A stretch of 64,000 bases of DNA, taken from assembly GCA_964392445.1 (NCBI GenBank), contig CAYMPD010000004.1:26089-90088 (forward strand), in the 5' to 3' direction. The first letter of the stretch is position 1. The number at the start of each line of letters is the position of its first letter. This document shows, piece after piece, positions 1 to 64,000 of the stretch. Source of the stretch: an uncultured archaeon. GTDB taxonomy: Archaea; Aenigmatarchaeota; Aenigmatarchaeia; CG10238-14. The notes beneath the pieces were generated by a model. That model did no database searches. It saw nothing but the letters and a program-made list of their open reading frames with translations, and was not told the origin of the DNA. Position numbers and translations under genes: made by a program.

Positions 1-1
1 T

Positions 2-124
2 GGAAATGAAATGAAAAGATGTGGTCCTTGGAACCCCTTAATCAATCTTTCAGATGCTAATAATTGGAGTGTAGCTCATAAAAATGTAGATAGAGTTCGA
101 AAACCTGAAAGAAGAAGATTCTAA
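2..124 (+). CDS. 3' end of a CDS running in from before the window (hypothetical)
   Basis: Open frame GNEMKRCGPWNPLINLSDANNWSVAHKNVDRVRKPERRRF ends at TAA 122-124, abutting the convergent ORF stop. Confidence 0.4.
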   Translation, partial: GNEMKRCGPWNPLINLSDANNWSVAHKNVDRVRKPERRRF

Positions 125-402
125 AACAAACTAAATATCCCTTTTTGAATCAAAAAAACAAAAAATACCACATTAAAGAATCCATTACTAAATCCAAGAA
201 GCAAATAACCACCGATACCAGCATCAATAATGCTCACAAAGTTCAAACCACCATAACCAATCCCGAGAATTATTCCGAACAGAATCCCTTTAACAACCAG
301 ATAGCCACCAACAATTCTGTCAATATTACCTGGAAAAAAAGAAGAAGCTAGCAAGACTATTGAGCAGAAAATATCAAGCAATCCAAGTATTCTTCTTATC
401 AT
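121..402 (-). CDS. Small hydrophobic membrane protein
   Basis: 93 aa, almost entirely hydrophobic and Gly-rich helices. Confidence 0.7.
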   Translation of the reverse strand: MIRRILGLLDIFCSIVLLASSFFPGNIDRIVGGYLVVKGILFGIILGIGYGGLNFVSIIDAGIGGYLLLGFSNGFFNVVFFVFLIQKGIFSLF

Positions 403-464
403 AACTAGTTCTTGTTAGTTAAGAGTTTTATAGATGAAAGGTCAGAATTTTGGAAATATAGCGA

Positions 465-764
465 TTAGTAGCTTGTTGTTTCTATAGGCTTCGAGTCCCC
501 TCTTTCAAATCTTATTTTATTATAAGAGAATCTTATTAATCCGTCAATATCTAGACCTCTCCTGAGTCTGGGATAGCGAGTATATAATTTATTTATTACC
601 TCTGATTCTAGGTCTCCCCTGACTGGGAGATATAGATCATCAAATTCTGGAGCTCGTCTATCCTCAAATATTGATTCTATATATTCACCTACAACCCTAA
701 TAACAAATTCTGGTAGAAATTTATCAGAGTCTACATCAAAACTACTCATAGTAATAGATAACAA
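465..764 (-). CDS. Hypothetical protein (orphan)
   Basis: 99 aa ORF filling the intergenic space, no recognised motif. Confidence 0.55.
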   Translation of the reverse strand: MLSITMSSFDVDSDKFLPEFVIRVVGEYIESIFEDRRAPEFDDLYLPVRGDLESEVINKLYTRYPRLRRGLDIDGLIRFSYNKIRFERGDSKPIETTSY

Positions 765-811
765 GTGAAACGTTTTATCTCTAACATTTACCTTTTATAG
801 AAAAAATAATA

Positions 812-2668
812 CTACCTAAACAAGAACGAATTTATCATTATCGATATTGTACTGGAAACACTCGCTGCGCATGCTAACAAGGGACTAACAGTTAACCCCA
901 ATCCCATCAACAAACCCGAGGCAATTACAACCGCAGCAAGATTATAGGTATAAGTCCAGAAAAGATTCTGTCTTATTTTGGTCTGTGTAAAATCACTTAT
1001 TTTTATCAATTTTTTAACCATTGTTAGATCGTTTCTTGTAAGAACTACATCCGCAGACTCCTTGATCAAATCTAGTTCATTATTAACCGATATTCCAACA
1101 TCTGCTTGGGCAAGTGATGGAGCGTCGTTTATCCCATCTCCTATCATTACCAACCGCCCTTTCTCTCTTAATTCTTTGACTATCTCGAGTTTGTTTTCGG
1201 GTGTTACTTCTGAGAATATTTTTTCGATTCCTAATTCTTCTCCTATTCTTTCAGCCTTTGTTTTTGTATCGCCAGTTAACATTATTATTTCATTGCCTCT
1301 TTTTTTAAGGAATTCCACTAGTTCTTTTGACGCTTCTTTTAATGTATCTTGGAATTCAATCAAACCCATAGGCTTTCTATCCACACACACTATCACAGTA
1401 TTTTGCAAATCTTCAGGTAACCCATCCTTTTCTATATTGAATTTATTTAGTAAACTCTCCTTCCCCACATGGATCGTGTGATCTTTGTATCTAGCATAAA
1501 CACCCATCCCGAAGTATTCACGGAAATGATCGGGTTCAGGTACTCGTTTATTTTTATCGAGTTGGTCGTACAGAATTTTCACAAGTACATGCGAGGAATT
1601 CTTTTCGGCTATCAAAAAGTATTTAATGACCTCATCACAACTAAAATCATTCAGAGTTTTTATCTGATCTACCATCCATTTTCCCTCAGTCAGTGTCCCA
1701 GTTTTGTCGAAAACATAGGTATTAATTTCAGGCAGCATCTCCACACTTCTTGGATTTTTAACAATAATCCCATTCTTAGTCAATGTTATTATTGCGAAAA
1801 TTATTGCTATGGGTGTCGCTAGGACTAATGAGGCGTTTGATGATATTACTAGGACAGTTGTTGCTTTTTGTAAGGCGTTATAAGTTGAAACACCCAAGAA
1901 TTTCCAAATTCCAAATGTTGCTAGTGATGATAGGATTATGAAGAACATGAATGCTTTGTAAGATTTTGCTAGTCTTTTTTTGTTCTGAGTTTTTGATTCT
2001 TCAACATTTTTTATCAAGTCCACTATTTGTGAGAGATAGGTATCTTCACCCAATCTTTCAACTTTAACTTTTATCATCCCGTCTATCACTATTGTTCCAG
2101 CGATAACTTTATCACCTCTTTCCTTTTCCACTTCTTGACTTTCGCCAGTGATTAAACTCTCATCCACGCATGAACTTCCTGAGACTATTTCTCCATCGAC
2201 TGGAACCTTTTTACCTGAGGCGATTATTATGATGTCACCTTCTGATAGACTTTTGATTGATAACATCTTCTCTTTTCCATTTCTTATTACTTTGACTTTT
2301 TTGGGTAGGAGTTTGTATAAGTCGGAAAATGTTTTCTGGATTCCTTGGTAAGTTTTTTGTTCGATTAGTTTTGTAATGTAGTAAATCAGGATCAGTATTC
2401 CCGTGATGTAAAAATAGGTTTTTTGTTGGATTGTCATTCCGTAGATACTGAGAATATAAACCGAAGCTGTACTCAAGAGGACTAGTAGATCAATGTTGTA
2501 ATCCCCTAAATTCTCTTTTATGATGTAGTAGGATGTTGTTATTTGGATGATTGTTGTGAGTGTGAGTAGAATAAGTATATTCTCCGGATTAACTATTCCA
2601 AGCATTATTACAGGTAAACCTACTACTAGGTTAACAAGAAACAGGCATGCCAGTAATTTCCCCCTCAT
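812..2668 (-). CDS. P1B-type (heavy-metal family) P-type ATPase with an atypical metal site
   Basis: TGES, DKTGTLT, TGD, GDGINDAP motifs; VISSNASLVLATP where CPC is expected; start moved to ATG 2668 (MRGKLL). Confidence 0.9.
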   Translation of the reverse strand: MRGKLLACLFLVNLVVGLPVIMLGIVNPENILILLTLTTIIQITTSYYIIKENLGDYNIDLLVLLSTASVYILSIYGMTIQQKTYFYITGILILIYYITKLIEQKTYQGIQKTFSDLYKLLPKKVKVIRNGKEKMLSIKSLSEGDIIIIASGKKVPVDGEIVSGSSCVDESLITGESQEVEKERGDKVIAGTIVIDGMIKVKVERLGEDTYLSQIVDLIKNVEESKTQNKKRLAKSYKAFMFFIILSSLATFGIWKFLGVSTYNALQKATTVLVISSNASLVLATPIAIIFAIITLTKNGIIVKNPRSVEMLPEINTYVFDKTGTLTEGKWMVDQIKTLNDFSCDEVIKYFLIAEKNSSHVLVKILYDQLDKNKRVPEPDHFREYFGMGVYARYKDHTIHVGKESLLNKFNIEKDGLPEDLQNTVIVCVDRKPMGLIEFQDTLKEASKELVEFLKKRGNEIIMLTGDTKTKAERIGEELGIEKIFSEVTPENKLEIVKELREKGRLVMIGDGINDAPSLAQADVGISVNNELDLIKESADVVLTRNDLTMVKKLIKISDFTQTKIRQNLFWTYTYNLAAVVIASGLLMGLGLTVSPLLACAASVSSTISIMINSFLFR

Positions 2669-2810
2669 TATTAGAATTAATTGGAAGTGAAACTTAAATT
2701 TGGGAGTTGTTTTTGTGAAAATGTGTACAGGTGTCCATGTTTTGAATTTAAAGTAATTATACAAAAAGATAAAATTATCTAATTCTTTAATAAAACTAGT
2801 TACTTAAATT

Positions 2811-3092
2811 CTATACGACCTTAGATTCCGTCCTTAAAGTTCTAAAACCTTTATTCCAAAAACGGTTAATCGCAGCTTGATGAAGAGAGGTTGCAAAATA
2901 ACCTGTTTCACAATAATCTCCTCCTCTATCCTGGACAGGTTCATAGCCATCTCCTTCAAAAACCATAGTTTCATATGTTCTTTCATATGTTCCATTTTGC
3001 CTCGTTGTTGATACTCTTACAACTCTGTCTCTAGTTCCATCATTCCTTGGTCTACTCATATAGGTTGTTATTTGTTGTATCTGTTGTATCAT
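2811..3092 (-). CDS. Hypothetical protein (orphan)
   Basis: 93 aa ORF, no motif. Confidence 0.5.
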   Translation of the reverse strand: MIQQIQQITTYMSRPRNDGTRDRVVRVSTTRQNGTYERTYETMVFEGDGYEPVQDRGGDYCETGYFATSLHQAAINRFWNKGFRTLRTESKVV

Positions 3093-3286
3093 AGTTTCAT
3101 TCTATAATGTTAATTATTTAAACCTATCGTTTCTCAATTATAACCTCATTATTATCGTGTTTTCACACTTTTATCCTAGTATAATTTTTAGAATACATAA
3201 TTTTACACAAAACTTCAGTCATTTATTGTTAATTATTTTTCAACTTACCCATTAACTTTTTCTTAACTCAAATCGAACTATTAACC

Positions 3287-4495
3287 ATGAGATCAAAGTC
3301 CAAAAAAATAGTGAAAAAAACTCACAAATATTGTGTTAAAGGAACTTATGTTTACCCATTGACAATAAAAACAGGTAAAGGCTGTTACATCCAAGATCAC
3401 GACGGTAAATGGTATCTGGACTTCAATGCGAACGTTTCAAGTTGTAATGTTGGTTATGCTCACCCGGAAATCCAAAAGGTTATAGAAAAATACTCCAAAC
3501 TCGGGGCTCACAAAATCGCGGGACAAGACTTTTACACTGAAGAACAAGCAAATTTAGCAGAAAAACTAGTTAAAATAACTCCAAGAAAACTAAGAAAAGT
3601 ATTCTTATCAAATTCAGGTGCAGAATCAGTAGAAAATGCGATGAAATTTGCTTTCCGAAAAAAAGGACCATTACCCGGAGTAGGATGTTCAAGAGGATTT
3701 CATGGAAGAACTTTGGGGGCATTGACATTCACAGACAGTAAAGCCGTGCAGAAAAAGAACTTTCCTGAGATTAATCATGAATTAATTGAGTTTTGTACCT
3801 CAGATAACGATCCCAATATCTACCAGCTCGAAAAACTAATCCAAAGAGAATCTACTCCAGCATTTGTTCTCTTGGAATGTGTCCAGGGTGAAGGTGGTTA
3901 TAGGCCTGCGAGTAAAAAATTCATTAAGACCCTTAAAAAAATCAGTAAAAAACACAAATTCCCGATGATTCTGGATGAAATTCAATCAGGTTTAGGAAGG
4001 ACAGGGAAATGGTGGTCGTTTGAACATTACGGCATCATCCCAGATTTAATCACTTCTGCTAAAAGTCTACAAGTGGGTGCGACAATAACATCGAAAAAAT
4101 ACGACCCTAACGAAAAAGGTGCGGTATCTTCAACTTGGGGAGGTGGCCATAGAATAGACATGGCTATAGGACTGAAAACAATTGAGATAATTGAAAAGGA
4201 GAATTTGCTTAAGAACTCAGAAAAAATGGGGAATTATATGCTAAAAAGGTTGAATGAGATCAAAGAAAAGTATTCGGTTGATGTAATTGATGTTCGTGGT
4301 TTGGGTTTGATGATTGGGTTGGAACTAAGGGATGAGAAAAGAAGGAATTTTGTTGTTAAGGATTGCTTTAAGAACGGTCTTCTGCTTTTAGGGTGTGGTT
4401 TCAAGACAGTAAGATTTGCTCCTCCGTTGATAATTACTCGAAAAGAGATAGATGAAGGGTTAGAAATATTTGAGGAAGCGGTTAAGAAGTGTTAA
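3287..4495 (+). CDS. Class III PLP aminotransferase (4-aminobutyrate/ornithine type)
   Basis: SNSGAESVENAMK, FHGRT, DEIQSGLGRTG, TSAKSL (PLP Lys). Confidence 0.9.
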   Translation: MRSKSKKIVKKTHKYCVKGTYVYPLTIKTGKGCYIQDHDGKWYLDFNANVSSCNVGYAHPEIQKVIEKYSKLGAHKIAGQDFYTEEQANLAEKLVKITPRKLRKVFLSNSGAESVENAMKFAFRKKGPLPGVGCSRGFHGRTLGALTFTDSKAVQKKNFPEINHELIEFCTSDNDPNIYQLEKLIQRESTPAFVLLECVQGEGGYRPASKKFIKTLKKISKKHKFPMILDEIQSGLGRTGKWWSFEHYGIIPDLITSAKSLQVGATITSKKYDPNEKGAVSSTWGGGHRIDMAIGLKTIEIIEKENLLKNSEKMGNYMLKRLNEIKEKYSVDVIDVRGLGLMIGLELRDEKRRNFVVKDCFKNGLLLLGCGFKTVRFAPPLIITRKEIDEGLEIFEEAVKKC

Positions 4496-4496
4496 T

Positions 4497-5528
4497 TTAC
4501 ATTTTAAATCCAATTCCTTTAACACTAATGCTCTTACCTTCAACCTTAAACTTCACAGGTAACATCTTCTCAATAACCTTAACATTAGTAACAACATGAT
4601 CTGTTGCTCCTTCCACTGAAACACTTGACTTTCCGTCAGCTAGCGCCAAGAAAGGCAGTATCTGGTCAGCCATATATTTGTCCAAGCAAGCTCCTCGCTC
4701 GAGCGATTTCACTAGTTCTTCGGCAGCTTCTCGACCAACTATTTCTGCCTTTAACCCTCGTTCTCCAAGATAAGATGCACCCAAAACCGAATTTTCACAG
4801 ATGGCATAACATGTACAACTTGATCCTCGGGATAAACTGTTAACACGTTTGTAGGTCATAGAAGCCTTAGTTTTAGAAAAATGGTACTGAAGTAGTCTTA
4901 AAGCACTCTCTCCCTGTCTTTTAGCAATACTTTTCGGTAAATCCCCACATACAGAGTCCACATACAAAGATTTAATCTCTCCCCGTGTTTCACATATCCA
5001 AGGTCTTAATTTGCGTGCAGGTTCTGATTTTACTTTAATTCTTCCTCCACCTTTGGGATAATAGCCATGTTTAATGACTTCTATCCCAAGTTTAGCTCCT
5101 AGCTTGTTTAAAATTGGAAAAGCGACATTCTGGTAGTACTGAACTGTGGGAGACCATTTAACTTCTGTTCCACCTATTATCTCAAAAGAAACACGTTTTT
5201 TAGCGAAAATAAGGATTGGTAATAGTGTTTGAAGCAAAAGAGTAACACTTCCGGCGGTTCCTATGTTTATTTTACCAGAACTGACATCTAACTTTTTTGG
5301 AGTGAATTGTAATTCAGTTGAACATTCCTCTAACCCATTAACAACCGCATCACAGAATTCTTTAACAATTTTTACCCCCATCATGTGCTGAGGACGAAGA
5401 CCATGTTTTCCTAGGGGTTTATTAGTGCGGATATTGAACAACTTGACTGGTTCTTGGGTTAATGCTGATAGACCTATGGCTGTTCTTAAAACCTGTCCTC
5501 CCCCACCAGATCCATCTATCTCTATCAT
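4497..5528 (-). CDS. rtcA: RNA 3'-terminal phosphate cyclase
   Basis: MIEIDGSGGGGQVLRTA, AGSVTLLLQT, GGTEVKWSP, GYYPKGGG, YMADQ, DHVVTN (catalytic His). Confidence 0.93.
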   Translation of the reverse strand: MIEIDGSGGGGQVLRTAIGLSALTQEPVKLFNIRTNKPLGKHGLRPQHMMGVKIVKEFCDAVVNGLEECSTELQFTPKKLDVSSGKINIGTAGSVTLLLQTLLPILIFAKKRVSFEIIGGTEVKWSPTVQYYQNVAFPILNKLGAKLGIEVIKHGYYPKGGGRIKVKSEPARKLRPWICETRGEIKSLYVDSVCGDLPKSIAKRQGESALRLLQYHFSKTKASMTYKRVNSLSRGSSCTCYAICENSVLGASYLGERGLKAEIVGREAAEELVKSLERGACLDKYMADQILPFLALADGKSSVSVEGATDHVVTNVKVIEKMLPVKFKVEGKSISVKGIGFKM

Positions 5529-5530
5529 GA
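5493..5530. repeat. Direct repeat copy A (rtcA 5' end)
   Basis: ctgtcctcccccaccagatccatctatctctatcatga; 37/38 identical to 6783-6820, with looser similarity for about 30 bp further. Confidence 0.95.
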
Positions 5531-5537
5531 ATAATAA

Positions 5538-6128
5538 TTAGAAAAAATAAGTAAAATAAGTTATACACCTCAAGTTTTTTTTGGATTTCGCTTTGCTGTC
5601 TTTCTTAGATTTTTTTAATCTCTTTTTCTTATTATCCTCCATCTCTTTCAATACTATTCTAACTTTGTTAACTATTTCTTTTGAGGTTTCTTCTAATACC
5701 TCCAGTTTTTCCTTTTCAATTTCTGTTTTTGTCCCATATTGCATATCTTCTCTCATCGTCTTGGCATCGTTTTTAACTCCTTTACTAACGTTTCTTACAC
5801 TTTTAACATCCTTTTTTGTAAGTTTTATCTTCTTCAGATCTATCAGATGTTCTATTGTGGTGAATGTACATTCTTGATTTCGTGACTCATAACCTACTTT
5901 TGAAAGAATTGCAAGAAATGAATGATACATCGAATAAAATCCAGCATTTACAGCCCAGTCAGTGAATCCACCTTTTATGTTGTGTTTCATTGCTTTTAAG
6001 TTATGTAAAGCCTTCTCTATGTGCTTTTTAGATTCTTCATCACTCGACTTAACTTTTTTGATACCTCTGTGGTATTTTCCTTTACCTTTTCTTAAACACC
6101 AGTTGAATTTATCCTCTGTTCTTGTCAT
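5538..6128 (-). CDS. HEPN domain protein (putative toxin)
   Basis: KALHNL...WAVNAGFYSMYHSFLAIL...REDMQY pattern; start ATG 6128 overlaps the upstream stop (ATGA). Confidence 0.85.
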   Translation of the reverse strand: MTRTEDKFNWCLRKGKGKYHRGIKKVKSSDEESKKHIEKALHNLKAMKHNIKGGFTDWAVNAGFYSMYHSFLAILSKVGYESRNQECTFTTIEHLIDLKKIKLTKKDVKSVRNVSKGVKNDAKTMREDMQYGTKTEIEKEKLEVLEETSKEIVNKVRIVLKEMEDNKKKRLKKSKKDSKAKSKKNLRCITYFTYFF

Positions 6129-6721
6129 TTCATCATCACCTTTTTGATTGCTTTCACTATATAACGACTTCCCCATAAAATAAAACCCTTTCTTATTATA
6201 TCTAGTATCACTTGATCTTTTTCTCTGAGGTTTTGTTCCAAGTCTTTTTCTGTTTGGAAAACAGGGTGTATTTCTTTTGCTGATATAGAATTGATTTCCT
6301 CTATTTTCTTTTTTAGCTTCCTATAGTTTGAAGAATCGGATAAAACCAATATATCAATATCATTTGCTTCTTTTGGATTTTCTATGAAAGAGCCGAAAAC
6401 AATTAGTGAGTATGAAATATCTTTTAGTCCATCTAGGTTTTCCACCAATACCTCTAGATCTGGATTTTCTTTCTTTTGGGAGAGAATCAATTCTGAAACT
6501 TTAATTGCAATTTCATTATTTAGATCGATAGAATAAAATACTGAATTTCCCATCTTTTCAGGGACAAGTATTTCTTGAGCTTCTAACCTTTTGAGTATCT
6601 TATATCCTCCCATTGGACTAAGATCAAGTTCTCTGGTTAATTGGTTGATGCTATACTTTTCTGTGAAATTTCTAATTAAAAAATTAATTACTCTTGCTTC
6701 ATTCTTTGTTAATGATATCAT
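6125..6721 (-). CDS. wHTH + minimal nucleotidyltransferase (MNT antitoxin)
   Basis: N-terminal HTH (YSINQLTRELDLSPMGGYKILKRL), then VFGSF-x7-NDIDILV (GS...DxD). Confidence 0.88.
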   Translation of the reverse strand: MISLTKNEARVINFLIRNFTEKYSINQLTRELDLSPMGGYKILKRLEAQEILVPEKMGNSVFYSIDLNNEIAIKVSELILSQKKENPDLEVLVENLDGLKDISYSLIVFGSFIENPKEANDIDILVLSDSSNYRKLKKKIEEINSISAKEIHPVFQTEKDLEQNLREKDQVILDIIRKGFILWGSRYIVKAIKKVMMK

Positions 6722-6759
6722 ATACCTCTAGTATATAATTATATACCTCTAGTATATAA
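6720..6759. promoter_or_regulatory. Tandem palindromic operator over the MNT start
   Basis: Two exact 19-bp copies of atatacctctagtatataa (6720-6738, 6741-6759), each containing TATAC-N5-GTATA. Confidence 0.7.
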
Positions 6760-6776
6760 AGATTTCTTTAGTGGAA

Positions 6777-6818
6777 CTATAACTGTCCTCCCCCACCAGA
6801 TCCATCTATTTCTATCAT
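6777..6818 (-). pseudogene. rtcA: Truncated rtcA 5' fragment (MIEIDGSGGGGQL*)
   Basis: First 12 codons match rtcA, then Leu and TAG. Confidence 0.85.
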
Positions 6819-6820
6819 GA
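6783..6820. repeat. Direct repeat copy B (rtcA 5' end)
   Basis: 37/38 identical to 5493-5530, 1290 bp apart. Confidence 0.95.
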
Positions 6821-6851
6821 TTAATTAATTGGTAAAAGAAGTAAAAGTAAG

Positions 6852-7133
6852 TTATCCATCAAAATCCTTAAGAACGGTTTCAGCATAATCCATTATTTTC
6901 TTGTTTATGTTCATCTGTGCATCTTCTACTTTTTGCTTTATATCTGGATCGTCTCCCATAGTGTTTTCCACTGTCCACAAAACCAACAAATTACTTTGTA
7001 ATTCTGACCAAAAAAAAGCTTTTTGTACAAACCTCTTCATCTTATCTGGATTATTGGCTTTTAAAGCCTCCTCTTTCCAGGTCTGGTAATGAGGTGTACA
7101 TGTTTTAATTATTTCACGTGGCTCTAATTTCAT
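6852..7133 (-). CDS. Hypothetical helical protein
   Basis: 93 aa ORF co-oriented with and just upstream of the rtcA fragment. Confidence 0.7.
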   Translation of the reverse strand: MKLEPREIIKTCTPHYQTWKEEALKANNPDKMKRFVQKAFFWSELQSNLLVLWTVENTMGDDPDIKQKVEDAQMNINKKIMDYAETVLKDFDG

Positions 7134-7233
7134 GTGTTACTATAAGGTAGTACTCCTATATAAGTATTTCTATATTTTGTCACTTATTTGTGGTTACATA
7201 GGTTATAAGACTTCTGGACCCCAAAAATAATCT

Positions 7234-7551
7234 ATGTCCAAATCCCCTTTGCAAATAATCTTCGAACTTCTTGTTCTAATAATCCAAACAACAGTAGATG
7301 GACTAAAATTGATCTTTGAAAAATTAGTTGAACTATTCGAATCCCTAGTTTTTCTAGCAAACAAAGGAATATCAGGACTGATTGTAGCATCGGTTATAGG
7401 AGGAATCGTGGTAATACTAATCTCGAGGTTTATTTTCGGGAACACAAAAACACTTTTAAGAGTCCTTTTAGTTTATATGGGATTTGTTCTAGTCATGATT
7501 TTACTTTTTTTCCTAACTACTTCTAAAGGTCAAACTCCTCCTGTCTCTTAG
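7234..7551 (+). CDS. Small membrane protein
   Basis: 105 aa with two hydrophobic C-terminal helices. Confidence 0.65.
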   Translation: MSKSPLQIIFELLVLIIQTTVDGLKLIFEKLVELFESLVFLANKGISGLIVASVIGGIVVILISRFIFGNTKTLLRVLLVYMGFVLVMILLFFLTTSKGQTPPVS

Positions 7552-8788
7552 GAGCGACAGCGTCAATATTCTTAGAAATCAAATCTTCAGCAAAACTATG
7601 AGTATCATCCCCATGTACACAAAAAATCTTCTCAGCTCCAGTTTTTACGATAAAATCAATCAAATCCGAGTGAGAGGCATGAGCACTGAAATCCAATTTT
7701 TTAACCATCATCTTAACCTTAAAATCAAGATCCTCATGAACATATCTACCCGTTTTCAAGAGTTTATCACCCTCAGTATCGGGAACTTGAAATCCAGTCA
7801 TAATAAGTGAACAGTCTTCACGATTATGTAGTTTTTTTAAATAATAAACAACAGCACCACCAGAAAGCATACCACTGGTCGTAATAACCACACAAGGCTT
7901 CTTAACAAGTTTTTTTCTTTGCATATGATGTTCAACATACTTAACTCCCATTCTTTTCATTGCACTTTTAAGTGAATTATACTTATTCTGAAGGTGAGGA
8001 TAATCGTTAATAATATCAGTTGCTTGTCTAGCCATCCCTTCAACATACATAGGAGACTTAATTCCATATTTATCCAGAATTAACATAACTTCTTGTGATC
8101 GGGCAATAGCAAAGCATGCAATAACCGCAATACCATCATTCGCTAGGGTATTTTTAACCGTCTCAATTAGTTTCTTCTCTTCGGCTTCTCTGTTTGGATG
8201 TTCATTCCCAACATAAGTAGATTCAGTTATTAGAACATCGGGTGTAGGTATATTCATATCACATCCAGCCAACAATCGAGTACTGTCTGTGTTAAAATCA
8301 CCAGTGTAAAGAATATTTTTACCACCATTTTCAACAAAAAACATACACGAACCAGGAATATGACCAGCATCATAACTTGTTATTTTGGACTTACCAATCT
8401 TAAATGGTTTTCTATAATCAACTCTTCTGAATTTTTTCACTGCTCTTCTGGTATCATGACCTGTGAATCTGATTTTTTTCCCTTCCATTTTTGCGATTTT
8501 AATCGAATCTTTCCAAAGCATTCGGGAAAAGGGTAGTGTTATTTCTTGACCTATTAACGGACAATTCTGGCCTTGATGATAAAGATAGGGAACTGCTCCT
8601 GAGTGGTCTAAGTGGGTATGAGTGAGGAGGATTGAGTTGAGTTTTTCTTTAACCTCCTCCGGATACTGAATCGGTTCTTCTTGAAGCTTCACACCATAAT
8701 CCATTACTAATTTCTCGGTTCCTGTATCGACTAGAATTGCGGATGATCCTACTTCGTTACATGCTCCTAAAAAAGATATCTTTGTCAA
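7523..8788 (-). CDS. beta-CASP metallo-beta-lactamase ribonuclease (aCPSF2-like)
   Basis: THTHLDHSG, AGHIPGS, YTGDF, ESTY, TSGMLSGG, SAHAS motifs. Confidence 0.9.
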   Translation of the reverse strand: MTKISFLGACNEVGSSAILVDTGTEKLVMDYGVKLQEEPIQYPEEVKEKLNSILLTHTHLDHSGAVPYLYHQGQNCPLIGQEITLPFSRMLWKDSIKIAKMEGKKIRFTGHDTRRAVKKFRRVDYRKPFKIGKSKITSYDAGHIPGSCMFFVENGGKNILYTGDFNTDSTRLLAGCDMNIPTPDVLITESTYVGNEHPNREAEEKKLIETVKNTLANDGIAVIACFAIARSQEVMLILDKYGIKSPMYVEGMARQATDIINDYPHLQNKYNSLKSAMKRMGVKYVEHHMQRKKLVKKPCVVITTSGMLSGGAVVYYLKKLHNREDCSLIMTGFQVPDTEGDKLLKTGRYVHEDLDFKVKMMVKKLDFSAHASHSDLIDFIVKTGAEKIFCVHGDDTHSFAEDLISKNIDAVAPKRQEEFDL

Positions 8789-8831
8789 ATAAACAACTCC
8801 TTGAGAATTTAGTAGTTAGTATTTAAAAGGA

Positions 8832-9836
8832 TTAACCGTTGAATAGGGGACTTAAAGCTCTTCCGTGTATTCTATTCGATATAGCAGTTGTTAAAATAGC
8901 TATTATGCTATGAATCTCGATAAACTCCCTTTCCTCTTCGGTATAATGATGAGGGATAGTATCTGTTCCTATTATTCTATATCCACCTTCTACAATTCTT
9001 TCTTTTGCGGGACGCCCTTCTGAATCGGGTGTTAAACCTAGATGTGTTACACAAGTTTCCACGCTTCTAGCACCTCTTTCCATAAGAAGATCTGCAGCAT
9101 TCATTGATGTACCACCAGAATCAAGGATATCATCGTATTGGACAACCTTTAAACCTTCCACATTCCCTATCAAACCTACAGGCCTTGTTTTCCCAACACC
9201 CAAACGTTCTTTTATAATTACGGCTAAAGGTAGACCGAGTACATCTGCGAATCTACGACAATTTTTGATGGCTCCACCGTCAGGAGCAACAATAACAGTT
9301 TCATTTATAGAGTGATTTTCCCTATATTTTTCAGCCAAGAATCTGTATGTAGGAAAAGCTTCAAGATGACAATTCCCAGAGAATGAAGCCACAGCTTGAT
9401 CAACATGGGGATGAAAAGTAAATACTCTATCAGCCCCAGCAACTTCGTATGCATCTGAAACTAATCTAGAACTTATATCCTCTCTATCATAACTTCTATC
9501 TTGTCTTAGCCAAGGATTATAAGGTTCAATTAAAACTACCTGTGTAGCATCACATCTTTTTAGAGTTCTGATAATTGATAAAACCTGAACTAGCGATTCA
9601 GCTGCAGGTAAAGACATTTGATTTATCAAATATACTTCCTTCTTTCTGACAGTGTCACTTAAAGTGAATTTGAGTGAACCATCATTAAATAATGTTTCAT
9701 ATGCTTCTATTAGCGAGAAGAAATTTCTATCTTTATCTGGGAGACTCTGATAAACTCTTTCTCCTATGTAAAAGGGGACATCAACTTTACGTCTAGGATC
9801 GTATTTAGGAATAACTATTGCGTAGGGTTGCTTCAT
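8832..9836 (-). CDS. prs: Ribose-phosphate pyrophosphokinase (divergent)
   Basis: FNDGS, LRQDR, APDGGA, DDILDSGGT PRPP loop, THLG; start moved to ATG 9836. Confidence 0.85.
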   Translation of the reverse strand: MKQPYAIVIPKYDPRRKVDVPFYIGERVYQSLPDKDRNFFSLIEAYETLFNDGSLKFTLSDTVRKKEVYLINQMSLPAAESLVQVLSIIRTLKRCDATQVVLIEPYNPWLRQDRSYDREDISSRLVSDAYEVAGADRVFTFHPHVDQAVASFSGNCHLEAFPTYRFLAEKYRENHSINETVIVAPDGGAIKNCRRFADVLGLPLAVIIKERLGVGKTRPVGLIGNVEGLKVVQYDDILDSGGTSMNAADLLMERGARSVETCVTHLGLTPDSEGRPAKERIVEGGYRIIGTDTIPHHYTEEEREFIEIHSIIAILTTAISNRIHGRALSPLFNG

Positions 9837-10188
9837 ATTAGTAAATTTGAAAAATAACTTTAAGTTCCAAGAAATTTTCAAAAATAAATAATTTTTTTAA
9901 TATATTATATTATTTAACAGCTTTTCTTATAAATCTTTTATTCTAATACCATCTGGATTTTCATATGCTATTCCTAAGTATTGCTCATAGTGTGTTAATG
10001 GATTTTTCCCTGTTGAATCAAGTACATATAATCTACTTTTAGGGGATTCTAGAACTGGAAATTTATGAGACTTATGAGGGAATGTGCCTCAAGTTTCTAT
10101 ATGGTAAACCAATCCATTACCAAGTAAAACTTAAATTCTCTTAGTCAATCTAATTATTAATTTATTTTCCTATCACCAATAATTACCT

Positions 10189-11124
10189 ATGAACCTAACA
10201 CATGGTGCAAAAACAGCAGTTAAACAATGTATGAATATTCAGTCCAATGAAAGTGTTCTAATAATAACTGACAATGATATGCCTAGACAGATAACAGGAT
10301 CACTTTTCCAGCAATCCCGAAAAATCACAAAAAGTACAGTGGTAAAAAAAATGAAAACTTTAGATAGATCTGGTCAAGAACCTCCAGAAGAAATAGCAAA
10401 ATTAATGCAACAACCCGACGTTCTATTTTTGGTAACATCCAAATCCTTGAGCCACACACAAGCAAGAAGAACAGCATCTCAAAAAGAGGTTAGAATCGCA
10501 TCAATGCCAACAGTACCAGTATCATCATTCGTGGATGGAGGTTTAACCGCGGACTATAATCAAGTCAAGAAGAACTGTGAAAGAATGTTTAATGCGATCA
10601 AAGAGAAAAAAAACATCCACCTAACCTCACCTAATGGAACAGATGTTGAATTAAAAATAGGTCAATACAAACTCGATAAGGACGATGGAATTTATCATGA
10701 ACCAGGATCTTTTGGTAATCTTCCTGCGGGAGAAGTATGTACAGCTCCAAATAAATGCTCAACTAATGGGAAACTGGTCTTAGATAAAATGGGAAGGTTT
10801 GGGGAGAATATTAAAATCACAATCAAGAACGGATATGCAATAAAAATACAAGGTTCACCAGAGTTAAAATCAACCGTGATCAAGCTTGGTAAGGACGGAC
10901 GAAATGTTGCTGAAATAGGTATAGGTGCTAATCCAAAGGCCAAAGTAATTGGGGTTACACTTGAGGATGAGAAAGTTTACGGTACAGTCCACATGGCACT
11001 CGGCAATAATGCTAGTTGGGGTGGAGATGTTGATGTTCAGTTTCATGATGATGGAATAATTCTTAAACCTACTTTGAAAGTTGATGGTGAAGTTTTGATT
11101 AAAGATGGCAAGTGGGCGATTTGA
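10189..11124 (+). CDS. M29-family (thermophilic metalloprotease-like) aminopeptidase
   Basis: GNLPAGEV, VAEIGIGAN, LEDEKVYGTVHMALG, FHDD. Confidence 0.85.
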   Translation: MNLTHGAKTAVKQCMNIQSNESVLIITDNDMPRQITGSLFQQSRKITKSTVVKKMKTLDRSGQEPPEEIAKLMQQPDVLFLVTSKSLSHTQARRTASQKEVRIASMPTVPVSSFVDGGLTADYNQVKKNCERMFNAIKEKKNIHLTSPNGTDVELKIGQYKLDKDDGIYHEPGSFGNLPAGEVCTAPNKCSTNGKLVLDKMGRFGENIKITIKNGYAIKIQGSPELKSTVIKLGKDGRNVAEIGIGANPKAKVIGVTLEDEKVYGTVHMALGNNASWGGDVDVQFHDDGIILKPTLKVDGEVLIKDGKWAI

Positions 11125-11164
11125 TAAAAAATTATAAGGCCAACAAATCCTATTAATTTCCTAG

Positions 11165-12217
11165 GTGAATAACATCCAATACATACTTGACTTCATAAAT
11201 GCTAATATGTACCTAAAATCCCTGATTATACTAGTTTCATTCTTCCTAGGTTCTAAATTATTCCTGTTCATCACCGAAAGAGTCATTTACAAATTAGTCA
11301 AAAAAACAAAAACCAGAGTTGACGACAAAATCATTCACAGAACCGGAAAACCTATCTCACTTGTCCTACTTTTAATCGGCCTCAGATTAGCAATACTACC
11401 ATTGAACTTGGGAGAAAAACTAATGTCCTCCTCAACAAATTTAATCCTCTCACTAATAATACTAGCCATCTCTTACACATTTGTCATGGTTTTTGACGTT
11501 CTGATAAATAATTGGGGACTGAAATGGGCGAAAAAAACAAAATCCACTTTAGACGATAACTTAGTCAAACTCTTACAAAAAACGTCCAAAGTAATAATCT
11601 TTTCCATAGCATTCATTTACGTTCTTGATGTTTGGGGGATAGAAATAATTCCGTTTTTGGCAAGTATGGGTATAGCAGGTATTGCAATCGCATTTGCACT
11701 ACAAGATAGTCTGGGAGATGTCTTTGGTGGATTAACACTGATACTTGACAAGTCTGTGAAGATGGGTGATGTGATTGAACTAGATGATAAAACAACTGGG
11801 ACAGTGATTGATATTGGGTTAAGAAGTACAAAAATGAGGACCTTTGACAATGAGTTGGTAATAGTTCCTAATGGCCAGTTGTCCGATTCAAAAATAATGA
11901 ACTATGCAGAACCCGATCAGACAGTAAGATTAGTTATTCCTTTTGGGGTTGCTTATGGGTCTGATATTGATAAAGTCAAAAAAATAATTCTGAAAAAGAT
12001 TAAAAATTTGGAGCATATACTAGACGATCCAAAACCTCTAATAAGGTTCGTGGAAATGGGAGATTCTTCTTTAAACTTTAAGTTGTATCTGCAGGTGGAT
12101 CACTATTCTAATAGATCCGCAACTAAGGATGAAGTAAACACTATTATTTATAACACTTTGAGAAAAGAGGGTATAGAGATACCAAATCCCCAGTTGGATG
12201 TTTGGTTAAGGAAGTAA
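11165..12217 (+). CDS. mscS: Small-conductance mechanosensitive channel
   Basis: GIAGIAIAFALQDSLGDVFGG, GDVI, IGLRSTKMRTFDNELVIVPN. Confidence 0.92.
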   Translation: MNNIQYILDFINANMYLKSLIILVSFFLGSKLFLFITERVIYKLVKKTKTRVDDKIIHRTGKPISLVLLLIGLRLAILPLNLGEKLMSSSTNLILSLIILAISYTFVMVFDVLINNWGLKWAKKTKSTLDDNLVKLLQKTSKVIIFSIAFIYVLDVWGIEIIPFLASMGIAGIAIAFALQDSLGDVFGGLTLILDKSVKMGDVIELDDKTTGTVIDIGLRSTKMRTFDNELVIVPNGQLSDSKIMNYAEPDQTVRLVIPFGVAYGSDIDKVKKIILKKIKNLEHILDDPKPLIRFVEMGDSSLNFKLYLQVDHYSNRSATKDEVNTIIYNTLRKEGIEIPNPQLDVWLRK

Positions 12218-12361
12218 TACTCCAGCTTTTCCTGTACCAAAACTATTTATACCAATTATGTCATTAGTTATGAGTGAAGTGATGGTGATGAACCGCCAAT
12301 ATGTAACGCTAGTATAGAAGAAAAAGATTTTACTAGTGATAATAAGCTTCTTCTTGATTGT

Positions 12362-12616
12362 TTGAGGAAAGTTCTTGACGAGAGGCTAACACAAAAACAG
12401 AAATTCATTGTTAACTTTCTACGAGTGAACGGAGCAGATAATATTACACGTTTGGTTGAATTTTTAGCAAAGGAAATGGAATGTTCTGAATCTTGTGTTT
12501 GGAATAATATTAATTCTTTGAAGAAATGTGGGTTGGTTGAGAATGGTTTGAATAGACCTGTTAAACTTTCTGGGGTTTGCAGAAGTATTTTTGGAGGAGA
12601 TGATGATGAAAGGTGA
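12362..12616 (+). CDS. Small winged-helix protein
   Basis: LTQKQKFIV...CSESCVWNNINSLKKCGLV HTH pattern; start uncertain. Confidence 0.65.
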   Translation: MRKVLDERLTQKQKFIVNFLRVNGADNITRLVEFLAKEMECSESCVWNNINSLKKCGLVENGLNRPVKLSGVCRSIFGGDDDER

Positions 12617-12637
12617 ATGTTTTTACTTCTTTATTTT

Positions 12638-12753
12638 CCCGTGGTAGCTCAATCGCAGAGCGCCTGGTTGTAGATGGACATAGAATACTTCTTGTTATTC
12701 TTGAATGTCTGATAGTGACCAGAAGGTTGGGAGTTCAATTCTCTCCCATGGGA
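12638..12753 (+). tRNA. tRNA-Tyr(GTA) with canonical 37/38 intron (12674-12717, 44 nt)
   Basis: CCCGTGG/CCATGGG acceptor stem with C1-G72, GCTC/GAGC D stem, GTA anticodon, GTTCAA T loop, BHB at the intron junctions. Confidence 0.92.
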
Positions 12754-12769
12754 TCAGAGGCGATGAAAA

Positions 12770-13135
12770 ATGAGTAGAAATAAATATGGACTCAGAATAC
12801 AGGGCGAAGTTAGAGATATCTATATTTTTGATTTTATGAATGCTCTTCAGGAATATACAGGAGAGAATATTGGAGTTTTGAATGGTGGTGGAGGCTTAAA
12901 GAGACTAGTAAACAGTGATGTTGAAGGTAGAGTTAGAGGTGATTGGTATGAAATGATGGTCGAATGTGGTGAACCGAATAGTTTTATACCTTATACAAGG
13001 ACTTTCCCTATTAGGTTGGATTTCAAAACCACTCCGAGAAACAAAAGAAGAGCAGATGAAACCATGGAAGATATAATTAGGATAGTGCTAGACAATGGAG
13101 GTTCAGTATTCTTCTATGGAGAGTTTGAGAGGTGA
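12770..13135 (+). CDS. Hypothetical protein (orphan)
   Basis: 121 aa, begins 16 bp after tRNA-Tyr. Confidence 0.6.
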   Translation: MSRNKYGLRIQGEVRDIYIFDFMNALQEYTGENIGVLNGGGGLKRLVNSDVEGRVRGDWYEMMVECGEPNSFIPYTRTFPIRLDFKTTPRNKRRADETMEDIIRIVLDNGGSVFFYGEFER

Positions 13136-13141
13136 GGTAGT

Positions 13142-13552
13142 ATGTGGCTTGATAAAGTGAAAAAAATACTATATGGAATTTGTTTGACTTCTACAATTTC
13201 AGGTTGTGGAGATGTGAACATGGATACAAATAGAGAAATATCTAGGTCCGTAACGAGGGAAATTAAAGCAGAGAAATTTGAATGTAAAGAGATTTTTTAT
13301 CCTGGGGCGGGGGGAGTTTTTGCGAAAGAAATAATAATCTCAATAGAAGATGAGAATGGAGTATTGTACAGAAGTAATGCTGTATGGCCGACTGAAAATG
13401 AAAAATTTGGTTACTTTGAAGAATTATGTGGTAGAATGAGAAGAGGGAAGATAGGAGCAGGAGCGGATGTAGCTCTTTACGGAGAAATAAGACCAAGAAG
13501 AGACAGTATTTTACAAGTAGATGAAATATACCTGACTGATCTAGGTGATTAA
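13142..13552 (+). CDS. Hypothetical lipoprotein-like protein
   Basis: 136 aa, N-terminal hydrophobic stretch ending TISGC; GAGGT RBS. Confidence 0.6.
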   Translation: MWLDKVKKILYGICLTSTISGCGDVNMDTNREISRSVTREIKAEKFECKEIFYPGAGGVFAKEIIISIEDENGVLYRSNAVWPTENEKFGYFEELCGRMRRGKIGAGADVALYGEIRPRRDSILQVDEIYLTDLGD

Positions 13553-13553
13553 A

Positions 13554-14237
13554 ATGAAAACAATAGGAATAATAGGTGGTATGGGACCTGAAACAACTTC
13601 AAAATTTTATTTAGAGCTAATTAGGTTGTCTAGAAGGGAAATGGGTCATTTACCATCAATCATAATAGAAAGCTTACCGATTAGTTTTAGTTCGGAAGAG
13701 AATTTTGTTAAAAACGGAATTAAAGAATCTGAATTCGAGAGATTAATGATTAAATCGGCGAAACGTTTCGAGGAGATAGGGGTTAATCTGGTAGTAATCC
13801 CATCAAATACAGCCCACTTTTTCATAGAAAAAGTCAGGGAAAGCACAAGTATTCCTGTGATGAATATCATAAAGGAAACTACTAAATTGTGTCTCAAAAG
13901 GGGTTTTAGGAAAGTTGGGGTTCTGGGGACTGAAATTACAATGAAAAATAGATTATATGAGAAAGAATTCGAGAAATTTAACATCGAAATTATTAAATTG
14001 GATAAGAAAAATCAGGAAGAATTATCAAATATAATACATAGAATAGTCACTGGTGATACTAAAACAAAAGATCAAAAAAATTTAGAAAATCTAATGGAAA
14101 TTTTAAAAAATAAGGGTGCAGAAGTAATAATTTTGGGTTGCACAGACCTTCAAAATCTAATCAAAGATAGTTCTAATATTGAAATAATCGATAGTATGCA
14201 TACTCTTGTTGAAGCAACATTCAGGAAATTATTATGA
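13554..14237 (+). CDS. Aspartate/glutamate racemase family protein
   Basis: IGIIGGMGPETT, IPSNTAH, VGVLGT, ILGCTDL. Confidence 0.9.
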   Translation: MKTIGIIGGMGPETTSKFYLELIRLSRREMGHLPSIIIESLPISFSSEENFVKNGIKESEFERLMIKSAKRFEEIGVNLVVIPSNTAHFFIEKVRESTSIPVMNIIKETTKLCLKRGFRKVGVLGTEITMKNRLYEKEFEKFNIEIIKLDKKNQEELSNIIHRIVTGDTKTKDQKNLENLMEILKNKGAEVIILGCTDLQNLIKDSSNIEIIDSMHTLVEATFRKLL

Positions 14238-14268
14238 TTAAAAAAACAAAAATTATGTAGGTGATAAT

Positions 14269-14739
14269 GTGTCAAAAGTAGATCAAGTAAAACAGTTCAT
14301 AGAAGAAAATAATCTAGAAGCAGAGATAATAGAGCATGAAGAATCAGGATTAACAAGCGAACAGGCCGCAGAAGCAACAGGAGTAGATATAGAACAAATA
14401 ATCAAAACACTACTATTCATGGACAAGAAACACAGACCAGTAATAGTAATCTGTCAAGGTCATAAAAGAGTCGATATGGATAAAGTGATAAAGTTTGTCG
14501 AACTAAAAAAACCAAGATTAGCTAGACCAGAAGAAATCAAACAATTACTGGGAACAGAACCAGGAGGAACACCACCGATATGCTTACCCGAAGATATACC
14601 AGTTCTGATGGATAAAGGAGTCACTAAACAGAAATTTGTGGTTGGGTCAGCGGGAACAAAATTCACTGGCTTAAAACTAAAACCATATGATATTGTTAAA
14701 TTTACTAATGCTAAAATAGTTAGTATAACTGAGGGATAG
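14269..14739 (+). CDS. YbaK/ProX aminoacyl-tRNA deacylase family
   Basis: TSEQAAEATG, IIKTLLF, EPGGTPP, GSAG. Confidence 0.88.
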   Translation: MSKVDQVKQFIEENNLEAEIIEHEESGLTSEQAAEATGVDIEQIIKTLLFMDKKHRPVIVICQGHKRVDMDKVIKFVELKKPRLARPEEIKQLLGTEPGGTPPICLPEDIPVLMDKGVTKQKFVVGSAGTKFTGLKLKPYDIVKFTNAKIVSITEG

Positions 14740-14743
14740 AGAA

Positions 14744-14887
14744 ATGACAGAATACTTTACAAGATACATCAAATACCCAGACGGAACACTAGAAGAATTA
14801 AAAGTTCCTAAGAAAGAAGTAAGAAAACAAATACTAGAATCTGCTAAAAGAAACAAAGAAATGTTGGACATACTTGCAAAACTTTAG
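14744..14887 (+). CDS. 47-aa hypothetical protein (not in ORF track)
   Basis: MTEYFTRYIKYPDGTLEELKVPKKEVRKQILESAKRNKEMLDILAKL*; fills the gap exactly, with tyrS GTG directly after its TAG. Confidence 0.65.
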   Translation: MTEYFTRYIKYPDGTLEELKVPKKEVRKQILESAKRNKEMLDILAKL

Positions 14888-15982
14888 GTGAAATTAATGG
14901 ATTTAGAAAAAAGAATGGAATTAATTAAAAGACCTCCAACTGAAGAGGTAATTACAGAGGAAGACCTGAAAGAATTATTGCAAACAAAAGATCATCCAGT
15001 AGCTTATGACGGGTTTGAAACTTCAGGACTTCTACACTTAGCATCAGGGCCCTTACGTGCAATTAAAGTTCAAGATATGCTTGATGCAGGTTGCGAATTC
15101 ATTCTATGGATAGCCGACTGGTTTGCTTATATCAACAACAAAATGGGCGGAGATTTAGAACTCATCAAAAAAACAGGCGAATATTACATCGAAGGTTGGA
15201 AAGCGTGTGGAGTCGACATGAAAAAAGTCAAAGTTATGTGGACGAGCGATGCCGTAAAAGACCCGAATTACTGGAAAGGTGTTATAGATGTTGCCAAGAA
15301 TACAACCGTCAACCGAACAATCCGCTCAGGACCAATAATGGGAAGAAGCGAGTCAGAGATGCAATACACGGCACAGTTGTTCTACCCGATGATGCAGGCG
15401 TGGGATCCATTTTATCTCAAAGCTGATATTCTCCAATTGGGAATGGATCAAAGAAATGCTACAGTTCTTTCGCGTGAATTAACTTCAAAGTTGGGTTATT
15501 CGACAAGGGTGTGTGTTCATCATCATTTATTAGCAGGTTTGCAGGGACCAAAAGAAGGAAGAATGGGACAAGAAACAGCAACAGTTCAGTTAGAAGACAA
15601 GATGAGTAAATCCAAACCAAATACAGCAATATTCATCCACGACAGTAAGAAGGAAATCCAGGAAAAAATAAATGGTGCATTTTGCCCAGAAAAAGTTGTT
15701 AAAGGGAACCCAGTTTTGGAAATATGGAAGTACATAGTCTTCAGAAAATTTGATTCTAGAACTATAAAAAGACCGTCCAAATTCGGTGGAGATATTACAG
15801 TCGGAAATTACGAAGAACTAGAAAATAAGTTCAGAAAAGGAGAATTACACCCATTAGATCTGAAAAAAGAAACATCCGAAGCTTTAAACGAAATAATAAA
15901 CCCAATAAGGAAACATTTCGAAAGAAACAAAAAAGCTAAGAAATTGTACGAAACTGTAAAAAAGGCCAAAATAACCCGCTAA
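14888..15982 (+). CDS. tyrS: Tyrosyl-tRNA synthetase (archaeal)
   Basis: [31 protein letters not shown]. Confidence 0.92.
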
Positions 15983-16257
15983 ATAACATTCCCATTATGT
16001 TCTTCTAACCAATTAGTGATACCTTTCTTGATATCAATTATCACCTTTTCCCCAGAAGGCATAGTTCTTTTGATTGTCATCGCAACTTTTTTCTTTTTAA
16101 ACTCTTCCTTTGCGATTTTAAGGGGATCAAATACACCTTTCGGTTTTTTAATAAGCAATGGTGCACCTAAAGAAATCTGTAAGGATCTCGCACCTATAAT
16201 CCTTGCGACTTCGAATCTTGTTAATCTTTCATTTGGCCAGATTGAAATAAAATTCAC
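15979..16257 (-). CDS. rpoK: RNA polymerase subunit K/Rpo6
   Basis: [22 protein letters not shown]. Confidence 0.92.
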
Positions 16258-16262
16258 CTCAT

Positions 16263-16457
16263 TTAAGGCTGAAACTTTGCCACTTTTTTAATTAAATCAA
16301 CATGTCCTATAAACAAACCTCTACAGCAGTATCGGATTAAACCTAAATCATCCAAAACCTTCTTGGAATCTTCACCTTTTTCCACTCTTTTTTTGTATTC
16401 TTCCCATAGATGACCTACAACTTTTCCACAGCTGAAACAACGAACTGGTATTATCAT
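16263..16457 (-). CDS. rpoN: RNA polymerase subunit N/Rpo10
   Basis: [12 protein letters not shown]...RYCCR. Confidence 0.95.
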
Positions 16458-16462
16458 TTTCT

Positions 16463-16876
16463 TTACCTCTTTGACCTTTGTTTATGTCTTCTTGCCCCTT
16501 TTCTCGAACGGGATGGTTTATGGGGCTCACATCTCCTAGCATCATACGCTAAAAGATTCCTATCATAATCAAGATACGTTTTCTTTAGTTTTTCATCTTT
16601 AAAAAATTCTACCATCCCTTTAGCAATACTCTGACGGATGGCGTCTGCTTGTGAGGATATTCCTCCACCTGAAACATTAACTTTAACATCAACTTCTTTT
16701 GATTTGTCTCCGACTAGGATTAACGCTTCTCTTATTTTCATCCTTACAAACTCGGGTTGGTAGATGTCTAATGGAGTGTCATTGATTTCCACTTTCCCCT
16801 TCCCTTTTTTGAATCTCGCTCTAGCTACACTCGTCTTTCTTTTCCCAGTCGCGAATGCTAGTTTTTCTTTAGCCAT
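16463..16876 (-). CDS. rps9: 30S ribosomal protein S9
   Basis: [27 protein letters not shown]. Confidence 0.95.
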
Positions 16877-16877
16877 T

Positions 16878-17306
16878 TTACCATCTCTTCTTTGCTCCTA
16901 ACCACAATGATAATTCTTCAACACTAATACTTTTACACTTTAATCTATTAGCATCTGCGTCTTTTAAACGAATTGGTTCTTTATTTTTTAATTCTTTTGG
17001 GACTCCCACGTGAACTTTTAACCTTTTGTAAGCCTTCTGCCCCCTTTGTATTTTTATTGGTAGCATTCCTCTTATTACCCTTCTTACTATTCCACTCGGT
17101 GTTTTTGGGTAATGTGGACCATGTCTGGGATCCCCTCTTTGCCGTCTTTCAAGGTATTTTTGCTTTGTGTTTTTTGGATTTCCCGATATTCTTACCTTTT
17201 CACAATTAACCACATGAACTTGTTCACCTTTAAGCAGATCTTTAGCAACACGAGTAGACAATCTTCCTAATATTTGGTTGTCAGCATCGTAAACTTTCAT
17301 AATCAT
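16878..17306 (-). CDS. rpl13: 50S ribosomal protein L13
   Basis: DADNQILGRLS, VRRVIRGMLP; start at the TGATG overlap with rpl18e. Confidence 0.95.
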   Translation of the reverse strand: MIMKVYDADNQILGRLSTRVAKDLLKGEQVHVVNCEKVRISGNPKNTKQKYLERRQRGDPRHGPHYPKTPSGIVRRVIRGMLPIKIQRGQKAYKRLKVHVGVPKELKNKEPIRLKDADANRLKCKSISVEELSLWLGAKKRW

Positions 17307-17671
17307 CAACACAGTATTTTAACCTTAGTCCCTTTTGGGTTATCTTTCATTAATTCTCGAATTGTTATAGCTTTTCCCTTTACTTTTTTAATCTTTTCTT
17401 CCGCAGGATTACTAAATCTCCACGCAGAAACTGTTACAGGTTTTGTTAATTCCCCAAACCCAAGTACTACTCCTGGGACGATTACTGTTTCATTTTTTTT
17501 GGTATGTCTCTCGATGTGGCTTAAATTAACTTCTACCCTCTGCCTTCTAGGTTTGTTTAGTTTTTCGGCTATATCTTTGAGAAAATTAGAATTAACTTCA
17601 AACGATTTCTCTCTTAGATTTTGAATTAATTTTTTTAATATCGGATTTGTAGGTCCAGTGCGCTTAACCAA
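17306..17671 (-). CDS. rpl18e: 50S ribosomal protein L18e
   Basis: TGPTNP, VNLSHI, VPGVVLGFG; TTG start with GAGGT RBS. Confidence 0.95.
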   Translation of the reverse strand: MVKRTGPTNPILKKLIQNLREKSFEVNSNFLKDIAEKLNKPRRQRVEVNLSHIERHTKKNETVIVPGVVLGFGELTKPVTVSAWRFSNPAEEKIKKVKGKAITIRELMKDNPKGTKVKILC

Positions 17672-17767
17672 TCGCTACACCTCGGGATTTTCAACTCATT
17701 ATAGTTGTGTGGGAAGATTTATAAAGGTTTACTCAATTTTATAAGATTAAATTTCTTAATTAACCAT

Positions 17768-18265
17768 ATGTTCAATCTTAATGATAAAAATAAGGGTTAC
17801 TTAATATCAATAATTCTTCTTATTTCTTTTTCTCTTACTACGGGACTTAATAGGGTTAAACCTAAAAATAACGAAATCGAATCAAAATCACCTAAAATGG
17901 AAGTTACAACCTCCCCCGAAATAGAGGCTACACCATTCGATTTTGATATCTATTTGGATATGACAGCAGCTTATATACTTCGTCTATATGATTTTCCTTA
18001 CATAATATGTCTCTCGGGTACAGGTAGGCGCCTCGATATCGGAATTTTTGATTTCATTCATGATCCTACTAAAGCCAGTTTTAGACCTATTGAAAATGGT
18101 AAAATAGGTACTTATGTCCCCCATCCGATCAGTGGGAGGTTGGTACCTGTATATATAGGAGAGGACACCGAAATGGGAAAATGTGGTCCTATAGTGAAAC
18201 AAAGATATTCTGTTCCTTCTGTTGAGTTCATTGAAGATGTGAGAGGACCTTATTTAGATTTGTAA
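17768..18265 (+). CDS. Hypothetical protein with N-terminal TM/signal (orphan)
   Basis: Hydrophobic N-terminus after ATG 17768. Confidence 0.55.
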   Translation: MFNLNDKNKGYLISIILLISFSLTTGLNRVKPKNNEIESKSPKMEVTTSPEIEATPFDFDIYLDMTAAYILRLYDFPYIICLSGTGRRLDIGIFDFIHDPTKASFRPIENGKIGTYVPHPISGRLVPVYIGEDTEMGKCGPIVKQRYSVPSVEFIEDVRGPYLDL

Positions 18266-18368
18266 AAATTATGTTAAACTTCAATTCGGTCACTTCCGAA
18301 CAAAATCTTAATGCTATTTAAACTAACCGAACTAATTGTCTTTTAGCAAATAAATGGGGTGGAAGAAT

Positions 18369-18884
18369 ATGAAAAAATTGTTAACATTTCTGCTTTTGAT
18401 ACCATTAGCCATAGCATTGTCAGGATGTACGACTGAACAACCGATCGGTGGAGAAAGAGATGAGCATGGATGCCTTGGACCTGCGGGATATTCATGGGAC
18501 GAGGAAATACGGGCTTGTGTAAGGACATGGGAACTGGATGAAAGCCAAAAAGAAGCAGCAGAAATAGCTGTTGAGCAGGTAGGATCAGAGAAATACCTAA
18601 CCGTTACCAAAGTGGAAACTCTAAGATGTCTCGGATGTTTCATAATAGAACTGGAAAAAGGAGAAGAAAGAGATGTGATATCTGTAGAACTTAGTGATTG
18701 GGATGTTATTAGTGAAACCTTGGTAAGACATACATGTACTGAACAAGAAAGACAAGCCGAGATTTGCACGATGGAATATATGTCTGTGTGTGGATTCAAA
18801 GCGGATGGAAGTTCAAAGACCTATGGTAATGATTGTCAGGCATGTGCTGATGGAGTAGAATACTGGGAAGTCGGAGAGTGCTAG
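18369..18884 (+). CDS. Cys-rich surface lipoprotein with a Kazal-like C-terminus
   Basis: Lipobox LSGC, GGERDEHGCLGPAGYSW motif, CTMEYMSVCG...TYGNDCQAC. Confidence 0.8.
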   Translation: MKKLLTFLLLIPLAIALSGCTTEQPIGGERDEHGCLGPAGYSWDEEIRACVRTWELDESQKEAAEIAVEQVGSEKYLTVTKVETLRCLGCFIIELEKGEERDVISVELSDWDVISETLVRHTCTEQERQAEICTMEYMSVCGFKADGSSKTYGNDCQACADGVEYWEVGEC

Positions 18885-19093
18885 TGGGAAACTATAACCA
18901 AAGGACCCTTTTAACCATTTTTTCTTTATTTTTATCCAATACTCTCGAAAAACCCCTCAACCAAAAGACTTAAATACCTATCATGACATCCTATTAGGAG
19001 TAAAGTACGAAGTGGTGACAAGTAGCGTTGGTTAATAATATACTAATTCTATTGCTTTTGTGACTTTAATAAAAAAAATAAAGAGATGATATA

Positions 19094-20470
19094 ATGAATT
19101 TTGAAAGTATGAATATTGAGAAGTCAGTATTGGGTTCGTTAGATAATATGGGCTTTGAACAAGCAACAAGAATCCAATCAGAAACTATACCTTTGATAAA
19201 ACAAGGTTATGATGTTATTGGTCAATCCAAGACAGGTTCAGGTAAAACTGCGGCTTTTGGAATACCTTTGGTTGAAAAAGTCAATCGAGGAAAAAAAGCT
19301 CAGGCATTAATCCTAGCACCTACGAGGGAATTGGCAAAACAAATTGCAAGAGAGATTGAAAAGTTTTCGGATTTGAAAAGATTAAAAGTTCAAACCGTTT
19401 ACGGTGGGGTTTCAATGAGACCTCAGATAAGGGGGTTAAAGACAGCAGAAATAATTGTTGGTACTCCCGGAAGAATTCTAGATCATTTAAGACGTGGAAA
19501 TTTTGACACAAGGAATTTGGAAATCTTTGTTCTAGACGAAGCGGACAGAATGATCGATATGGGATTTATTGATGATATAAAAAAGATAGAGAGACAAATA
19601 CCAAATAAAAGACAAACACTTTTGTTCAGTGCTACAATGCCAGGAAATCTAAGGAAAGTTACACAGAAATTTACAAATAATGCAAAAAGAGTTAAGACAA
19701 AAACTAAAGTAGAGGAAACCCTTTTAGAACAATATTATTGTGATGTTAAACCTAGAAAGAAGTTCTCATTGTTAATACATTTAATTCAAGAAGAAGACCC
19801 TGAACTTGCTATAGTTTTCTGTAAAACTAGGAGAGAAACTAGCTCTGTGGCAAGGAATTTGAAAAGGAAAGGTTTAGATGCAGAAGCTTTGCATGGAGGA
19901 TTATCCCAACATCAAAGAGAAAAGATAATAGGTAAATTCAAAAAAAGAAGATTAAGAATTCTGGTCGCGACAGACGTTGCATCAAGAGGTTTGGATATAG
20001 ATGATATAACTCACATATTTAACTACAGGTTACCTAGTAATGCAGAGGACTATGTGAATAGAATTGGAAGAACTGCCAGAGCTGGTAAGTCTGGTAAAGC
20101 GATATCTTTGTTAAGTTCAGATGATCATGGTTCTTTTAGAAGAATAATGAGGAGATACTCTTATGATGTTAAGAAGATGGAAAAATCTGATTTTAAGGAT
20201 CTCCAATTTAATAAGAGAGCTCCTAGGAAAAGGAAATCTAGGAGGAATTATAATATTCAAGGAGGTGATAATTTGAAAGGAAAAGTTAAATGGTTCAATT
20301 CCATGAAAGGATTTGGATTCATAGAACCAGAGGGTGGTGAGAAGGACGTTTTTGTTCATCAGTCATCACTCGCGGACGAAAAAGAATACTTGAGAGAAGA
20401 CGACGAAGTTGAATTTGAAGTTGAAGAAACACCAAAGGGAAAACAAGCAGTAAATGTTAGAAAAGTTTAG
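19094..20470 (+). CDS. DEAD-box RNA helicase fused in frame to a cold-shock domain
   Basis: Q motif, TGSGKT, PTRELA, TPGR, DEAD, SAT, RIGRTAR; C-terminal [19 protein letters not shown]. Confidence 0.93.
20273..20470 (+). CDS. Possible independently initiated cold-shock protein (internal start)
   Basis: GGAGGTGA at 20261-20268 followed by in-frame TTG at 20273; gives a 65-aa CSP. Confidence 0.6.
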
Positions 20471-20652
20471 GCTTAATTAGTTTAGACTTATTTAAAAACT
20501 GGGAAAGGTTAAGGTTTTTTTTATTTTTGTTAATTATATTTACAGATTGAAATTCTTAGATTTTAATAAATTATATAAACTAGATTCCATTTCTTTTTAC
20601 TTTGTCCATGAGTGCTTGGTTGTTCAGGAGAAGGAAATAATTGAATTATTTC

Positions 20653-20916
20653 TTACGATCTAGACCAGTTACTATCAACCCAAAGCCCAATATTATTGTC
20701 ACCCAAATCAGGACTTGACTGACTTGAGATTGTAACTAGGGTCGGGTCAGAATACATACTTGCTGCAGTAAAACTTCCTTCAGCCTGTAGCATCGTACCT
20801 TTCGCAATATTAAAGGCAGCATAAAAGAAATGTCTCGACCATTGACTTAAAACTTTTGCTAATACTCCAAAACCTACCATTATACTTCCAGCTATTTTTT
20901 TCATAAAAAACACCAC
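20653..20916 (-). CDS. Hypothetical small protein
   Basis: 87 aa, hydrophobic N-terminus. Confidence 0.45.
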   Translation of the reverse strand: MVFFMKKIAGSIMVGFGVLAKVLSQWSRHFFYAAFNIAKGTMLQAEGSFTAASMYSDPTLVTISSQSSPDLGDNNIGLWVDSNWSRS

Positions 20917-21018
20917 GATAAATTGGTTTTAGTGGTTTATAAATTTTGGGGGTATTAATGGGTTTTAAGATAACAATGAGGTGTCTATTTAAAAATTAGT
21001 TTAGAAATTAATCGATAA

Positions 21019-21600
21019 ATGATAGATTTCGATACCCAATATGCAAGAAGACATGAATCAATACAAGAAAACCTAGATATTGTTAGACATCTATTCGAAA
21101 TTGCGACAAGGGAAGGTTTAAAAAGAATATCTTTTTATAGAAGAGAAAAATCATATTTCCCATGTGGACTTCATGAAGGAATTCCAATAGGTCTAGATTT
21201 AATAAGGGATCATGTAAAATACGGTTTTCCTAACATTCTAGCCAAAATGAGATTATTGTATGAAATTTCTGAAGGAGATGTTGATATATCATCTGTATAC
21301 GCATTACTTCAAGGGGGATTGGGAATCGTTTCAGAAGATATGAGTGGAGGAGGATTATATAGAGTTTCAGATAATACTCCAACGAGATTTTTAAGAATGG
21401 ATCTCTTTAATCAAATATTTTTTGGGGAACCTAAAAGTGAGTTGAGAAAAACAACTTTTTGGATAGAACATGGAAAAGAGGTTAGAACCCCTATTGTCGA
21501 TTTAGATCACGTTAATGTTAGTCAATCATTTAAAGATATTTATATACAGTATGTTAGTCAGTATAAGAAAGACCCAAGATTTATAATAAGACCCAGATAG
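21019..21600 (+). CDS. Hypothetical protein (orphan)
   Basis: 193 aa ORF, no motif. Confidence 0.6.
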   Translation: MIDFDTQYARRHESIQENLDIVRHLFEIATREGLKRISFYRREKSYFPCGLHEGIPIGLDLIRDHVKYGFPNILAKMRLLYEISEGDVDISSVYALLQGGLGIVSEDMSGGGLYRVSDNTPTRFLRMDLFNQIFFGEPKSELRKTTFWIEHGKEVRTPIVDLDHVNVSQSFKDIYIQYVSQYKKDPRFIIRPR

Positions 21601-21678
21601 GAAATTCAACAAAATTCATCATTTTATAAAATACTTTCCTATTTAAAACCTCAAGCCCGAATTCTAATTGCTAATAAC

Positions 21679-22218
21679 ATGCAAATACTCGAAGAAATAA
21701 GAAACTGGGAAGGAAAACCAAAAGAATTGATTATAAATTTATCCGAGGAAGCTAAGAAGAAACCCGAATTGCTCGAACAGGTCGAAGAAGGACTAAAACA
21801 AGGTTCTAAAGTTGAAAAAAGCATCTGCGCAGAAGTCATGGAATATGTAAGCAAAGACAAACCAGAACTAGTAGTACCATACCTTAACACAGTGATAGAT
21901 TACTTGGATTCTGACGCTTCAAGGGTTAAGTGGGAGACAGCAAGAGTGATCGGAAACGTTTCAAGTGTATCCCCGGACAAAGTAACCGAAGATATTCCCA
22001 AACTTATGACTAACACCGAGGACAAGAGTACTGTTGTTCGATGGAGTACTGCATTTGATTTGACTGAGATCGCTAAGAATAATGCTAGTGTGAGGGATGA
22101 GTTGGTATCTAAGTTCAAGGAAATTGTGAAGAGAGAAGACAATAATGGGGTTAGGAATGTTTATTTGAAGGGTTTGAAGGAGATTGATAGTGAAAAATGG
22201 GGATTATTATCGGTTTGA
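21679..22218 (+). CDS. HEAT/ARM-repeat protein
   Basis: Repeated helical units (LDSDASRVKWETARVIGN, EDKSTVVRWSTAFDL). Confidence 0.75.
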   Translation: MQILEEIRNWEGKPKELIINLSEEAKKKPELLEQVEEGLKQGSKVEKSICAEVMEYVSKDKPELVVPYLNTVIDYLDSDASRVKWETARVIGNVSSVSPDKVTEDIPKLMTNTEDKSTVVRWSTAFDLTEIAKNNASVRDELVSKFKEIVKREDNNGVRNVYLKGLKEIDSEKWGLLSV

Positions 22219-22289
22219 CCCAATAAAAAACATCAAAAATCATCGGTTTGAACCGAAGCATTTATAAATAGATAATACAAATATGTAGT

Positions 22290-23591
22290 ATGAAAGAAAT
22301 AGAAAACAGTCTAAGAAAGTGGAATCTTTGGTGGGCAGAGGATAAAATAAGTGAAGATTTAGTAGGTATACCCCGGGTGAAAACAAAAGAAGTTCTATCA
22401 GTTATGAATTTAAGGCATATTAAAGATGTTATAGGAGTTAGAAGATCTGGTAAAACAACTTTACTCTATCAGGTCATTGATAAATTAATAAATAATGGAA
22501 CGGACCCGAAAAAAATAGTTTTCATAAATTTTGATGATCCAACTCTAAATATTTCCAAGTTAGATGAAATTCTAAAGACAATTTACAAGATAAATCCAGA
22601 TGTGGAATATTTGTTCCTTGATGAAGCATCTGAGAAAGAAGGCTGGGAAAGATGGGTTAGAACAATTTATGACTTAAAGAAATTCAAACAGATATTTGTA
22701 ACAGGGTCGAGTGCGAGTTTACTTTCAAAGGAAATTGGGAAAGTCTTGACAGGTAGACACATAACTTTTGTTCTATATCCTTTTTCTTTCAAAGAATTCT
22801 TGATTTCTAATGGATGGGGAAATTTCAATAAAAATTATCTACTTAAAGAAAAAAATAAACTCATTCATTTTCTCCACAGATATTTAAAAGAAGGAGGATT
22901 TCCGGAGACTTTAAACAAGGATGAATCAAGTTCTAAGGCTATACTTACCAACATATACAATGACATTATTGCAAGAGATATTGTGTCAAGACATGAAGTG
23001 GACTCTGATAAGGTAAATAAATTAGCTTATTACCTCTTAACCAACTTCACAAATGAGTATTCCTACAGTAAATTGGCTAAAAAAATTGGTATTGACTGGG
23101 AGACAGTTGAAAGATACATGAAATTCCTTGAAGATACGTTTCTTGTACTGAGTTTGGATTTATTCTCATTCAAAGTGGGCACTCAGTTCAAGCGAAATAA
23201 GAAAATTTATTGTATTGATACAGGATTAAGAAATACCGTTTCATTTAGATTCTCTCAGGATATAGGAAGATTGGCTGAGAATTTAGTTTTTATTGAGTTA
23301 AAGAGGAGAGGTGAAGATGTTTATTATTGGAAATCCAAGGGAGGTAAAGAAATAGATTTCTTGGTTAAAAGGGGAACGGATGTAAAACAGTTGATTCAAG
23401 TCTGTTGGAATGTAGAAAATGAGAAGACTAAAAAAAGAGAGGTTAAATCATTGTTAAAGGCTATGGATGAATTCGGTTTGAAAGAGGGTGTTATAATAAC
23501 TGAAGATTATGAAGGAGAAGAAAAAATAAATGGCAAATCTATTCGGTATTTACCTCTATGGTATTGGTTATTGGAAATTTCTGAAGAGTAG
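22290..23591 (+). CDS. AAA+ ATPase with C-terminal DUF4143/PD-(D/E)xK-like region (COG1373 type)
   Basis: GVRRSGKT, FLDEA, VTGSS, GGFPE, YCIDTGL, AENLVFIEL, EIDF...IQVC. Confidence 0.88.
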   Translation: MKEIENSLRKWNLWWAEDKISEDLVGIPRVKTKEVLSVMNLRHIKDVIGVRRSGKTTLLYQVIDKLINNGTDPKKIVFINFDDPTLNISKLDEILKTIYKINPDVEYLFLDEASEKEGWERWVRTIYDLKKFKQIFVTGSSASLLSKEIGKVLTGRHITFVLYPFSFKEFLISNGWGNFNKNYLLKEKNKLIHFLHRYLKEGGFPETLNKDESSSKAILTNIYNDIIARDIVSRHEVDSDKVNKLAYYLLTNFTNEYSYSKLAKKIGIDWETVERYMKFLEDTFLVLSLDLFSFKVGTQFKRNKKIYCIDTGLRNTVSFRFSQDIGRLAENLVFIELKRRGEDVYYWKSKGGKEIDFLVKRGTDVKQLIQVCWNVENEKTKKREVKSLLKAMDEFGLKEGVIITEDYEGEEKINGKSIRYLPLWYWLLEISEE

Positions 23592-23594
23592 TAG

Positions 23595-24452
23595 CTAAAT
23601 TTCCGACTTCTGTGTCGACACACCACTAACTATTATCAAAGTTCCTCCAATTATTTGGAATATATTCATCGGTTCTTTTAGAAAAATCAAGCCCAACAAA
23701 GATACTATTACAGGAACCGACATGGACATCATAGTCAAATAGCTAGCACTTGATACGGATATAGTCTTGTTAAGGAATATTGCTAGTATGGCTCCGAAAA
23801 TACCCGTCATTATAACAAATCTACTCGCTTTAATCTCCAGAGGGTTGATATTTAAGATAGGTAACAAAAGTAATAAGACTAAGAGAGCAAATCCTATCCT
23901 ACCAAGACTGATAATGTCTGAATGTATTTCTTTTGTCAAAGGTTTAGTTATTATTAAAGCTGAAGAAAAACAAAGAGCCGTGATTAAAGTTAATAAATCT
24001 CCAACTTTCGGTATTATCATTTTACCCCCAGTAGTAAGTAAGTAAATCCCAATTACAAACACAACAAGTAGAATAATTTTCCTTTGAGTGAATCTTTCTT
24101 TCAAAAAGAAGAAAGCCAATAATGTCGTAAAAAGTAATGTGCTCTTGACTAAAAATCCATAGTTTATTGATGTGGATAGTTTCAAGCCATAAAATCCCAA
24201 AATATATGCTGTTCCGACAAATAAACCTATTAAAAATAGTCTTTTAAGATGTTTGAATTTAATATTTTTCAGTTCTTTTCTCCTCGTTAGTAGATTGTAT
24301 ACCAAAAGTATGGTTGCGTTGATAACTGTTCCTTGAATCGTATAGGGCAAGGCTTCTGCACCTAAGTTTATTGCGTTCTTATTGAAAAATATTAACAGAG
24401 CCCAGGATAAAGAGAAGATAGAGACATAAAGTAATTTTTTATCGATTTTCAT
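23595..24452 (-). CDS. DMT/EamA family transporter
   Basis: 285 aa, about 10 TM helices with a duplicated architecture. Confidence 0.85.
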   Translation of the reverse strand: MKIDKKLLYVSIFSLSWALLIFFNKNAINLGAEALPYTIQGTVINATILLVYNLLTRRKELKNIKFKHLKRLFLIGLFVGTAYILGFYGLKLSTSINYGFLVKSTLLFTTLLAFFFLKERFTQRKIILLVVFVIGIYLLTTGGKMIIPKVGDLLTLITALCFSSALIITKPLTKEIHSDIISLGRIGFALLVLLLLLPILNINPLEIKASRFVIMTGIFGAILAIFLNKTISVSSASYLTMMSMSVPVIVSLLGLIFLKEPMNIFQIIGGTLIIVSGVSTQKSEI

Positions 24453-24499
24453 AACAACTTATTAGAAGTTCAGGATTAAATCAGTTACTTCACCTAAAA

Positions 24500-24982
24500 T
24501 CAAAGTTCATTCACATCATCAGGTAAATGGTCTATACCTCCAAATTCTTTTACAACAATGGATTTTATTTTAGATTTCACTTTTGGACTAACGTGAGTAA
24601 TTGTCATCTTCTCTTCACCCCCAATACTCTCACAATCATCTTCTATTAAAATATTAGGAGAGATTCTTTCAGCAACATCTTTGTATTCTTCACCATCTTT
24701 TCTGAAAATCAACTTACCCTGAGGAAAATTATAATTCTTCAAAACATTTCTAATCATTTCAACTTCTTTTGGTTTTCTCCTACTAGTCAAGTAAATTAAT
24801 CTGATCCCTTGTTTATCCCACTTCTTTAATTTTTTTACACAATCACCCCTTGGGACATAATTCTGAAAATCTCTCACCGAACTTTCTCTATTCTTAACTT
24901 GTTCAACTATTTCCTCTCTTGAGTGTCCTTTAGCACCTGAATGCATCAACAAAGTACCTTCGGTAAAAATCATTATTTTCAT
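24500..24982 (-). CDS. HAD-like fold protein (degenerate motif I)
   Basis: MIFTEGTL, YLTSRR, ILIEDD. Confidence 0.6.
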   Translation of the reverse strand: MKIMIFTEGTLLMHSGAKGHSREEIVEQVKNRESSVRDFQNYVPRGDCVKKLKKWDKQGIRLIYLTSRRKPKEVEMIRNVLKNYNFPQGKLIFRKDGEEYKDVAERISPNILIEDDCESIGGEEKMTITHVSPKVKSKIKSIVVKEFGGIDHLPDDVNEL

Positions 24983-24983
24983 T

Positions 24984-25361
24984 TCAATCCTTAACTACTA
25001 TCATACTTATTTCCACACTAGCTCCAAGTGGTAGTCCTTTCACACATACTGTTTCTCTTGCTGGGAATGGATCACTCATATAATTCCCATAAATCTCATT
25101 TATTTTTCCATAAGATTCCATATCAGTAACAAATATAGTTGTTTTTACGACATCATTAAAAGAAAATCCGGCTTTCTCTAAAACTGATTTCAGATTTTTC
25201 ATAATTTGGTGTGTTTGTTCTTCTATATTCCCTTCTAATAATTCTCCGTCGGGTTTTAAATGAATTTGACCTGAAGTGAACAACATTTTTCCAGTTTTGA
25301 TGGCTTGAGAATAAGGTCCTACAGATTCTGGTGCTCCTTTAGTTTCGATTTTAGTTTTCAT
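24984..25361 (-). CDS. ridA: RidA/YjgF enamine-imine deaminase
   Basis: APESVGPYSQA, SGQI, VVKTTIF, FPARETV, LPLGASVEI; start moved to ATG 25361. Confidence 0.9.
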   Translation of the reverse strand: MKTKIETKGAPESVGPYSQAIKTGKMLFTSGQIHLKPDGELLEGNIEEQTHQIMKNLKSVLEKAGFSFNDVVKTTIFVTDMESYGKINEIYGNYMSDPFPARETVCVKGLPLGASVEISMIVVKD

Positions 25362-25429
25362 AATAACCAAGAAATAATAGAACTTCCAAAGATAAAACTC
25401 TTTTATTATTAATTTACCAACAATTACCC

Positions 25430-26233
25430 ATGAAGAGAATGCAAAACAAAGTAGCTCTAGTAACCGGAGCTGCATTGGGATATAAGAACGGTGGTCCATC
25501 AATAGGCAGTGCTATAGCTTTCAAGTTGGCTTCTGAAGGAGCGAAAGTAGTAATTGTGGATATCAACGAAGAAATGGGAAAAAGGGCGGCTGAGAGGATA
25601 AGGCAAGAGAGTGGAGAGGCTGTGTTTATTGAATGTGATGTATCCAAAACTGAAGATGTTAAAAGAGCCATAGAAACAACTAAGAAAGAATTCGGTGAAT
25701 TACATTGTATCGTGAATTGCGCTGCCTCATATAAAGGAGATATTTTCAAAAATGTGGTTGAAACATCTGAAAAAGACTGGAAACATATAATTGATATTAA
25801 CTTGAATGGTTATTACAGATTTGCTAAGTATGGAATACCTTTGATTCTTGAGAGTGGAGGAGGGACTGTGGTTAATATATCTTCTGCTGCCGCTTTTAAA
25901 GTGAATAAGAATTTCAGTGTTTATCCTGTTACAAAGTCTGCGATTAACTCGTTGACAAGAACTATAGCTATAGATTTCGCACCAGAGATTAGATGTAATG
26001 CAATATGTCCCGGATTTGTTAGGATAGCTAATTCAGAGAATGATCGGACGGGAGAAGAATTAAAGGAATGGCTTGAAGGAATAGCTAAAACTTATCCATT
26101 AAAAAGAGTATGCTCGGTTGAGGAAATAGCCAATGTTGCATTGTTTTTGGCGAGCGAGGAATCTTCTTACATCAACGGGGAGTGTATAGTTGTTGATGGT
26201 GGTAGATCTGTTGCGGATAGTCATGAGTTTTAG
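25430..26233 (+). CDS. Short-chain dehydrogenase/reductase
   Basis: VALVTGA, VNCA, NISS, YPVTK (YxxxK), CNAICPG, VDGG. Confidence 0.92.
   Translation: MKRMQNKVALVTGAALGYKNGGPSIGSAIAFKLASEGAKVVIVDINEEMGKRAAERIRQESGEAVFIECDVSKTEDVKRAIETTKKEFGELHCIVNCAASYKGDIFKNVVETSEKDWKHIIDINLNGYYRFAKYGIPLILESGGGTVVNISSAAAFKVNKNFSVYPVTKSAINSLTRTIAIDFAPEIRCNAICPGFVRIANSENDRTGEELKEWLEGIAKTYPLKRVCSVEEIANVALFLASEESSYINGECIVVDGGRSVADSHEF
26192..26233 (+). repeat. Direct repeat copy A (SDR 3' end)
   Basis: 36/42 identical to 28999-29040. Confidence 0.85.
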
Positions 26234-26244
26234 TAACCGGTGAG

Positions 26245-26720
26245 CAAGAAACATCTCGACTTTAGTCAGGAGATGAATTGCGATAATTATCTTATCCTGA
26301 AAATTGAAAAAAATAGATGGAGAGAGAATTTTCCCTATAATTCGTACTTTTGCTTAGTGATAGTTGGGTTCTCTTCCTTAAAAAAATTTCAGAGGTTTTG
26401 AATATGAGATGGACTAGATATAACCATACGACTGGAGAATCTTATCTCCATTTGCAGTTTACACCAAAATATAGGAGAATAGTGTTTACTGAGAGAATAA
26501 TAAGGAGAAGTTGTAAAATTTTATGAGATGGATAGCGAAAGATTCGGGCGGTTGGTTCAATAACAGCAGAATTGAGAAAATTTTACATTGAAAGATACCA
26601 AAACAAACATTGGTGAGGAATAGATTACTTGACCTACCTAAAGTTGAAAATTCAGGGATAAAACTTTATCACTAACTTTTGAAAGAACCTTCGAGGTCTT
26701 AAATCGAGATATTTAGTTGC
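26245..26720 (+). mobile_element. Non-autonomous IS200/IS605-family relic (boundaries approximate)
   Basis: Left-end-like hairpin atctc-gact-tt-agtc-ag-gagat at 26253-26274 upstream of a tnpA relic; right end uncertain; no tnpB. Confidence 0.7.
26404..26616 (+). pseudogene. tnpA: Internally deleted IS200 Y1 transposase
   Basis: MRWTRYNHTTGESYLHLQFTPKYRRIVF..., two in-frame stops, then IRAVGSITAELRKFYIERYQNKHW*; the central HUH region is missing. Confidence 0.85.
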
Positions 26721-26803
26721 ATCCTAGAAATGGTTTCACAAAAAGGTAAAAACCGAATAAAAGGTAGTTTTTGAGATTCCAAAATTATAAAAAAGAAAAA
26801 AAA

Positions 26804-27523
26804 TCATTCCTTAAACAACCATCCAAATAAACCCTTGTTCCTTTTTTCTCGATTTGCCATTTTTTGTAATCTATTTTGTTCTTGCTCTATTTGTTGAATT
26901 TGTTCCTGGAAAATTTGTTTTATTTCCTCGTCTTCTATTCTTTCTTCTAGTTCTCTTAATGCTCGAATTCTTTCTTCGTTTCCGTTAACCTCCTGTTCTA
27001 ACTCATCGGCAGCCTCTTCATCTCCACCAAGTAATAATCTTCTAAGCATCCCCCTCGTCTGGATTCTCTCTTCTACTTTTAAAGTCGCCTGAACAGAATT
27101 GTTGAACTCCATGGCTATCTCTGAGACTTCATCTCCAATACCCCCCTTTTCTTCAAGCATCTGTCTCATGTATAATAAATTATGTACAGACTCTCTCACT
27201 CTGTTTTGATTTCTGTATATTTTCTGTATATTTTCAGGTAAACCTTGGATTTCTTCATCCATTTCCTGATATCTCTTCTGGGTTCTTTCTCTTATTTGTG
27301 ATATACTCTGGGCCGCTTCTGGGATATTTTTTCGTTGTCGTTTGACTAGATCCTCCTCTTTAATTGGCTTTCTTTCTTCTGATGAAGAAGACTGATTGCC
27401 GTCGGTCGGAGGTGAATCTATATCTGGTCTGTTTCCTTCTCCACCTGGCGTTTCAACTGGTTGTGAGAGGATAAGCTGGGGTAAAAGTAGTACCAACAAA
27501 GCTAATGCAATTATTTTTTTCAT
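26804..27523 (-). CDS. Secreted coiled-coil hypothetical protein
   Basis: Signal peptide MKKIIALALLVLLLP, then a Q/E-rich helical body. Confidence 0.8.
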   Translation of the reverse strand: MKKIIALALLVLLLPQLILSQPVETPGGEGNRPDIDSPPTDGNQSSSSEERKPIKEEDLVKRQRKNIPEAAQSISQIRERTQKRYQEMDEEIQGLPENIQKIYRNQNRVRESVHNLLYMRQMLEEKGGIGDEVSEIAMEFNNSVQATLKVEERIQTRGMLRRLLLGGDEEAADELEQEVNGNEERIRALRELEERIEDEEIKQIFQEQIQQIEQEQNRLQKMANREKRNKGLFGWLFKE

Positions 27524-27602
27524 CCTTATTACCACCTACTATTATTTGTTTTCTTTCAATTAATTAATTTTCTCTTCTTTTAGAGAATCTATAAATATTA
27601 AA

Positions 27603-28943
27603 TTATAACAATATCCATGCATATAATACCCAAAGTATTATCACAATGAAATTCAACCATACTCCATACGAGAACATTTTCTTAAAAGTCACATGTTTAT
27701 TCTTAGAAATTATAGCATTAGGAGGAGTTGCAATTGGTAACATAAAAGCCATATCACTACACACAGCAACTGTAAATATTCCTAACAAAGGACTAAAGCC
27801 CGCTGACTTGTAAAATTGTATTATTATAGGTATAAGAGTTGCTGATAAGGCCGTGTTTGAAATCAGTTCTGTGGAGAAATTGGCTATTATTGCCGTAATG
27901 AGAAGATATGAAATTTCATTTTTTGGAACAAAACTCATAAATTGGATGAAAAGGTCAGAGATCCCCACGCTTAAGAGGATATTGCCTAGGGCCAAAGCAC
28001 CACCTAACATCAAAATAATATCCCAGGGGATTTTGACATCTTTAATTTTTAAAATTGGTTCTTTCTTGGTTCTGATTAGAAATAGTAAGGATGCACCTAA
28101 TAGACCGATAATAACATCACTAATTTCGATGGTAGATTTTTGAGATAAATATGGTCGAAGCAACCAGAACAAGACGGTTATTAAAAGGATTAAAATAGTC
28201 AATTTTGCATTGGTTTCAAGTCTGATTCTTTTTGTCTTTACTCTGATTTTCTTGGTGTTGGGAGCTCTCCAACTCATGTATATCCACAGGATCAGTAAAA
28301 GAAGTGAAGTAAAAGGCATTAAAATTTTAGCCCATCCTAAAAACCCTATATTTACACCCTCTCTCATCATATATTCCGCTCCTATAAGGTTGGTGGTTGT
28401 ACCTATCAAAATAGCTGTGCCGCCGATTGAGGCCGCATAAGCTATTGACAATAACAGAGAAACTCGATATTCTTCGTCTTCGTTCTTTATCGCTTCTAAT
28501 ATCCCTACACCAATGGGAAGCATGAGCATTGTCGCAGTTGTGTTCGCCATTAAAGTTGATAAAAGGGCAGTTGATAATATTGTTCCTAGAATAACAAGTC
28601 GTGAACTTTTTCCAGATAGTTTCATTAGAGAAAAAACTATCTTTTCATCAATTTTCCATTTTGATACAGCTGAAGAAAAGATGAAACCAGAAATAAATAA
28701 CAAAAGTATACTGGAATAATAATTAGATACTATTTCTCCAAATGATATCAAGTTTAGAAGAGGGCCAAAAATTAAAGGTATAAGCCCAGTTACCCCGATT
28801 GGTATTAATTTAGTTGTCCACAATATTGTACATGTAAATAATATCAGAAGTGATGCTCTGATACTTTTCTGTAAAGGTAGAAGATAGATCAATAACCAAG
28901 TTAGTAGAATTAGCAGTAACCAAAAAAGTTTTTTCGTTTTCAT
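27603..28943 (-). CDS. DASS/SLC13 di-/tricarboxylate or sulfate:sodium symporter
   Basis: MANTTATMLMLP, ASIGGTAILIGTTTN, TELISNTA, FMLPIATPPN. Confidence 0.9.
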   Translation of the reverse strand: MKTKKLFWLLLILLTWLLIYLLPLQKSIRASLLILFTCTILWTTKLIPIGVTGLIPLIFGPLLNLISFGEIVSNYYSSILLLFISGFIFSSAVSKWKIDEKIVFSLMKLSGKSSRLVILGTILSTALLSTLMANTTATMLMLPIGVGILEAIKNEDEEYRVSLLLSIAYAASIGGTAILIGTTTNLIGAEYMMREGVNIGFLGWAKILMPFTSLLLLILWIYMSWRAPNTKKIRVKTKRIRLETNAKLTILILLITVLFWLLRPYLSQKSTIEISDVIIGLLGASLLFLIRTKKEPILKIKDVKIPWDIILMLGGALALGNILLSVGISDLFIQFMSFVPKNEISYLLITAIIANFSTELISNTALSATLIPIIIQFYKSAGFSPLLGIFTVAVCSDMAFMLPIATPPNAIISKNKHVTFKKMFSYGVWLNFIVIILWVLYAWILL

Positions 28944-28998
28944 CGAAGATAATTAGATTTCGAGTTTAATAAAACCTGTATTATTTCAAATATTTTTG

Positions 28999-29040
28999 GT
29001 TGATGGTGATAGATATATTTCTGATAGTCATGAATTTTAG
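28999..29040 (+). repeat. Direct repeat copy B: degenerate intergenic copy of the SDR 3' end
   Basis: Reads VDGDRYISDSHEF* versus VDGGRSVADSHEF* in the gene. Confidence 0.85.
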
Positions 29041-29111
29041 TCTGATAATTTACTAATTAATATCCTTTAAAGAACAATTACTTATGTAAAAACTAGGAAG
29101 AGTTGAGAATA

Positions 29112-29666
29112 ATGACAAATTTTAACATTAAAATCGAAAATATCGTTGCTACGGCCCCTTTAGGTGTAAGAATATCCCTTGAATCGTTAGTTGAATATTT
29201 AGAGGGAAGTGAATACGAGCCTGAACAGTTTCCCGGCTTAGTCTATAGGGTAAAAGACCCCAAATCTGCAACACTAATCTTCTCAACCGGTAAAATTGTG
29301 TGTACTGGCGCAAGAAATATTGAAGATGTTACCACTGTTATTAAAAAAGTTGTTAAAGTGTTGAAAGAAAGTGGAATTGCAGATCCTAAAGGTTACAAGA
29401 TTGAGGTTCAGAACATCGTCGCTTCAGCAAGGCTACCAGCAAGGTTGGACCTGGATAAAATTGTATTTGAGGTAGAAAATTCTGAGTACGAACCAAACCA
29501 ATTTCCCGGCTTAGTCTATAGGGTAAAAGACCCAAAGACCACATTGTTATTGTTTGGTTCAGGTAAAATCATCTGTACTGGTGCAAGAAAGATAAAAGAA
29601 GTGGAATACGCTATAGAAATCATGTTTAAGAAATTGAAGAGTATAGGCGCACTTAGAAAGGATTGA
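29112..29666 (+). CDS. tbp: TATA-box binding protein
   Basis: Two NIVA...YEPxQFPGLVYR...LxFxxGKIxCTGA repeats. Confidence 0.96.
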   Translation: MTNFNIKIENIVATAPLGVRISLESLVEYLEGSEYEPEQFPGLVYRVKDPKSATLIFSTGKIVCTGARNIEDVTTVIKKVVKVLKESGIADPKGYKIEVQNIVASARLPARLDLDKIVFEVENSEYEPNQFPGLVYRVKDPKTTLLLFGSGKIICTGARKIKEVEYAIEIMFKKLKSIGALRKD

Positions 29667-29669
29667 TGA

Positions 29670-29744
29670 TGGACCCGATGGGATTTGAACCCATGATCTC
29701 CTCGTCCGAAGCGAGGCGCATTATCCAAACTCTGCTACAGGTCC
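29670..29744 (-). tRNA. tRNA-Arg(TCG)
   Basis: GGACCTG/CGGGTCC acceptor stem, CCTCG-CT-TCG-GA-CGAGG anticodon arm, GTTCAAAT T loop. Confidence 0.93.
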
Positions 29745-29901
29745 TCTAACACTAATAATAACTGGAATTTATAAAACTTAATCTTTAACTGCTACTAGTA
29801 AGACAAAGTAAGATATATTAGTTTACATTTTTAATTAATATTATAGGTACCAATTTTACAATCTTTTTTTCTGGGTAGCGCAAGACTTAGAGGTTGGTCG
29901 G

Positions 29902-30075
29902 ATGAAATATTGTGAGAACTGCAAAGAATTCTTCCCTGAGAAAGACAATTACTGTCCCTTGTGCGGGAGAAAGCTAACTGAAACCAAGGGCGGGACAAAA
30001 AAAGAATCTAAAACCAACAAATCCGATGTTTTATTGGAAGATTACAACTATGAGGACACTTTTAGGGACTGGTGA
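29902..30075 (+). CDS. 57-aa zinc-ribbon protein (not in ORF track)
   Basis: MKYCENCKEFFPEKDNYCPLCGRKL...; two CxxC motifs, GAGGT RBS. Confidence 0.8.
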   Translation: MKYCENCKEFFPEKDNYCPLCGRKLTETKGGTKKESKTNKSDVLLEDYNYEDTFRDW

Positions 30076-30130
30076 TCTTTGACTGGATTTACGCCCATTT
30101 TCTTAGATGATTCTACTTCTTGTGGATGGG

Positions 30131-30580
30131 TTAATTGTTCCATTCCAATTTATCTCCTACTTGAATGTTGTTCTCCTTTGAAAAATTCGCATTTACCTCT
30201 AGAACATATTTAGTGGGTTCGTTTGAGGGATAGCTTTCACAAGGATCTGATTCACATGGCTGAATGTTTTGCTTTATTTCTGTTATTGTACCATTTTCCG
30301 CGATAAATATCATGTCCAGAGGTATTAGTGTATTTTTCATCCAGAATGAAACGTTTCGTTCGTTTTCGAAAATGAATAACATACCGGAATTTTGTGGTAA
30401 ACTTTTTCGGTACATCAAACCTTTACTTCTTTCTTTGGGATCATCGGCTATTTCTATATCAATCTCAACTTTCCCACCCTCACTGATTATGGAAAATGGT
30501 ATAACTTTTTTTGTTATACATCCACAGAGAACTACCAATAAGGCGATTATAATCAACTGAGAGAGTTTTTTCAGTTTCAC
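30131..30580 (-). CDS. DUF192 family exported protein
   Basis: EIADDPKERSKGLMYR, GMLF, FWMKNTLIPLDMIF, YVLEVNA. Confidence 0.92.
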   Translation of the reverse strand: MKLKKLSQLIIIALLVVLCGCITKKVIPFSIISEGGKVEIDIEIADDPKERSKGLMYRKSLPQNSGMLFIFENERNVSFWMKNTLIPLDMIFIAENGTITEIKQNIQPCESDPCESYPSNEPTKYVLEVNANFSKENNIQVGDKLEWNN

Positions 30581-30782
30581 TTAATTTCCCTTACTATATT
30601 ATCTGTTTTATCGGATTTAATTGTGAAATATTTTCCACAGTAAACACATTTTTTGGATTTTTTGTAAGGTGATCCTTTACTTTGGTACTTTTGTTTGTGG
30701 TGACATTTGTCGCAGATAACCCAGAATTTCATAGAATTATATTGGGATTTGAGGGTTTAAAGGATTTTGATAGTAAAATTCA

Positions 30783-30873
30783 CGCCCCGAGCAGGACTCG
30801 AACCTGCGGCCTTCTGGTTAACAGCTTCAGCCCTGAATTCAGGTCAACTGCTCTACCACTGAGCTACCGGGGC
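30783..30873 (-). tRNA. tRNA-Asn(GTT) copy 1 with a 19-nt intron at 30/31 (30826-30844)
   Basis: GCCCCGG/TCGGGGC, G73, CT-GTT-AA loop, GTTCGAG T loop; BHB CAGT[TGA]...GCTG[AAG]. Confidence 0.9.
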
Positions 30874-30874
30874 A

Positions 30875-32170
30875 TCAAGGTCTCATTCTACCCATGGTTC
30901 TTGGAAATGGAACTGTTTCACGAATATTTTCAATTCCACAAATCCACATAACAACTCTTTCCAATCCCATACCAAATCCTGAGTGAGGAACCGAACCATA
31001 CTTCCTTAAATCCATATACCATTGGTAATCCTTTTTCTTCAAGCCAAATTCTTTAATTCTCTTTTTCAGTGCTTTTGGATTATCTATTCTTTGACTTCCA
31101 CCTATTATCTCACCATAACCTTCGGGGGCAATAATGTCGTTTGAAAGAGTTAATTTTGGATTTTCAGGATCAGGTTCCATGTAAAAAGCCTTAATTTTTG
31201 TTGGAAATCTGTGGATAATTATCGGTTTTTCAAACTGCTTGGAGATAAATCTTTCTTGAGGAGCACCAAAATCGTCCAGATATTCAATATCAAAATCGTT
31301 CTTTTGTAACAACTCTATGGTCTCATCATAACTTATCCTTGGGAATGGTGGTTCTATTTTTTCGAGTTTTTCGATATCTCTTCCTAGTTCTTTTAATTGT
31401 CTTTTATTCTTCTTTAACACTCCTTTAACTATCGCTGTAATCAATCCTTCTTGAAGTTTAATATTATCTTCAAAGTCATAGAAAGCCATCTCAGGCTCAA
31501 GCATCCAGAATTCGGCCAAATGCTTTGGTGTATGAGACTTTTCCGCGCGGAAAGTAGGACCAAAGCAATAAACCTTTCCTAATGATGGAACAACAGCCTC
31601 ACTGTATAACTGACCACTTTGGGCAAGATAAACCTTACCACCAGGGTATTTTGTTTCAAATAATGTAGTACTTTCCTCACAACAGGTTGGAGTCAATATA
31701 GGAGTGTCTACTCGATAAAAACCTTGAGAATCCAAGAAATCAATCGCACTTTTAATAACGGTTGATCTTATCCTAAGAATAGGTCTTTGACTTGGGCTTC
31801 TTAACCACAAGTGACGGTTACTTAGGAGAAAATCGATTCCATGGTCTTTTTTACCTAGAGGGTAATCGTCTGCTACCTGGAGAACCTTAATATCATTAAT
31901 CTCTATCTCATACCCATCTGGAGCTCTTTCATCTTCTTTTACTTTACCTTCGATTATAACCGAGGATTCTTGTGTTAATTTCTCAGCATCTTCAAACGTT
32001 TTTTTGTCAACATTATCTTTATGGATTGTTGCCTGAATGGTCCCAGACCCGTCTCGGATGATGAAGAATTGAACACCACCACTTGACCTCAGATTCTCTA
32101 CCCATCCACCTAGTTTGACTTTGCCTTTGGTTTTATCATCGAGTATATTTTCTATTTTGTTCAGTTTCAT
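30875..32170 (-). CDS. asnS: Asparaginyl-tRNA synthetase
   Basis: LAQSGQLYSE, FGPTFRAEKS..HLAEFWMLEPE, GEIIGGSQR, YGSVPHSGFGMGLER (AsnRS-type, not the AspRS QSPQLYKQ). Confidence 0.9.
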   Translation of the reverse strand: MKLNKIENILDDKTKGKVKLGGWVENLRSSGGVQFFIIRDGSGTIQATIHKDNVDKKTFEDAEKLTQESSVIIEGKVKEDERAPDGYEIEINDIKVLQVADDYPLGKKDHGIDFLLSNRHLWLRSPSQRPILRIRSTVIKSAIDFLDSQGFYRVDTPILTPTCCEESTTLFETKYPGGKVYLAQSGQLYSEAVVPSLGKVYCFGPTFRAEKSHTPKHLAEFWMLEPEMAFYDFEDNIKLQEGLITAIVKGVLKKNKRQLKELGRDIEKLEKIEPPFPRISYDETIELLQKNDFDIEYLDDFGAPQERFISKQFEKPIIIHRFPTKIKAFYMEPDPENPKLTLSNDIIAPEGYGEIIGGSQRIDNPKALKKRIKEFGLKKKDYQWYMDLRKYGSVPHSGFGMGLERVVMWICGIENIRETVPFPRTMGRMRP

Positions 32171-32252
32171 GATTATCAATTAGAATTTGTTAAGATAAGT
32201 TTAATAAATTTTGGACTAAGATTATTAATAACTGAAAGAGAATAACTTTTTT

Positions 32253-32573
32253 ATGTCAACGAACGGGCTACCTTATGATATTATGAATGCATCAACACGT
32301 GTTAGAACTCATCCAATGATTTATATGATTGAGGAAAAAGAAGATAGAGGTTTAACATATATTGAAGTAATTGTCCCTGGGGGAAGTTATTGTGGTACTG
32401 CAGCAAAATCTAGATTAGCAAAAGGGGACCTTTCTCCAGAAACTAGTAGTCTAGATAGATTAGGAACTAGTGTTTTTCGATATTATCCTAAGACAGCCCA
32501 AGTTCAGAATTTAAGTAATAGGATAACTAGAGTAATGCAAGAAGCAGGATTTTTACTAATCTCTCGGAGTTAA
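32253..32573 (+). CDS. Hypothetical protein (orphan)
   Basis: 106 aa ORF. Confidence 0.55.
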   Translation: MSTNGLPYDIMNASTRVRTHPMIYMIEEKEDRGLTYIEVIVPGGSYCGTAAKSRLAKGDLSPETSSLDRLGTSVFRYYPKTAQVQNLSNRITRVMQEAGFLLISRS

Positions 32574-32641
32574 ATATATGAGACATTTGTATCATTTTTA
32601 CTTGAATACATATTAAAACTCGTCCACCAATTTCAATTAAT

Positions 32642-33124
32642 ATGATTGGAAGGACTAGAAATGGATATGGAGGAACTTTAGGGCCGAGAGAAAGTACAGA
32701 GAAATTTTCATTAGCATGGAGTTTATCTGCTCCTATTTCAAGAGACCAAGATTTTGCGATCTATGAAGTTCCTATGGGGAAAAGTGATGGTTATAGTTCA
32801 CTCGTTAGACAAATGTTTGAAAGAGCAATGGAAGGTGCTCATGTAACAGAACCTTGTAAAGAATTCTTAAGATCTATGTTCTATGTTTCTCTTAGGCAGG
32901 GAGTACCTCCAGTTAGGTGGATACCAGTAGAAAAATTTGGAATAGACCTTTCAAAAGAAAGATATGGGATATTTGGACCCGAAGAGAATTTAGGAGAGAT
33001 TGAAGGAGAGCTAATAAGATTCCACGTTCATATTATAGAAGCTTATAGGATACCAGAATTAAGAGAAAGGGGGATGGAACTTAACAGAAGATGGAGAAGA
33101 GATTGGAATGAAAGATATGGTTGA
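32642..33124 (+). CDS. Hypothetical protein (orphan)
   Basis: 160 aa ORF. Confidence 0.6.
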   Translation: MIGRTRNGYGGTLGPRESTEKFSLAWSLSAPISRDQDFAIYEVPMGKSDGYSSLVRQMFERAMEGAHVTEPCKEFLRSMFYVSLRQGVPPVRWIPVEKFGIDLSKERYGIFGPEENLGEIEGELIRFHVHIIEAYRIPELRERGMELNRRWRRDWNERYG

Positions 33125-33138
33125 AATTAAAAATAAAT

Positions 33139-33414
33139 TTAGTCAATTTCTTGTCTTTGCAGAAGTCTTTGATTGATATCAAAATAACCAACAGTTAAAA
33201 CATATTTCCCATCTAATACCGTTCTGTAATCTTCTACAGTATAATTTCTTTCCTCTACCTCATCTAATAATAATCTTGAAACTTCACCTTCCTTATTTAA
33301 AAAATATGTAACATTCCAGGTATCTAACATTTGTCCTATCCCAGTGTCAGAACAATCCAATACCCCTACTTTATCAAAATGAATTTTTATCATGCTGAAA
33401 TCATTATTAAACAA
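33139..33414 (-). CDS. Hypothetical protein (orphan)
   Basis: 91 aa ORF; start may be ATG 33393. Confidence 0.45.
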   Translation of the reverse strand: MFNNDFSMIKIHFDKVGVLDCSDTGIGQMLDTWNVTYFLNKEGEVSRLLLDEVEERNYTVEDYRTVLDGKYVLTVGYFDINQRLLQRQEID

Positions 33415-33458
33415 AACTTAAATTTCTTACTTTAGACTTAAAAAAGAAAAAAATTAAA

Positions 33459-33553
33459 CGCCTCGGGTCGGACTCGAACCGACGGCCTTCTGGTTAACAG
33501 CTTCAGCCCTGAAAAAGTCAGGTCAACTGCTCTACCTACTGAGCTACCGAGGC
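33459..33553 (-). tRNA. tRNA-Asn(GTT) copy 2 with a 22-nt intron at 30/31 (33502-33523)
   Basis: GCCTCGG/CCGAGGC, G73, GTT anticodon, same BHB as copy 1. Confidence 0.9.
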
Positions 33554-34948
33554 TTGAATAATTTCACGAATTTCTCTTGGGTTTCCCGCTGATTTTATTT
33601 CTTTTAAAACCTGTCCAACCAAAAAATCCAATGCTTTTTCTTCTCCAGATTTATAATCTTTCACTGCCTCTTTGTTTTTCTGTAGTATTTTATCAACTAT
33701 TTTTTTAAGTTCTTGTTTACTCACCATTTTTAGACCTTTTTTACTTAAATATTCTTCGGGGTATTCACCAGTCATGGTTATTTCTTTAATCATTTCTTTT
33801 CCTAATCTTTTCGGGATTTCACCTTTATCCATCATTTCAAGGAATTTAGCAAAGTTTTCTACAGATATTTTGGAGTTTTTAATCCTGATCCCCTGATAAT
33901 TCAAGCACTTCAGAAGATGAGTAATCATCCATTTAGCAATCATCTGGGGATTTTCTAATAATTCACAGCATTCTTCGAAGAATCTAGAAAAATCCTTCCC
34001 TGTGTAAACTATCACTTTGGCTTGATAATCTGATAAATCATACTTTTCCTGGTACCTTTCCACTAAATGATCAGGTAATTCGGGCAGAGTGGTCTTTATT
34101 CCTTGTTTCCATTCATTATTAATTTCGATTTTAGTCAGGTCTGGCTCAAAAATGTACCCATAATCCTCTTCCATCTCCTTTGTTCTCAGAGTTTTAGTTA
34201 TTCCTTGAGATTCATCAAATCCTCTTGTTTCTCTTTCAACCTTCCCTCCATTTCTAAGTACACTTTTTTGCCTAACAACCTCATAATTCAACGCTTTTTC
34301 AATCTTAGCAAAACCACTCATATTCTTGATTTCAACCCTTTTCCCGCCTTCTATTGATATGTTGACATCTACACGCATAGATCCTTCAAGTGAAGAGTCA
34401 TAAACTCCAAGATATTCAAGCATAGTCGAAAGTTTAGTCAAGAATTCCCTTACCTCTTTCGGGTCTCTAAAATCGGGTTCGGTTACTATCTCACATAAGG
34501 GGGTCCCAGAGCGGTTATAATCGATTAGAACATACTTGGATGTAGTTATGTCTCCACCTACATGAACAAGTTTAGCAGGGTCTTCCTCCAAGTGAATCCT
34601 AGTAATGTTAATTTTTTTCTCCTCTCCGTTTGAGTTAATTTTTAAGTAACCTTTTCTTGCGAGGGGAATTTCAAATTGAGTTATCTGGAAGTTCTTTGCC
34701 ATATCGGGATAAAGATAGGATTTTCTAGAGAAGAACATTTTTGTTAATATTTCACAATTTAACGCATGAGCAATTGATATACCATAATCCAACGCTTTCT
34801 TGTTGACTTTTGGTTTTGATCCTGGGAAACCAAGACATATAGGACAGGTAGTAGAGTTAGGTTTAGAGTCTCTATAATCCGTGGAACAGGAGCAAAATAA
34901 CTTTGATTTTGTGTTTAACTGTACATGAATTTCTAATCCTATTTTCAT
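33536..34948 (-). CDS. gatB: Asp/Glu-tRNA amidotransferase subunit B
   Basis: IGLEIHVQL, FSRKSYLYPD, HLEEDPAK, DYNRSGTPLCEIVTEPD, MRVDVNIS, YIFEPDL. Confidence 0.96.
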   Translation of the reverse strand: MKIGLEIHVQLNTKSKLFCSCSTDYRDSKPNSTTCPICLGFPGSKPKVNKKALDYGISIAHALNCEILTKMFFSRKSYLYPDMAKNFQITQFEIPLARKGYLKINSNGEEKKINITRIHLEEDPAKLVHVGGDITTSKYVLIDYNRSGTPLCEIVTEPDFRDPKEVREFLTKLSTMLEYLGVYDSSLEGSMRVDVNISIEGGKRVEIKNMSGFAKIEKALNYEVVRQKSVLRNGGKVERETRGFDESQGITKTLRTKEMEEDYGYIFEPDLTKIEINNEWKQGIKTTLPELPDHLVERYQEKYDLSDYQAKVIVYTGKDFSRFFEECCELLENPQMIAKWMITHLLKCLNYQGIRIKNSKISVENFAKFLEMMDKGEIPKRLGKEMIKEITMTGEYPEEYLSKKGLKMVSKQELKKIVDKILQKNKEAVKDYKSGEEKALDFLVGQVLKEIKSAGNPREIREIIQASVAQ

Positions 34949-36369
34949 TTCATCACAGGTTGGTTTTTGTGGTAATCAGTATTTTGTTCAAATGTGTGAG
35001 CGACCTGAATCATCTTTTTCTCTTGTAAATGATCAGCAATTATATGCATCCCAACTGGTAAACCCTCTGAGAAACCTCCTGGAACAGATATCATCGGAAC
35101 ACCTGCTAAGTTTGGGGGGACTGTTAGAATGTCGAGCATATAGGTCTGAAGTGGGGTCAAATCCTCAATTTCCGAGAATTTTGGTGGTAGAATTGGCATG
35201 GTCGGAGAAACAAGCACATCATACTTTTTGAAAGCTTTCTTGAAGTCTTGAATCACTAGTGTCCTTAATTTCATCGCTTTTAGGTAGAATTGATCCCTAT
35301 ATCCAGCCATTCTAGCATAAGTTCCCATGATTATCCGTCTTTTAGCTTCTTGTCCAAAACCTTCTTTTCTTACCCTTGAGAAATAATCGTTGAAACTCTC
35401 TCCTGTTTTAATTTCATTTTCCAAACCATACCTTAATCCACACAGTTTCGCAAGGTTGGTAGAAGTTTCAGACATAGCAATTATGTAATAACTAGGTAAA
35501 GCAACATCTGTGTGTGGGAGAGAGCATTCTTCGTATTTAGCACCTAAATCTTCTAGAAGTTTAATGTTTTTCCAAATTTTGTTCTTGATTTTTTCGTTTA
35601 CTCCACCGCTGAAATATTCTTTCGGAACCCCAATCTTCATACCTTTGACATCATTTTTCCAGTAATCAGTATAATCCTCTTTTTCAACATCAAGTGAAGT
35701 AGAATCAATGGAATCATGACCAGAAATTACCGAAAATAACAGTGAAGAATCCTCAACTGTTTTACCAATTGTTCCAATCTTATCCAGACTATTAGCATAA
35801 CTAATCAAACCCCATCTAGAAACCGTTCCATAAGTTGGTGTTATCCCCACGGTATTTGTAAAAGATGTAGGACAACTTATAGACCCACCAGTGCTCTCGG
35901 CAATAGCAATATGTGGAAAATCAGAAATACTTGTCAAGCAACCCGCTCCCCCTGAACTTCCTCCACACGTTCGTTCGATATCCCAAGGATTTTTAGGAAA
36001 TCCAAACGGAGTGTTAATGTTAAAAACACCATGACCAAATTGATCCATACTAGTTTTCCCAATTATTACTCCACCCTCTTCTTTAACTCTTCTGGTAACA
36101 TAAGAATCAAACGGAGGAACATATTTATGAAGAATCCTTGAGCCTGCAGTAGTTTTAAGTCCTTTTGTGCATATATTGTCTTTAACTGAGATTGGAAGGC
36201 CGTAAAGCTTCCCTTTTTTAAGCGATTTTACGTCGATTTTTTCGTTTATTGTAACAAATGGTAAATATTTCTCTTGAATTTTTCGAGTTTTTTCCAGAGT
36301 TTTAGTTAAGAAATCCTCTAAATTTAATTCCCCATTCCTGACTTTTGTTAAATACTCTTTCAGTTCCAT
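34945..36369 (-). CDS. gatA: Amidotransferase subunit A
   Basis: SVKDNI, GGSSGG, ESTGGSI (Ser-cisSer-Lys triad), PTYGTVSRWG. Confidence 0.95.
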   Translation of the reverse strand: MELKEYLTKVRNGELNLEDFLTKTLEKTRKIQEKYLPFVTINEKIDVKSLKKGKLYGLPISVKDNICTKGLKTTAGSRILHKYVPPFDSYVTRRVKEEGGVIIGKTSMDQFGHGVFNINTPFGFPKNPWDIERTCGGSSGGAGCLTSISDFPHIAIAESTGGSISCPTSFTNTVGITPTYGTVSRWGLISYANSLDKIGTIGKTVEDSSLLFSVISGHDSIDSTSLDVEKEDYTDYWKNDVKGMKIGVPKEYFSGGVNEKIKNKIWKNIKLLEDLGAKYEECSLPHTDVALPSYYIIAMSETSTNLAKLCGLRYGLENEIKTGESFNDYFSRVRKEGFGQEAKRRIIMGTYARMAGYRDQFYLKAMKLRTLVIQDFKKAFKKYDVLVSPTMPILPPKFSEIEDLTPLQTYMLDILTVPPNLAGVPMISVPGGFSEGLPVGMHIIADHLQEKKMIQVAHTFEQNTDYHKNQPVMK

Positions 36370-36648
36370 CTAAACAGCCCTTGGACCTTTAAAGTAGTCA
36401 TCTTCTTTATTTTCAGCATTTCCTAACGGATCCCAATCCCATTCACAAGTTTCATCTTTCCTCCAAACATTCTTAATTTCCAGAGGCTGAAATGAAGTTT
36501 CAATCTCTTCCGTATCAACTTCTTCTATTTTTCTAAACGCTTCCAGAACATCATCTATCTGTTTTGTAAATTCCTTAACTTCTTCATCTGTCAAATCCAA
36601 CCTAGCTATCTCAGCAACATGTCTAATTACGTCTTCTGATACTACCAT
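36370..36648 (-). CDS. gatC: Amidotransferase subunit C
   Basis: IRHVAEIARLDL...YFKGPR; directly upstream of gatA. Confidence 0.92.
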   Translation of the reverse strand: MVVSEDVIRHVAEIARLDLTDEEVKEFTKQIDDVLEAFRKIEEVDTEEIETSFQPLEIKNVWRKDETCEWDWDPLGNAENKEDDYFKGPRAV

Positions 36649-36828
36649 AGAAATCCCCCCAAAAAGCTAGAACTAGGAAAAAACTCAAACCAGATTAAAA
36701 CATTCACCGTGCATTATTGGCACCTTAGGTAAAATATAGTGAAGTAGTATTTATAAATATGTTTATTTAAAAAAACACATTAAAAGCCTTTAAAAATGAT
36801 TTTTATTGGTCTTTTGATGGTGAATTGA

Positions 36829-37437
36829 TTGGTATATAGAGTAAGAAAAGCTGAAATGAGTGACTTAGACGCAATTTTATCTCTAGAAAGAAGAAATTTC
36901 GAACCTCTTACTCAGGCTTCTGATAAAACAGTTAGAGAAAGATTTGAGAGTTACCAAGAAGGTTTTTTTATTGCGGAAATTGATTCTAATCCTGTTGGTT
37001 ATATATTTGTTGCACCTTATCGTCATATTTGGGAAGATAGAGAAGAGATAAATTCTCATGAAGATTTAATACTTCCAACTCGGTATATAGATGGTGAATC
37101 AAAGATTATTCAATTTGTTTCAATTGCAGTTCTGAACAAACATAGAGTGACCAATTTAAGTCAAAATGGATACATAGGAGAATCACCTTCACAACTTTTA
37201 TTGACTAGTGCCGTAGAACATGCGATGGAGAGAGGAGCCGATCAAATATATGTTCTTGCTGTTACACCACAGGGAAATAACATTTTAAAAAATAGTGGTT
37301 TTAAGTTATATGAAGAATTTGATATAGATGATGAAGAAATAAGATTATGGGGTTATGATTTAAGAGAAGATGGAGAATCTTTAAAGAGAGGAATTGAAGA
37401 TTATTATGAAAGAAAACTATCTCCTCAACTCGTTTAA
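36829..37437 (+). CDS. GNAT-family N-acetyltransferase
   Basis: VRKAEMSDL, FVSIAV, NILKNSGF. Confidence 0.75.
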   Translation: MVYRVRKAEMSDLDAILSLERRNFEPLTQASDKTVRERFESYQEGFFIAEIDSNPVGYIFVAPYRHIWEDREEINSHEDLILPTRYIDGESKIIQFVSIAVLNKHRVTNLSQNGYIGESPSQLLLTSAVEHAMERGADQIYVLAVTPQGNNILKNSGFKLYEEFDIDDEEIRLWGYDLREDGESLKRGIEDYYERKLSPQLV

Positions 37438-37845
37438 GACAACGTGAGTACTGGTCTTCTCAATACCTTCCATTTGGAATAAGTTATTTATAAAGTTTGA
37501 CAACTCTTCTCTATTTTTAAATCTAGTGACTATTATCATATCCTTATCTCCAGTGATTCCGTATATGGCAAAAACATTTTTGAATTTGATTAGTTTATTA
37601 GCGATTTCAAATTGCTTTTCCCGGTGAGCAACTATTTCTATTATAGCTGGCAAATCATAACCTATCTTCTCATAATTTAAAATGGCTTTATAGTCCCTGA
37701 TAATACCATCTGATTCAAGTTTTTTAATTCTTTCATAAGTGGAGCTTATTGACAAACCGATTTTTTTTGCTATTTTTTTAAGCTTTTGTTTACAGTTTTT
37801 TTCTAACTCCTCTAATATTTCAAGATTTTTTTCATCTAAATCCAT
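37417..37845 (-). CDS. Lrp/AsnC transcriptional regulator
   Basis: LDEKNLEILEEL, RIKKLESDGIIRDY, ITGDKD. Confidence 0.92.
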   Translation of the reverse strand: MDLDEKNLEILEELEKNCKQKLKKIAKKIGLSISSTYERIKKLESDGIIRDYKAILNYEKIGYDLPAIIEIVAHREKQFEIANKLIKFKNVFAIYGITGDKDMIIVTRFKNREELSNFINNLFQMEGIEKTSTHVVLNELRR

Positions 37846-38184
37846 ACAATCGCCGAAATCTTTTCATAATTTAATAAGAATATATTTAAGCATTTCGTTA
37901 AATATTCGTTAAAATGATCTATAAGTTTTATATTGTGACTTTTTCTATATTAGAGCAAGATTAGCTATGCAACCATTAACGTCCAAGGAACGAATCCAAA
38001 AAACTTATTTTAAGCGATGGCTCTGTGTAGTCGATATTACAAAGATCATCATGATTAATTGCTGCTAATCGGGGATGATTCCTTGATTTTCTTTTTCTGG
38101 ATGACCTAAAAACTAGCGATAAAGTATTCGAAAAAAATTCTGGTTTTTTGTGCTTTTTTAATTTCAAAAAAATAAAATGGGGGA

Positions 38185-38394
38185 ATGAAAAAAATGTTAA
38201 CATTTTGCGAAAAATGCGGAAATGTGATGGTGTTAAAAGAAAAAGAAGGAAGAAGTATTGGACACTATCAGTGTAGAACATGTGGACTTGTAAAGAAAAT
38301 GAAGCTGAATAGAATAGAATTAAAAGAAAAAATAATCCAAGAACCACAGGCAACATTAGTTCCAGAAAGACTCAAATTTCCATTGAAATTTTAG
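38185..38394 (+). CDS. Zinc-ribbon protein resembling the TFS/RpoM N-terminal domain only
   Basis: FCEKCGNVM...YQCRTCG; no second ribbon or acidic hairpin. Confidence 0.75.
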   Translation: MKKMLTFCEKCGNVMVLKEKEGRSIGHYQCRTCGLVKKMKLNRIELKEKIIQEPQATLVPERLKFPLKF

Positions 38395-38945
38395 TATTCA
38401 ATCCCTTTTCGGGCAGAAATGTCTTTTTCAGTAGGGCGCTTTATTTCCCTCACTTCGGTTGCGAAATCTGCTCGATTAATTAATTTTTTAGGGGCATATC
38501 TACCAGTAAGATAAACAGTAGTTTCAGGAGGGACTTGATCCAGGAATTCAATGACTTCTTTTACATCAAGTAATCCTTTGTAGTTTTTTCCTTCAATAGA
38601 CTTAGGGCCGGTGATTAGATTTATTTCATCTAAAATTAGTAAAAAGGGCTTTTCCTCCAGTTTTTTTCTTGCAAATTCAAGTCCTTTTTCAGCTAGTTTG
38701 TAATCCTCAGGTTCAGGGTCTTTTGGATCAATGAATTTAGTCGTTCCAAATTGATAAATTTCATAGTTAGGTTTTAATCTCTCCTGAATTTTATATTCTC
38801 CTATATCTTTCCTCCCTTTCAAAAACTGAATTACTACGACTTTTTTACCATGACCCACCGATCTTAAAGCAACTCCTAATGCAGAGGTGGTTTTACCTGC
38901 ACCATGACCTGTCCAGAGATAAACAAGACCTCGTTCTCTTTTCAT
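38391..38945 (-). CDS. cobO: ATP:cob(I)alamin adenosyltransferase (CobO/BtuR type)
   Basis: TGHGAGKTTSALG, QFLKG, ILDEI, LTGR, GIEY. Confidence 0.92.
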   Translation of the reverse strand: MKRERGLVYLWTGHGAGKTTSALGVALRSVGHGKKVVVIQFLKGRKDIGEYKIQERLKPNYEIYQFGTTKFIDPKDPEPEDYKLAEKGLEFARKKLEEKPFLLILDEINLITGPKSIEGKNYKGLLDVKEVIEFLDQVPPETTVYLTGRYAPKKLINRADFATEVREIKRPTEKDISARKGIEY

Positions 38946-38993
38946 TAAAACTCACTATCAATTAATTATATCTGAATCTATTTTAGAATTACT

Positions 38994-39293
38994 TTATTCC
39001 ACGCCCAACTTCTTCTTACCTTCTTTACTAATATCATCTGGAGACCATGCTGGGTCGAACACCAATTCAACTTTAACCCCTTTAACCCCTTCTATCTCTT
39101 GAACCGCATCTTGAACCTCACGAGTTATATGTGAGTGCATTGGACAGAAAGGATTTGTCAGTGTCATTTTAATCTCTACTTTATCATCTTTTACTTTTAC
39201 CTCTCGAATAAACCCTAAATCTACGACACTCAAAGGCATTTCCGGGTCATAGACCTCCTCCAACCTCTCAATAACATCTTTTTTCTTTACCAT
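38994..39293 (-). CDS. SufT/MIP18 (DUF59) Fe-S assembly protein
   Basis: VYDPEMPLSVVDLG, MTLTNPFCP, VFDPAWS. Confidence 0.92.
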   Translation of the reverse strand: MVKKKDVIERLEEVYDPEMPLSVVDLGFIREVKVKDDKVEIKMTLTNPFCPMHSHITREVQDAVQEIEGVKGVKVELVFDPAWSPDDISKEGKKKLGVE

Positions 39294-39326
39294 AATTAAT
39301 TACCCTTTAAATAAATCTGGAGAATA

Positions 39327-39521
39327 TTATCCCCCACTCACACTAATACAACCAACAGGACATACATCAGCTGCTTCCTGATTACAACCTACAGCTTCAA
39401 CTTCAGTCTCTACAGGATGAGCTTTACCATCATCCCTCATTTCCCAATTGTCAGGGCAAATAGAAACACATGCACCACAACCAATACATTCATCATGGTC
39501 TTGTTTAACTTTTATTGTCAT
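39327..39521 (-). CDS. Ferredoxin
   Basis: CIGCGACVSICP...AADVCPVGCI. Confidence 0.9.
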   Translation of the reverse strand: MTIKVKQDHDECIGCGACVSICPDNWEMRDDGKAHPVETEVEAVGCNQEAADVCPVGCISVSGG

Positions 39522-39551
39522 TCTTTAACCTCCATCTTTTTTTACCATTAA

Positions 39552-39941
39552 TTATTTGGTTTTGTTTTTCTTATGTTTTTCCCTGTATTTTTTGATAGCT
39601 TCATGTAAAGCATCAGCTGCAAGATTAGAGCAATGCATTTTTACCGGTGGTAATCCATCTAGTTCATCAGCAACATCCTGTTTTGTTAACTTCATAGCTT
39701 CATCAAGTGTTTTCCCTCTTGCAAGCTCTGAAAGCATGGATGTAGTTGCAATAGCAGCAGCACAACCCATTGTTTCCCAGCCAATATCAAGAATTTTGTC
39801 ATTCTTAACTTTGATATAGATATGCATTACATCTCCACATACAGGATTACCTTTTTTACCAACAGCATCATATTTCTTGAGTTTACCTTGGTTCTTTGGA
39901 TTTTTGAAATTTTCAATAACTTTTTCTGTATAGACACTCAT
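39552..39941 (-). CDS. iscU: Fe-S scaffold IscU/NifU
   Basis: GNPVCGDVM, MGCAAAIA, LPPVKMHCSNL. Confidence 0.95.
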   Translation of the reverse strand: MSVYTEKVIENFKNPKNQGKLKKYDAVGKKGNPVCGDVMHIYIKVKNDKILDIGWETMGCAAAIATTSMLSELARGKTLDEAMKLTKQDVADELDGLPPVKMHCSNLAADALHEAIKKYREKHKKNKTK

Positions 39942-39945
39942 ACTA

Positions 39946-41049
39946 TCACCCCTTAATTGGACTCATCTCCCTTAGTTTTCCTACGATTTCTTTTAGTTTT
40001 TTCAAAGTTATATTTATTTGCTCATTTGTAACGTACTTACTCAACCCCATCCTGATAGAACCATGACTTTGCTCTTCTCCGTATCCCATTGATTCTAACA
40101 CATGACTTGATCTTAACCCCTTTCCTGCACAAGCACTTCCAGTTGATAAAATTATTCCTTCCATATCCAGATAAAGAACTATTGCTTCTCCTTCGATAAA
40201 TTTGAATCCAACTGAAAGGACATACGGTAATGAGTTTTCCTCCGGTGTGAAAATGGTGGTACGAGGTATTTTTTTTATTTCTTGGATCAATTTCATTTTT
40301 TGCTTCATCATTATTTCAGTATTTTTATTATCCCATAATTTAACTGCTTCCCCAAACCCGGCTATTCCTGGGATGTCATAAATTCTAGTTCCTTGGATTA
40401 GTGGTTTTAGATTAATATCTTTTTTCTTATATAATGCACCTACTCCTTTAGGACCATGGATCAGATGAGCAGTAATTGTTAACAGGTCAATATTCATTTT
40501 CTCTACATCTATTGGAACTTTTAGGAATGACTGAGAAGCATCGACATGTAGTAGCACTTTTTGATCACGACAAATTTCACCTATTTTTTCTATATTTTGA
40601 ATTGTTCCTACTTCTTGGTTAGCATGTTGGATTGAAATTAGAACTGTGTCTTTTCGGATGGACTTTTTGAATTGATCCAAATTCACGAAACCTTTGTTAT
40701 CAACATCCAAGTATGTTATCGGATAACCCTCCTTTTCCAAGCTTTTACAAGTTTTAAGTATTGATGAATGTTCTATTTTTGTTGTTATTATATGACCTTG
40801 TTTTACCCCTCTTAACACTTGATTATTAGTTTCAGATTGTCCAGATGTGAATGTTATTTCTTCTGGTTTGGAGTTTATTTTCTCTGCAATTATTTTTCGT
40901 GTTTTTTCTATGACTTTTCTTGAGGACATCGTGAATGATGGAGAATAATCTGATATTGCTACCCCATATTGTTCTATCTGATATTTTTTCATACTTTTAA
41001 CTACTTTTTCATCCATTTTTGTGGTTGTGGTGTTATCTAGATATATCAT
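39946..41049 (-). CDS. iscS: IscS/NifS-like cysteine desulfurase homolog lacking the PLP lysine
   Basis: YLDNTTTT, IEHSS, HVDASQ, AHLIHGPKGVG, STGSAC. Confidence 0.88.
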   Translation of the reverse strand: MIYLDNTTTTKMDEKVVKSMKKYQIEQYGVAISDYSPSFTMSSRKVIEKTRKIIAEKINSKPEEITFTSGQSETNNQVLRGVKQGHIITTKIEHSSILKTCKSLEKEGYPITYLDVDNKGFVNLDQFKKSIRKDTVLISIQHANQEVGTIQNIEKIGEICRDQKVLLHVDASQSFLKVPIDVEKMNIDLLTITAHLIHGPKGVGALYKKKDINLKPLIQGTRIYDIPGIAGFGEAVKLWDNKNTEIMMKQKMKLIQEIKKIPRTTIFTPEENSLPYVLSVGFKFIEGEAIVLYLDMEGIILSTGSACAGKGLRSSHVLESMGYGEEQSHGSIRMGLSKYVTNEQINITLKKLKEIVGKLREMSPIKG

Positions 41050-41160
41050 AAGAATTATTATGGTAATTAGTATTTATATAACAGTGTTATAATTAACCAT
41101 ATTTTTAAGTTGGTTTAAAAATATTTTTAAAATTTTTGGAGACAAACAATTGAATGTAGA

Positions 41161-41439
41161 TTAGACCGAAATTCCAAAATCCTTTATTGCTTCAATAACA
41201 CAGTCAATAACATAATTATAATCTTCAGGGTCTCTTTTTCTATACTGATCTACTGTCTCCCCTTCAGGTAACATACCACTTCGATATGCAAACGCTCTAC
41301 TCCCAAAACTCTGTCTTAATGAGTTTCTCCTATGGATAGTTGCTCCATTAGGTGGCAATATAGCTAATTTATAATCAAGACTATCAAAAAAAGCTAGAGC
41401 TACTCTATCTTTGACTCTAGAAAAAATTCCTTTATACAT
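41161..41439 (-). CDS. Hypothetical protein (orphan)
   Basis: 92 aa ORF. Confidence 0.55.
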   Translation of the reverse strand: MYKGIFSRVKDRVALAFFDSLDYKLAILPPNGATIHRRNSLRQSFGSRAFAYRSGMLPEGETVDQYRKRDPEDYNYVIDCVIEAIKDFGISV

Positions 41440-41570
41440 ATATTTTTAATAAAATAATAATCTAAAATACTTAAGCCAAATAAATTTTTAACCATTCTTT
41501 TCAAAAACCCAGCCCCTCATAGTTAAGTAGATACTTCTTGATGAGGATCTAGGAATAAGTATGATTTTCC

Positions 41571-43676
41571 TTAAACTTCACAATCAGAACATCCACCAGT
41601 CTTACTAATCAACCTACTAATATCATCCTTGGAACTCTTTGTCGTTAATATCTGGTATTTTCGGCTACCATCTCTGTAAACCGTCAATCCTTTACAACCT
41701 AGTTCATAGGCCAACATATAGGCTCTGTCAATATCTTGTGGGTTCGCATGATTGGGAAAGTTAATTGTTTTAGAGACTGCGTTGTCTGTATATTTCTGAA
41801 AAGCTCCTTGCATCTTCACATGCCACTCAGGAGAAATATCATGAGCAGTAACAAATACTTTTCTAATTTCTTCTGGTATCTCTTCAATATCTTGAATAGA
41901 TGATTTCCTTGCGATTTTTTTCATCAGTTCTTCATCATATATCCCTGCCATAATAGCCTTTGCTTCAAACTCTGGATTAACATAAACGAGGTCTGATCCA
42001 ATTGTTTCCTGGACATTTCTAACATAAGATATAGCAAATAATGGTTCGCATCCTTGAGAGCAACCAGCAATAACTCCAATCGTCCCAGTGGGAGCAATCG
42101 TTGTGACAGTCGCATTTCTCATGTGCTTATAACCTTTCTTTTCCCAGACACTTCCTTTGAAAGCCTCAAATGACCCCCTCTTTTTACCTAGTTCTTCTGA
42201 GATATTCCTTCCTTCATCTCTGATAAATTTCATAACCTTCCTCGCCATCTTCACTCCTTTCTCCGAGTTATAAGGAATATCCAATTTTATCAGCATATCA
42301 GCAAATCCCATGACACCCAATCCAATTTTCCTAGTTTTTCTGTTCATTTCATCCAATTCTTTTAATGGGAATTTGTTCACCTCAATCACATTGTCCAAGA
42401 ATCTGACTGCTAATTTTGTGGTATATTTCAATTTATCCCAATCTATTTTTCCGTCTTTGGTCATTTTTGAGAGATTTATTGAACCCAGGTTGCAGGACTC
42501 ATAAGGAAGTAAGGGTTGTTCTCCACAAGGATTAGTTGATTGTATCTCACCAATATGTGGAGTAGGATTCTTTTTATTAATCTTATCAATGAATATCACG
42601 CCAGGCTCCCCGTTCTTCCAAGCCATAGTTATAATCAAGTTCCATATGGCACGGGCTTTAACTTTTTTACTAAGTTTACCATTTCTAGGATTAATCAAAT
42701 TAAAATCATGATTCTTCTCAACTGCTTTCATAAAGTCATCTGTTAATGCAATTGAGATATTGAAGTTGTTTAATGTACCTTCAGTTTCCTTACAAACAAT
42801 GAAGTCAAGTATGTCAGGATGATCTACTCTGAGAATACCCATGTTAGCTCCCCTGCGCCTCCCGCCTTGACGTATAATCTCTGTAGCCGTATTAAAAACT
42901 TTCATAAACGAAATCGGTCCAGAAGCAATTCCACTTGTTGATTTAACAACATCACCTGCAGGTCTAAGATTGGTAAATGTAAATCCAGTACCACCACCAC
43001 TCTGTTGGATTATTGCCATGTTTTTAACCGACTCAAAAATTCCTTCAATTGAATCTTCAACCGGGAGAACAAAACAAGCAGACAAAGACAGGTTATTCCC
43101 CGTTCCTGCATTCATGAGTGTAGGCGAATTAGGTAAAAATTCCAGAGTGCTCATAATCCTAAAGAATTCTTTTTCAATTTTCTCTATCTCTTTTTTAGGT
43201 GTTTTAAAATTCTTTTCAGCCGATGCAACTGCTTTAGCAACCCTTTCAAACATCTGTTTGGGTGTTTCAATCAATTCACCATGTTCATTTCTCATCAAAT
43301 ATCTTTTCTGAAGCACAGTTATGGCATTCAATGATAACTTAAGATCATCCTCAACTCCAAGTAATTTTTTAGTTCTTCTTATTTCCGATCTTTTTTGACG
43401 ATAAAGTATGTAACATTTGGCTGTTCGAGCATGACCTTCTTCTATTAGAATCTTTTCTACAGCATCCTGAACTTGTTCAACAGTAGGTATTTCGCCAGCC
43501 GGTAAAATTTCTCTCAAGTGATCTACAACTTTGTATGACAACTCCTCTGCCGTTTTTCTATCTTTACCACCAAGAGTTCTAGCAGCAGCCCAGATAGCAT
43601 TTTCAATCTTCTTTCTATCAAAATCTACAATTCTTCCATCTCTTTTCTTAATCTTTTTTAACTTTCTTCTTGCCAT
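41571..43676 (-). CDS. nrdJ: Class II (AdoCbl) ribonucleotide reductase with ATP cone, canonical copy
   Basis: IKKRDGR cone, [45 protein letters not shown]-terminal CxxC. Confidence 0.95.
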
Positions 43677-43686
43677 AAATTACACC

Positions 43687-45810
43687 TCATATACCACAAG
43701 TGTCACACCCACCAGCATAGCCAGCTTCAACTATCATAGGTTTTTTTTCAGGAGAAGTTTTTTTCTTTTTTCCAGAGTTATTAATTATCTGTTGTTTCCT
43801 ACTTCCGTCCCTGTAAACTGTGATACCTTTACATCCAAGATCATAAGCTAAATTGTAAACATTTTCGATATCATTAGGAGTAGTGTGATGTGGAAAGTTA
43901 ACTGTTTTTGAAACTGCATTGTCGGTATATCTCTGGAAGGCCGCTTGCATTTTAACATGCCACTCCGGAGAAATATCATGAGCAGTAACAAAAAACTTTC
44001 TAATTTTCTTTGGTATATCCTTTAAGTTTTGTATCGAACCTTCTGAAAGGACCTCGTCCATCAACTCTTCAGAATAAAACCCTTCCTGAATTGCTGCCTG
44101 TTCAAACAACGGATTAGTCTCAACTAAATTTTGACCAAGACTGCTTGCAACGTTTCTTATGTAAGAAATAGCAAATAATGGCTCTATACTTGAGGAGCAA
44201 CCAGCCACTATACTTATATTACTGGTGGGGGCAATCGTTGTAACCGTTGCGTTTCTCATGTGTTTATAGCCCTTTTTATCCCAGAGGCTTCCTTTAAAAT
44301 TCGGAAATGACCCCCTTTCTTTACCAAGTTCTTCACTCATTTTCCTACCTTCATCTCTAATAAACTTCATGACTTTTTTGGCCATTTTAACAGCTTTTTT
44401 CGAGTTATAGGGAATACCCAATTTTATCAACATATCAGCAAATCCCATAACACCCAAACCAATCTTCCTGTTAGACTTAGTCATTTTTTCAGTCTCTTCA
44501 GTTGGATATTTGTTTAAATCAACAACATTATCAAGAAAATGAACAGCGTTTCTCACAGTACTTTCCAACTTTTTCCAACTCATTCTACTATTGGTCACCA
44601 TCTTTGAAAGATTAATCGATCCTAGGTTGCATGATTCATGAGGAAGTAAAGGTTGTTCACCGCAAGGATTAGTAGCTTGTATCTTATCTACATGAGGAGT
44701 TGGGTTATACTTATTCATTCTATCCAAGAATATCACACCCGGTTCGCCGTTCTTCCATGCCATGGTTATAATAAGATTCCAAACAGCCCGAGCTTTCATC
44801 TTTTTTTCAACCTTATCATTTCTGGGATTTATCAACTCATAATCACCATCTCTCTGAACGGCTTTCATGAATTTTTCAGTAACACCTACGGACAGATTAA
44901 AAGTACTTAATATACCTTCTTTTTCTTTAGCCATGATGAAGTCGAGAATATCCGGATGATCAACCCTAAGAATCCCCATGTTAGTACTATATCTTTTCAT
45001 CCCCTGTTTTATTCCTCTTAAAGCAGAATCAAATGCGTGAACAAAAAATAAAGGACCAGCAGCAATACCACCAATTCCTTGAACAACATCCTCTTTTGGA
45101 CGAAGATTTGAAAAACTATAACCAGCACCGCCCCCGGACTTTTGTACTAATGCAGCATCTCTCATAGTCCCGAATATACTTTCAACTGAATCCTCAATTG
45201 GAAGAACAAAACATGCAGATAACTGACCTAATTTTGTACCAGCGTTCATAAGTGTGGGTGAATTGGGTAAAAATTCAAGATTAACTAACATATCCAAAAA
45301 ATTCCGTTCCGTCTCCTCGATTTCTTTTTTGGACTTACCATATTTTTCATCACCTTTCGCTATCGCTTTAGCAACCCTCTCAAAAACTTGTCTTGGGGTT
45401 TCTATTACTTTACCGTGTTTATCTCTTCTAAGGTATCTTTTTTTCATCACGACAAGAGCATTAAGTGATAATCCCATATCATCTTCAACACCAAGCATAG
45501 ATTTAGCTCTTCTGAATTCCCTTCTTTTTTCATGTAAAAGTATGAATGCCTTCGCGGTCTTTGCATGACCACTCTCTATCAAAACTTTTTCTGTTGTTTC
45601 AATTATATCTTCTGTCGTTGGTAATTCTTTGGTATCGAATTTGAGTTTCAACAAATCCACAACTTCATTCGTTAGTTCCTCTGTTAATTGTCTATCTTTC
45701 CCACCGACAGTTTCAACAGCTTCCCAGATACTCTCGGTAATTCTATTCTTATCAAAATCAATTATCTCACCATCTTCATTTTTAACCCTAGTGATTTTTT
45801 CAAGTGCCAA
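43687..45810 (-). CDS. nrdJ: Class II ribonucleotide reductase, divergent paralog
   Basis: SACF, TNPCGE, ESCNLGS and C-terminal CxxC intact; QGMKRYSTNM in loop 2; start moved to TTG 45810 (GAGGGGGT RBS). Confidence 0.92.
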   Translation of the reverse strand: MALEKITRVKNEDGEIIDFDKNRITESIWEAVETVGGKDRQLTEELTNEVVDLLKLKFDTKELPTTEDIIETTEKVLIESGHAKTAKAFILLHEKRREFRRAKSMLGVEDDMGLSLNALVVMKKRYLRRDKHGKVIETPRQVFERVAKAIAKGDEKYGKSKKEIEETERNFLDMLVNLEFLPNSPTLMNAGTKLGQLSACFVLPIEDSVESIFGTMRDAALVQKSGGGAGYSFSNLRPKEDVVQGIGGIAAGPLFFVHAFDSALRGIKQGMKRYSTNMGILRVDHPDILDFIMAKEKEGILSTFNLSVGVTEKFMKAVQRDGDYELINPRNDKVEKKMKARAVWNLIITMAWKNGEPGVIFLDRMNKYNPTPHVDKIQATNPCGEQPLLPHESCNLGSINLSKMVTNSRMSWKKLESTVRNAVHFLDNVVDLNKYPTEETEKMTKSNRKIGLGVMGFADMLIKLGIPYNSKKAVKMAKKVMKFIRDEGRKMSEELGKERGSFPNFKGSLWDKKGYKHMRNATVTTIAPTSNISIVAGCSSSIEPLFAISYIRNVASSLGQNLVETNPLFEQAAIQEGFYSEELMDEVLSEGSIQNLKDIPKKIRKFFVTAHDISPEWHVKMQAAFQRYTDNAVSKTVNFPHHTTPNDIENVYNLAYDLGCKGITVYRDGSRKQQIINNSGKKKKTSPEKKPMIVEAGYAGGCDTCGI

Positions 45811-45940
45811 TGTAACCCCCTCATTAATTTGAGAATAGTCTATGATTGAACATAGACCTAAAGGAAGGAAAAATAATTTTCTTCCATTGAATATCAAAAA
45901 TATTGGTCTTTTGTTTTAAAATTGATTTATTGACTGTAGC

Positions 45941-45971
45941 ATACAATACGTTACTATCAGTTGATGAAATT
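45941..45971. repeat. 31-bp direct repeat copy A
   Basis: atacaatacgttactatcagttgatgaaatt; 28/31 identical to 46550-46580. Confidence 0.9.
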
Positions 45972-46071
45972 TATTATTACTGAAAGTCTTTTGAAATTTT
46001 TCCTTTTTATTGGATAGCAAAGATAATAATTAAAGTTTGAAATTCTTTTAATTATTGATAGGTTGATATAA

Positions 46072-46521
46072 ATGTCGATTAGATCCCGTATTAATTTAGA
46101 TATCAAACCTGATGGTTTCAGGGAAGGAGGAACTGCAAATTTAGTTTTAAGAACTGAACCTCTAGGTGAGTCTCAAGAACTTCCTAAAGATTTTGAACCA
46201 ATAGTAGGTACTAACATAGTCTTAGATGGTATTGAATTTGTACTTCCTATTGAACGCCCTGAAGAACTTAGAAATCTTGACATGAGTATGTACGGCGGCA
46301 ACAGACCTGATGAGATATATGAGCCAATAAATGTTCCCGTTTTAGGTCGAACAGGATTGGCAACGAGAAGAGTTTACCCGGTAAGAGTAGGGCGTGAGGA
46401 TGAAATTACAATTAAGACTTTTTTTTATTTTAGAAATAATCTTTTGTTGTTTTTAACTCATAGTTATTCCAAACAACCCGATGGTAGTTATGATCTTGGA
46501 GAGATTAAACGCAGAAAATAA
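46072..46521 (+). CDS. Hypothetical protein (orphan) between direct repeats
   Basis: 149 aa ORF. Confidence 0.6.
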   Translation: MSIRSRINLDIKPDGFREGGTANLVLRTEPLGESQELPKDFEPIVGTNIVLDGIEFVLPIERPEELRNLDMSMYGGNRPDEIYEPINVPVLGRTGLATRRVYPVRVGREDEITIKTFFYFRNNLLLFLTHSYSKQPDGSYDLGEIKRRK

Positions 46522-46549
46522 ATTGTAAATTGGTTTATCTAATACGAAT

Positions 46550-46580
46550 ATACAATACGTTACTATTGGTCGATGAAATT
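46550..46580. repeat. 31-bp direct repeat copy B
   Basis: atacaatacgttactattggtcgatgaaatt. Confidence 0.9.
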
Positions 46581-46618
46581 GTTAAACTTATCTTCTCTTT
46601 AATCTAAAATTATAATTA

Positions 46619-47467
46619 ATGTCAGCGATAGCATTTTCAGTTTTCAACGTAACCAATACCACATCTTTGGTAGAATTCAGTCAGGCTTACGCACAATCAT
46701 TACCACAATTGATCCTTCAAGGAGATATAGCTGCGATAACCATAGGTTCGATTACATTTTTGGTAGCAATATTTCTTGTAAACAAATTGACATCCTTAAT
46801 GTTAGCTTTTATCAAGAAGAGCATTTTTCTTTTCATTACAGCATTGGCAGTTTATTACTTTTCAACAGAATTTTACACTCGCTTGGTTTCAGTTGGTCCC
46901 ACCATTGAAACTATAATTCTTGGTCTGATTGGTATTTTTGTGGGAGCATTTGGAGTATTTATCTCGATCAAATCTTGGTTTAGGAATGCTCGGGAAAGTT
47001 TTGGGGGAATAAAACACGATTCGGATTTAACTGGAAAGTCTGAAGAAGAGTTATCTAAACAAGATATAGCTTCAGAGATTAAATCTTTAAAGCAGGAGTT
47101 TTCTTTCCAGATGATTAAGCAGGATAAGAATCTTCTCTCAGTTTTAGTTTATCTGATCATTGGTCAATTTGGTATTTTTTCCTCACCTACAGTTGCACCA
47201 CCTAATCCAGAATTGGGGTTGGTATTCTTTGGGTTATTTTTACTGGGCGCATTATTATTCGTTAAACAGACTTACAAGAATTTTCGACGAGGATTATTTC
47301 ATTTAATTATAGCATTAGTTTTTGGTTCTATTCTTTCATTGATACTTGGATATTTCTGGTCGGGAATTCCTTTCGAGACTTTATTCTCTATCCAATACTT
47401 CGGTACTAGTTGTGTAATTGCTGTTATTACTGGTATGGCTGTTTCGCTGATTATGAGTGGGAAGTAA
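46619..47467 (+). CDS. Multi-pass membrane protein
   Basis: 282 aa, about 7 hydrophobic segments. Confidence 0.75.
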   Translation: MSAIAFSVFNVTNTTSLVEFSQAYAQSLPQLILQGDIAAITIGSITFLVAIFLVNKLTSLMLAFIKKSIFLFITALAVYYFSTEFYTRLVSVGPTIETIILGLIGIFVGAFGVFISIKSWFRNARESFGGIKHDSDLTGKSEEELSKQDIASEIKSLKQEFSFQMIKQDKNLLSVLVYLIIGQFGIFSSPTVAPPNPELGLVFFGLFLLGALLFVKQTYKNFRRGLFHLIIALVFGSILSLILGYFWSGIPFETLFSIQYFGTSCVIAVITGMAVSLIMSGK

Positions 47468-47468
47468 C

Positions 47469-48110
47469 TCATTTCAAAACTTCTCCAGTTTTAGAATACC
47501 ACAAATAAAAGTCCATTTCACTTGGAAGCACCCTCATTTCCTTTGAAAATTGAAGAACAATTTCTTCGATTTCTTTATATTTTTTAGGTGTAATACTTTT
47601 AGGAACTTCGTCAATTAGATTATGATCGTCCAAAACACGAAGAATATGTCTGTCAAGAATAGCAATATTATGATAACCAACATTCCTGAGAAAGTGACTG
47701 GCTTCCTTGTAACCTATACCTTTAACGTTTTTGGCAAGCCAATCTCTGGCTTCCGCTTCTATAACAAAATTTGTTATAATATCTTTTATCCTCTTATGTT
47801 TCCTCGCTTCAACTATGAATTCTGCCCGTCTTCGATAAAATCTATGTCCCAGTCTTTTAAGAACTTCAGTCAATCTTTCCTGATTCAAATTATGAAAACC
47901 ATTTGTCCTTACTAAATAATTCTGAATTTCGATTCCTTTCTTCGCGGATGAATTGGCGGTCAATATACAAAAACATAATTCATTAAACCAGGATTTATTA
48001 CCTTCCTTATTTTTCTCTTCGAATTCTTTTATCCTTTGTTTAACCTTATTAGAAACTTCGGGATCATTCTGAAGATTTCTCACTAGGGTTTTCAAATCTT
48101 TTTTAGCCAT
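47469..48110 (-). CDS. ogg: 8-oxoguanine N-glycosylase/DNA lyase (archaeal OGG2 type)
   Basis: ELCFCILTANSSA, VKGIGYKEASHFLRNVG, AILDRHILR. Confidence 0.93.
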   Translation of the reverse strand: MAKKDLKTLVRNLQNDPEVSNKVKQRIKEFEEKNKEGNKSWFNELCFCILTANSSAKKGIEIQNYLVRTNGFHNLNQERLTEVLKRLGHRFYRRRAEFIVEARKHKRIKDIITNFVIEAEARDWLAKNVKGIGYKEASHFLRNVGYHNIAILDRHILRVLDDHNLIDEVPKSITPKKYKEIEEIVLQFSKEMRVLPSEMDFYLWYSKTGEVLK

Positions 48111-48155
48111 AGAAATAATTTCATTAGAATAGATTTAATTGTTTGGATGATAAGT

Positions 48156-50081
48156 CTAAATTCCTTTGTTTCTACCTTTCTTACCAATTCTCAATCTCTT
48201 TTCCAGTCTTCTAACCCTGCCTGAGAGAAATATAAGATAAAAAACGAGTGCTATAACAACCACCAAAAGAATGTTAACGTAATCTTCCTGGCTGATATCA
48301 AAGTCAAAATCAAACTTCCAGTCGATTGACCAATCAAATGAGGGTTGACCCATCTTCTCTTTGATTTCCAGATAAATATCATTAGTCTCTTCACTCAAGG
48401 TCAAAGTTTGCATAGCAAGTATAGCCTCACTCCGAGAATTATCTTTAACTCCACGGTAAATATTATAGTAGGAATTTTCAAGGTAAATTGTTCCTATGAG
48501 ATCTTGAGGTAAAGTTTGAGTTTGATTGAAGTCTGAATAAATTTCATTTATATTTTTGTTTACATAACTTGATCCGATATTTACCCGTATTTTAGCAGAT
48601 GTCGCATCATAAATACTTGTTATATACCATCCTCTTTCTAAGTTAGTTTTTGCAGCATCAAGATACCACATCACGTCCTCGATACCTTCATAACCCAGGG
48701 TTTGTTCGAGCAGTAATTGGTTATCCGCCTCTTTCACAACAGATTCAGCTCGTTCTTTGAATTTCTCCAAACATCCTGTCCCTGCAGTTTTATGAGCAGT
48801 TTTTTTCATGAAGTTCTTTGATATTTCCACCCATTCTCTTGCTGTGTTAATTTTGTAAAATACTTCTATAGGTGTTATCTGACCAGATATTGAATTGATT
48901 CTATTCTCGGCATAAGTAATTCTTTGTCTTGCAGCAACCGCCCATTCAAAGTTTTCAGGATCGCATATCATTTTGTTAGTTTTTTCAATTACTTCTTCTT
49001 TTGTTTCGTTTATCTCATTTTTTATTTCTTCCATCTTTTCATCCAAGAAATCATTTGATTCTCCAGAGTGATAGTAATCGATTAGATCACCAACAACATT
49101 CGTGGTTATTATTGATTTGAATGCTTCATTGGCAGAAGAGTAAGCATAACCTTGACCTTCGATTTCTTTAGCTCTTTCTAAATATTTTTTTGAATTTTCC
49201 ATTAATCTCCTTAAAGCCTGTTTGGTATCTTCTGGAATTTCAGAATTTTCCACTCTTCTTGAAACCTTTTCATATCTATCTTCTGCCCTTGTTAACTCAT
49301 CACTAACCATCCATGAAAAATCATTATAATCTTGAATAGGTGAGGTAAAACTTGGTAATGTTATATTATCTTCAAGTGGTTCTAAATCTCTTTCTTTTCT
49401 CTCAGGTATTACCCCAAAGGCATATTCCATTACTTCATCGATGTCAGAGACCTCATAAACATTCATTCCCCACTTCTCTTCAGCATATTCAGTTACATTA
49501 ACAGGAATTGGTTCAATAGTTTCAATATACCAACCAGGTTGTGGGACTCTTACTCTTCTTACATATTGATTTTGGATTGATTGACCCTCTGGGATTAAAA
49601 AAACAGTTATATCGTGTTCAGTGGCTGCTTGTGCTTTTACTAGAACCTCACCGACTTGGCCAATAGACCCATCTTCTTCAATAGTACCAGTCATGGCAAG
49701 GTTTCTACTCATTTCTTTCCCTTCAATTGCAGCAATAGTTGAAAGTGCCAAAGCGCCTCCAGCAGAAGGGCCATCAATAACATGAGCATTACTTGTGACT
49801 ATACTATAAATTATATCATAATCAGAAAAATCAAATCCAGTTTGTTCTGAGGCAACTTTAACTGCAATTCTTTCTGAGTTTTGGGTATATATTCCTTGAA
49901 GTGGTTTTGTGTCAACCAATACCCTTCCTTTACCGGGCTGTATTTCGACAGTAACATTACCCATTATACCCCTGCCGTGATTATCCACACCCACTACATT
50001 AATGAATGATTCATAGGTTCTAGCTGAGACTGAGAAAAACGTCAAAGTTATAATTGTCAAAGTTATTAGAATCCTTCTCAT
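48156..50081 (-). CDS. Membrane-anchored Lon-like (S16) serine protease
   Basis: IDGPSAGGAL (Ser), TGTIEEDGSIGQVGEVLVK (Lys); N-terminal signal and C-terminal TM; start moved to ATG 50081. Confidence 0.88.
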   Translation of the reverse strand: MRRILITLTIITLTFFSVSARTYESFINVVGVDNHGRGIMGNVTVEIQPGKGRVLVDTKPLQGIYTQNSERIAVKVASEQTGFDFSDYDIIYSIVTSNAHVIDGPSAGGALALSTIAAIEGKEMSRNLAMTGTIEEDGSIGQVGEVLVKAQAATEHDITVFLIPEGQSIQNQYVRRVRVPQPGWYIETIEPIPVNVTEYAEEKWGMNVYEVSDIDEVMEYAFGVIPERKERDLEPLEDNITLPSFTSPIQDYNDFSWMVSDELTRAEDRYEKVSRRVENSEIPEDTKQALRRLMENSKKYLERAKEIEGQGYAYSSANEAFKSIITTNVVGDLIDYYHSGESNDFLDEKMEEIKNEINETKEEVIEKTNKMICDPENFEWAVAARQRITYAENRINSISGQITPIEVFYKINTAREWVEISKNFMKKTAHKTAGTGCLEKFKERAESVVKEADNQLLLEQTLGYEGIEDVMWYLDAAKTNLERGWYITSIYDATSAKIRVNIGSSYVNKNINEIYSDFNQTQTLPQDLIGTIYLENSYYNIYRGVKDNSRSEAILAMQTLTLSEETNDIYLEIKEKMGQPSFDWSIDWKFDFDFDISQEDYVNILLVVVIALVFYLIFLSGRVRRLEKRLRIGKKGRNKGI

Positions 50082-50304
50082 AATACCACTATATAATAAA
50101 TAAGATTTAAAAATACCTCTTATTCTAATTAACAACTCGATAATACTAACTAGAAACTTGATTATCATTTAAATAATTAACCCAATCTCCATAGGAAATC
50201 CACATGAAATTAAGGTATATAATATCTATCTCCAAAGGAAATCCAATAGAAAAAAAGGTTCTGTACTATAGTAAATAATTTAAGTAGAACAAAGAAAATA
50301 ATAA

Positions 50305-50382
50305 TTGGAACTTAACTTATTCTGCCTGGAACTTTTTACTTTTAATTAGTTGGAACTAACTTTCGGAACTTGGAACTTATTC
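50305..50382. promoter_or_regulatory. Cluster of five GGAACT motifs upstream of ftsZ
   Basis: GGAACT starting at 50307, 50328, 50352, 50365 and 50372. Confidence 0.55.
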
Positions 50383-50461
50383 CTAATAATGATATTCGAG
50401 AATTGAATATTAAAAAATTTCGATAAAGAAAAATATAGGTTTAAAAAAATAGGAGGGTTAG

Positions 50462-51667
50462 ATGAAGATGAATTCGATAATTGAAAACGCTTTGAGAAAT
50501 TCTAACATGTCAGGTAGTGGGACAAATGGAGTTGTTAACCGTATGCAAAGTAACTCTAGTTCCAAAGTGTTAGAGGATAGATTTAAACTTCGGTCCTCAT
50601 CTGGTGCGACCACTAAAAATATGGACTATTTCAAACTTGCAGAAGAAGAATTTGGTTTCTCAATTAAGAAAGCAAGAATAGTAGTTTTTGGTTGTGGCGG
50701 TGCAGGACAGAATACCGTAACTCGACTGTCAGAAATGGGTGTTCAAGGAGCCACAACTGTTTCCTTAAATACTGATGCTAAACATTTGACAGTTGGAAAA
50801 GCTGATAAAAAAATCCTTATCGGTAAAGAACTTACAAGAGGTCTTGGAGCTGGAGGATATCCAGAAATAGGAAAGAAAGCAGCTGAAGAATCAAGAAATG
50901 AAATAAAAGCAGCTGTTGAAGGAACAGATCTCGCCTTTGTTTGTGTAGGTCAGGGGGGAGGAACAGGGACAGGTGCAGCGCCAGTTGTTGCAGAACTTGC
51001 AAAATCAGATGGTTCAATAGTAATTGGAGTTGCAACAATGCCTTTCAAGATAGAAGGTGCGAGGATTGCAAAAGCTGAGGAAGGTTTAGCCAAATTAAGG
51101 CAGGTTACTGACACAGTAATCGTAATCGAAAATGATAGGTTACTGAAATATGCAGGTAAACTTCCGTTGCAGCAAGCATTCGCAGTTGCAGATGAGTTGA
51201 TAGCAAGCATGGTAAAAGGAATAACAGAAACAATAACATTACCGTCTTTGGTCAACGTAGATTATGCAGATGTAAAAACCATTATGAGATCAGGTGGTGT
51301 TGCTGCATTAGGTGTTGGCGAAAGTAATAGTTCGGATAGAGCGATAGACGCAGTAACAAAATCATTGACAAATCCATTATTGGATGTTGACTACACTGGT
51401 GCACAAGGAGCATTAATCCACATAACTGGTGGAGATGACTTAACCTTGGATGAAGTAAATGCGATTGGTGAATGTGTTTCACAACATTTGGATCCATCCG
51501 CACAAGTAATCTGGGGAGCAAGAATTTTACCAGAGTTTGGTGGACAGATACAAGTAATAACAATAATGACAGGAGTTCAATCACCATATATATTGGGACC
51601 AATAGCTCGAGAGAGACCGGTTGTAAGAGAACTTGATCATGCTCTTGGGATTGATGTAATAAGATGA
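50462..51667 (+). CDS. ftsZ: Cell division protein FtsZ (FtsZ2-like C-terminus)
   Basis: GCGGAGQN, RGLGAGG, GGGTGTG, NVDYADV, ends GIDVIR. Confidence 0.96.
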   Translation: MKMNSIIENALRNSNMSGSGTNGVVNRMQSNSSSKVLEDRFKLRSSSGATTKNMDYFKLAEEEFGFSIKKARIVVFGCGGAGQNTVTRLSEMGVQGATTVSLNTDAKHLTVGKADKKILIGKELTRGLGAGGYPEIGKKAAEESRNEIKAAVEGTDLAFVCVGQGGGTGTGAAPVVAELAKSDGSIVIGVATMPFKIEGARIAKAEEGLAKLRQVTDTVIVIENDRLLKYAGKLPLQQAFAVADELIASMVKGITETITLPSLVNVDYADVKTIMRSGGVAALGVGESNSSDRAIDAVTKSLTNPLLDVDYTGAQGALIHITGGDDLTLDEVNAIGECVSQHLDPSAQVIWGARILPEFGGQIQVITIMTGVQSPYILGPIARERPVVRELDHALGIDVIR

Positions 51668-51669
51668 CC

Positions 51670-51708
51670 AGGGGACTTTTTCTATAGGAGACACCCCCTC
51701 CTTTTTTT
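51670..51708 (+). terminator. Hairpin plus T-tract after ftsZ
   Basis: agggg...cccct followed by ttttttt. Confidence 0.5.
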
Positions 51709-51730
51709 ATTTTTTTAGAAAAAGAACAAG

Positions 51731-51931
51731 GTGAAAACCATCAAAGATGAAGAAATAATACTCAATCTAATTAGGCAATGTTGCGAAGAAGAAGGGCATG
51801 CGGTCGAGAAAAAGGTATTTAGAATGGCACAGATACTAAATATACACCCTGAGAGGTATGAGAAGGTTAGGACAAAATTACTTGAGACCGGAAAAATAAA
51901 CAGAGATAGCGGCCAGATTTTCCTTTTATAA
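51731..51931 (+). CDS. 66-aa hypothetical, winged-helix-like
   Basis: Helical pattern ending KLLETGKI; GTG start. Confidence 0.6.
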   Translation: MKTIKDEEIILNLIRQCCEEEGHAVEKKVFRMAQILNIHPERYEKVRTKLLETGKINRDSGQIFLL

Positions 51932-51937
51932 TTTTTT

Positions 51938-54529
51938 TTATTTCATTTTTGCTACAGCAGATTCTCCTCCGTGCCAGGTCAACCTAGGTCTGATTTGTAC
52001 CTGATAAAGTCTTTCTGAATTGTCGTCTAATATTATTGCTGACCCTTTCCATTTGGGTAAAGAATCAATTGACTTTGTTAAATCTTCCAGAAGATAATTC
52101 TGCATTACAGCTTGCAAAGAGTTTAAGTCATCCTTGGATGTTAGTCTGTGAGAGATAACTAGGTCTGTCTGAGAAATAACTTCTTGATGAACCTTATTCG
52201 GCATCTGGGTCATTGGTACAAAACTTATTCCGGGTTGTCTTCCTTGCTTTACGATGTTCAAAAGTGGTCGAGAGGAAACTGTGACTTCGTTTGCTGGGAC
52301 AAATTGGTGTGCCTCGTCTATTATCAACCAAACCATAGGATATCTTTTATCGAGTTTTATTTCTCCCATTCTTGCAAGCTCTTCTTGCTTTCTTGCGATC
52401 ACTCTGTGTTCGTATATTTTTCTGCAAATTAACGCAACTAGTAGATTTCTTACTGACCAAGCTTCGGTTGCTCTAAGTCTTGAGACGTCGAAAACATTTA
52501 TTGTACCCGGTTTAGCAATCTTACCTATTTCTATTCCTTCTTCCCCAAATACTCCCCATTGATCTGCAATAGTTAGCATATTTTCCAAGGATGATTTTAC
52601 GTGTGTATCCAATAACCGGTCGTCTTTTACCTTGCTTATCATCTCATTTATGCTGAACTTATCTCCTGAATCTTGAAGTCGATTAACTATTTTTTGTAAT
52701 CCTAGCCCTATCGGGTTGGTTGATGGTAGGTTGAATGCTAATGTCCAGTCTTCTGCTGTGAACTCGTGAGGTGCTATCGAGATTCCAAAATCAACTGGCA
52801 CTTCTGAGTCTAGGAATTCTTGTTTTTGCTTGTAGGGAACATAAGTTTGAACTTTGTCTTTTAGTCCCTTTGGTTTCAGATCCCATTCGTCGAGTAGAAC
52901 CAATTGATCCTCATTCGGGTATTTCATACTCCAATAAATTCCCATTGTATCGATCATAATAGCTGATAAGTTTTGGGATAATTCTTCTGGAAGTAGTGCC
53001 ATTTCTTCGGCGAAGACCCCACCGGAGTAACTGTTATGGACAACAATATCATTTGCGACAAAATTATGATATCCGGGGATTGTAATGTCACATACTGTGA
53101 ATTCACCTTCAAGTTCGTTTATCTCCACAATTTCATCCCAGAATATATCAGATTTTGCAAGTAACTGGAGTTGATAATTGTTTTCTGCTATTGCTATTTT
53201 TTCGAGCTTTTCTCTTGAAGGGGAATAATGTATACTTGTTCTCATACCTTTGGGTATTGAATATCCTAGTTTTCTTCCAATTTCTGCCCAGTTTTTAGGC
53301 CTAAATATATCCCATATTTCTTTGGGTATTGTGTCTACATTTGGATTTCTCTTTATTTTCTTTGCCTCTTCTAGAGCTAACTTTTGTTTGCCTTCCTTTT
53401 TACCAAAGAATCCTATGTTTTTGATGAATTTGATAACTTCAATACCACTCAAAACTAGACCGTAGTGTGGAAAAATTTTCCCATTACATTTAACTTTCCT
53501 TTCTCTTAACTTACTCAATATTCCAAACCTTAATAAAAGGTGTTGTACTTGATGTATTAGTTTTTCGGATGACGAGGAATATGATATTTGCCAGGTATAA
53601 CTTTTACCAGCTTTTTTTCTATAAATACTACCATCACAACTGAACAGACGATTCAAAAATATTGAAAGTTGGTATTTTGGTAATTGGAATACCTCTTTCG
53701 GTATTGTTTTTTCCGATGACAATTTACCATAAACCCCGAGATCATTCAACCATAATCTCATTGAACTCTTCTTCTGAGGTACATTAGTACCTTCTGCAAA
53801 TCTTCCTTTATCATCCCTTATTATTTTTTCAATTCTTGCTTCTCTATATTTCTTGGAAACTCTATAACAAGATTTTCTACTATGAGTTTCTATTTTAAGA
53901 CTATCATCAAATTCACGGACGGACTTTTTGAATTCATCTACTATGTCTTTATCCTTATTAGCGAAAAGAACGAAGTTATTTGACAGATGGCCCTCGGCTA
54001 TGAGGTAAGCGAGTAATTTAACATTATGTTCTTTCATTGATTTGTTTCCAAATGATTTGATTTGTCTCGGAGTTGCTATTCTACTACCTCCCTCCAATTC
54101 CTGAACTTCTTTCCAACCTTTGATTGTAAGTAAAGGATGTTCAGGGGTAAGTTTAATTTTCTTACCACTCTTGAGTTTTATTTCTAATAATCGCTTAACT
54201 TTTCTTTCAAAGAAATCAGTTCTCCTCAATTCCGATATTTTGAGTTTGTTATTCAATCCGTAAACTCTTTCTCTCCTTTCTTTCAATTTTTTAATGGGTA
54301 TAACTGTCCCATCATTAAGTGTAATTAACGTATTTTCCTCAAGACATTTTCCAGAACCTCTCTTACCAGCAACCAAAACAACATGAGGCCTCAAAAAATC
54401 GAACATGACTTTGTTTGTCAGATGGGCTTCATCGCCCTTACCCACGATATGCTTGCCTATGTAACCACAACCTTCTGTTCCGAAAGCTTTCAGGTCTTTT
54501 GGGGATCGTCCGGTGACTATCTCATACAT
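51938..54529 (-). CDS. HerA/DUF87-like P-loop ATPase containing an intein
   Basis: GKRGSGK|S Walker A split by the intein, IIDEAHQF Walker B, GRQPG; start moved to ATG 54529. Confidence 0.88.
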   Translation of the reverse strand: MYEIVTGRSPKDLKAFGTEGCGYIGKHIVGKGDEAHLTNKVMFDFLRPHVVLVAGKRGSGKCLEENTLITLNDGTVIPIKKLKERRERVYGLNNKLKISELRRTDFFERKVKRLLEIKLKSGKKIKLTPEHPLLTIKGWKEVQELEGGSRIATPRQIKSFGNKSMKEHNVKLLAYLIAEGHLSNNFVLFANKDKDIVDEFKKSVREFDDSLKIETHSRKSCYRVSKKYREARIEKIIRDDKGRFAEGTNVPQKKSSMRLWLNDLGVYGKLSSEKTIPKEVFQLPKYQLSIFLNRLFSCDGSIYRKKAGKSYTWQISYSSSSEKLIHQVQHLLLRFGILSKLRERKVKCNGKIFPHYGLVLSGIEVIKFIKNIGFFGKKEGKQKLALEEAKKIKRNPNVDTIPKEIWDIFRPKNWAEIGRKLGYSIPKGMRTSIHYSPSREKLEKIAIAENNYQLQLLAKSDIFWDEIVEINELEGEFTVCDITIPGYHNFVANDIVVHNSYSGGVFAEEMALLPEELSQNLSAIMIDTMGIYWSMKYPNEDQLVLLDEWDLKPKGLKDKVQTYVPYKQKQEFLDSEVPVDFGISIAPHEFTAEDWTLAFNLPSTNPIGLGLQKIVNRLQDSGDKFSINEMISKVKDDRLLDTHVKSSLENMLTIADQWGVFGEEGIEIGKIAKPGTINVFDVSRLRATEAWSVRNLLVALICRKIYEHRVIARKQEELARMGEIKLDKRYPMVWLIIDEAHQFVPANEVTVSSRPLLNIVKQGRQPGISFVPMTQMPNKVHQEVISQTDLVISHRLTSKDDLNSLQAVMQNYLLEDLTKSIDSLPKWKGSAIILDDNSERLYQVQIRPRLTWHGGESAVAKMK
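53033..54346 (-). mobile_element. Intein (438 aa) with a LAGLIDADG homing endonuclease
   Basis: Begins CLEENT, block B LTPEHP, LAYLIAEG and LFSCDGS motifs, ends VVHN followed by Ser+1. Confidence 0.93.
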
Positions 54530-54668
54530 AGATAAGAATTGGGTTCTTGAGTAAAAAAAGATTTGATGGAATTTTGTATCTAAAAACACCCTTCGAAAAT
54601 GAAGAAAACAAAAAAACCAATATGGAAGATATACCCATCTAGATTAACTTCTATTCTGAATATTTTTG

Positions 54669-54887
54669 TCATTTTTTCTTTTCATCTGGTGCTTTTGTTC
54701 TTTCAAAACAATCAAAACCACTATATGGTTCCAAGTAATGTCTATGTGGAATTCCTCTTAGGTGATATGATTTATGTCGAACACGTTCAGCAATAAGGGC
54801 ACCTACCAATAAAACACAATATCCTGCTATCGCTAGATTTTCATTTCTTCTCTCTAAATTTTCAAGAAAATTTACGGTTCTTTCCAT
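54669..54887 (-). CDS. Hypothetical small protein
   Basis: 72 aa ORF next to tRNA-Gly. Confidence 0.4.
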   Translation of the reverse strand: MERTVNFLENLERRNENLAIAGYCVLLVGALIAERVRHKSYHLRGIPHRHYLEPYSGFDCFERTKAPDEKKK

Positions 54888-54935
54888 GACATTATTTTAT
54901 ACAAGAAATCTTAAATTTCTAATTCAAAAAAATGA

Positions 54936-55009
54936 TGCGCCGGGCGGGATTTGAACCCACCTCACTGGCTTGGAAGGCCAGGGTCTTAACCAGGCTGGAC
55001 TACCGGCGC
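54936..55009 (-). tRNA. tRNA-Gly(TCC)
   Basis: GCGCCGG/CCGGCGC, CTGGC-CT-TCC-AA-GCCAG, GTTCAAAT. Confidence 0.94.
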
Positions 55010-55018
55010 AAAACAATA

Positions 55019-55501
55019 TTACCTCTTATAACCAATCTTCCTTAAAAACTCTTTTCTCCATTTTATTCCCTTTTCATCTTCAATTCCTTTAGGTTTCTCC
55101 CCATCTATTACTCCCATCACTCCTCGTCCTTGATCAGTCTCTGCAATTATCACTTGAACTGGATTTGCGGTTGTACAAAATATACTACAGACCTCTTGAA
55201 CACTCTTTATTCGTGGTAAAACATTAATAGGATAAGCATCACGCATAAAAACAATAAACACATGACCTGCACCTATTTCCAGCATTTTGTTCGCGGCTCT
55301 TTCTTTTAAATCATCATCATTCCCTTCTACCCGAATTAATCTTTCTCCTGAAGATTCACAAAAAGCTAATCCAAACTTAACCCCAGGAACAGTTCCTACC
55401 ATTACTTCATAAATATCTTCCACTGTTTTGATAAAATGTGATTGGCCTAGTATCATATTTACCCCTTCTTGGGGTTCTATCTTAACAATCTTAGTTTCCA
55501 T
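55019..55501 (-). CDS. DUF355 / adenosine-specific kinase family
   Basis: NMILGQSHFIKTVEDI, AFCESSG, TANPVQVI, GRGVMGVIDG. Confidence 0.9.
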   Translation of the reverse strand: METKIVKIEPQEGVNMILGQSHFIKTVEDIYEVMVGTVPGVKFGLAFCESSGERLIRVEGNDDDLKERAANKMLEIGAGHVFIVFMRDAYPINVLPRIKSVQEVCSIFCTTANPVQVIIAETDQGRGVMGVIDGEKPKGIEDEKGIKWRKEFLRKIGYKR

Positions 55502-55519
55502 TAATTCTCACCTTAGTAT

Positions 55520-56473
55520 TTATCTAACTACATTTTCTAAAATTTCTATTGTTTTATTTGTTGCATCTACTCTACCCTTACCTCCTATAGGTATTGGGAA
55601 CATACGTGAAAAATGTCCAAAATCTTCTGTTTTTAATATTGGAAAATTATACTCTTTTAGTTCATCCAAAAACAGCTCTTTTAATGGTTTATTCCAGGTC
55701 TCATGTTTTTTATCAAGACAGTCATAAAATTTACCGAGCAAAAGTCCATCAATCTCATCAAAAATCCCTGCTTGTTTTAAATGTGTAAGAGCTACGTTTA
55801 TTTCTTGGGGACTTTCAGAAAGTTGTTCTAATATTAATATTTTATCCTTGAATTCTGGTTCGAATGGAGTTCCTATCAGTTTTCTAAAATCTGTTAAACA
55901 CCCACCAACAAACTCACCTTCTGCTATACCTCCTCTCCAAGTTTCCCTTTTTGATGATGCTTCTATAAAACCAGGGATTTCATTGTCCATTAGAATTTTC
56001 TTGAAATATTTCAAATCATATTCATCACTAAACCATTTCCAATTAGGATCAAAAGAACAAATATGATGACCATAAAAAGTTATTAGATTAGTTTTTTTGT
56101 TTATAGAATTTAGTAAAACAGTAGGATCACTATAACCCATTATTATCTTGGGATTATTCTTAATTTTATCAAAGTCTATCAAAGGAAGGATTTGATGAGC
56201 ATTTTCACCACCCATGGTAGTTATTATAGCGTCAATATTGGGATCTTCAAGAAGTTCCATGAAATCAGAAGCCCTTTGTTCTGGGGTACCAGCAGTATAG
56301 TAAGTTTTTTTAAAAATATTTTTTGCAGTGACTACATTAAATCCCAGTCTCTCTAATTTACTAATACCATTTTTTAACCATGTATTAATGTCCTCTCTGA
56401 TAGGATTAGAAGCAGTAAATGTACCTATAGTGTCTTCTTTTTCCAATTTTTTGGGTTTTATTTTAGAGCTCAT
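55520..56473 (-). CDS. S66 LD-carboxypeptidase / MccF-like peptidase
   Basis: MGYSDPT (Ser), ILILEQ (Glu), FGH (His). Confidence 0.9.
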   Translation of the reverse strand: MSSKIKPKKLEKEDTIGTFTASNPIREDINTWLKNGISKLERLGFNVVTAKNIFKKTYYTAGTPEQRASDFMELLEDPNIDAIITTMGGENAHQILPLIDFDKIKNNPKIIMGYSDPTVLLNSINKKTNLITFYGHHICSFDPNWKWFSDEYDLKYFKKILMDNEIPGFIEASSKRETWRGGIAEGEFVGGCLTDFRKLIGTPFEPEFKDKILILEQLSESPQEINVALTHLKQAGIFDEIDGLLLGKFYDCLDKKHETWNKPLKELFLDELKEYNFPILKTEDFGHFSRMFPIPIGGKGRVDATNKTIEILENVVR

Positions 56474-57021
56474 GGCATCTCCCAGTTCTCCTTCCTCCAG
56501 AAGTCCTTTTCTTCTTCTTTTTTCTTCGTCTCTTGAACCTCTTCCTCTGTTTTTGGTTTAGCCTCTTTTTTCTTTACCGGAACTTCTTTGATAACTTCAA
56601 CTACTTCTTTCTTTTTTGGTTCCCAGTCAACATTCACAGACTTAATTTTACTCATAAGATCATTTAACTCCCCTTCATTCGTTTCAATTGGTTGATTTTC
56701 ACCGAGTGGTATTTGATCTTCGTAAACTGGGTAAACCCGGATATGAAAATGGGGAACCTTTGCTTGGATCACTGAGAAGAACACTGTTAATGGTTCTAGT
56801 GCTTTTTTAATTTTTTCACCTACTATCAGTGCTGCGTCAAAAACCTTGGAAGAAGTGTCAAAATCATCGTCAAAAAACGTGTAATGTTCTTTTGGTACAA
56901 CCAGACACATGCCTTTACTTCTGGGCATAGCATCAAGAAAAGCCACACAGATATCGTCTTCATAAACAACCTTGGTTGGTATTTCCTTTCTAACTAATTT
57001 ACAGAATATACAATCGTTCAT
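56470..57021 (-). CDS. HIT family nucleotide hydrolase (HxHxR variant)
   Basis: DCIFCK, VVYEDD, LVVPKEH, VPHFHIRVYP. Confidence 0.88.
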   Translation of the reverse strand: MNDCIFCKLVRKEIPTKVVYEDDICVAFLDAMPRSKGMCLVVPKEHYTFFDDDFDTSSKVFDAALIVGEKIKKALEPLTVFFSVIQAKVPHFHIRVYPVYEDQIPLGENQPIETNEGELNDLMSKIKSVNVDWEPKKKEVVEVIKEVPVKKKEAKPKTEEEVQETKKKEEEKDFWRKENWEMP

Positions 57022-57113
57022 CTAATCACTTTAATAGATTTGTTGGAGGAAAGTTAAAAAGATTGAGGATTTTACTTAAGTAGAATTAGATAATATTCCA
57101 AGATTGGTCTTTC

Positions 57114-57941
57114 CTATTTTATTCCTGTAACTTTATTATAAACTTCCATAACGCACCAGAATTCATCTTTTGTTAGACGAGCTAAATTATATAAATTCCT
57201 TTCTTCACTTACTAAACCATGCAGTTCTGCCATTCTTTCTTTTTTTGATAAATATCTAGCCGGTTGATTGGGTCCGAACAATTCCCAATCTGTAAATAAA
57301 ATATCACATCCCTCCCCTCTACATCTTGGAGGTAGCTCAAGTTCTTCTAAACCTAAGAAAACATTTCCAGTGTTTATATCTCCGTGTAAAATTCCCCTTT
57401 CACTTGATTTTCCATGTAATCTGGCAAGTTGAAATGCCAAAGCTCTCAAAACATCCTCAATAGAAATTCTATGTGAAAAACTATCCCGAGTATATAAATA
57501 ATTATCCATGAATATACCCTCGCCCAAATATTTGTATATAAGCCAAGCATCTCTTCTTCCTAATAAGCCTCCCAGAAAATAAGGAGCGTTTGTACCTACA
57601 CCCCTATTAAATGCCCTTCTAGCCGAATAAATTTCATTTTTTACACGTTGATGGAGCTTACGTCTCCTTTCTCTAGTGGAGGTACCCCACATTACCTCAT
57701 ATTTCGTACTCCCTGAAACCCTTTTAACTGCCAATCTACCCGAATTTCCAAAAGGATCTACAGTGAGCTCATAAACCATGGAACGGTCAGTTTTATGTAT
57801 GAGACTTACGTATCGGCTTTGAGTTAATTCTATCATATATTCTATTGGATCTAAGGCGAAATTCTCTAATGAAAAATCTTTCGTTTGAAACAAAGTACCA
57901 TAAGGGAGGGAGGATTTTGAAATTCTAGGCAAACGACTCAT
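57114..57941 (-). CDS. Atypical protein/small-molecule kinase (Kdo/Bud32-like)
   Basis: LAVKR, HGDINTGN, FTDWE. Confidence 0.75.
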   Translation of the reverse strand: MSRLPRISKSSLPYGTLFQTKDFSLENFALDPIEYMIELTQSRYVSLIHKTDRSMVYELTVDPFGNSGRLAVKRVSGSTKYEVMWGTSTRERRRKLHQRVKNEIYSARRAFNRGVGTNAPYFLGGLLGRRDAWLIYKYLGEGIFMDNYLYTRDSFSHRISIEDVLRALAFQLARLHGKSSERGILHGDINTGNVFLGLEELELPPRCRGEGCDILFTDWELFGPNQPARYLSKKERMAELHGLVSEERNLYNLARLTKDEFWCVMEVYNKVTGIK

Positions 57942-58242
57942 ATAAAACTAAATACATCTAAATTTTAAATATTCGTTTTATTATCTAAAATGAAACAATA
58001 AGACAATAAGAGAATCAAGGGAAAATGTTCTTTAGAGGTTTTCGATTTTTATTGACACAGAAATTTCATAAATTTATTATAATTGAATATAAATGCTTGA
58101 TAAGGTAAAAATAAACCTTTAAGAATTTTTCAAGGCTCTATTTCACCAAAGAAACCTTTTTTTGAAATACAGAACAATCCTAAAGCACTTAAGTAATAAC
58201 CTTTATAAACTTTCTTATATAATTCATAAGGAGTGATAATTA

Positions 58243-59226
58243 ATGCCAGAAATAAGAGTACCCAGATCGGGCTCATTGGGATTTGTACCAAAGAAAAGAG
58301 CCAAGAGAATTTATCCCAGTGTTAACAATTGGCCAGATAGCGATAAGCTTCGCGTCTCTGGTTTTGCGGGCTATAAAGTTGGCATGACACAGGTTCTCAT
58401 TATTGATAACAGAAAAGGTTCACCAACACATGGTGAGCAAATCTCTGTTCCTGTCACGGTTTTGGATTGTCCTTCTCTTCTCGTTCTCGGTGTTCGGTTC
58501 TATAAACAAAATGAAGATGGTTTTCACGCTTTCTCTGAAATCTGGGATGAAAAGCTTGTTAAAGACAAAGACATCAAAAGAAAAATTATCAATGGAGATT
58601 ATAATCACGGAAAAAAACTAAAAGAAATAGAAAAAAACTTGGAAGAGATCCAAAAAATAAGATTAATTGTTAGAACCCAACCTCGTTTGTCTGGGATAGG
58701 TAAGAAAACACCGGAGATATTTGAAATTGAACTAAGTGGAAAAGAGACTCAAGAAAAGTTGAATTATTCCAAAGAAATTTTGGGAAAGCAAATTAAGGCC
58801 AAGGATATATTCAAAGATGGAGAATACGTTGATGTTATAGCAATAACCAAGGGGAAGGGATGGCAGGGACCAGTCAAAAGATTTGGAGTAAAAATTAGAG
58901 GGAGAAAAGATCATGGTAAAAGGAGACACGTTGGAACAATGGGTTCTGAAACTCCAAGGATGATCAAGTGGACTATCCCTCAAGCAGGACAATTAGGATT
59001 TGCCAAAAGGACTGAGTACAACAAAAGAATCGTTAAGATAGGTGAAGACGGAAAAGAAGTCACACCAAAATCTGGATTCACAAAATATGGTGTGATAAAA
59101 GGAGATCATATAATTATCGAAGGATCAGTTCCTGGAGCAAGAAAAAGATTGGTTATGCTAAGAACAGCAATGAGACCACCTAAAGTTAGTGTGCTTCCAT
59201 CAGAGGTTAAAAAAGTAATGAAGTGA
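58243..59226 (+). CDS. rpl3: 50S ribosomal protein L3
   Basis: PRSGSLGF, GYKVGMT, TKGKGWQGPVKRFG. Confidence 0.97.
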   Translation: MPEIRVPRSGSLGFVPKKRAKRIYPSVNNWPDSDKLRVSGFAGYKVGMTQVLIIDNRKGSPTHGEQISVPVTVLDCPSLLVLGVRFYKQNEDGFHAFSEIWDEKLVKDKDIKRKIINGDYNHGKKLKEIEKNLEEIQKIRLIVRTQPRLSGIGKKTPEIFEIELSGKETQEKLNYSKEILGKQIKAKDIFKDGEYVDVIAITKGKGWQGPVKRFGVKIRGRKDHGKRRHVGTMGSETPRMIKWTIPQAGQLGFAKRTEYNKRIVKIGEDGKEVTPKSGFTKYGVIKGDHIIIEGSVPGARKRLVMLRTAMRPPKVSVLPSEVKKVMK

Positions 59227-59231
59227 TTAAT

Positions 59232-60026
59232 ATGAAAGCTGATATTTTAGATTTAAAAGGAAAATCATCAGGAAAAGTAGGATTACCTAAATTCTTTACT
59301 AGTCAACCTGTTAGACCAGATGTAATCAAAAGAGCTTCACTCGCTTTGCAAAGTAAACTAAGACAAGCATATGGTTCTGATCCCAAAGCGGGTAAAAGAA
59401 CATCCGCACATTATCACGGGAGAAGACATGTGAGATATACAATGATGAATGTTGACATGGCCAGAATGGCCAGGATACATACAGGTTCACCCTTTATGAG
59501 ATATAGGGCGAGAAGAGTACCTCAGTCAGTCAAAGGTAGAAGAGCACATCCTCCAAAATCAATGAAAAAATGGGCCCAGAAAATAAACAGAAAAGAAAAT
59601 TTACTTGCAATAAAATCTGCATTGGCAGCCACAGCGTCTTCAGAGCATGTGGAAAAAAGAGGACACATAATAGATGGAGTGAAATTACCACTGGTTATTA
59701 AAGATGATATTCATTCAATTAAAAAAACAAATCAAGTTAAGGATTTACTTAAAAAATTAGGTTTAGAAAAAGAATTGGAAAGGGCTCAAGTAAGAAAAGT
59801 CAGAAAAGGAAAAGGTAAAAGAAGAGGAAGAAAATACAAAAGAAAAGTAGGACCATTAATAGTAGTTTCCGAAAATAAGGGAATAATGAAGGCTGGTAAA
59901 AATATTCCAGGAGTAGATGTGAGATTAGTAGGAGCATTAACGATTGGTGATTTAGCACCTGGTTCAAAACCTGGGAGGTTGACAATTTATTCCGAATCTG
60001 CAATAAAAAAATTAGAGGGATTTTAA
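59232..60026 (+). CDS. rpl4: 50S ribosomal protein L4
   Basis: VRPDVIKR, GRRAHPPK, LAPGSKPGRLT. Confidence 0.96.
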   Translation: MKADILDLKGKSSGKVGLPKFFTSQPVRPDVIKRASLALQSKLRQAYGSDPKAGKRTSAHYHGRRHVRYTMMNVDMARMARIHTGSPFMRYRARRVPQSVKGRRAHPPKSMKKWAQKINRKENLLAIKSALAATASSEHVEKRGHIIDGVKLPLVIKDDIHSIKKTNQVKDLLKKLGLEKELERAQVRKVRKGKGKRRGRKYKRKVGPLIVVSENKGIMKAGKNIPGVDVRLVGALTIGDLAPGSKPGRLTIYSESAIKKLEGF

Positions 60027-60287
60027 ATGGATCCGTATAAAATATTGAAATATCCACACATGACTGAGAAAAGCATTGGTCTAGTGGAAAGAGAGAATAA
60101 ATTGGTATTCATTACTGAAAGAAGGGCGACAAAGAATCAAATAATAAAAGCCTTTGAAGAAGCTTTTAATGTTGAAGTAGAAAGTATTAATACACTCATA
60201 AACAGGAATGGTGAAAAGAAAGCATTTATTAAGCTTAAACCCAAATATCATGCTGCAGACATTGCGGTTAGGTTGGGAATAATCTAG
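60027..60287 (+). CDS. rpl23: 50S ribosomal protein L23
   Basis: TEKS, ENKLVF, EKKAFIKL. Confidence 0.96.
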   Translation: MDPYKILKYPHMTEKSIGLVERENKLVFITERRATKNQIIKAFEEAFNVEVESINTLINRNGEKKAFIKLKPKYHAADIAVRLGII

Positions 60288-60296
60288 GTGATTTAG

Positions 60297-61001
60297 ATGG
60301 GAAAAAGAATAATTCAAAGAGCAAGAGGAAAAGGAGGACCTAGATATAAGTCTCCATCTCACAGATATAAAGGTAAAGTCAGTTATAATCTTTCTCCAGA
60401 TGTTGAGAGTGGGTTGATTGTTGATTTAGTTCATGATCCAGGAAGAAATGCACCTTTAATGATTGTTGAATTCCCAGATGGTTCAAAAAGACTTCAGATA
60501 GCACCACAAAAAGTAAAGGTTGGTGATATTATTAATTATGGATCTGGTCTAACCCCAGGTAGTGTTGTTCCGGTTGAAAAAGCTAAAGAAGGAATGAGAG
60601 TATTTGGAATAGAAACCTATCCAGGTTCAGGTCCTAAATTGTGTAGAAGTTCTGGGAGTTTTGCAACAGTCATGGGAGAAGTAAAAGATAAAATAAGAAT
60701 TAAACTTTCATCAGGTAAAACAAAAGAGTTAAATAAAAAATGTCTTGTATCTATAGGTATACCAGCAGGATCTGGAAGAAGAGAAAAACCTTGGGTAAAG
60801 GCAGGTAAAAAACATTATGCTAAGAAAGCTAGAAATAAATTATACCCAATAACAAGTGGTGTTAAGATGAATCCGGTTGATCACCCATTCGGAGGTAAAA
60901 CTAAGCCAGGTATACCAAAGTCGGTTTCAAAGCATGCTCCGCCAGGAAGAAAGGTTGGTTCAATCTCACCTAAAAGAAGTGGTAGGAAAAAGAAGAAGTG
61001 A
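60297..61001 (+). CDS. rpl2: 50S ribosomal protein L2
   Basis: HDPGRNAP, MNPVDHPFGG, APPGRKVG. Confidence 0.97.
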   Translation: MGKRIIQRARGKGGPRYKSPSHRYKGKVSYNLSPDVESGLIVDLVHDPGRNAPLMIVEFPDGSKRLQIAPQKVKVGDIINYGSGLTPGSVVPVEKAKEGMRVFGIETYPGSGPKLCRSSGSFATVMGEVKDKIRIKLSSGKTKELNKKCLVSIGIPAGSGRREKPWVKAGKKHYAKKARNKLYPITSGVKMNPVDHPFGGKTKPGIPKSVSKHAPPGRKVGSISPKRSGRKKKK

Positions 61002-61006
61002 TGATT

Positions 61007-61390
61007 ATGGCAAAAGAATTTTATTACAAGGGTAAAGCATTAGAAGAACTCAAAGAAATGAATTTAGAAGAATTCAGTAAACTTATTCCTAGTAATGAAA
61101 GAAGACTTATTAAAAGGGGTTTTAGCGAAAGACAAAAGAAATTATTGGAAAAGCTAAAAGAAAATCCTGATAAATTCCACAAAACTCACGAAAGAGACAT
61201 GGTTATTATTCCATCAATGATAGGTGCTAAGTTAGGTGTTTATAATGGTAAGAAGTTTGTTAGGGTTAATATTGAACCAGAGATGTTAGGACATAGATTA
61301 GGTGAATTTTCCCTTACACGGGAGAGAGTGAAGCACTCCGCCCCTGGAGCGGGCTCTACAAGGGGTTCCCGCCATATTCCTCTGAAGTAG
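61007..61390 (+). CDS. rps19: 30S ribosomal protein S19
   Basis: KTHERDM, YNGK, MLGHRLGEF. Confidence 0.96.
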   Translation: MAKEFYYKGKALEELKEMNLEEFSKLIPSNERRLIKRGFSERQKKLLEKLKENPDKFHKTHERDMVIIPSMIGAKLGVYNGKKFVRVNIEPEMLGHRLGEFSLTRERVKHSAPGAGSTRGSRHIPLK

Positions 61391-61399
61391 TACTGATAG

Positions 61400-61777
61400 G
61401 TGGTAAAAATGAAACAAGAAAGAACAGCAATCGCCTCAAGACCATTGGCAAGAGTATCTTTGAAAGACTCAAATACTTTGTTTAGTCGAATGAGGAATAA
61501 ACCTGTAAGAAAGGCGAAGACATTGTTGGAGGAATTGATAGATAGAAAAAAGAATATTAGTGGGAAATATTATCCCAAGGTTTCAAAAGAAATCCTTAGA
61601 TTAATAAAAGATTGTGAAGCGAATGCAGAAGCAAAGGGCTTAAACAAAAACAGACTTTTTGTAAAGCATGCCCAAGCAAATAAATCTTTCAAATTCATGT
61701 TACCTAAGAGTAGATGGACACATCGAGGAAGAGAAGCGAAAATATGCTCATTAAAAATAGAACTTGAGGAGAGATAA
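61400..61777 (+). CDS. rpl22: 50S ribosomal protein L22 (short form)
   Basis: Operon position; EANAEAKGL, HAQANK. Confidence 0.9.
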   Translation: MVKMKQERTAIASRPLARVSLKDSNTLFSRMRNKPVRKAKTLLEELIDRKKNISGKYYPKVSKEILRLIKDCEANAEAKGLNKNRLFVKHAQANKSFKFMLPKSRWTHRGREAKICSLKIELEER

Positions 61778-62799
61778 TGGTAGTAGAATCACATTTTATC
61801 AAAGAAGGTATGAAACAGGTCGAGATAGAAGAATATCTTAGTGATAAGTTCGGTAAAGCTGGTTATAGTCATATTGATATTCAAAGAACGCCCTTAGGAA
61901 CGAGAATAGTTGTTTATGCGAACAGACCTGGTTTAGTGATTGGTAGATCTGGAAGAACAATTAGAGCGATAACAGAGGAAATAAAAGAGAAATTTGAATT
62001 GGAAAACCCGATGTTGGATGTTAAAGAAGTTGAAAATCCATTCCTAGATGCTAAAGTAGTTGCGACCAGAATTGCAAGAAGTATTGAAAGAGGAACATTT
62101 TACAAGAAAGTAGTTGGCTTTTATCTAAGTAAGATTATGGAATCTGGTGCAGTGGGTGTGCAAATCAAAGTTAGTGGTAAACTTGGAGGTCAAAGAGGAA
62201 GGATAATGAAATTCAAGGACGGTTATATCAAACATGCTGGTTATTATGCTGATAATATTCTTGATAAAGGCCATGCTAAAGCTATTGTTAAATTGGGTGC
62301 AATTGGTGTTGAAGTAAAGATAATGAAGGATATGCCTGAAGATTTGTCTTTGAAGATTTCTGAGTTGGACGAGAAATTAAGTGAAATCCCTGATTTTGTT
62401 GTTAGCGAGAAAAGAGATGAGGAACCAAAGGAGAAAGAAAAGGACGAAAAAGAGGAAAGAACAAAGGAAAAGAAAAAGAAACCTAAAGAAAAGGAAAAAA
62501 ACATCAAAGAAGAATCAGACTACGAGAAAATTTTAGATAATACCATCCCGGATACCAAGAAAAAGATAAAGAAACTCAAAGAACCAGATTACCAGGAGCT
62601 TTTGGAAATGGAGAAGAAAAACAAGGATAGGAAGGGTATGAAAAGTTATCTAAAGGATAAAATAGAAGAATCAAAAGAAACCAAGAAAAAAGTAAAAAAA
62701 TCAAAGAAGAAAACCAAAAAATCCAAAAAGAAATCAACTAAAAAGAAAGCTAAAAAACCCAAAAAACCGAAGAAAAAGTCTAAAAAGACCAAGAAGTGA
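61777..62799 (+). CDS. rps3: 30S ribosomal protein S3 with a long charged C-terminal extension
   Basis: RTPLGT, RPGLVIGRSG, GAVGVQI, LGAIGVEVKI. Confidence 0.96.
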   Translation: MVVESHFIKEGMKQVEIEEYLSDKFGKAGYSHIDIQRTPLGTRIVVYANRPGLVIGRSGRTIRAITEEIKEKFELENPMLDVKEVENPFLDAKVVATRIARSIERGTFYKKVVGFYLSKIMESGAVGVQIKVSGKLGGQRGRIMKFKDGYIKHAGYYADNILDKGHAKAIVKLGAIGVEVKIMKDMPEDLSLKISELDEKLSEIPDFVVSEKRDEEPKEKEKDEKEERTKEKKKKPKEKEKNIKEESDYEKILDNTIPDTKKKIKKLKEPDYQELLEMEKKNKDRKGMKSYLKDKIEESKETKKKVKKSKKKTKKSKKKSTKKKAKKPKKPKKKSKKTKK

Positions 62800-62804
62800 T
62801 ACTA

Positions 62805-63002
62805 ATGAGGATAGATGATTTAAGAAAACTCAAACCAGAAGATCAAGAGAAAAGATTAAAAGAACTAAAATTAGAATTATTAAAGGAAAAGGGAAACATT
62901 GAAATGGGGGGAAACGTTAAAAATCCCGGAAGGATCAAAACTATAAGAAGAGATATTGCAAGATTATTAACATTAAAAAGGGAGAGAGAAAAAGACAAAT
63001 GA
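62805..63002 (+). CDS. rpl29: 50S ribosomal protein L29
   Basis: NPGRIKTIRRDIARLLT. Confidence 0.95.
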   Translation: MRIDDLRKLKPEDQEKRLKELKLELLKEKGNIEMGGNVKNPGRIKTIRRDIARLLTLKREREKDK

Positions 63003-63063
63003 TTAAAAAAATTAATTTTATCATGTTTTTATTGACTTATTCTAAATTAGTGGTGGTGAAGAA

Positions 63064-63369
63064 TTGGTAGGAAATATTTGTGAAAAGTGTGGTTTACCCA
63101 AAGAACTCTGTATGTGCGATGTTATTGAAAGAGAAGGTCAGAAGATTAAGGTCTATATGACCCGAAGAAAATACAGGAAACCAGTGACAATAGTCGAAGG
63201 AATTAATAAAGATTCCGCAAAGTCTGTAATTAAAAAGTTGAAGAGGAAGTTAGCTTGTGGTGGGTCTTACAAGAACGGTAATATTGAACTGCAAGGAGAT
63301 CATACAAGAAGAATAAAGGATATTTTGGTTAAACTTGGCTTTGAAAGGGATCAGATAGAAGTTGAGTGA
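63064..63369 (+). CDS. Translation initiation factor aIF1/SUI1
   Basis: CEKCGLPKELCMC, LACGGS, IELQGDH. Confidence 0.94.
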   Translation: MVGNICEKCGLPKELCMCDVIEREGQKIKVYMTRRKYRKPVTIVEGINKDSAKSVIKKLKRKLACGGSYKNGNIELQGDHTRRIKDILVKLGFERDQIEVE

Positions 63370-63450
63370 GATTAATTAAGAATGAATCCGAAGACTAAGG
63401 GAGGATTTTTAATAGAAAATAATAAATAGAGATAAAATAAGTAAATTTCA

Positions 63451-63633
63451 ATGATATCAATATTTAAGAAATGGTATTTTTGGATGATTATCTTATTATT
63501 GTCATTATTTTATCTAATATTCCTCCACCCAATGTTTTGTATAGAATGTTTATGCCCACCTGGGTCACCCAATTGTCCAAAAATGTGTCATTCTACTTGG
63601 CAGGAAATTACCAATAATTATTCTGTTTGTTAG
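63451..63633 (+). CDS. 60-aa Cys-rich membrane-anchored protein
   Basis: N-terminal TM, then CIECLCPPGSPNCPKMC...C. Confidence 0.6.
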   Translation: MISIFKKWYFWMIILLLSLFYLIFLHPMFCIECLCPPGSPNCPKMCHSTWQEITNNYSVC

Positions 63634-63723
63634 ATACTCTCGTTTATTGAATTTAATGTTTTTGTGATCCGTTAGATTTGAGATAGGATAAATAACTAAA
63701 ACCCACAACCCCAAATATCTACT

Positions 63724-63993
63724 ATGTCAATAACACCAAAAAACCTAGTAAGACATGAATTGATATCCCTAAAAGTGAAAATCAAAGAAAGTACTAATCC
63801 TTCACAGGTAGGAATAGAAGGAAAAGTGATAGATGAGACATTCAAAACACTGAAAATAGAAACAAAAAAAAGGGAAAAAACAATCCCCAAAGAAAACACG
63901 TGGCCTTCGGCCAGCAGAAACTGCTTGACGATGTGGCCTCCGCTCCTGGAAACGGAGAATCCCGTCAGCGCCAGACAGATCCAGAAAAGATAA
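63724..63993 (+). CDS. rnp1: RNase P protein component 1 (Rpp29/POP4), disrupted after ~63899
   Basis: ITPKNLVRHELI, GIEGKVIDET..TLKI, TIPKEN, then unrelated GC-rich sequence. Confidence 0.85.
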   Translation: MSITPKNLVRHELISLKVKIKESTNPSQVGIEGKVIDETFKTLKIETKKREKTIPKENTWPSASRNCLTMWPPLLETENPVSARQIQKR

Positions 63994-64000
63994 GCCCAGA

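Follow-up and report, generated by a model that had tools for sequence, protein, structure and literature searches.

A small Aenigmatarchaeota (DPANN) genome contains two enzyme systems leading to Asn-tRNA(Asn) and two tRNA-Asn genes, each adjoining the genes of one system. The locus is a natural case of tRNA identity tracking the enzyme, and one that lends itself to testing. We analysed a window of 64,000 nucleotides (the whole stretch of DNA under study) from this genome (G000), an order-level sample of 40 relatives plus this genome, and a phylum sample of 371 genomes.

The locus and its two tRNA-Asn genes

On the minus strand of the window the order is gatC-gatA-gatB, tRNA-Asn(2), three orphan open reading frames (ORFs), asnS and tRNA-Asn(1). 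The layout, coordinates and gene identities are as the sequence-only reading had described them, with every element present, and both routes to Asn-tRNA are encoded (AsnRS; GatA, GatB and GatC). The features are listed below.

30783..30873, minus strand: tRNA-Asn(GUU) copy 1, asnS-linked type (Rfam tRNA 49.4 bits)
30826..30844, minus strand: intron of tRNA-Asn(1), 19 nt, between positions 30 and 31
30875..32179, minus strand: asnS, asparaginyl-tRNA synthetase, 434 aa (NCBIfam NF003037 541.7 bits vs cut-off 414)
32253..32573, plus strand: orphan ORF A, 106 aa, without Pfam or NCBIfam match
32642..33124, plus strand: orphan ORF B, 160 aa, without Pfam or NCBIfam match
33139..33414, minus strand: orphan ORF C, 91 aa, without Pfam or NCBIfam match
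33440..33458, minus strand: oligo-T tract with runs T7 and T6, immediately 3' of tRNA-Asn(2)
33459..33553, minus strand: tRNA-Asn(GUU) copy 2, GatCAB type (Rfam tRNA 49.6 bits)
33502..33523, minus strand: intron of tRNA-Asn(2), 22 nt, between positions 30 and 31, with bulge-helix-bulge (BHB) motif
33536..34948, minus strand: gatB, 470 aa (NF004012 596 bits); 4-nt overlap (ATGA) between its start and the gatA stop
34945..36369, minus strand: gatA, glutaminase subunit, 474 aa (TIGR00132 478.4 bits vs cut-off 481.1; Pfam Amidase 1e-116)
36370..36648, minus strand: gatC, 92 aa (TIGR00135 71 bits vs cut-off 47; Pfam GatC), abutting gatA with zero gap
37417..37845, minus strand: Lrp/AsnC-family regulator gene (Pfam AsnC_trans_reg and HTH_24), about 770 nt upstream of gatC

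The asnS match to NF003037 spans residues 5–433; the protein is distinct from the AspRS encoded on contig 10 and is 62–84% identical to its orthologues in the family clade. One nucleotide separates the asnS stop from the start of tRNA-Asn(1), which is the 1-bp gap reported earlier. Based on profile searches and the junction sequence, gatCAB comprises three full-length, coupled ORFs with all subunits intact; GatA has the amidase signature GGSSGG at residue 136, and its TIGR00132 score is 0.6% below the cut-off. The final five gatB codons (ASVAQ) and the stop are nucleotides 1–18 of tRNA-Asn(2). The abutting gatC and gatA, the 4-nt gatA/gatB overlap and the oligo-T after tRNA-Asn(2) are operon-like signs; archaeal transcription terminates at oligo-T, and the tract is a possible terminator of the gatCAB-tRNA unit.

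Concerning the neighbouring genes, neither ORF A nor ORF C was found by tblastn of the asnS/gatB loci in seven f1 genomes, and ORF B was not found in the genomes of the 40 relatives; the GC skew of ORF B is consistent with plus-strand coding. A check of the locus for compositional anomaly showed none. Based on synteny, the Lrp/AsnC regulator adjoins gatCAB also in G002, and it was not found at the syntenic locus of G001, which lacks gatCAB. Its membership of the gatCAB unit is only a possibility.

Enumeration of every single excision gave one cloverleaf solution for each tRNA-Asn copy. The two spliced tRNAs have in common the anticodon arm (GUUGG-CUGUUAA-CCAGA, anticodon GUU), the 5-nt variable loop AGGCC, the T loop UUCGAGU, G73, G49, G1-C72 and the 30/31 intron site. 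Copies 1 and 2 differ, respectively, at 4:69 (C-G vs U-A), at 7:66 (G-U vs G-C), in the T stem (GCAGG vs GUCGG) and in the D loop, which is AGUGGUA (7 nt, no position 17) vs AGUAGGUA (8 nt, A17). The sequence-only reading had listed the same anticodon arm, variable loop and intron site, and the same four differences, and all were verified in the spliced cloverleaves.

The two introns are identical except for the hairpin loop, and the 30/31 junction matches the exact join in intron-less orthologues. The BHB motif contains 3-nt bulges (UG|A and AA|G) around a 4-bp central helix, which covaries in four lineages (CAGU/GCUG, CGGU/ACCG, CAAC/GUUG and CGCC/GGCG). The known non-canonical tRNA introns of archaea are likewise short, have two 3-nt bulges flanking a 4-bp helix and are cut after the second bulge nucleotide (PMC4090602, PMC5829648), so that the present introns are ordinary in kind. 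Many other tRNAs of this genome are also intron-bearing. Because of the non-canonical intron position, ARAGORN miscalls the tRNA-Asn genes as Ser(tga) and ???(gact), and automatic annotation would therefore list the genome as lacking tRNA-Asn.

A search for further tRNA-Asn genes in this genome found none. As the 1.2-Mb genome has about 45 tRNA genes, two enzyme–tRNA adjacencies are far beyond chance. The two copies have a common derived G42 and near-identical introns, yet keep the A17 difference; they appear to evolve in concert with that difference retained.

Asparagine and glutamine genes of the genome

GatCAB had been taken as the Asp-tRNA(Asn) transamidation route, and the gene content of the genome agrees with this. 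A profile search of the genome found GatD (484 bits) and GatE (468 bits combined), and no GlnRS was found above the cut-off (best GlnRS-model match 311 bits vs 426, the GluRS). Since GatDE is present and GlnRS absent, GatCAB is left for Asp-tRNA(Asn). AsnA and AsnB were searched for in the genome, which is 94.9% complete, and neither was found; GatCAB is therefore probably the sole de novo route to asparagine. The gene set of dual-route, tRNA-dependent asparagine formation is complete, with AsnRS and GatCAB present and AsnA and AsnB absent.

The only AspRS, which is archaeal and located on contig 10, scores 513 bits, above the 'aspS_nondisc' cut-off. The residue corresponding to T. kodakarensis K85 is Pro, which we take to be a mark of non-discriminating AspRS; the same Pro is found in AsnRS-only kin. 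The non-discriminating character of the enzyme, as judged from its sequence, is unproven. The GatB of this genome has a 6-residue gap common to the aligned archaeal sequences and has none of the K-M-(E/A) residues seen in the two bacterial sequences of the alignment. At the cradle turn by which the bacterial enzyme reads U1-A72 it is only one residue shorter than the S. aureus protein, the Methanobacteriaceae sequence being three residues shorter.

In the tRNA-Asp of this genome the D loop is 11 nt long, the variable loop 4 nt, and position 49 is A. tRNA-Asn(1), with its small D loop, 5 nt in the variable loop, G49 and a T loop with G59, shows no tRNA-Asp antideterminant known for archaeal GatCAB, and GatCAB may therefore accept it as well.

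Linkage and D-loop type across genomes

The pairing of each enzyme gene with a tRNA-Asn, pointed out earlier for this one locus, is conserved. In the order-level sample, a tRNA-Asn lies 0–66 nt after the asnS stop in 16 of the 25 AsnRS-bearing genomes, and a tRNA starts –18 to +69 nt from the gatB stop in 10 of the 16 GatB-bearing genomes. The asnS-tRNA pair is syntenic in each of the five congeneric genomes (5/5), and the AsnRS tree follows the family tree. The variable segment of the locus is gatCAB-tRNA-Asn(2), which is missing in three congeners and occupies one syntenic position in G000 and G002. In the AsnRS tree the genome nearest to G000 is G001, which lacks gatCAB; together with the position shared by G000 and G002, this indicates that the ancestor of the genus had the dual state and that some members lost it afterwards. 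The GatB sequences of G000 and G002 are placed on a long stem outside the main GatB clade of the family, and vertical descent within it is not decided by the GatB tree.

That stem, the GatA score short of the curated cut-off and the three congeners without gatCAB would be expected if GatCAB were a relic or served Glu-tRNA(Gln), or if asnS were a recent islet with its own tRNA, the pairing being an accident of gene flux. We consider this very improbable, as the gat ORFs are full length and coupled and keep the amidase signature, GatD and GatE cover Gln, and the absence of AsnA and AsnB leaves GatCAB a role to fill. The islet, which the sequence-only reading had offered as its alternative, is contradicted by the synteny throughout the genus and by the AsnRS tree; composition is regular, and dual-route clusters recur in many families.

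We defined the A17 type of tRNA-Asn by the 8-nt D loop AGYAGGUR. Combined with the T loop UUCGAGU, it is found in all GatB-bearing genomes of the order (16/16), unlinked tRNAs included, and in none of its AsnRS-only genomes; A17 without linkage to gatB is seen in G032, G012, G038 and G027. Across the phylum, the strict A17 pattern matches 77/137 GatB-only, 12/35 both-enzyme and 2/136 AsnRS-only genomes; it thus finds A17 in no more than 56% of the GatB-only genomes, a shortfall for which introns are partly responsible. The resulting contrast (89/172 GatB-bearing vs 2/136 AsnRS-only genomes) is overstated by a Fisher test, as related genomes are non-independent. Outside the phylum, we sampled 81 genomes from the order to which a Methanobacteriaceae MAG belongs, and 79 of them contain the D arm of tRNA-Asn(2), GCUCAGUAGGUAGAGC; Methanothermobacter thermautotrophicus is, we take it, a member of Methanobacteriaceae. 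Exceptions are G086, with both enzymes and a 7-nt type as the only one seen, the 9-nt D loops of G058 and G059, and AGCGUGGUA in a thaumarchaeal GatCAB genome; on the sequences compared, A17 is no absolute rule for GatCAB. The 7-nt D loop of tRNA-Asn(1) is that of the asnS-linked copies in relatives, and the D arm of tRNA-Asn(2) is that of their gatB-linked tRNAs. The sequence-only reading had listed four differences between the copies and called D-loop and elbow features known discriminators for archaeal GatCAB. Of the four, the D-loop difference is systematic, as A17 tracks GatB in the 371 genomes; for 4:69, 7:66 and the T stem, the comparison across relatives found no pattern.

These patternless positions agree with the idea that the two tRNAs are redundant copies, interchangeable in both routes. 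The linkage would then reflect no more than a tendency of this lineage to have tRNA-Asn as the last gene in the operon of its charging enzyme, and the differences would be neutral marks of old paralogues, deleted along with the neighbouring enzyme gene. Linkage alone would make the tRNA type track the enzyme upon loss of a cassette, and the anticodon, G73, 5-nt variable loop, G49 and T loop are common to both copies. However, the A17 rule stands in the four genomes without gatB linkage, the A17 D arm is near-universal in the order of the Methanobacteriaceae MAG and A17 is almost absent from AsnRS-only genomes. D-loop recognition by archaeal GatCAB has also been published (PMC2330236, PMC2811023), and the A17 difference persists beside a tract which otherwise evolves in concert. 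Redundancy is a serious contender, although we consider it rather doubtful.

Both routes are found in 35 of the 371 genomes, mostly in one cluster and in many families. At least eight of these dual-route genomes contain both tRNA-Asn types (G000, G002, G033, G054, G055, G104, G128 and G144). G016 has both enzymes, and the sole tRNA-Asn found in it is of the A17 type and lies between gatB and asnS; in G086, likewise with both enzymes, the sole type seen is the 7-nt one. Both genomes are also expected if the copies are redundant. G016 appears to run AsnRS on an A17 tRNA alone.

Because some dual-route genomes show one tRNA type only, strict pathway dedication is unproven. The exclusive dedication proposed in the sequence-only reading, with AsnRS acting only on tRNA-Asn(1) and AspRS/GatCAB only on tRNA-Asn(2), would permit a switch between scavenged Asn and on-tRNA synthesis. 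It is unlikely: in addition to G016 and G086, it is opposed by tRNA-Asn(1), which lacks tRNA-Asp antideterminants, and by tRNA-Asn(2), in which no AsnRS-repelling feature was found, and the AsnRS identity of known systems (anticodon and G73; PMC9499178) is the same in both copies. The fusion of each tRNA to one enzyme gene, the retention of both types in the dual-route genomes named above and the Lrp/AsnC-type regulator adjoining gatCAB in G000 and G002 are nevertheless in keeping with it.

Proposed division of labour and comparison with known systems

The reading we favour, with somewhat better than even confidence, is that of two co-inherited enzyme and tRNA cassettes which make the same product, Asn-tRNA(Asn), and whose specialisation is asymmetric and not exclusive. 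AspRS would mischarge tRNA-Asn with Asp and GatCAB would amidate it, as the only de novo source of asparagine; this route would depend on, or strongly prefer, the A17-type tRNA-Asn(2). AsnRS would place free, scavenged or recycled Asn on tRNA-Asn(1) and probably on tRNA-Asn(2) too, because the anticodon and G73, which it reads, are common to both. As tRNA-Asn(1) lacks A17, it may largely escape AspRS/GatCAB and stay free for direct charging. These charging preferences are predicted from gene and tRNA sequences. Each tRNA would be the last element of a presumably co-transcribed unit with its enzyme, so that enzyme and substrate would be supplied and inherited together.

A more insulated arrangement, in which the A17 tRNA is the sole substrate of AspRS/GatCAB and the tRNA with the 7-nt loop is the main substrate of AsnRS, can also be drawn up. 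Since the gatB stop lies inside tRNA-Asn(2), RNase P maturation of a co-transcript would remove the stop. Release of the tRNA would thus be in competition with synthesis of GatB on one RNA, a built-in feedback between substrate and enzyme, and the Lrp/AsnC regulator close by might act as an amino-acid sensor. As a joint proposal of insulation, stop-removal feedback and regulator, it has a low probability. The locus is a ready-made test of what archaeal GatCAB, or an AspRS/GatCAB complex, reads at the tRNA elbow. The gene distribution also suggests which of the sampled DPANN archaea are still capable of asparagine synthesis and which depend on scavenging.

The pylS-pylT pair is a known case of a tRNA gene beside the gene of its charging enzyme, inherited as a cassette. 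The present locus is alike in adjacency and in cassette inheritance. It differs in that pylS-pylT introduces an additional amino acid by way of an orthogonal tRNA, whereas both cassettes here lead to the same Asn-tRNA(Asn) and the same codons, and in that one tRNA overlaps the coding end of an enzyme gene.

Among bacteria, Thermus thermophilus, Deinococcus radiodurans and Bdellovibrio bacteriovorus are dual-route organisms without asparagine synthetase (PMC4206432). Like this genome, they have AsnRS, GatCAB and an AspRS required to accept tRNA-Asn, and no AsnA or AsnB; in them the indirect route is read as asparagine synthesis, and AsnRS uses free Asn. The differences are that the host here is archaeal, with GatDE for Gln and GatCAB for Asn only, and that two tRNA-Asn isodecoders or a tRNA-enzyme gene fusion are unmentioned for these bacteria in the literature cited here. 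Archaeal GatCAB generally occurs where AsnRS is missing (PMC2811023); against this usual either/or view of archaea, the two coexist in about one-tenth of the sampled Aenigmatarchaeota genomes.

How archaeal GatCAB recognises tRNA-Asn, and how the two co-evolved, was described for M. thermautotrophicus and M. barkeri (PMC2330236, PMC2811023). The M. thermautotrophicus enzyme uses the D loop, position 49 and the variable-loop length, and the tail domain of GatB contacts the D loop; G73 and a 5-nt variable loop are features of archaeal tRNA-Asn (PMC9499178, PMC2330236). In those systems the substrate is marked out by its D loop, position 49 and 5-nt variable loop, and tRNA-Asn(2) has the D arm of the Methanobacteriaceae-MAG order. 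In the published work tRNA-Asn is set against tRNA-Asp and tRNA-Gln, whereas here two tRNA-Asn are found in one cell and a single D-loop nucleotide, 17, differs and tracks the adjacent enzyme gene. That Asn-tRNA can be made by two routes in one organism, and that archaeal GatCAB and tRNA-Asn co-evolve, is already known; what is new is the presence of both in one small locus.

Locus organisation and the two tRNA-Asn genes

The two routes to Asn-tRNA, direct through AsnRS and indirect through GatCAB, are both represented in the locus, each coupled to its own tRNA-Asn gene, which confirms the central observation of the sequence-only reading. The tRNA-Asn genes behind asnS and gatB are called tRNA 1 and tRNA 2, respectively.

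Features of the locus (window positions)
36370-36648, minus: gatC (TIGR00135, 71 bits)
34945-36369, minus: gatA (TIGR00132, 478.4 bits, cut-off 481.1; GGSSGG present)
33536-34948, minus: gatB (NF004012, 596 bits)
33459-33553, minus: tRNA 2 (Rfam tRNA, 49.6 bits)
32253-33414: three ORFs without a family match, between tRNA 2 and asnS
30875-32179, minus: asnS (NF003037, 541.7 bits, cut-off 414)
30783-30873, minus: tRNA 1 (Rfam tRNA, 49.4 bits)

There is no gap between gatC and gatA, gatA and gatB overlap by 4 nt, and 1 nt separates the asnS stop from the start of tRNA 1. Nucleotides 1-18 of tRNA 2 (33536-33553) are also the five final codons and the stop of gatB (ASVAQ-stop); the TAG stop includes A17, the extra A at position 17 which gives tRNA 2 an 8-nt D loop. 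If gatB and tRNA 2 are co-transcribed, the RNase P cut would strip the stop codon from the gatB mRNA. An oligo-T tract lies directly 3' of tRNA 2. The A/T-rich boxes 5' of both tRNAs lie within coding sequence and are indistinguishable from codon usage; a sigma-70 promoter scan returned fewer sites than in shuffled sequences, with a model that is not meaningful for an archaeon. The three orphan ORFs (A, B and C) have no family matches; ORF B has no relative among 40 kin genomes, and ORFs A and C have no match in the asnS and gatB loci of seven genomes of f1, a group of relatives. No foreign-DNA signature was found in the composition.

Concerning the neighbourhood, an Lrp/AsnC-family regulator gene (37417-37845, minus) lies upstream of gatCAB. 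It adjoins gatCAB also in the relative G002 and is not found at the G001 locus, which lacks gatCAB; G016 has a 35%-identical homologue on the downstream side of asnS. A role in sensing amino acids for the cluster is conceivable. Downstream of tRNA 1, a tRNA-Arg(UCG) (29670-29744) is flanked by a TATA-binding protein gene (29103-29666, plus) and a DUF192 gene (30131-30580, minus). The conservation of this tRNA-Arg downstream of asnS(-tRNA-Asn) is seen at loci L015, L018, L019, L022, L185 and L186 and reaches into another family of the class; the gene has a canonical intron in several relatives, where ARAGORN reports SeC.

We tried all single excisions that can be made between D arm and T arm in each tRNA-Asn gene, and only one per gene gives a valid cloverleaf. 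The intron lies between positions 30 and 31 and is 19 nt (tRNA 1) or 22 nt (tRNA 2) long; both spliced tRNAs have the anticodon arm GUUGG-CUGUUAA-CCAGA with anticodon GUU, discriminator G73 and a 5-nt variable loop. The intron flanks form a bulge-helix-bulge motif (bulges UG/A and AA/G), whose 4-bp helix pairs positions 25-28 with the 3' part of the intron and has varied in a compensatory way among four lineages (CAGU/GCUG, CGGU/ACCG, CAAC/GUUG, CGCC/GGCG). The predicted splice junction is the exact join in orthologues without the intron. ARAGORN instead reads Ser(tga) in one gene and leaves the other unassigned, with a 4-base anticodon. These readings were dropped: they have neither the bulge-helix-bulge motif nor a long variable arm, and their supposed anticodon falls in the intron's hairpin loop, which is variable.

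The differences listed in the sequence-only reading are right: pairs 4:69 and 7:66, the D loop (AGUGGUA vs AGUAGGUA) and the T stem (GCAGG vs GUCGG). No tRNA-Asn beyond these two was found in the whole genome. Because they have in common a derived G42 (CCAGA; CCAAA in relatives) and a near-identical intron, the two sequences suggest partial gene conversion; their acceptor and T stems differ. Plain redundancy of the two copies, the main rival to the reading that we prefer, is unlikely in our estimate; it has to be weighed against the retention of the A17 difference despite the shared G42 and intron.

Default tools misannotate many tRNAs of this genome, which contain non-canonical introns. The 'tRNA-Asp' of ARAGORN (contig 1, 40731-40840) has two introns, one within the D stem; it is not a tRNA-Asp: its acceptor stem and A73 resemble tRNA-Ile, and UAU and UAA are candidate anticodons. 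The genuine tRNA-Asp(GUC), also with two introns, is called 'tRNA-SeC' (contig 1, 110206-110329). In the relative G042, a candidate second tRNA-Asn on contig 2 is a tRNA-Lys, and the genuine tRNA-Asn is on contig 4.

Asparagine supply and history of the locus

The assembly of the window's genome (G000) comprises 1.215 Mb with 34% G+C and 94.9% completeness. A single archaeal AspRS (513 bits, non-discriminating model) is encoded, together with GatD and GatE, for which the sequence-only reading had proposed a search; GlnRS, AsnB and AsnA are all without a hit over the cut-offs. Gln-tRNA is therefore made via GluRS and GatDE, which leaves GatCAB for Asn. No tRNA-independent asparagine synthesis was found in G000; in bacteria, the same gene content has been read as tRNA-dependent asparagine synthesis alongside AsnRS (PMC4206432). 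GatE (contig 3, 15343-16782) is a short frame of 484 aa that matches its model only at 2-263 and 397-617, and its middle insertion domain seems, from this alignment, to be missing. Where the T. kodakarensis enzyme has K85, the AspRS of G000 carries Pro, as do AsnRS-only kin, and the residues at W26/K85 do not split GatB-bearing from AsnRS-only genomes in this order.

Five relatives (G010, G013, G017, G024 and G040) contain, directly beside asnS, a truncated paralogue of AsnRS (about 310-335 aa), which looks like an archaeal AsnA-type asparagine synthetase. It is found neither in G000 nor in the other four genomes of its genus, and thus asparagine supply seems to differ by lineage, through an AsnA-like enzyme, GatCAB or scavenging.

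The asnS-tRNA 1 pair, the DUF192 gene (syntenic in G001 and G003) and tRNA-Arg(UCG) keep their order throughout the genus. G001 has the same flanks, with about 2 kb of other genes in place of gatCAB-tRNA 2, the orphan ORFs and the Lrp/AsnC gene. In the AsnRS tree G000 groups with G001, and the gatCAB of G002 occupies the position that it has in G000; the ancestor of the genus therefore had both routes, and some members lost this state afterwards. Given this ancestry and the genus-wide synteny, the alternative that an asnS islet arrived with its own tRNA is not supported. Among named sources, the closest relatives of this GatB come from MAGs of Aenigmatarchaeota, and two of the MAGs share the order or class of G000. 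In the GatB tree, which does not separate vertical descent from transfer, G000 and G002 are a long-stemmed pair in a polytomy.

Enzyme-tRNA linkage and tRNA type among relatives

The locus is one case of a lineage-wide pattern. In the sample of G000 and 40 relatives of the same order, 25 genomes encode an AsnRS orthologue and 16 encode GatB, mostly one instead of the other. Both linkages recur: in 16 genomes 0-66 nt lie between the asnS stop and the start of tRNA-Asn, and in 10 the tRNA-Asn start is at -18 to +69 nt relative to the stop of gatB. The gatB/tRNA-Asn overlap is found also in G033 (-15 nt), and G002 keeps a remnant of it, gatB and tRNA-Asn being separated (locus L045, contig 25) by an insert of about 790 bp with a flanking 18-nt direct repeat, AAAGCTCTGGTAGCTCAG. 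By eye, the ORF of this insert appears to have a helix-turn-helix region and a possible PD-(D/E)xK nuclease motif; G002 has a further gap of about 1.2 kb between gatA and gatB, and the inserts look like mobile insertions targeting the gatCAB operon. Four genomes of one genus (G007, G015, G018 and G021) contain the full indirect-route cassette, aspS-gatC-gatA-gatB-tRNA-Asn, in one cluster. The AspRS of this cluster shares only 44-45% identity with the G000 enzyme, below the AspRS of other families, and the order thus has two AspRS types.

Within the order, the D loop of every asnS-linked tRNA is 7 nt long. A tRNA-Asn with the A17-type D loop (AGYAGGUR) and T loop UUCGAGU is present in each of the 16 GatB-bearing genomes, even where it is unlinked to gatB; in AsnRS-only genomes the D loop is 7 nt long or has U17, and position 59 is mostly A. 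We extended the survey to 371 genomes of the phylum.

Genomes with the strict A17 pattern by enzyme class; the pattern overlooks variant or intron-split D arms
GatB only: 77 of 137
Both enzymes: 12 of 35
AsnRS only: 2 of 136
Neither enzyme detected: 13 of 63 (mostly incomplete genomes of GatB-bearing genera)

Taken naively, the A17-GatB association has an odds ratio of 13, an overestimate since relatives do not count as independent cases; D loops of other kinds occur in some GatB-bearing genomes elsewhere. Of 81 genomes sampled from the order to which a MAG of the Methanobacteriaceae belongs, 79 also have the D arm of tRNA 2; M. thermautotrophicus is a member of this family. Positions 16, 17, 20, 59 and 60 make up the 'variable pocket' of the tRNA elbow. 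The GatCAB of M. thermautotrophicus reads the D loop, position 49 and how long the variable loop is, the tail domain of GatB contacting the D loop (PMC2330236, PMC2811023). In the tRNA-Asp of G000 the D loop is 11 nt and the variable loop 4 nt long, and position 49 is A; neither tRNA-Asn resembles it, and tRNA 1 is therefore without known antideterminants.

Dual-route genomes and the reading of the pairing

Both enzymes are encoded in 35 genomes of many families, and in G033, where asnS is cut by the contig end; in at least 16 dual-route genomes the distance between asnS and gatB is no more than about 6 kb. Both tRNA types are found in G000, G002, G033, G054, G055, G104, G128 and G144. In G016 the search yielded the A17 type alone, placed between gatB and asnS, and in G086 the 7-nt type alone. 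From this asymmetry it seems that A17 is needed or preferred by the GatCAB route and tolerated by AsnRS. It is possible, though quite improbable, that each tRNA is strictly dedicated to one route; the distribution of types suggests that such dedication would not be required. We slightly favour, as the best reading, two co-inherited enzyme-tRNA cassettes with asymmetric specialisation. Dual-route systems and the co-evolution of GatCAB with tRNA-Asn are already known, and the locus is a new variant of both.
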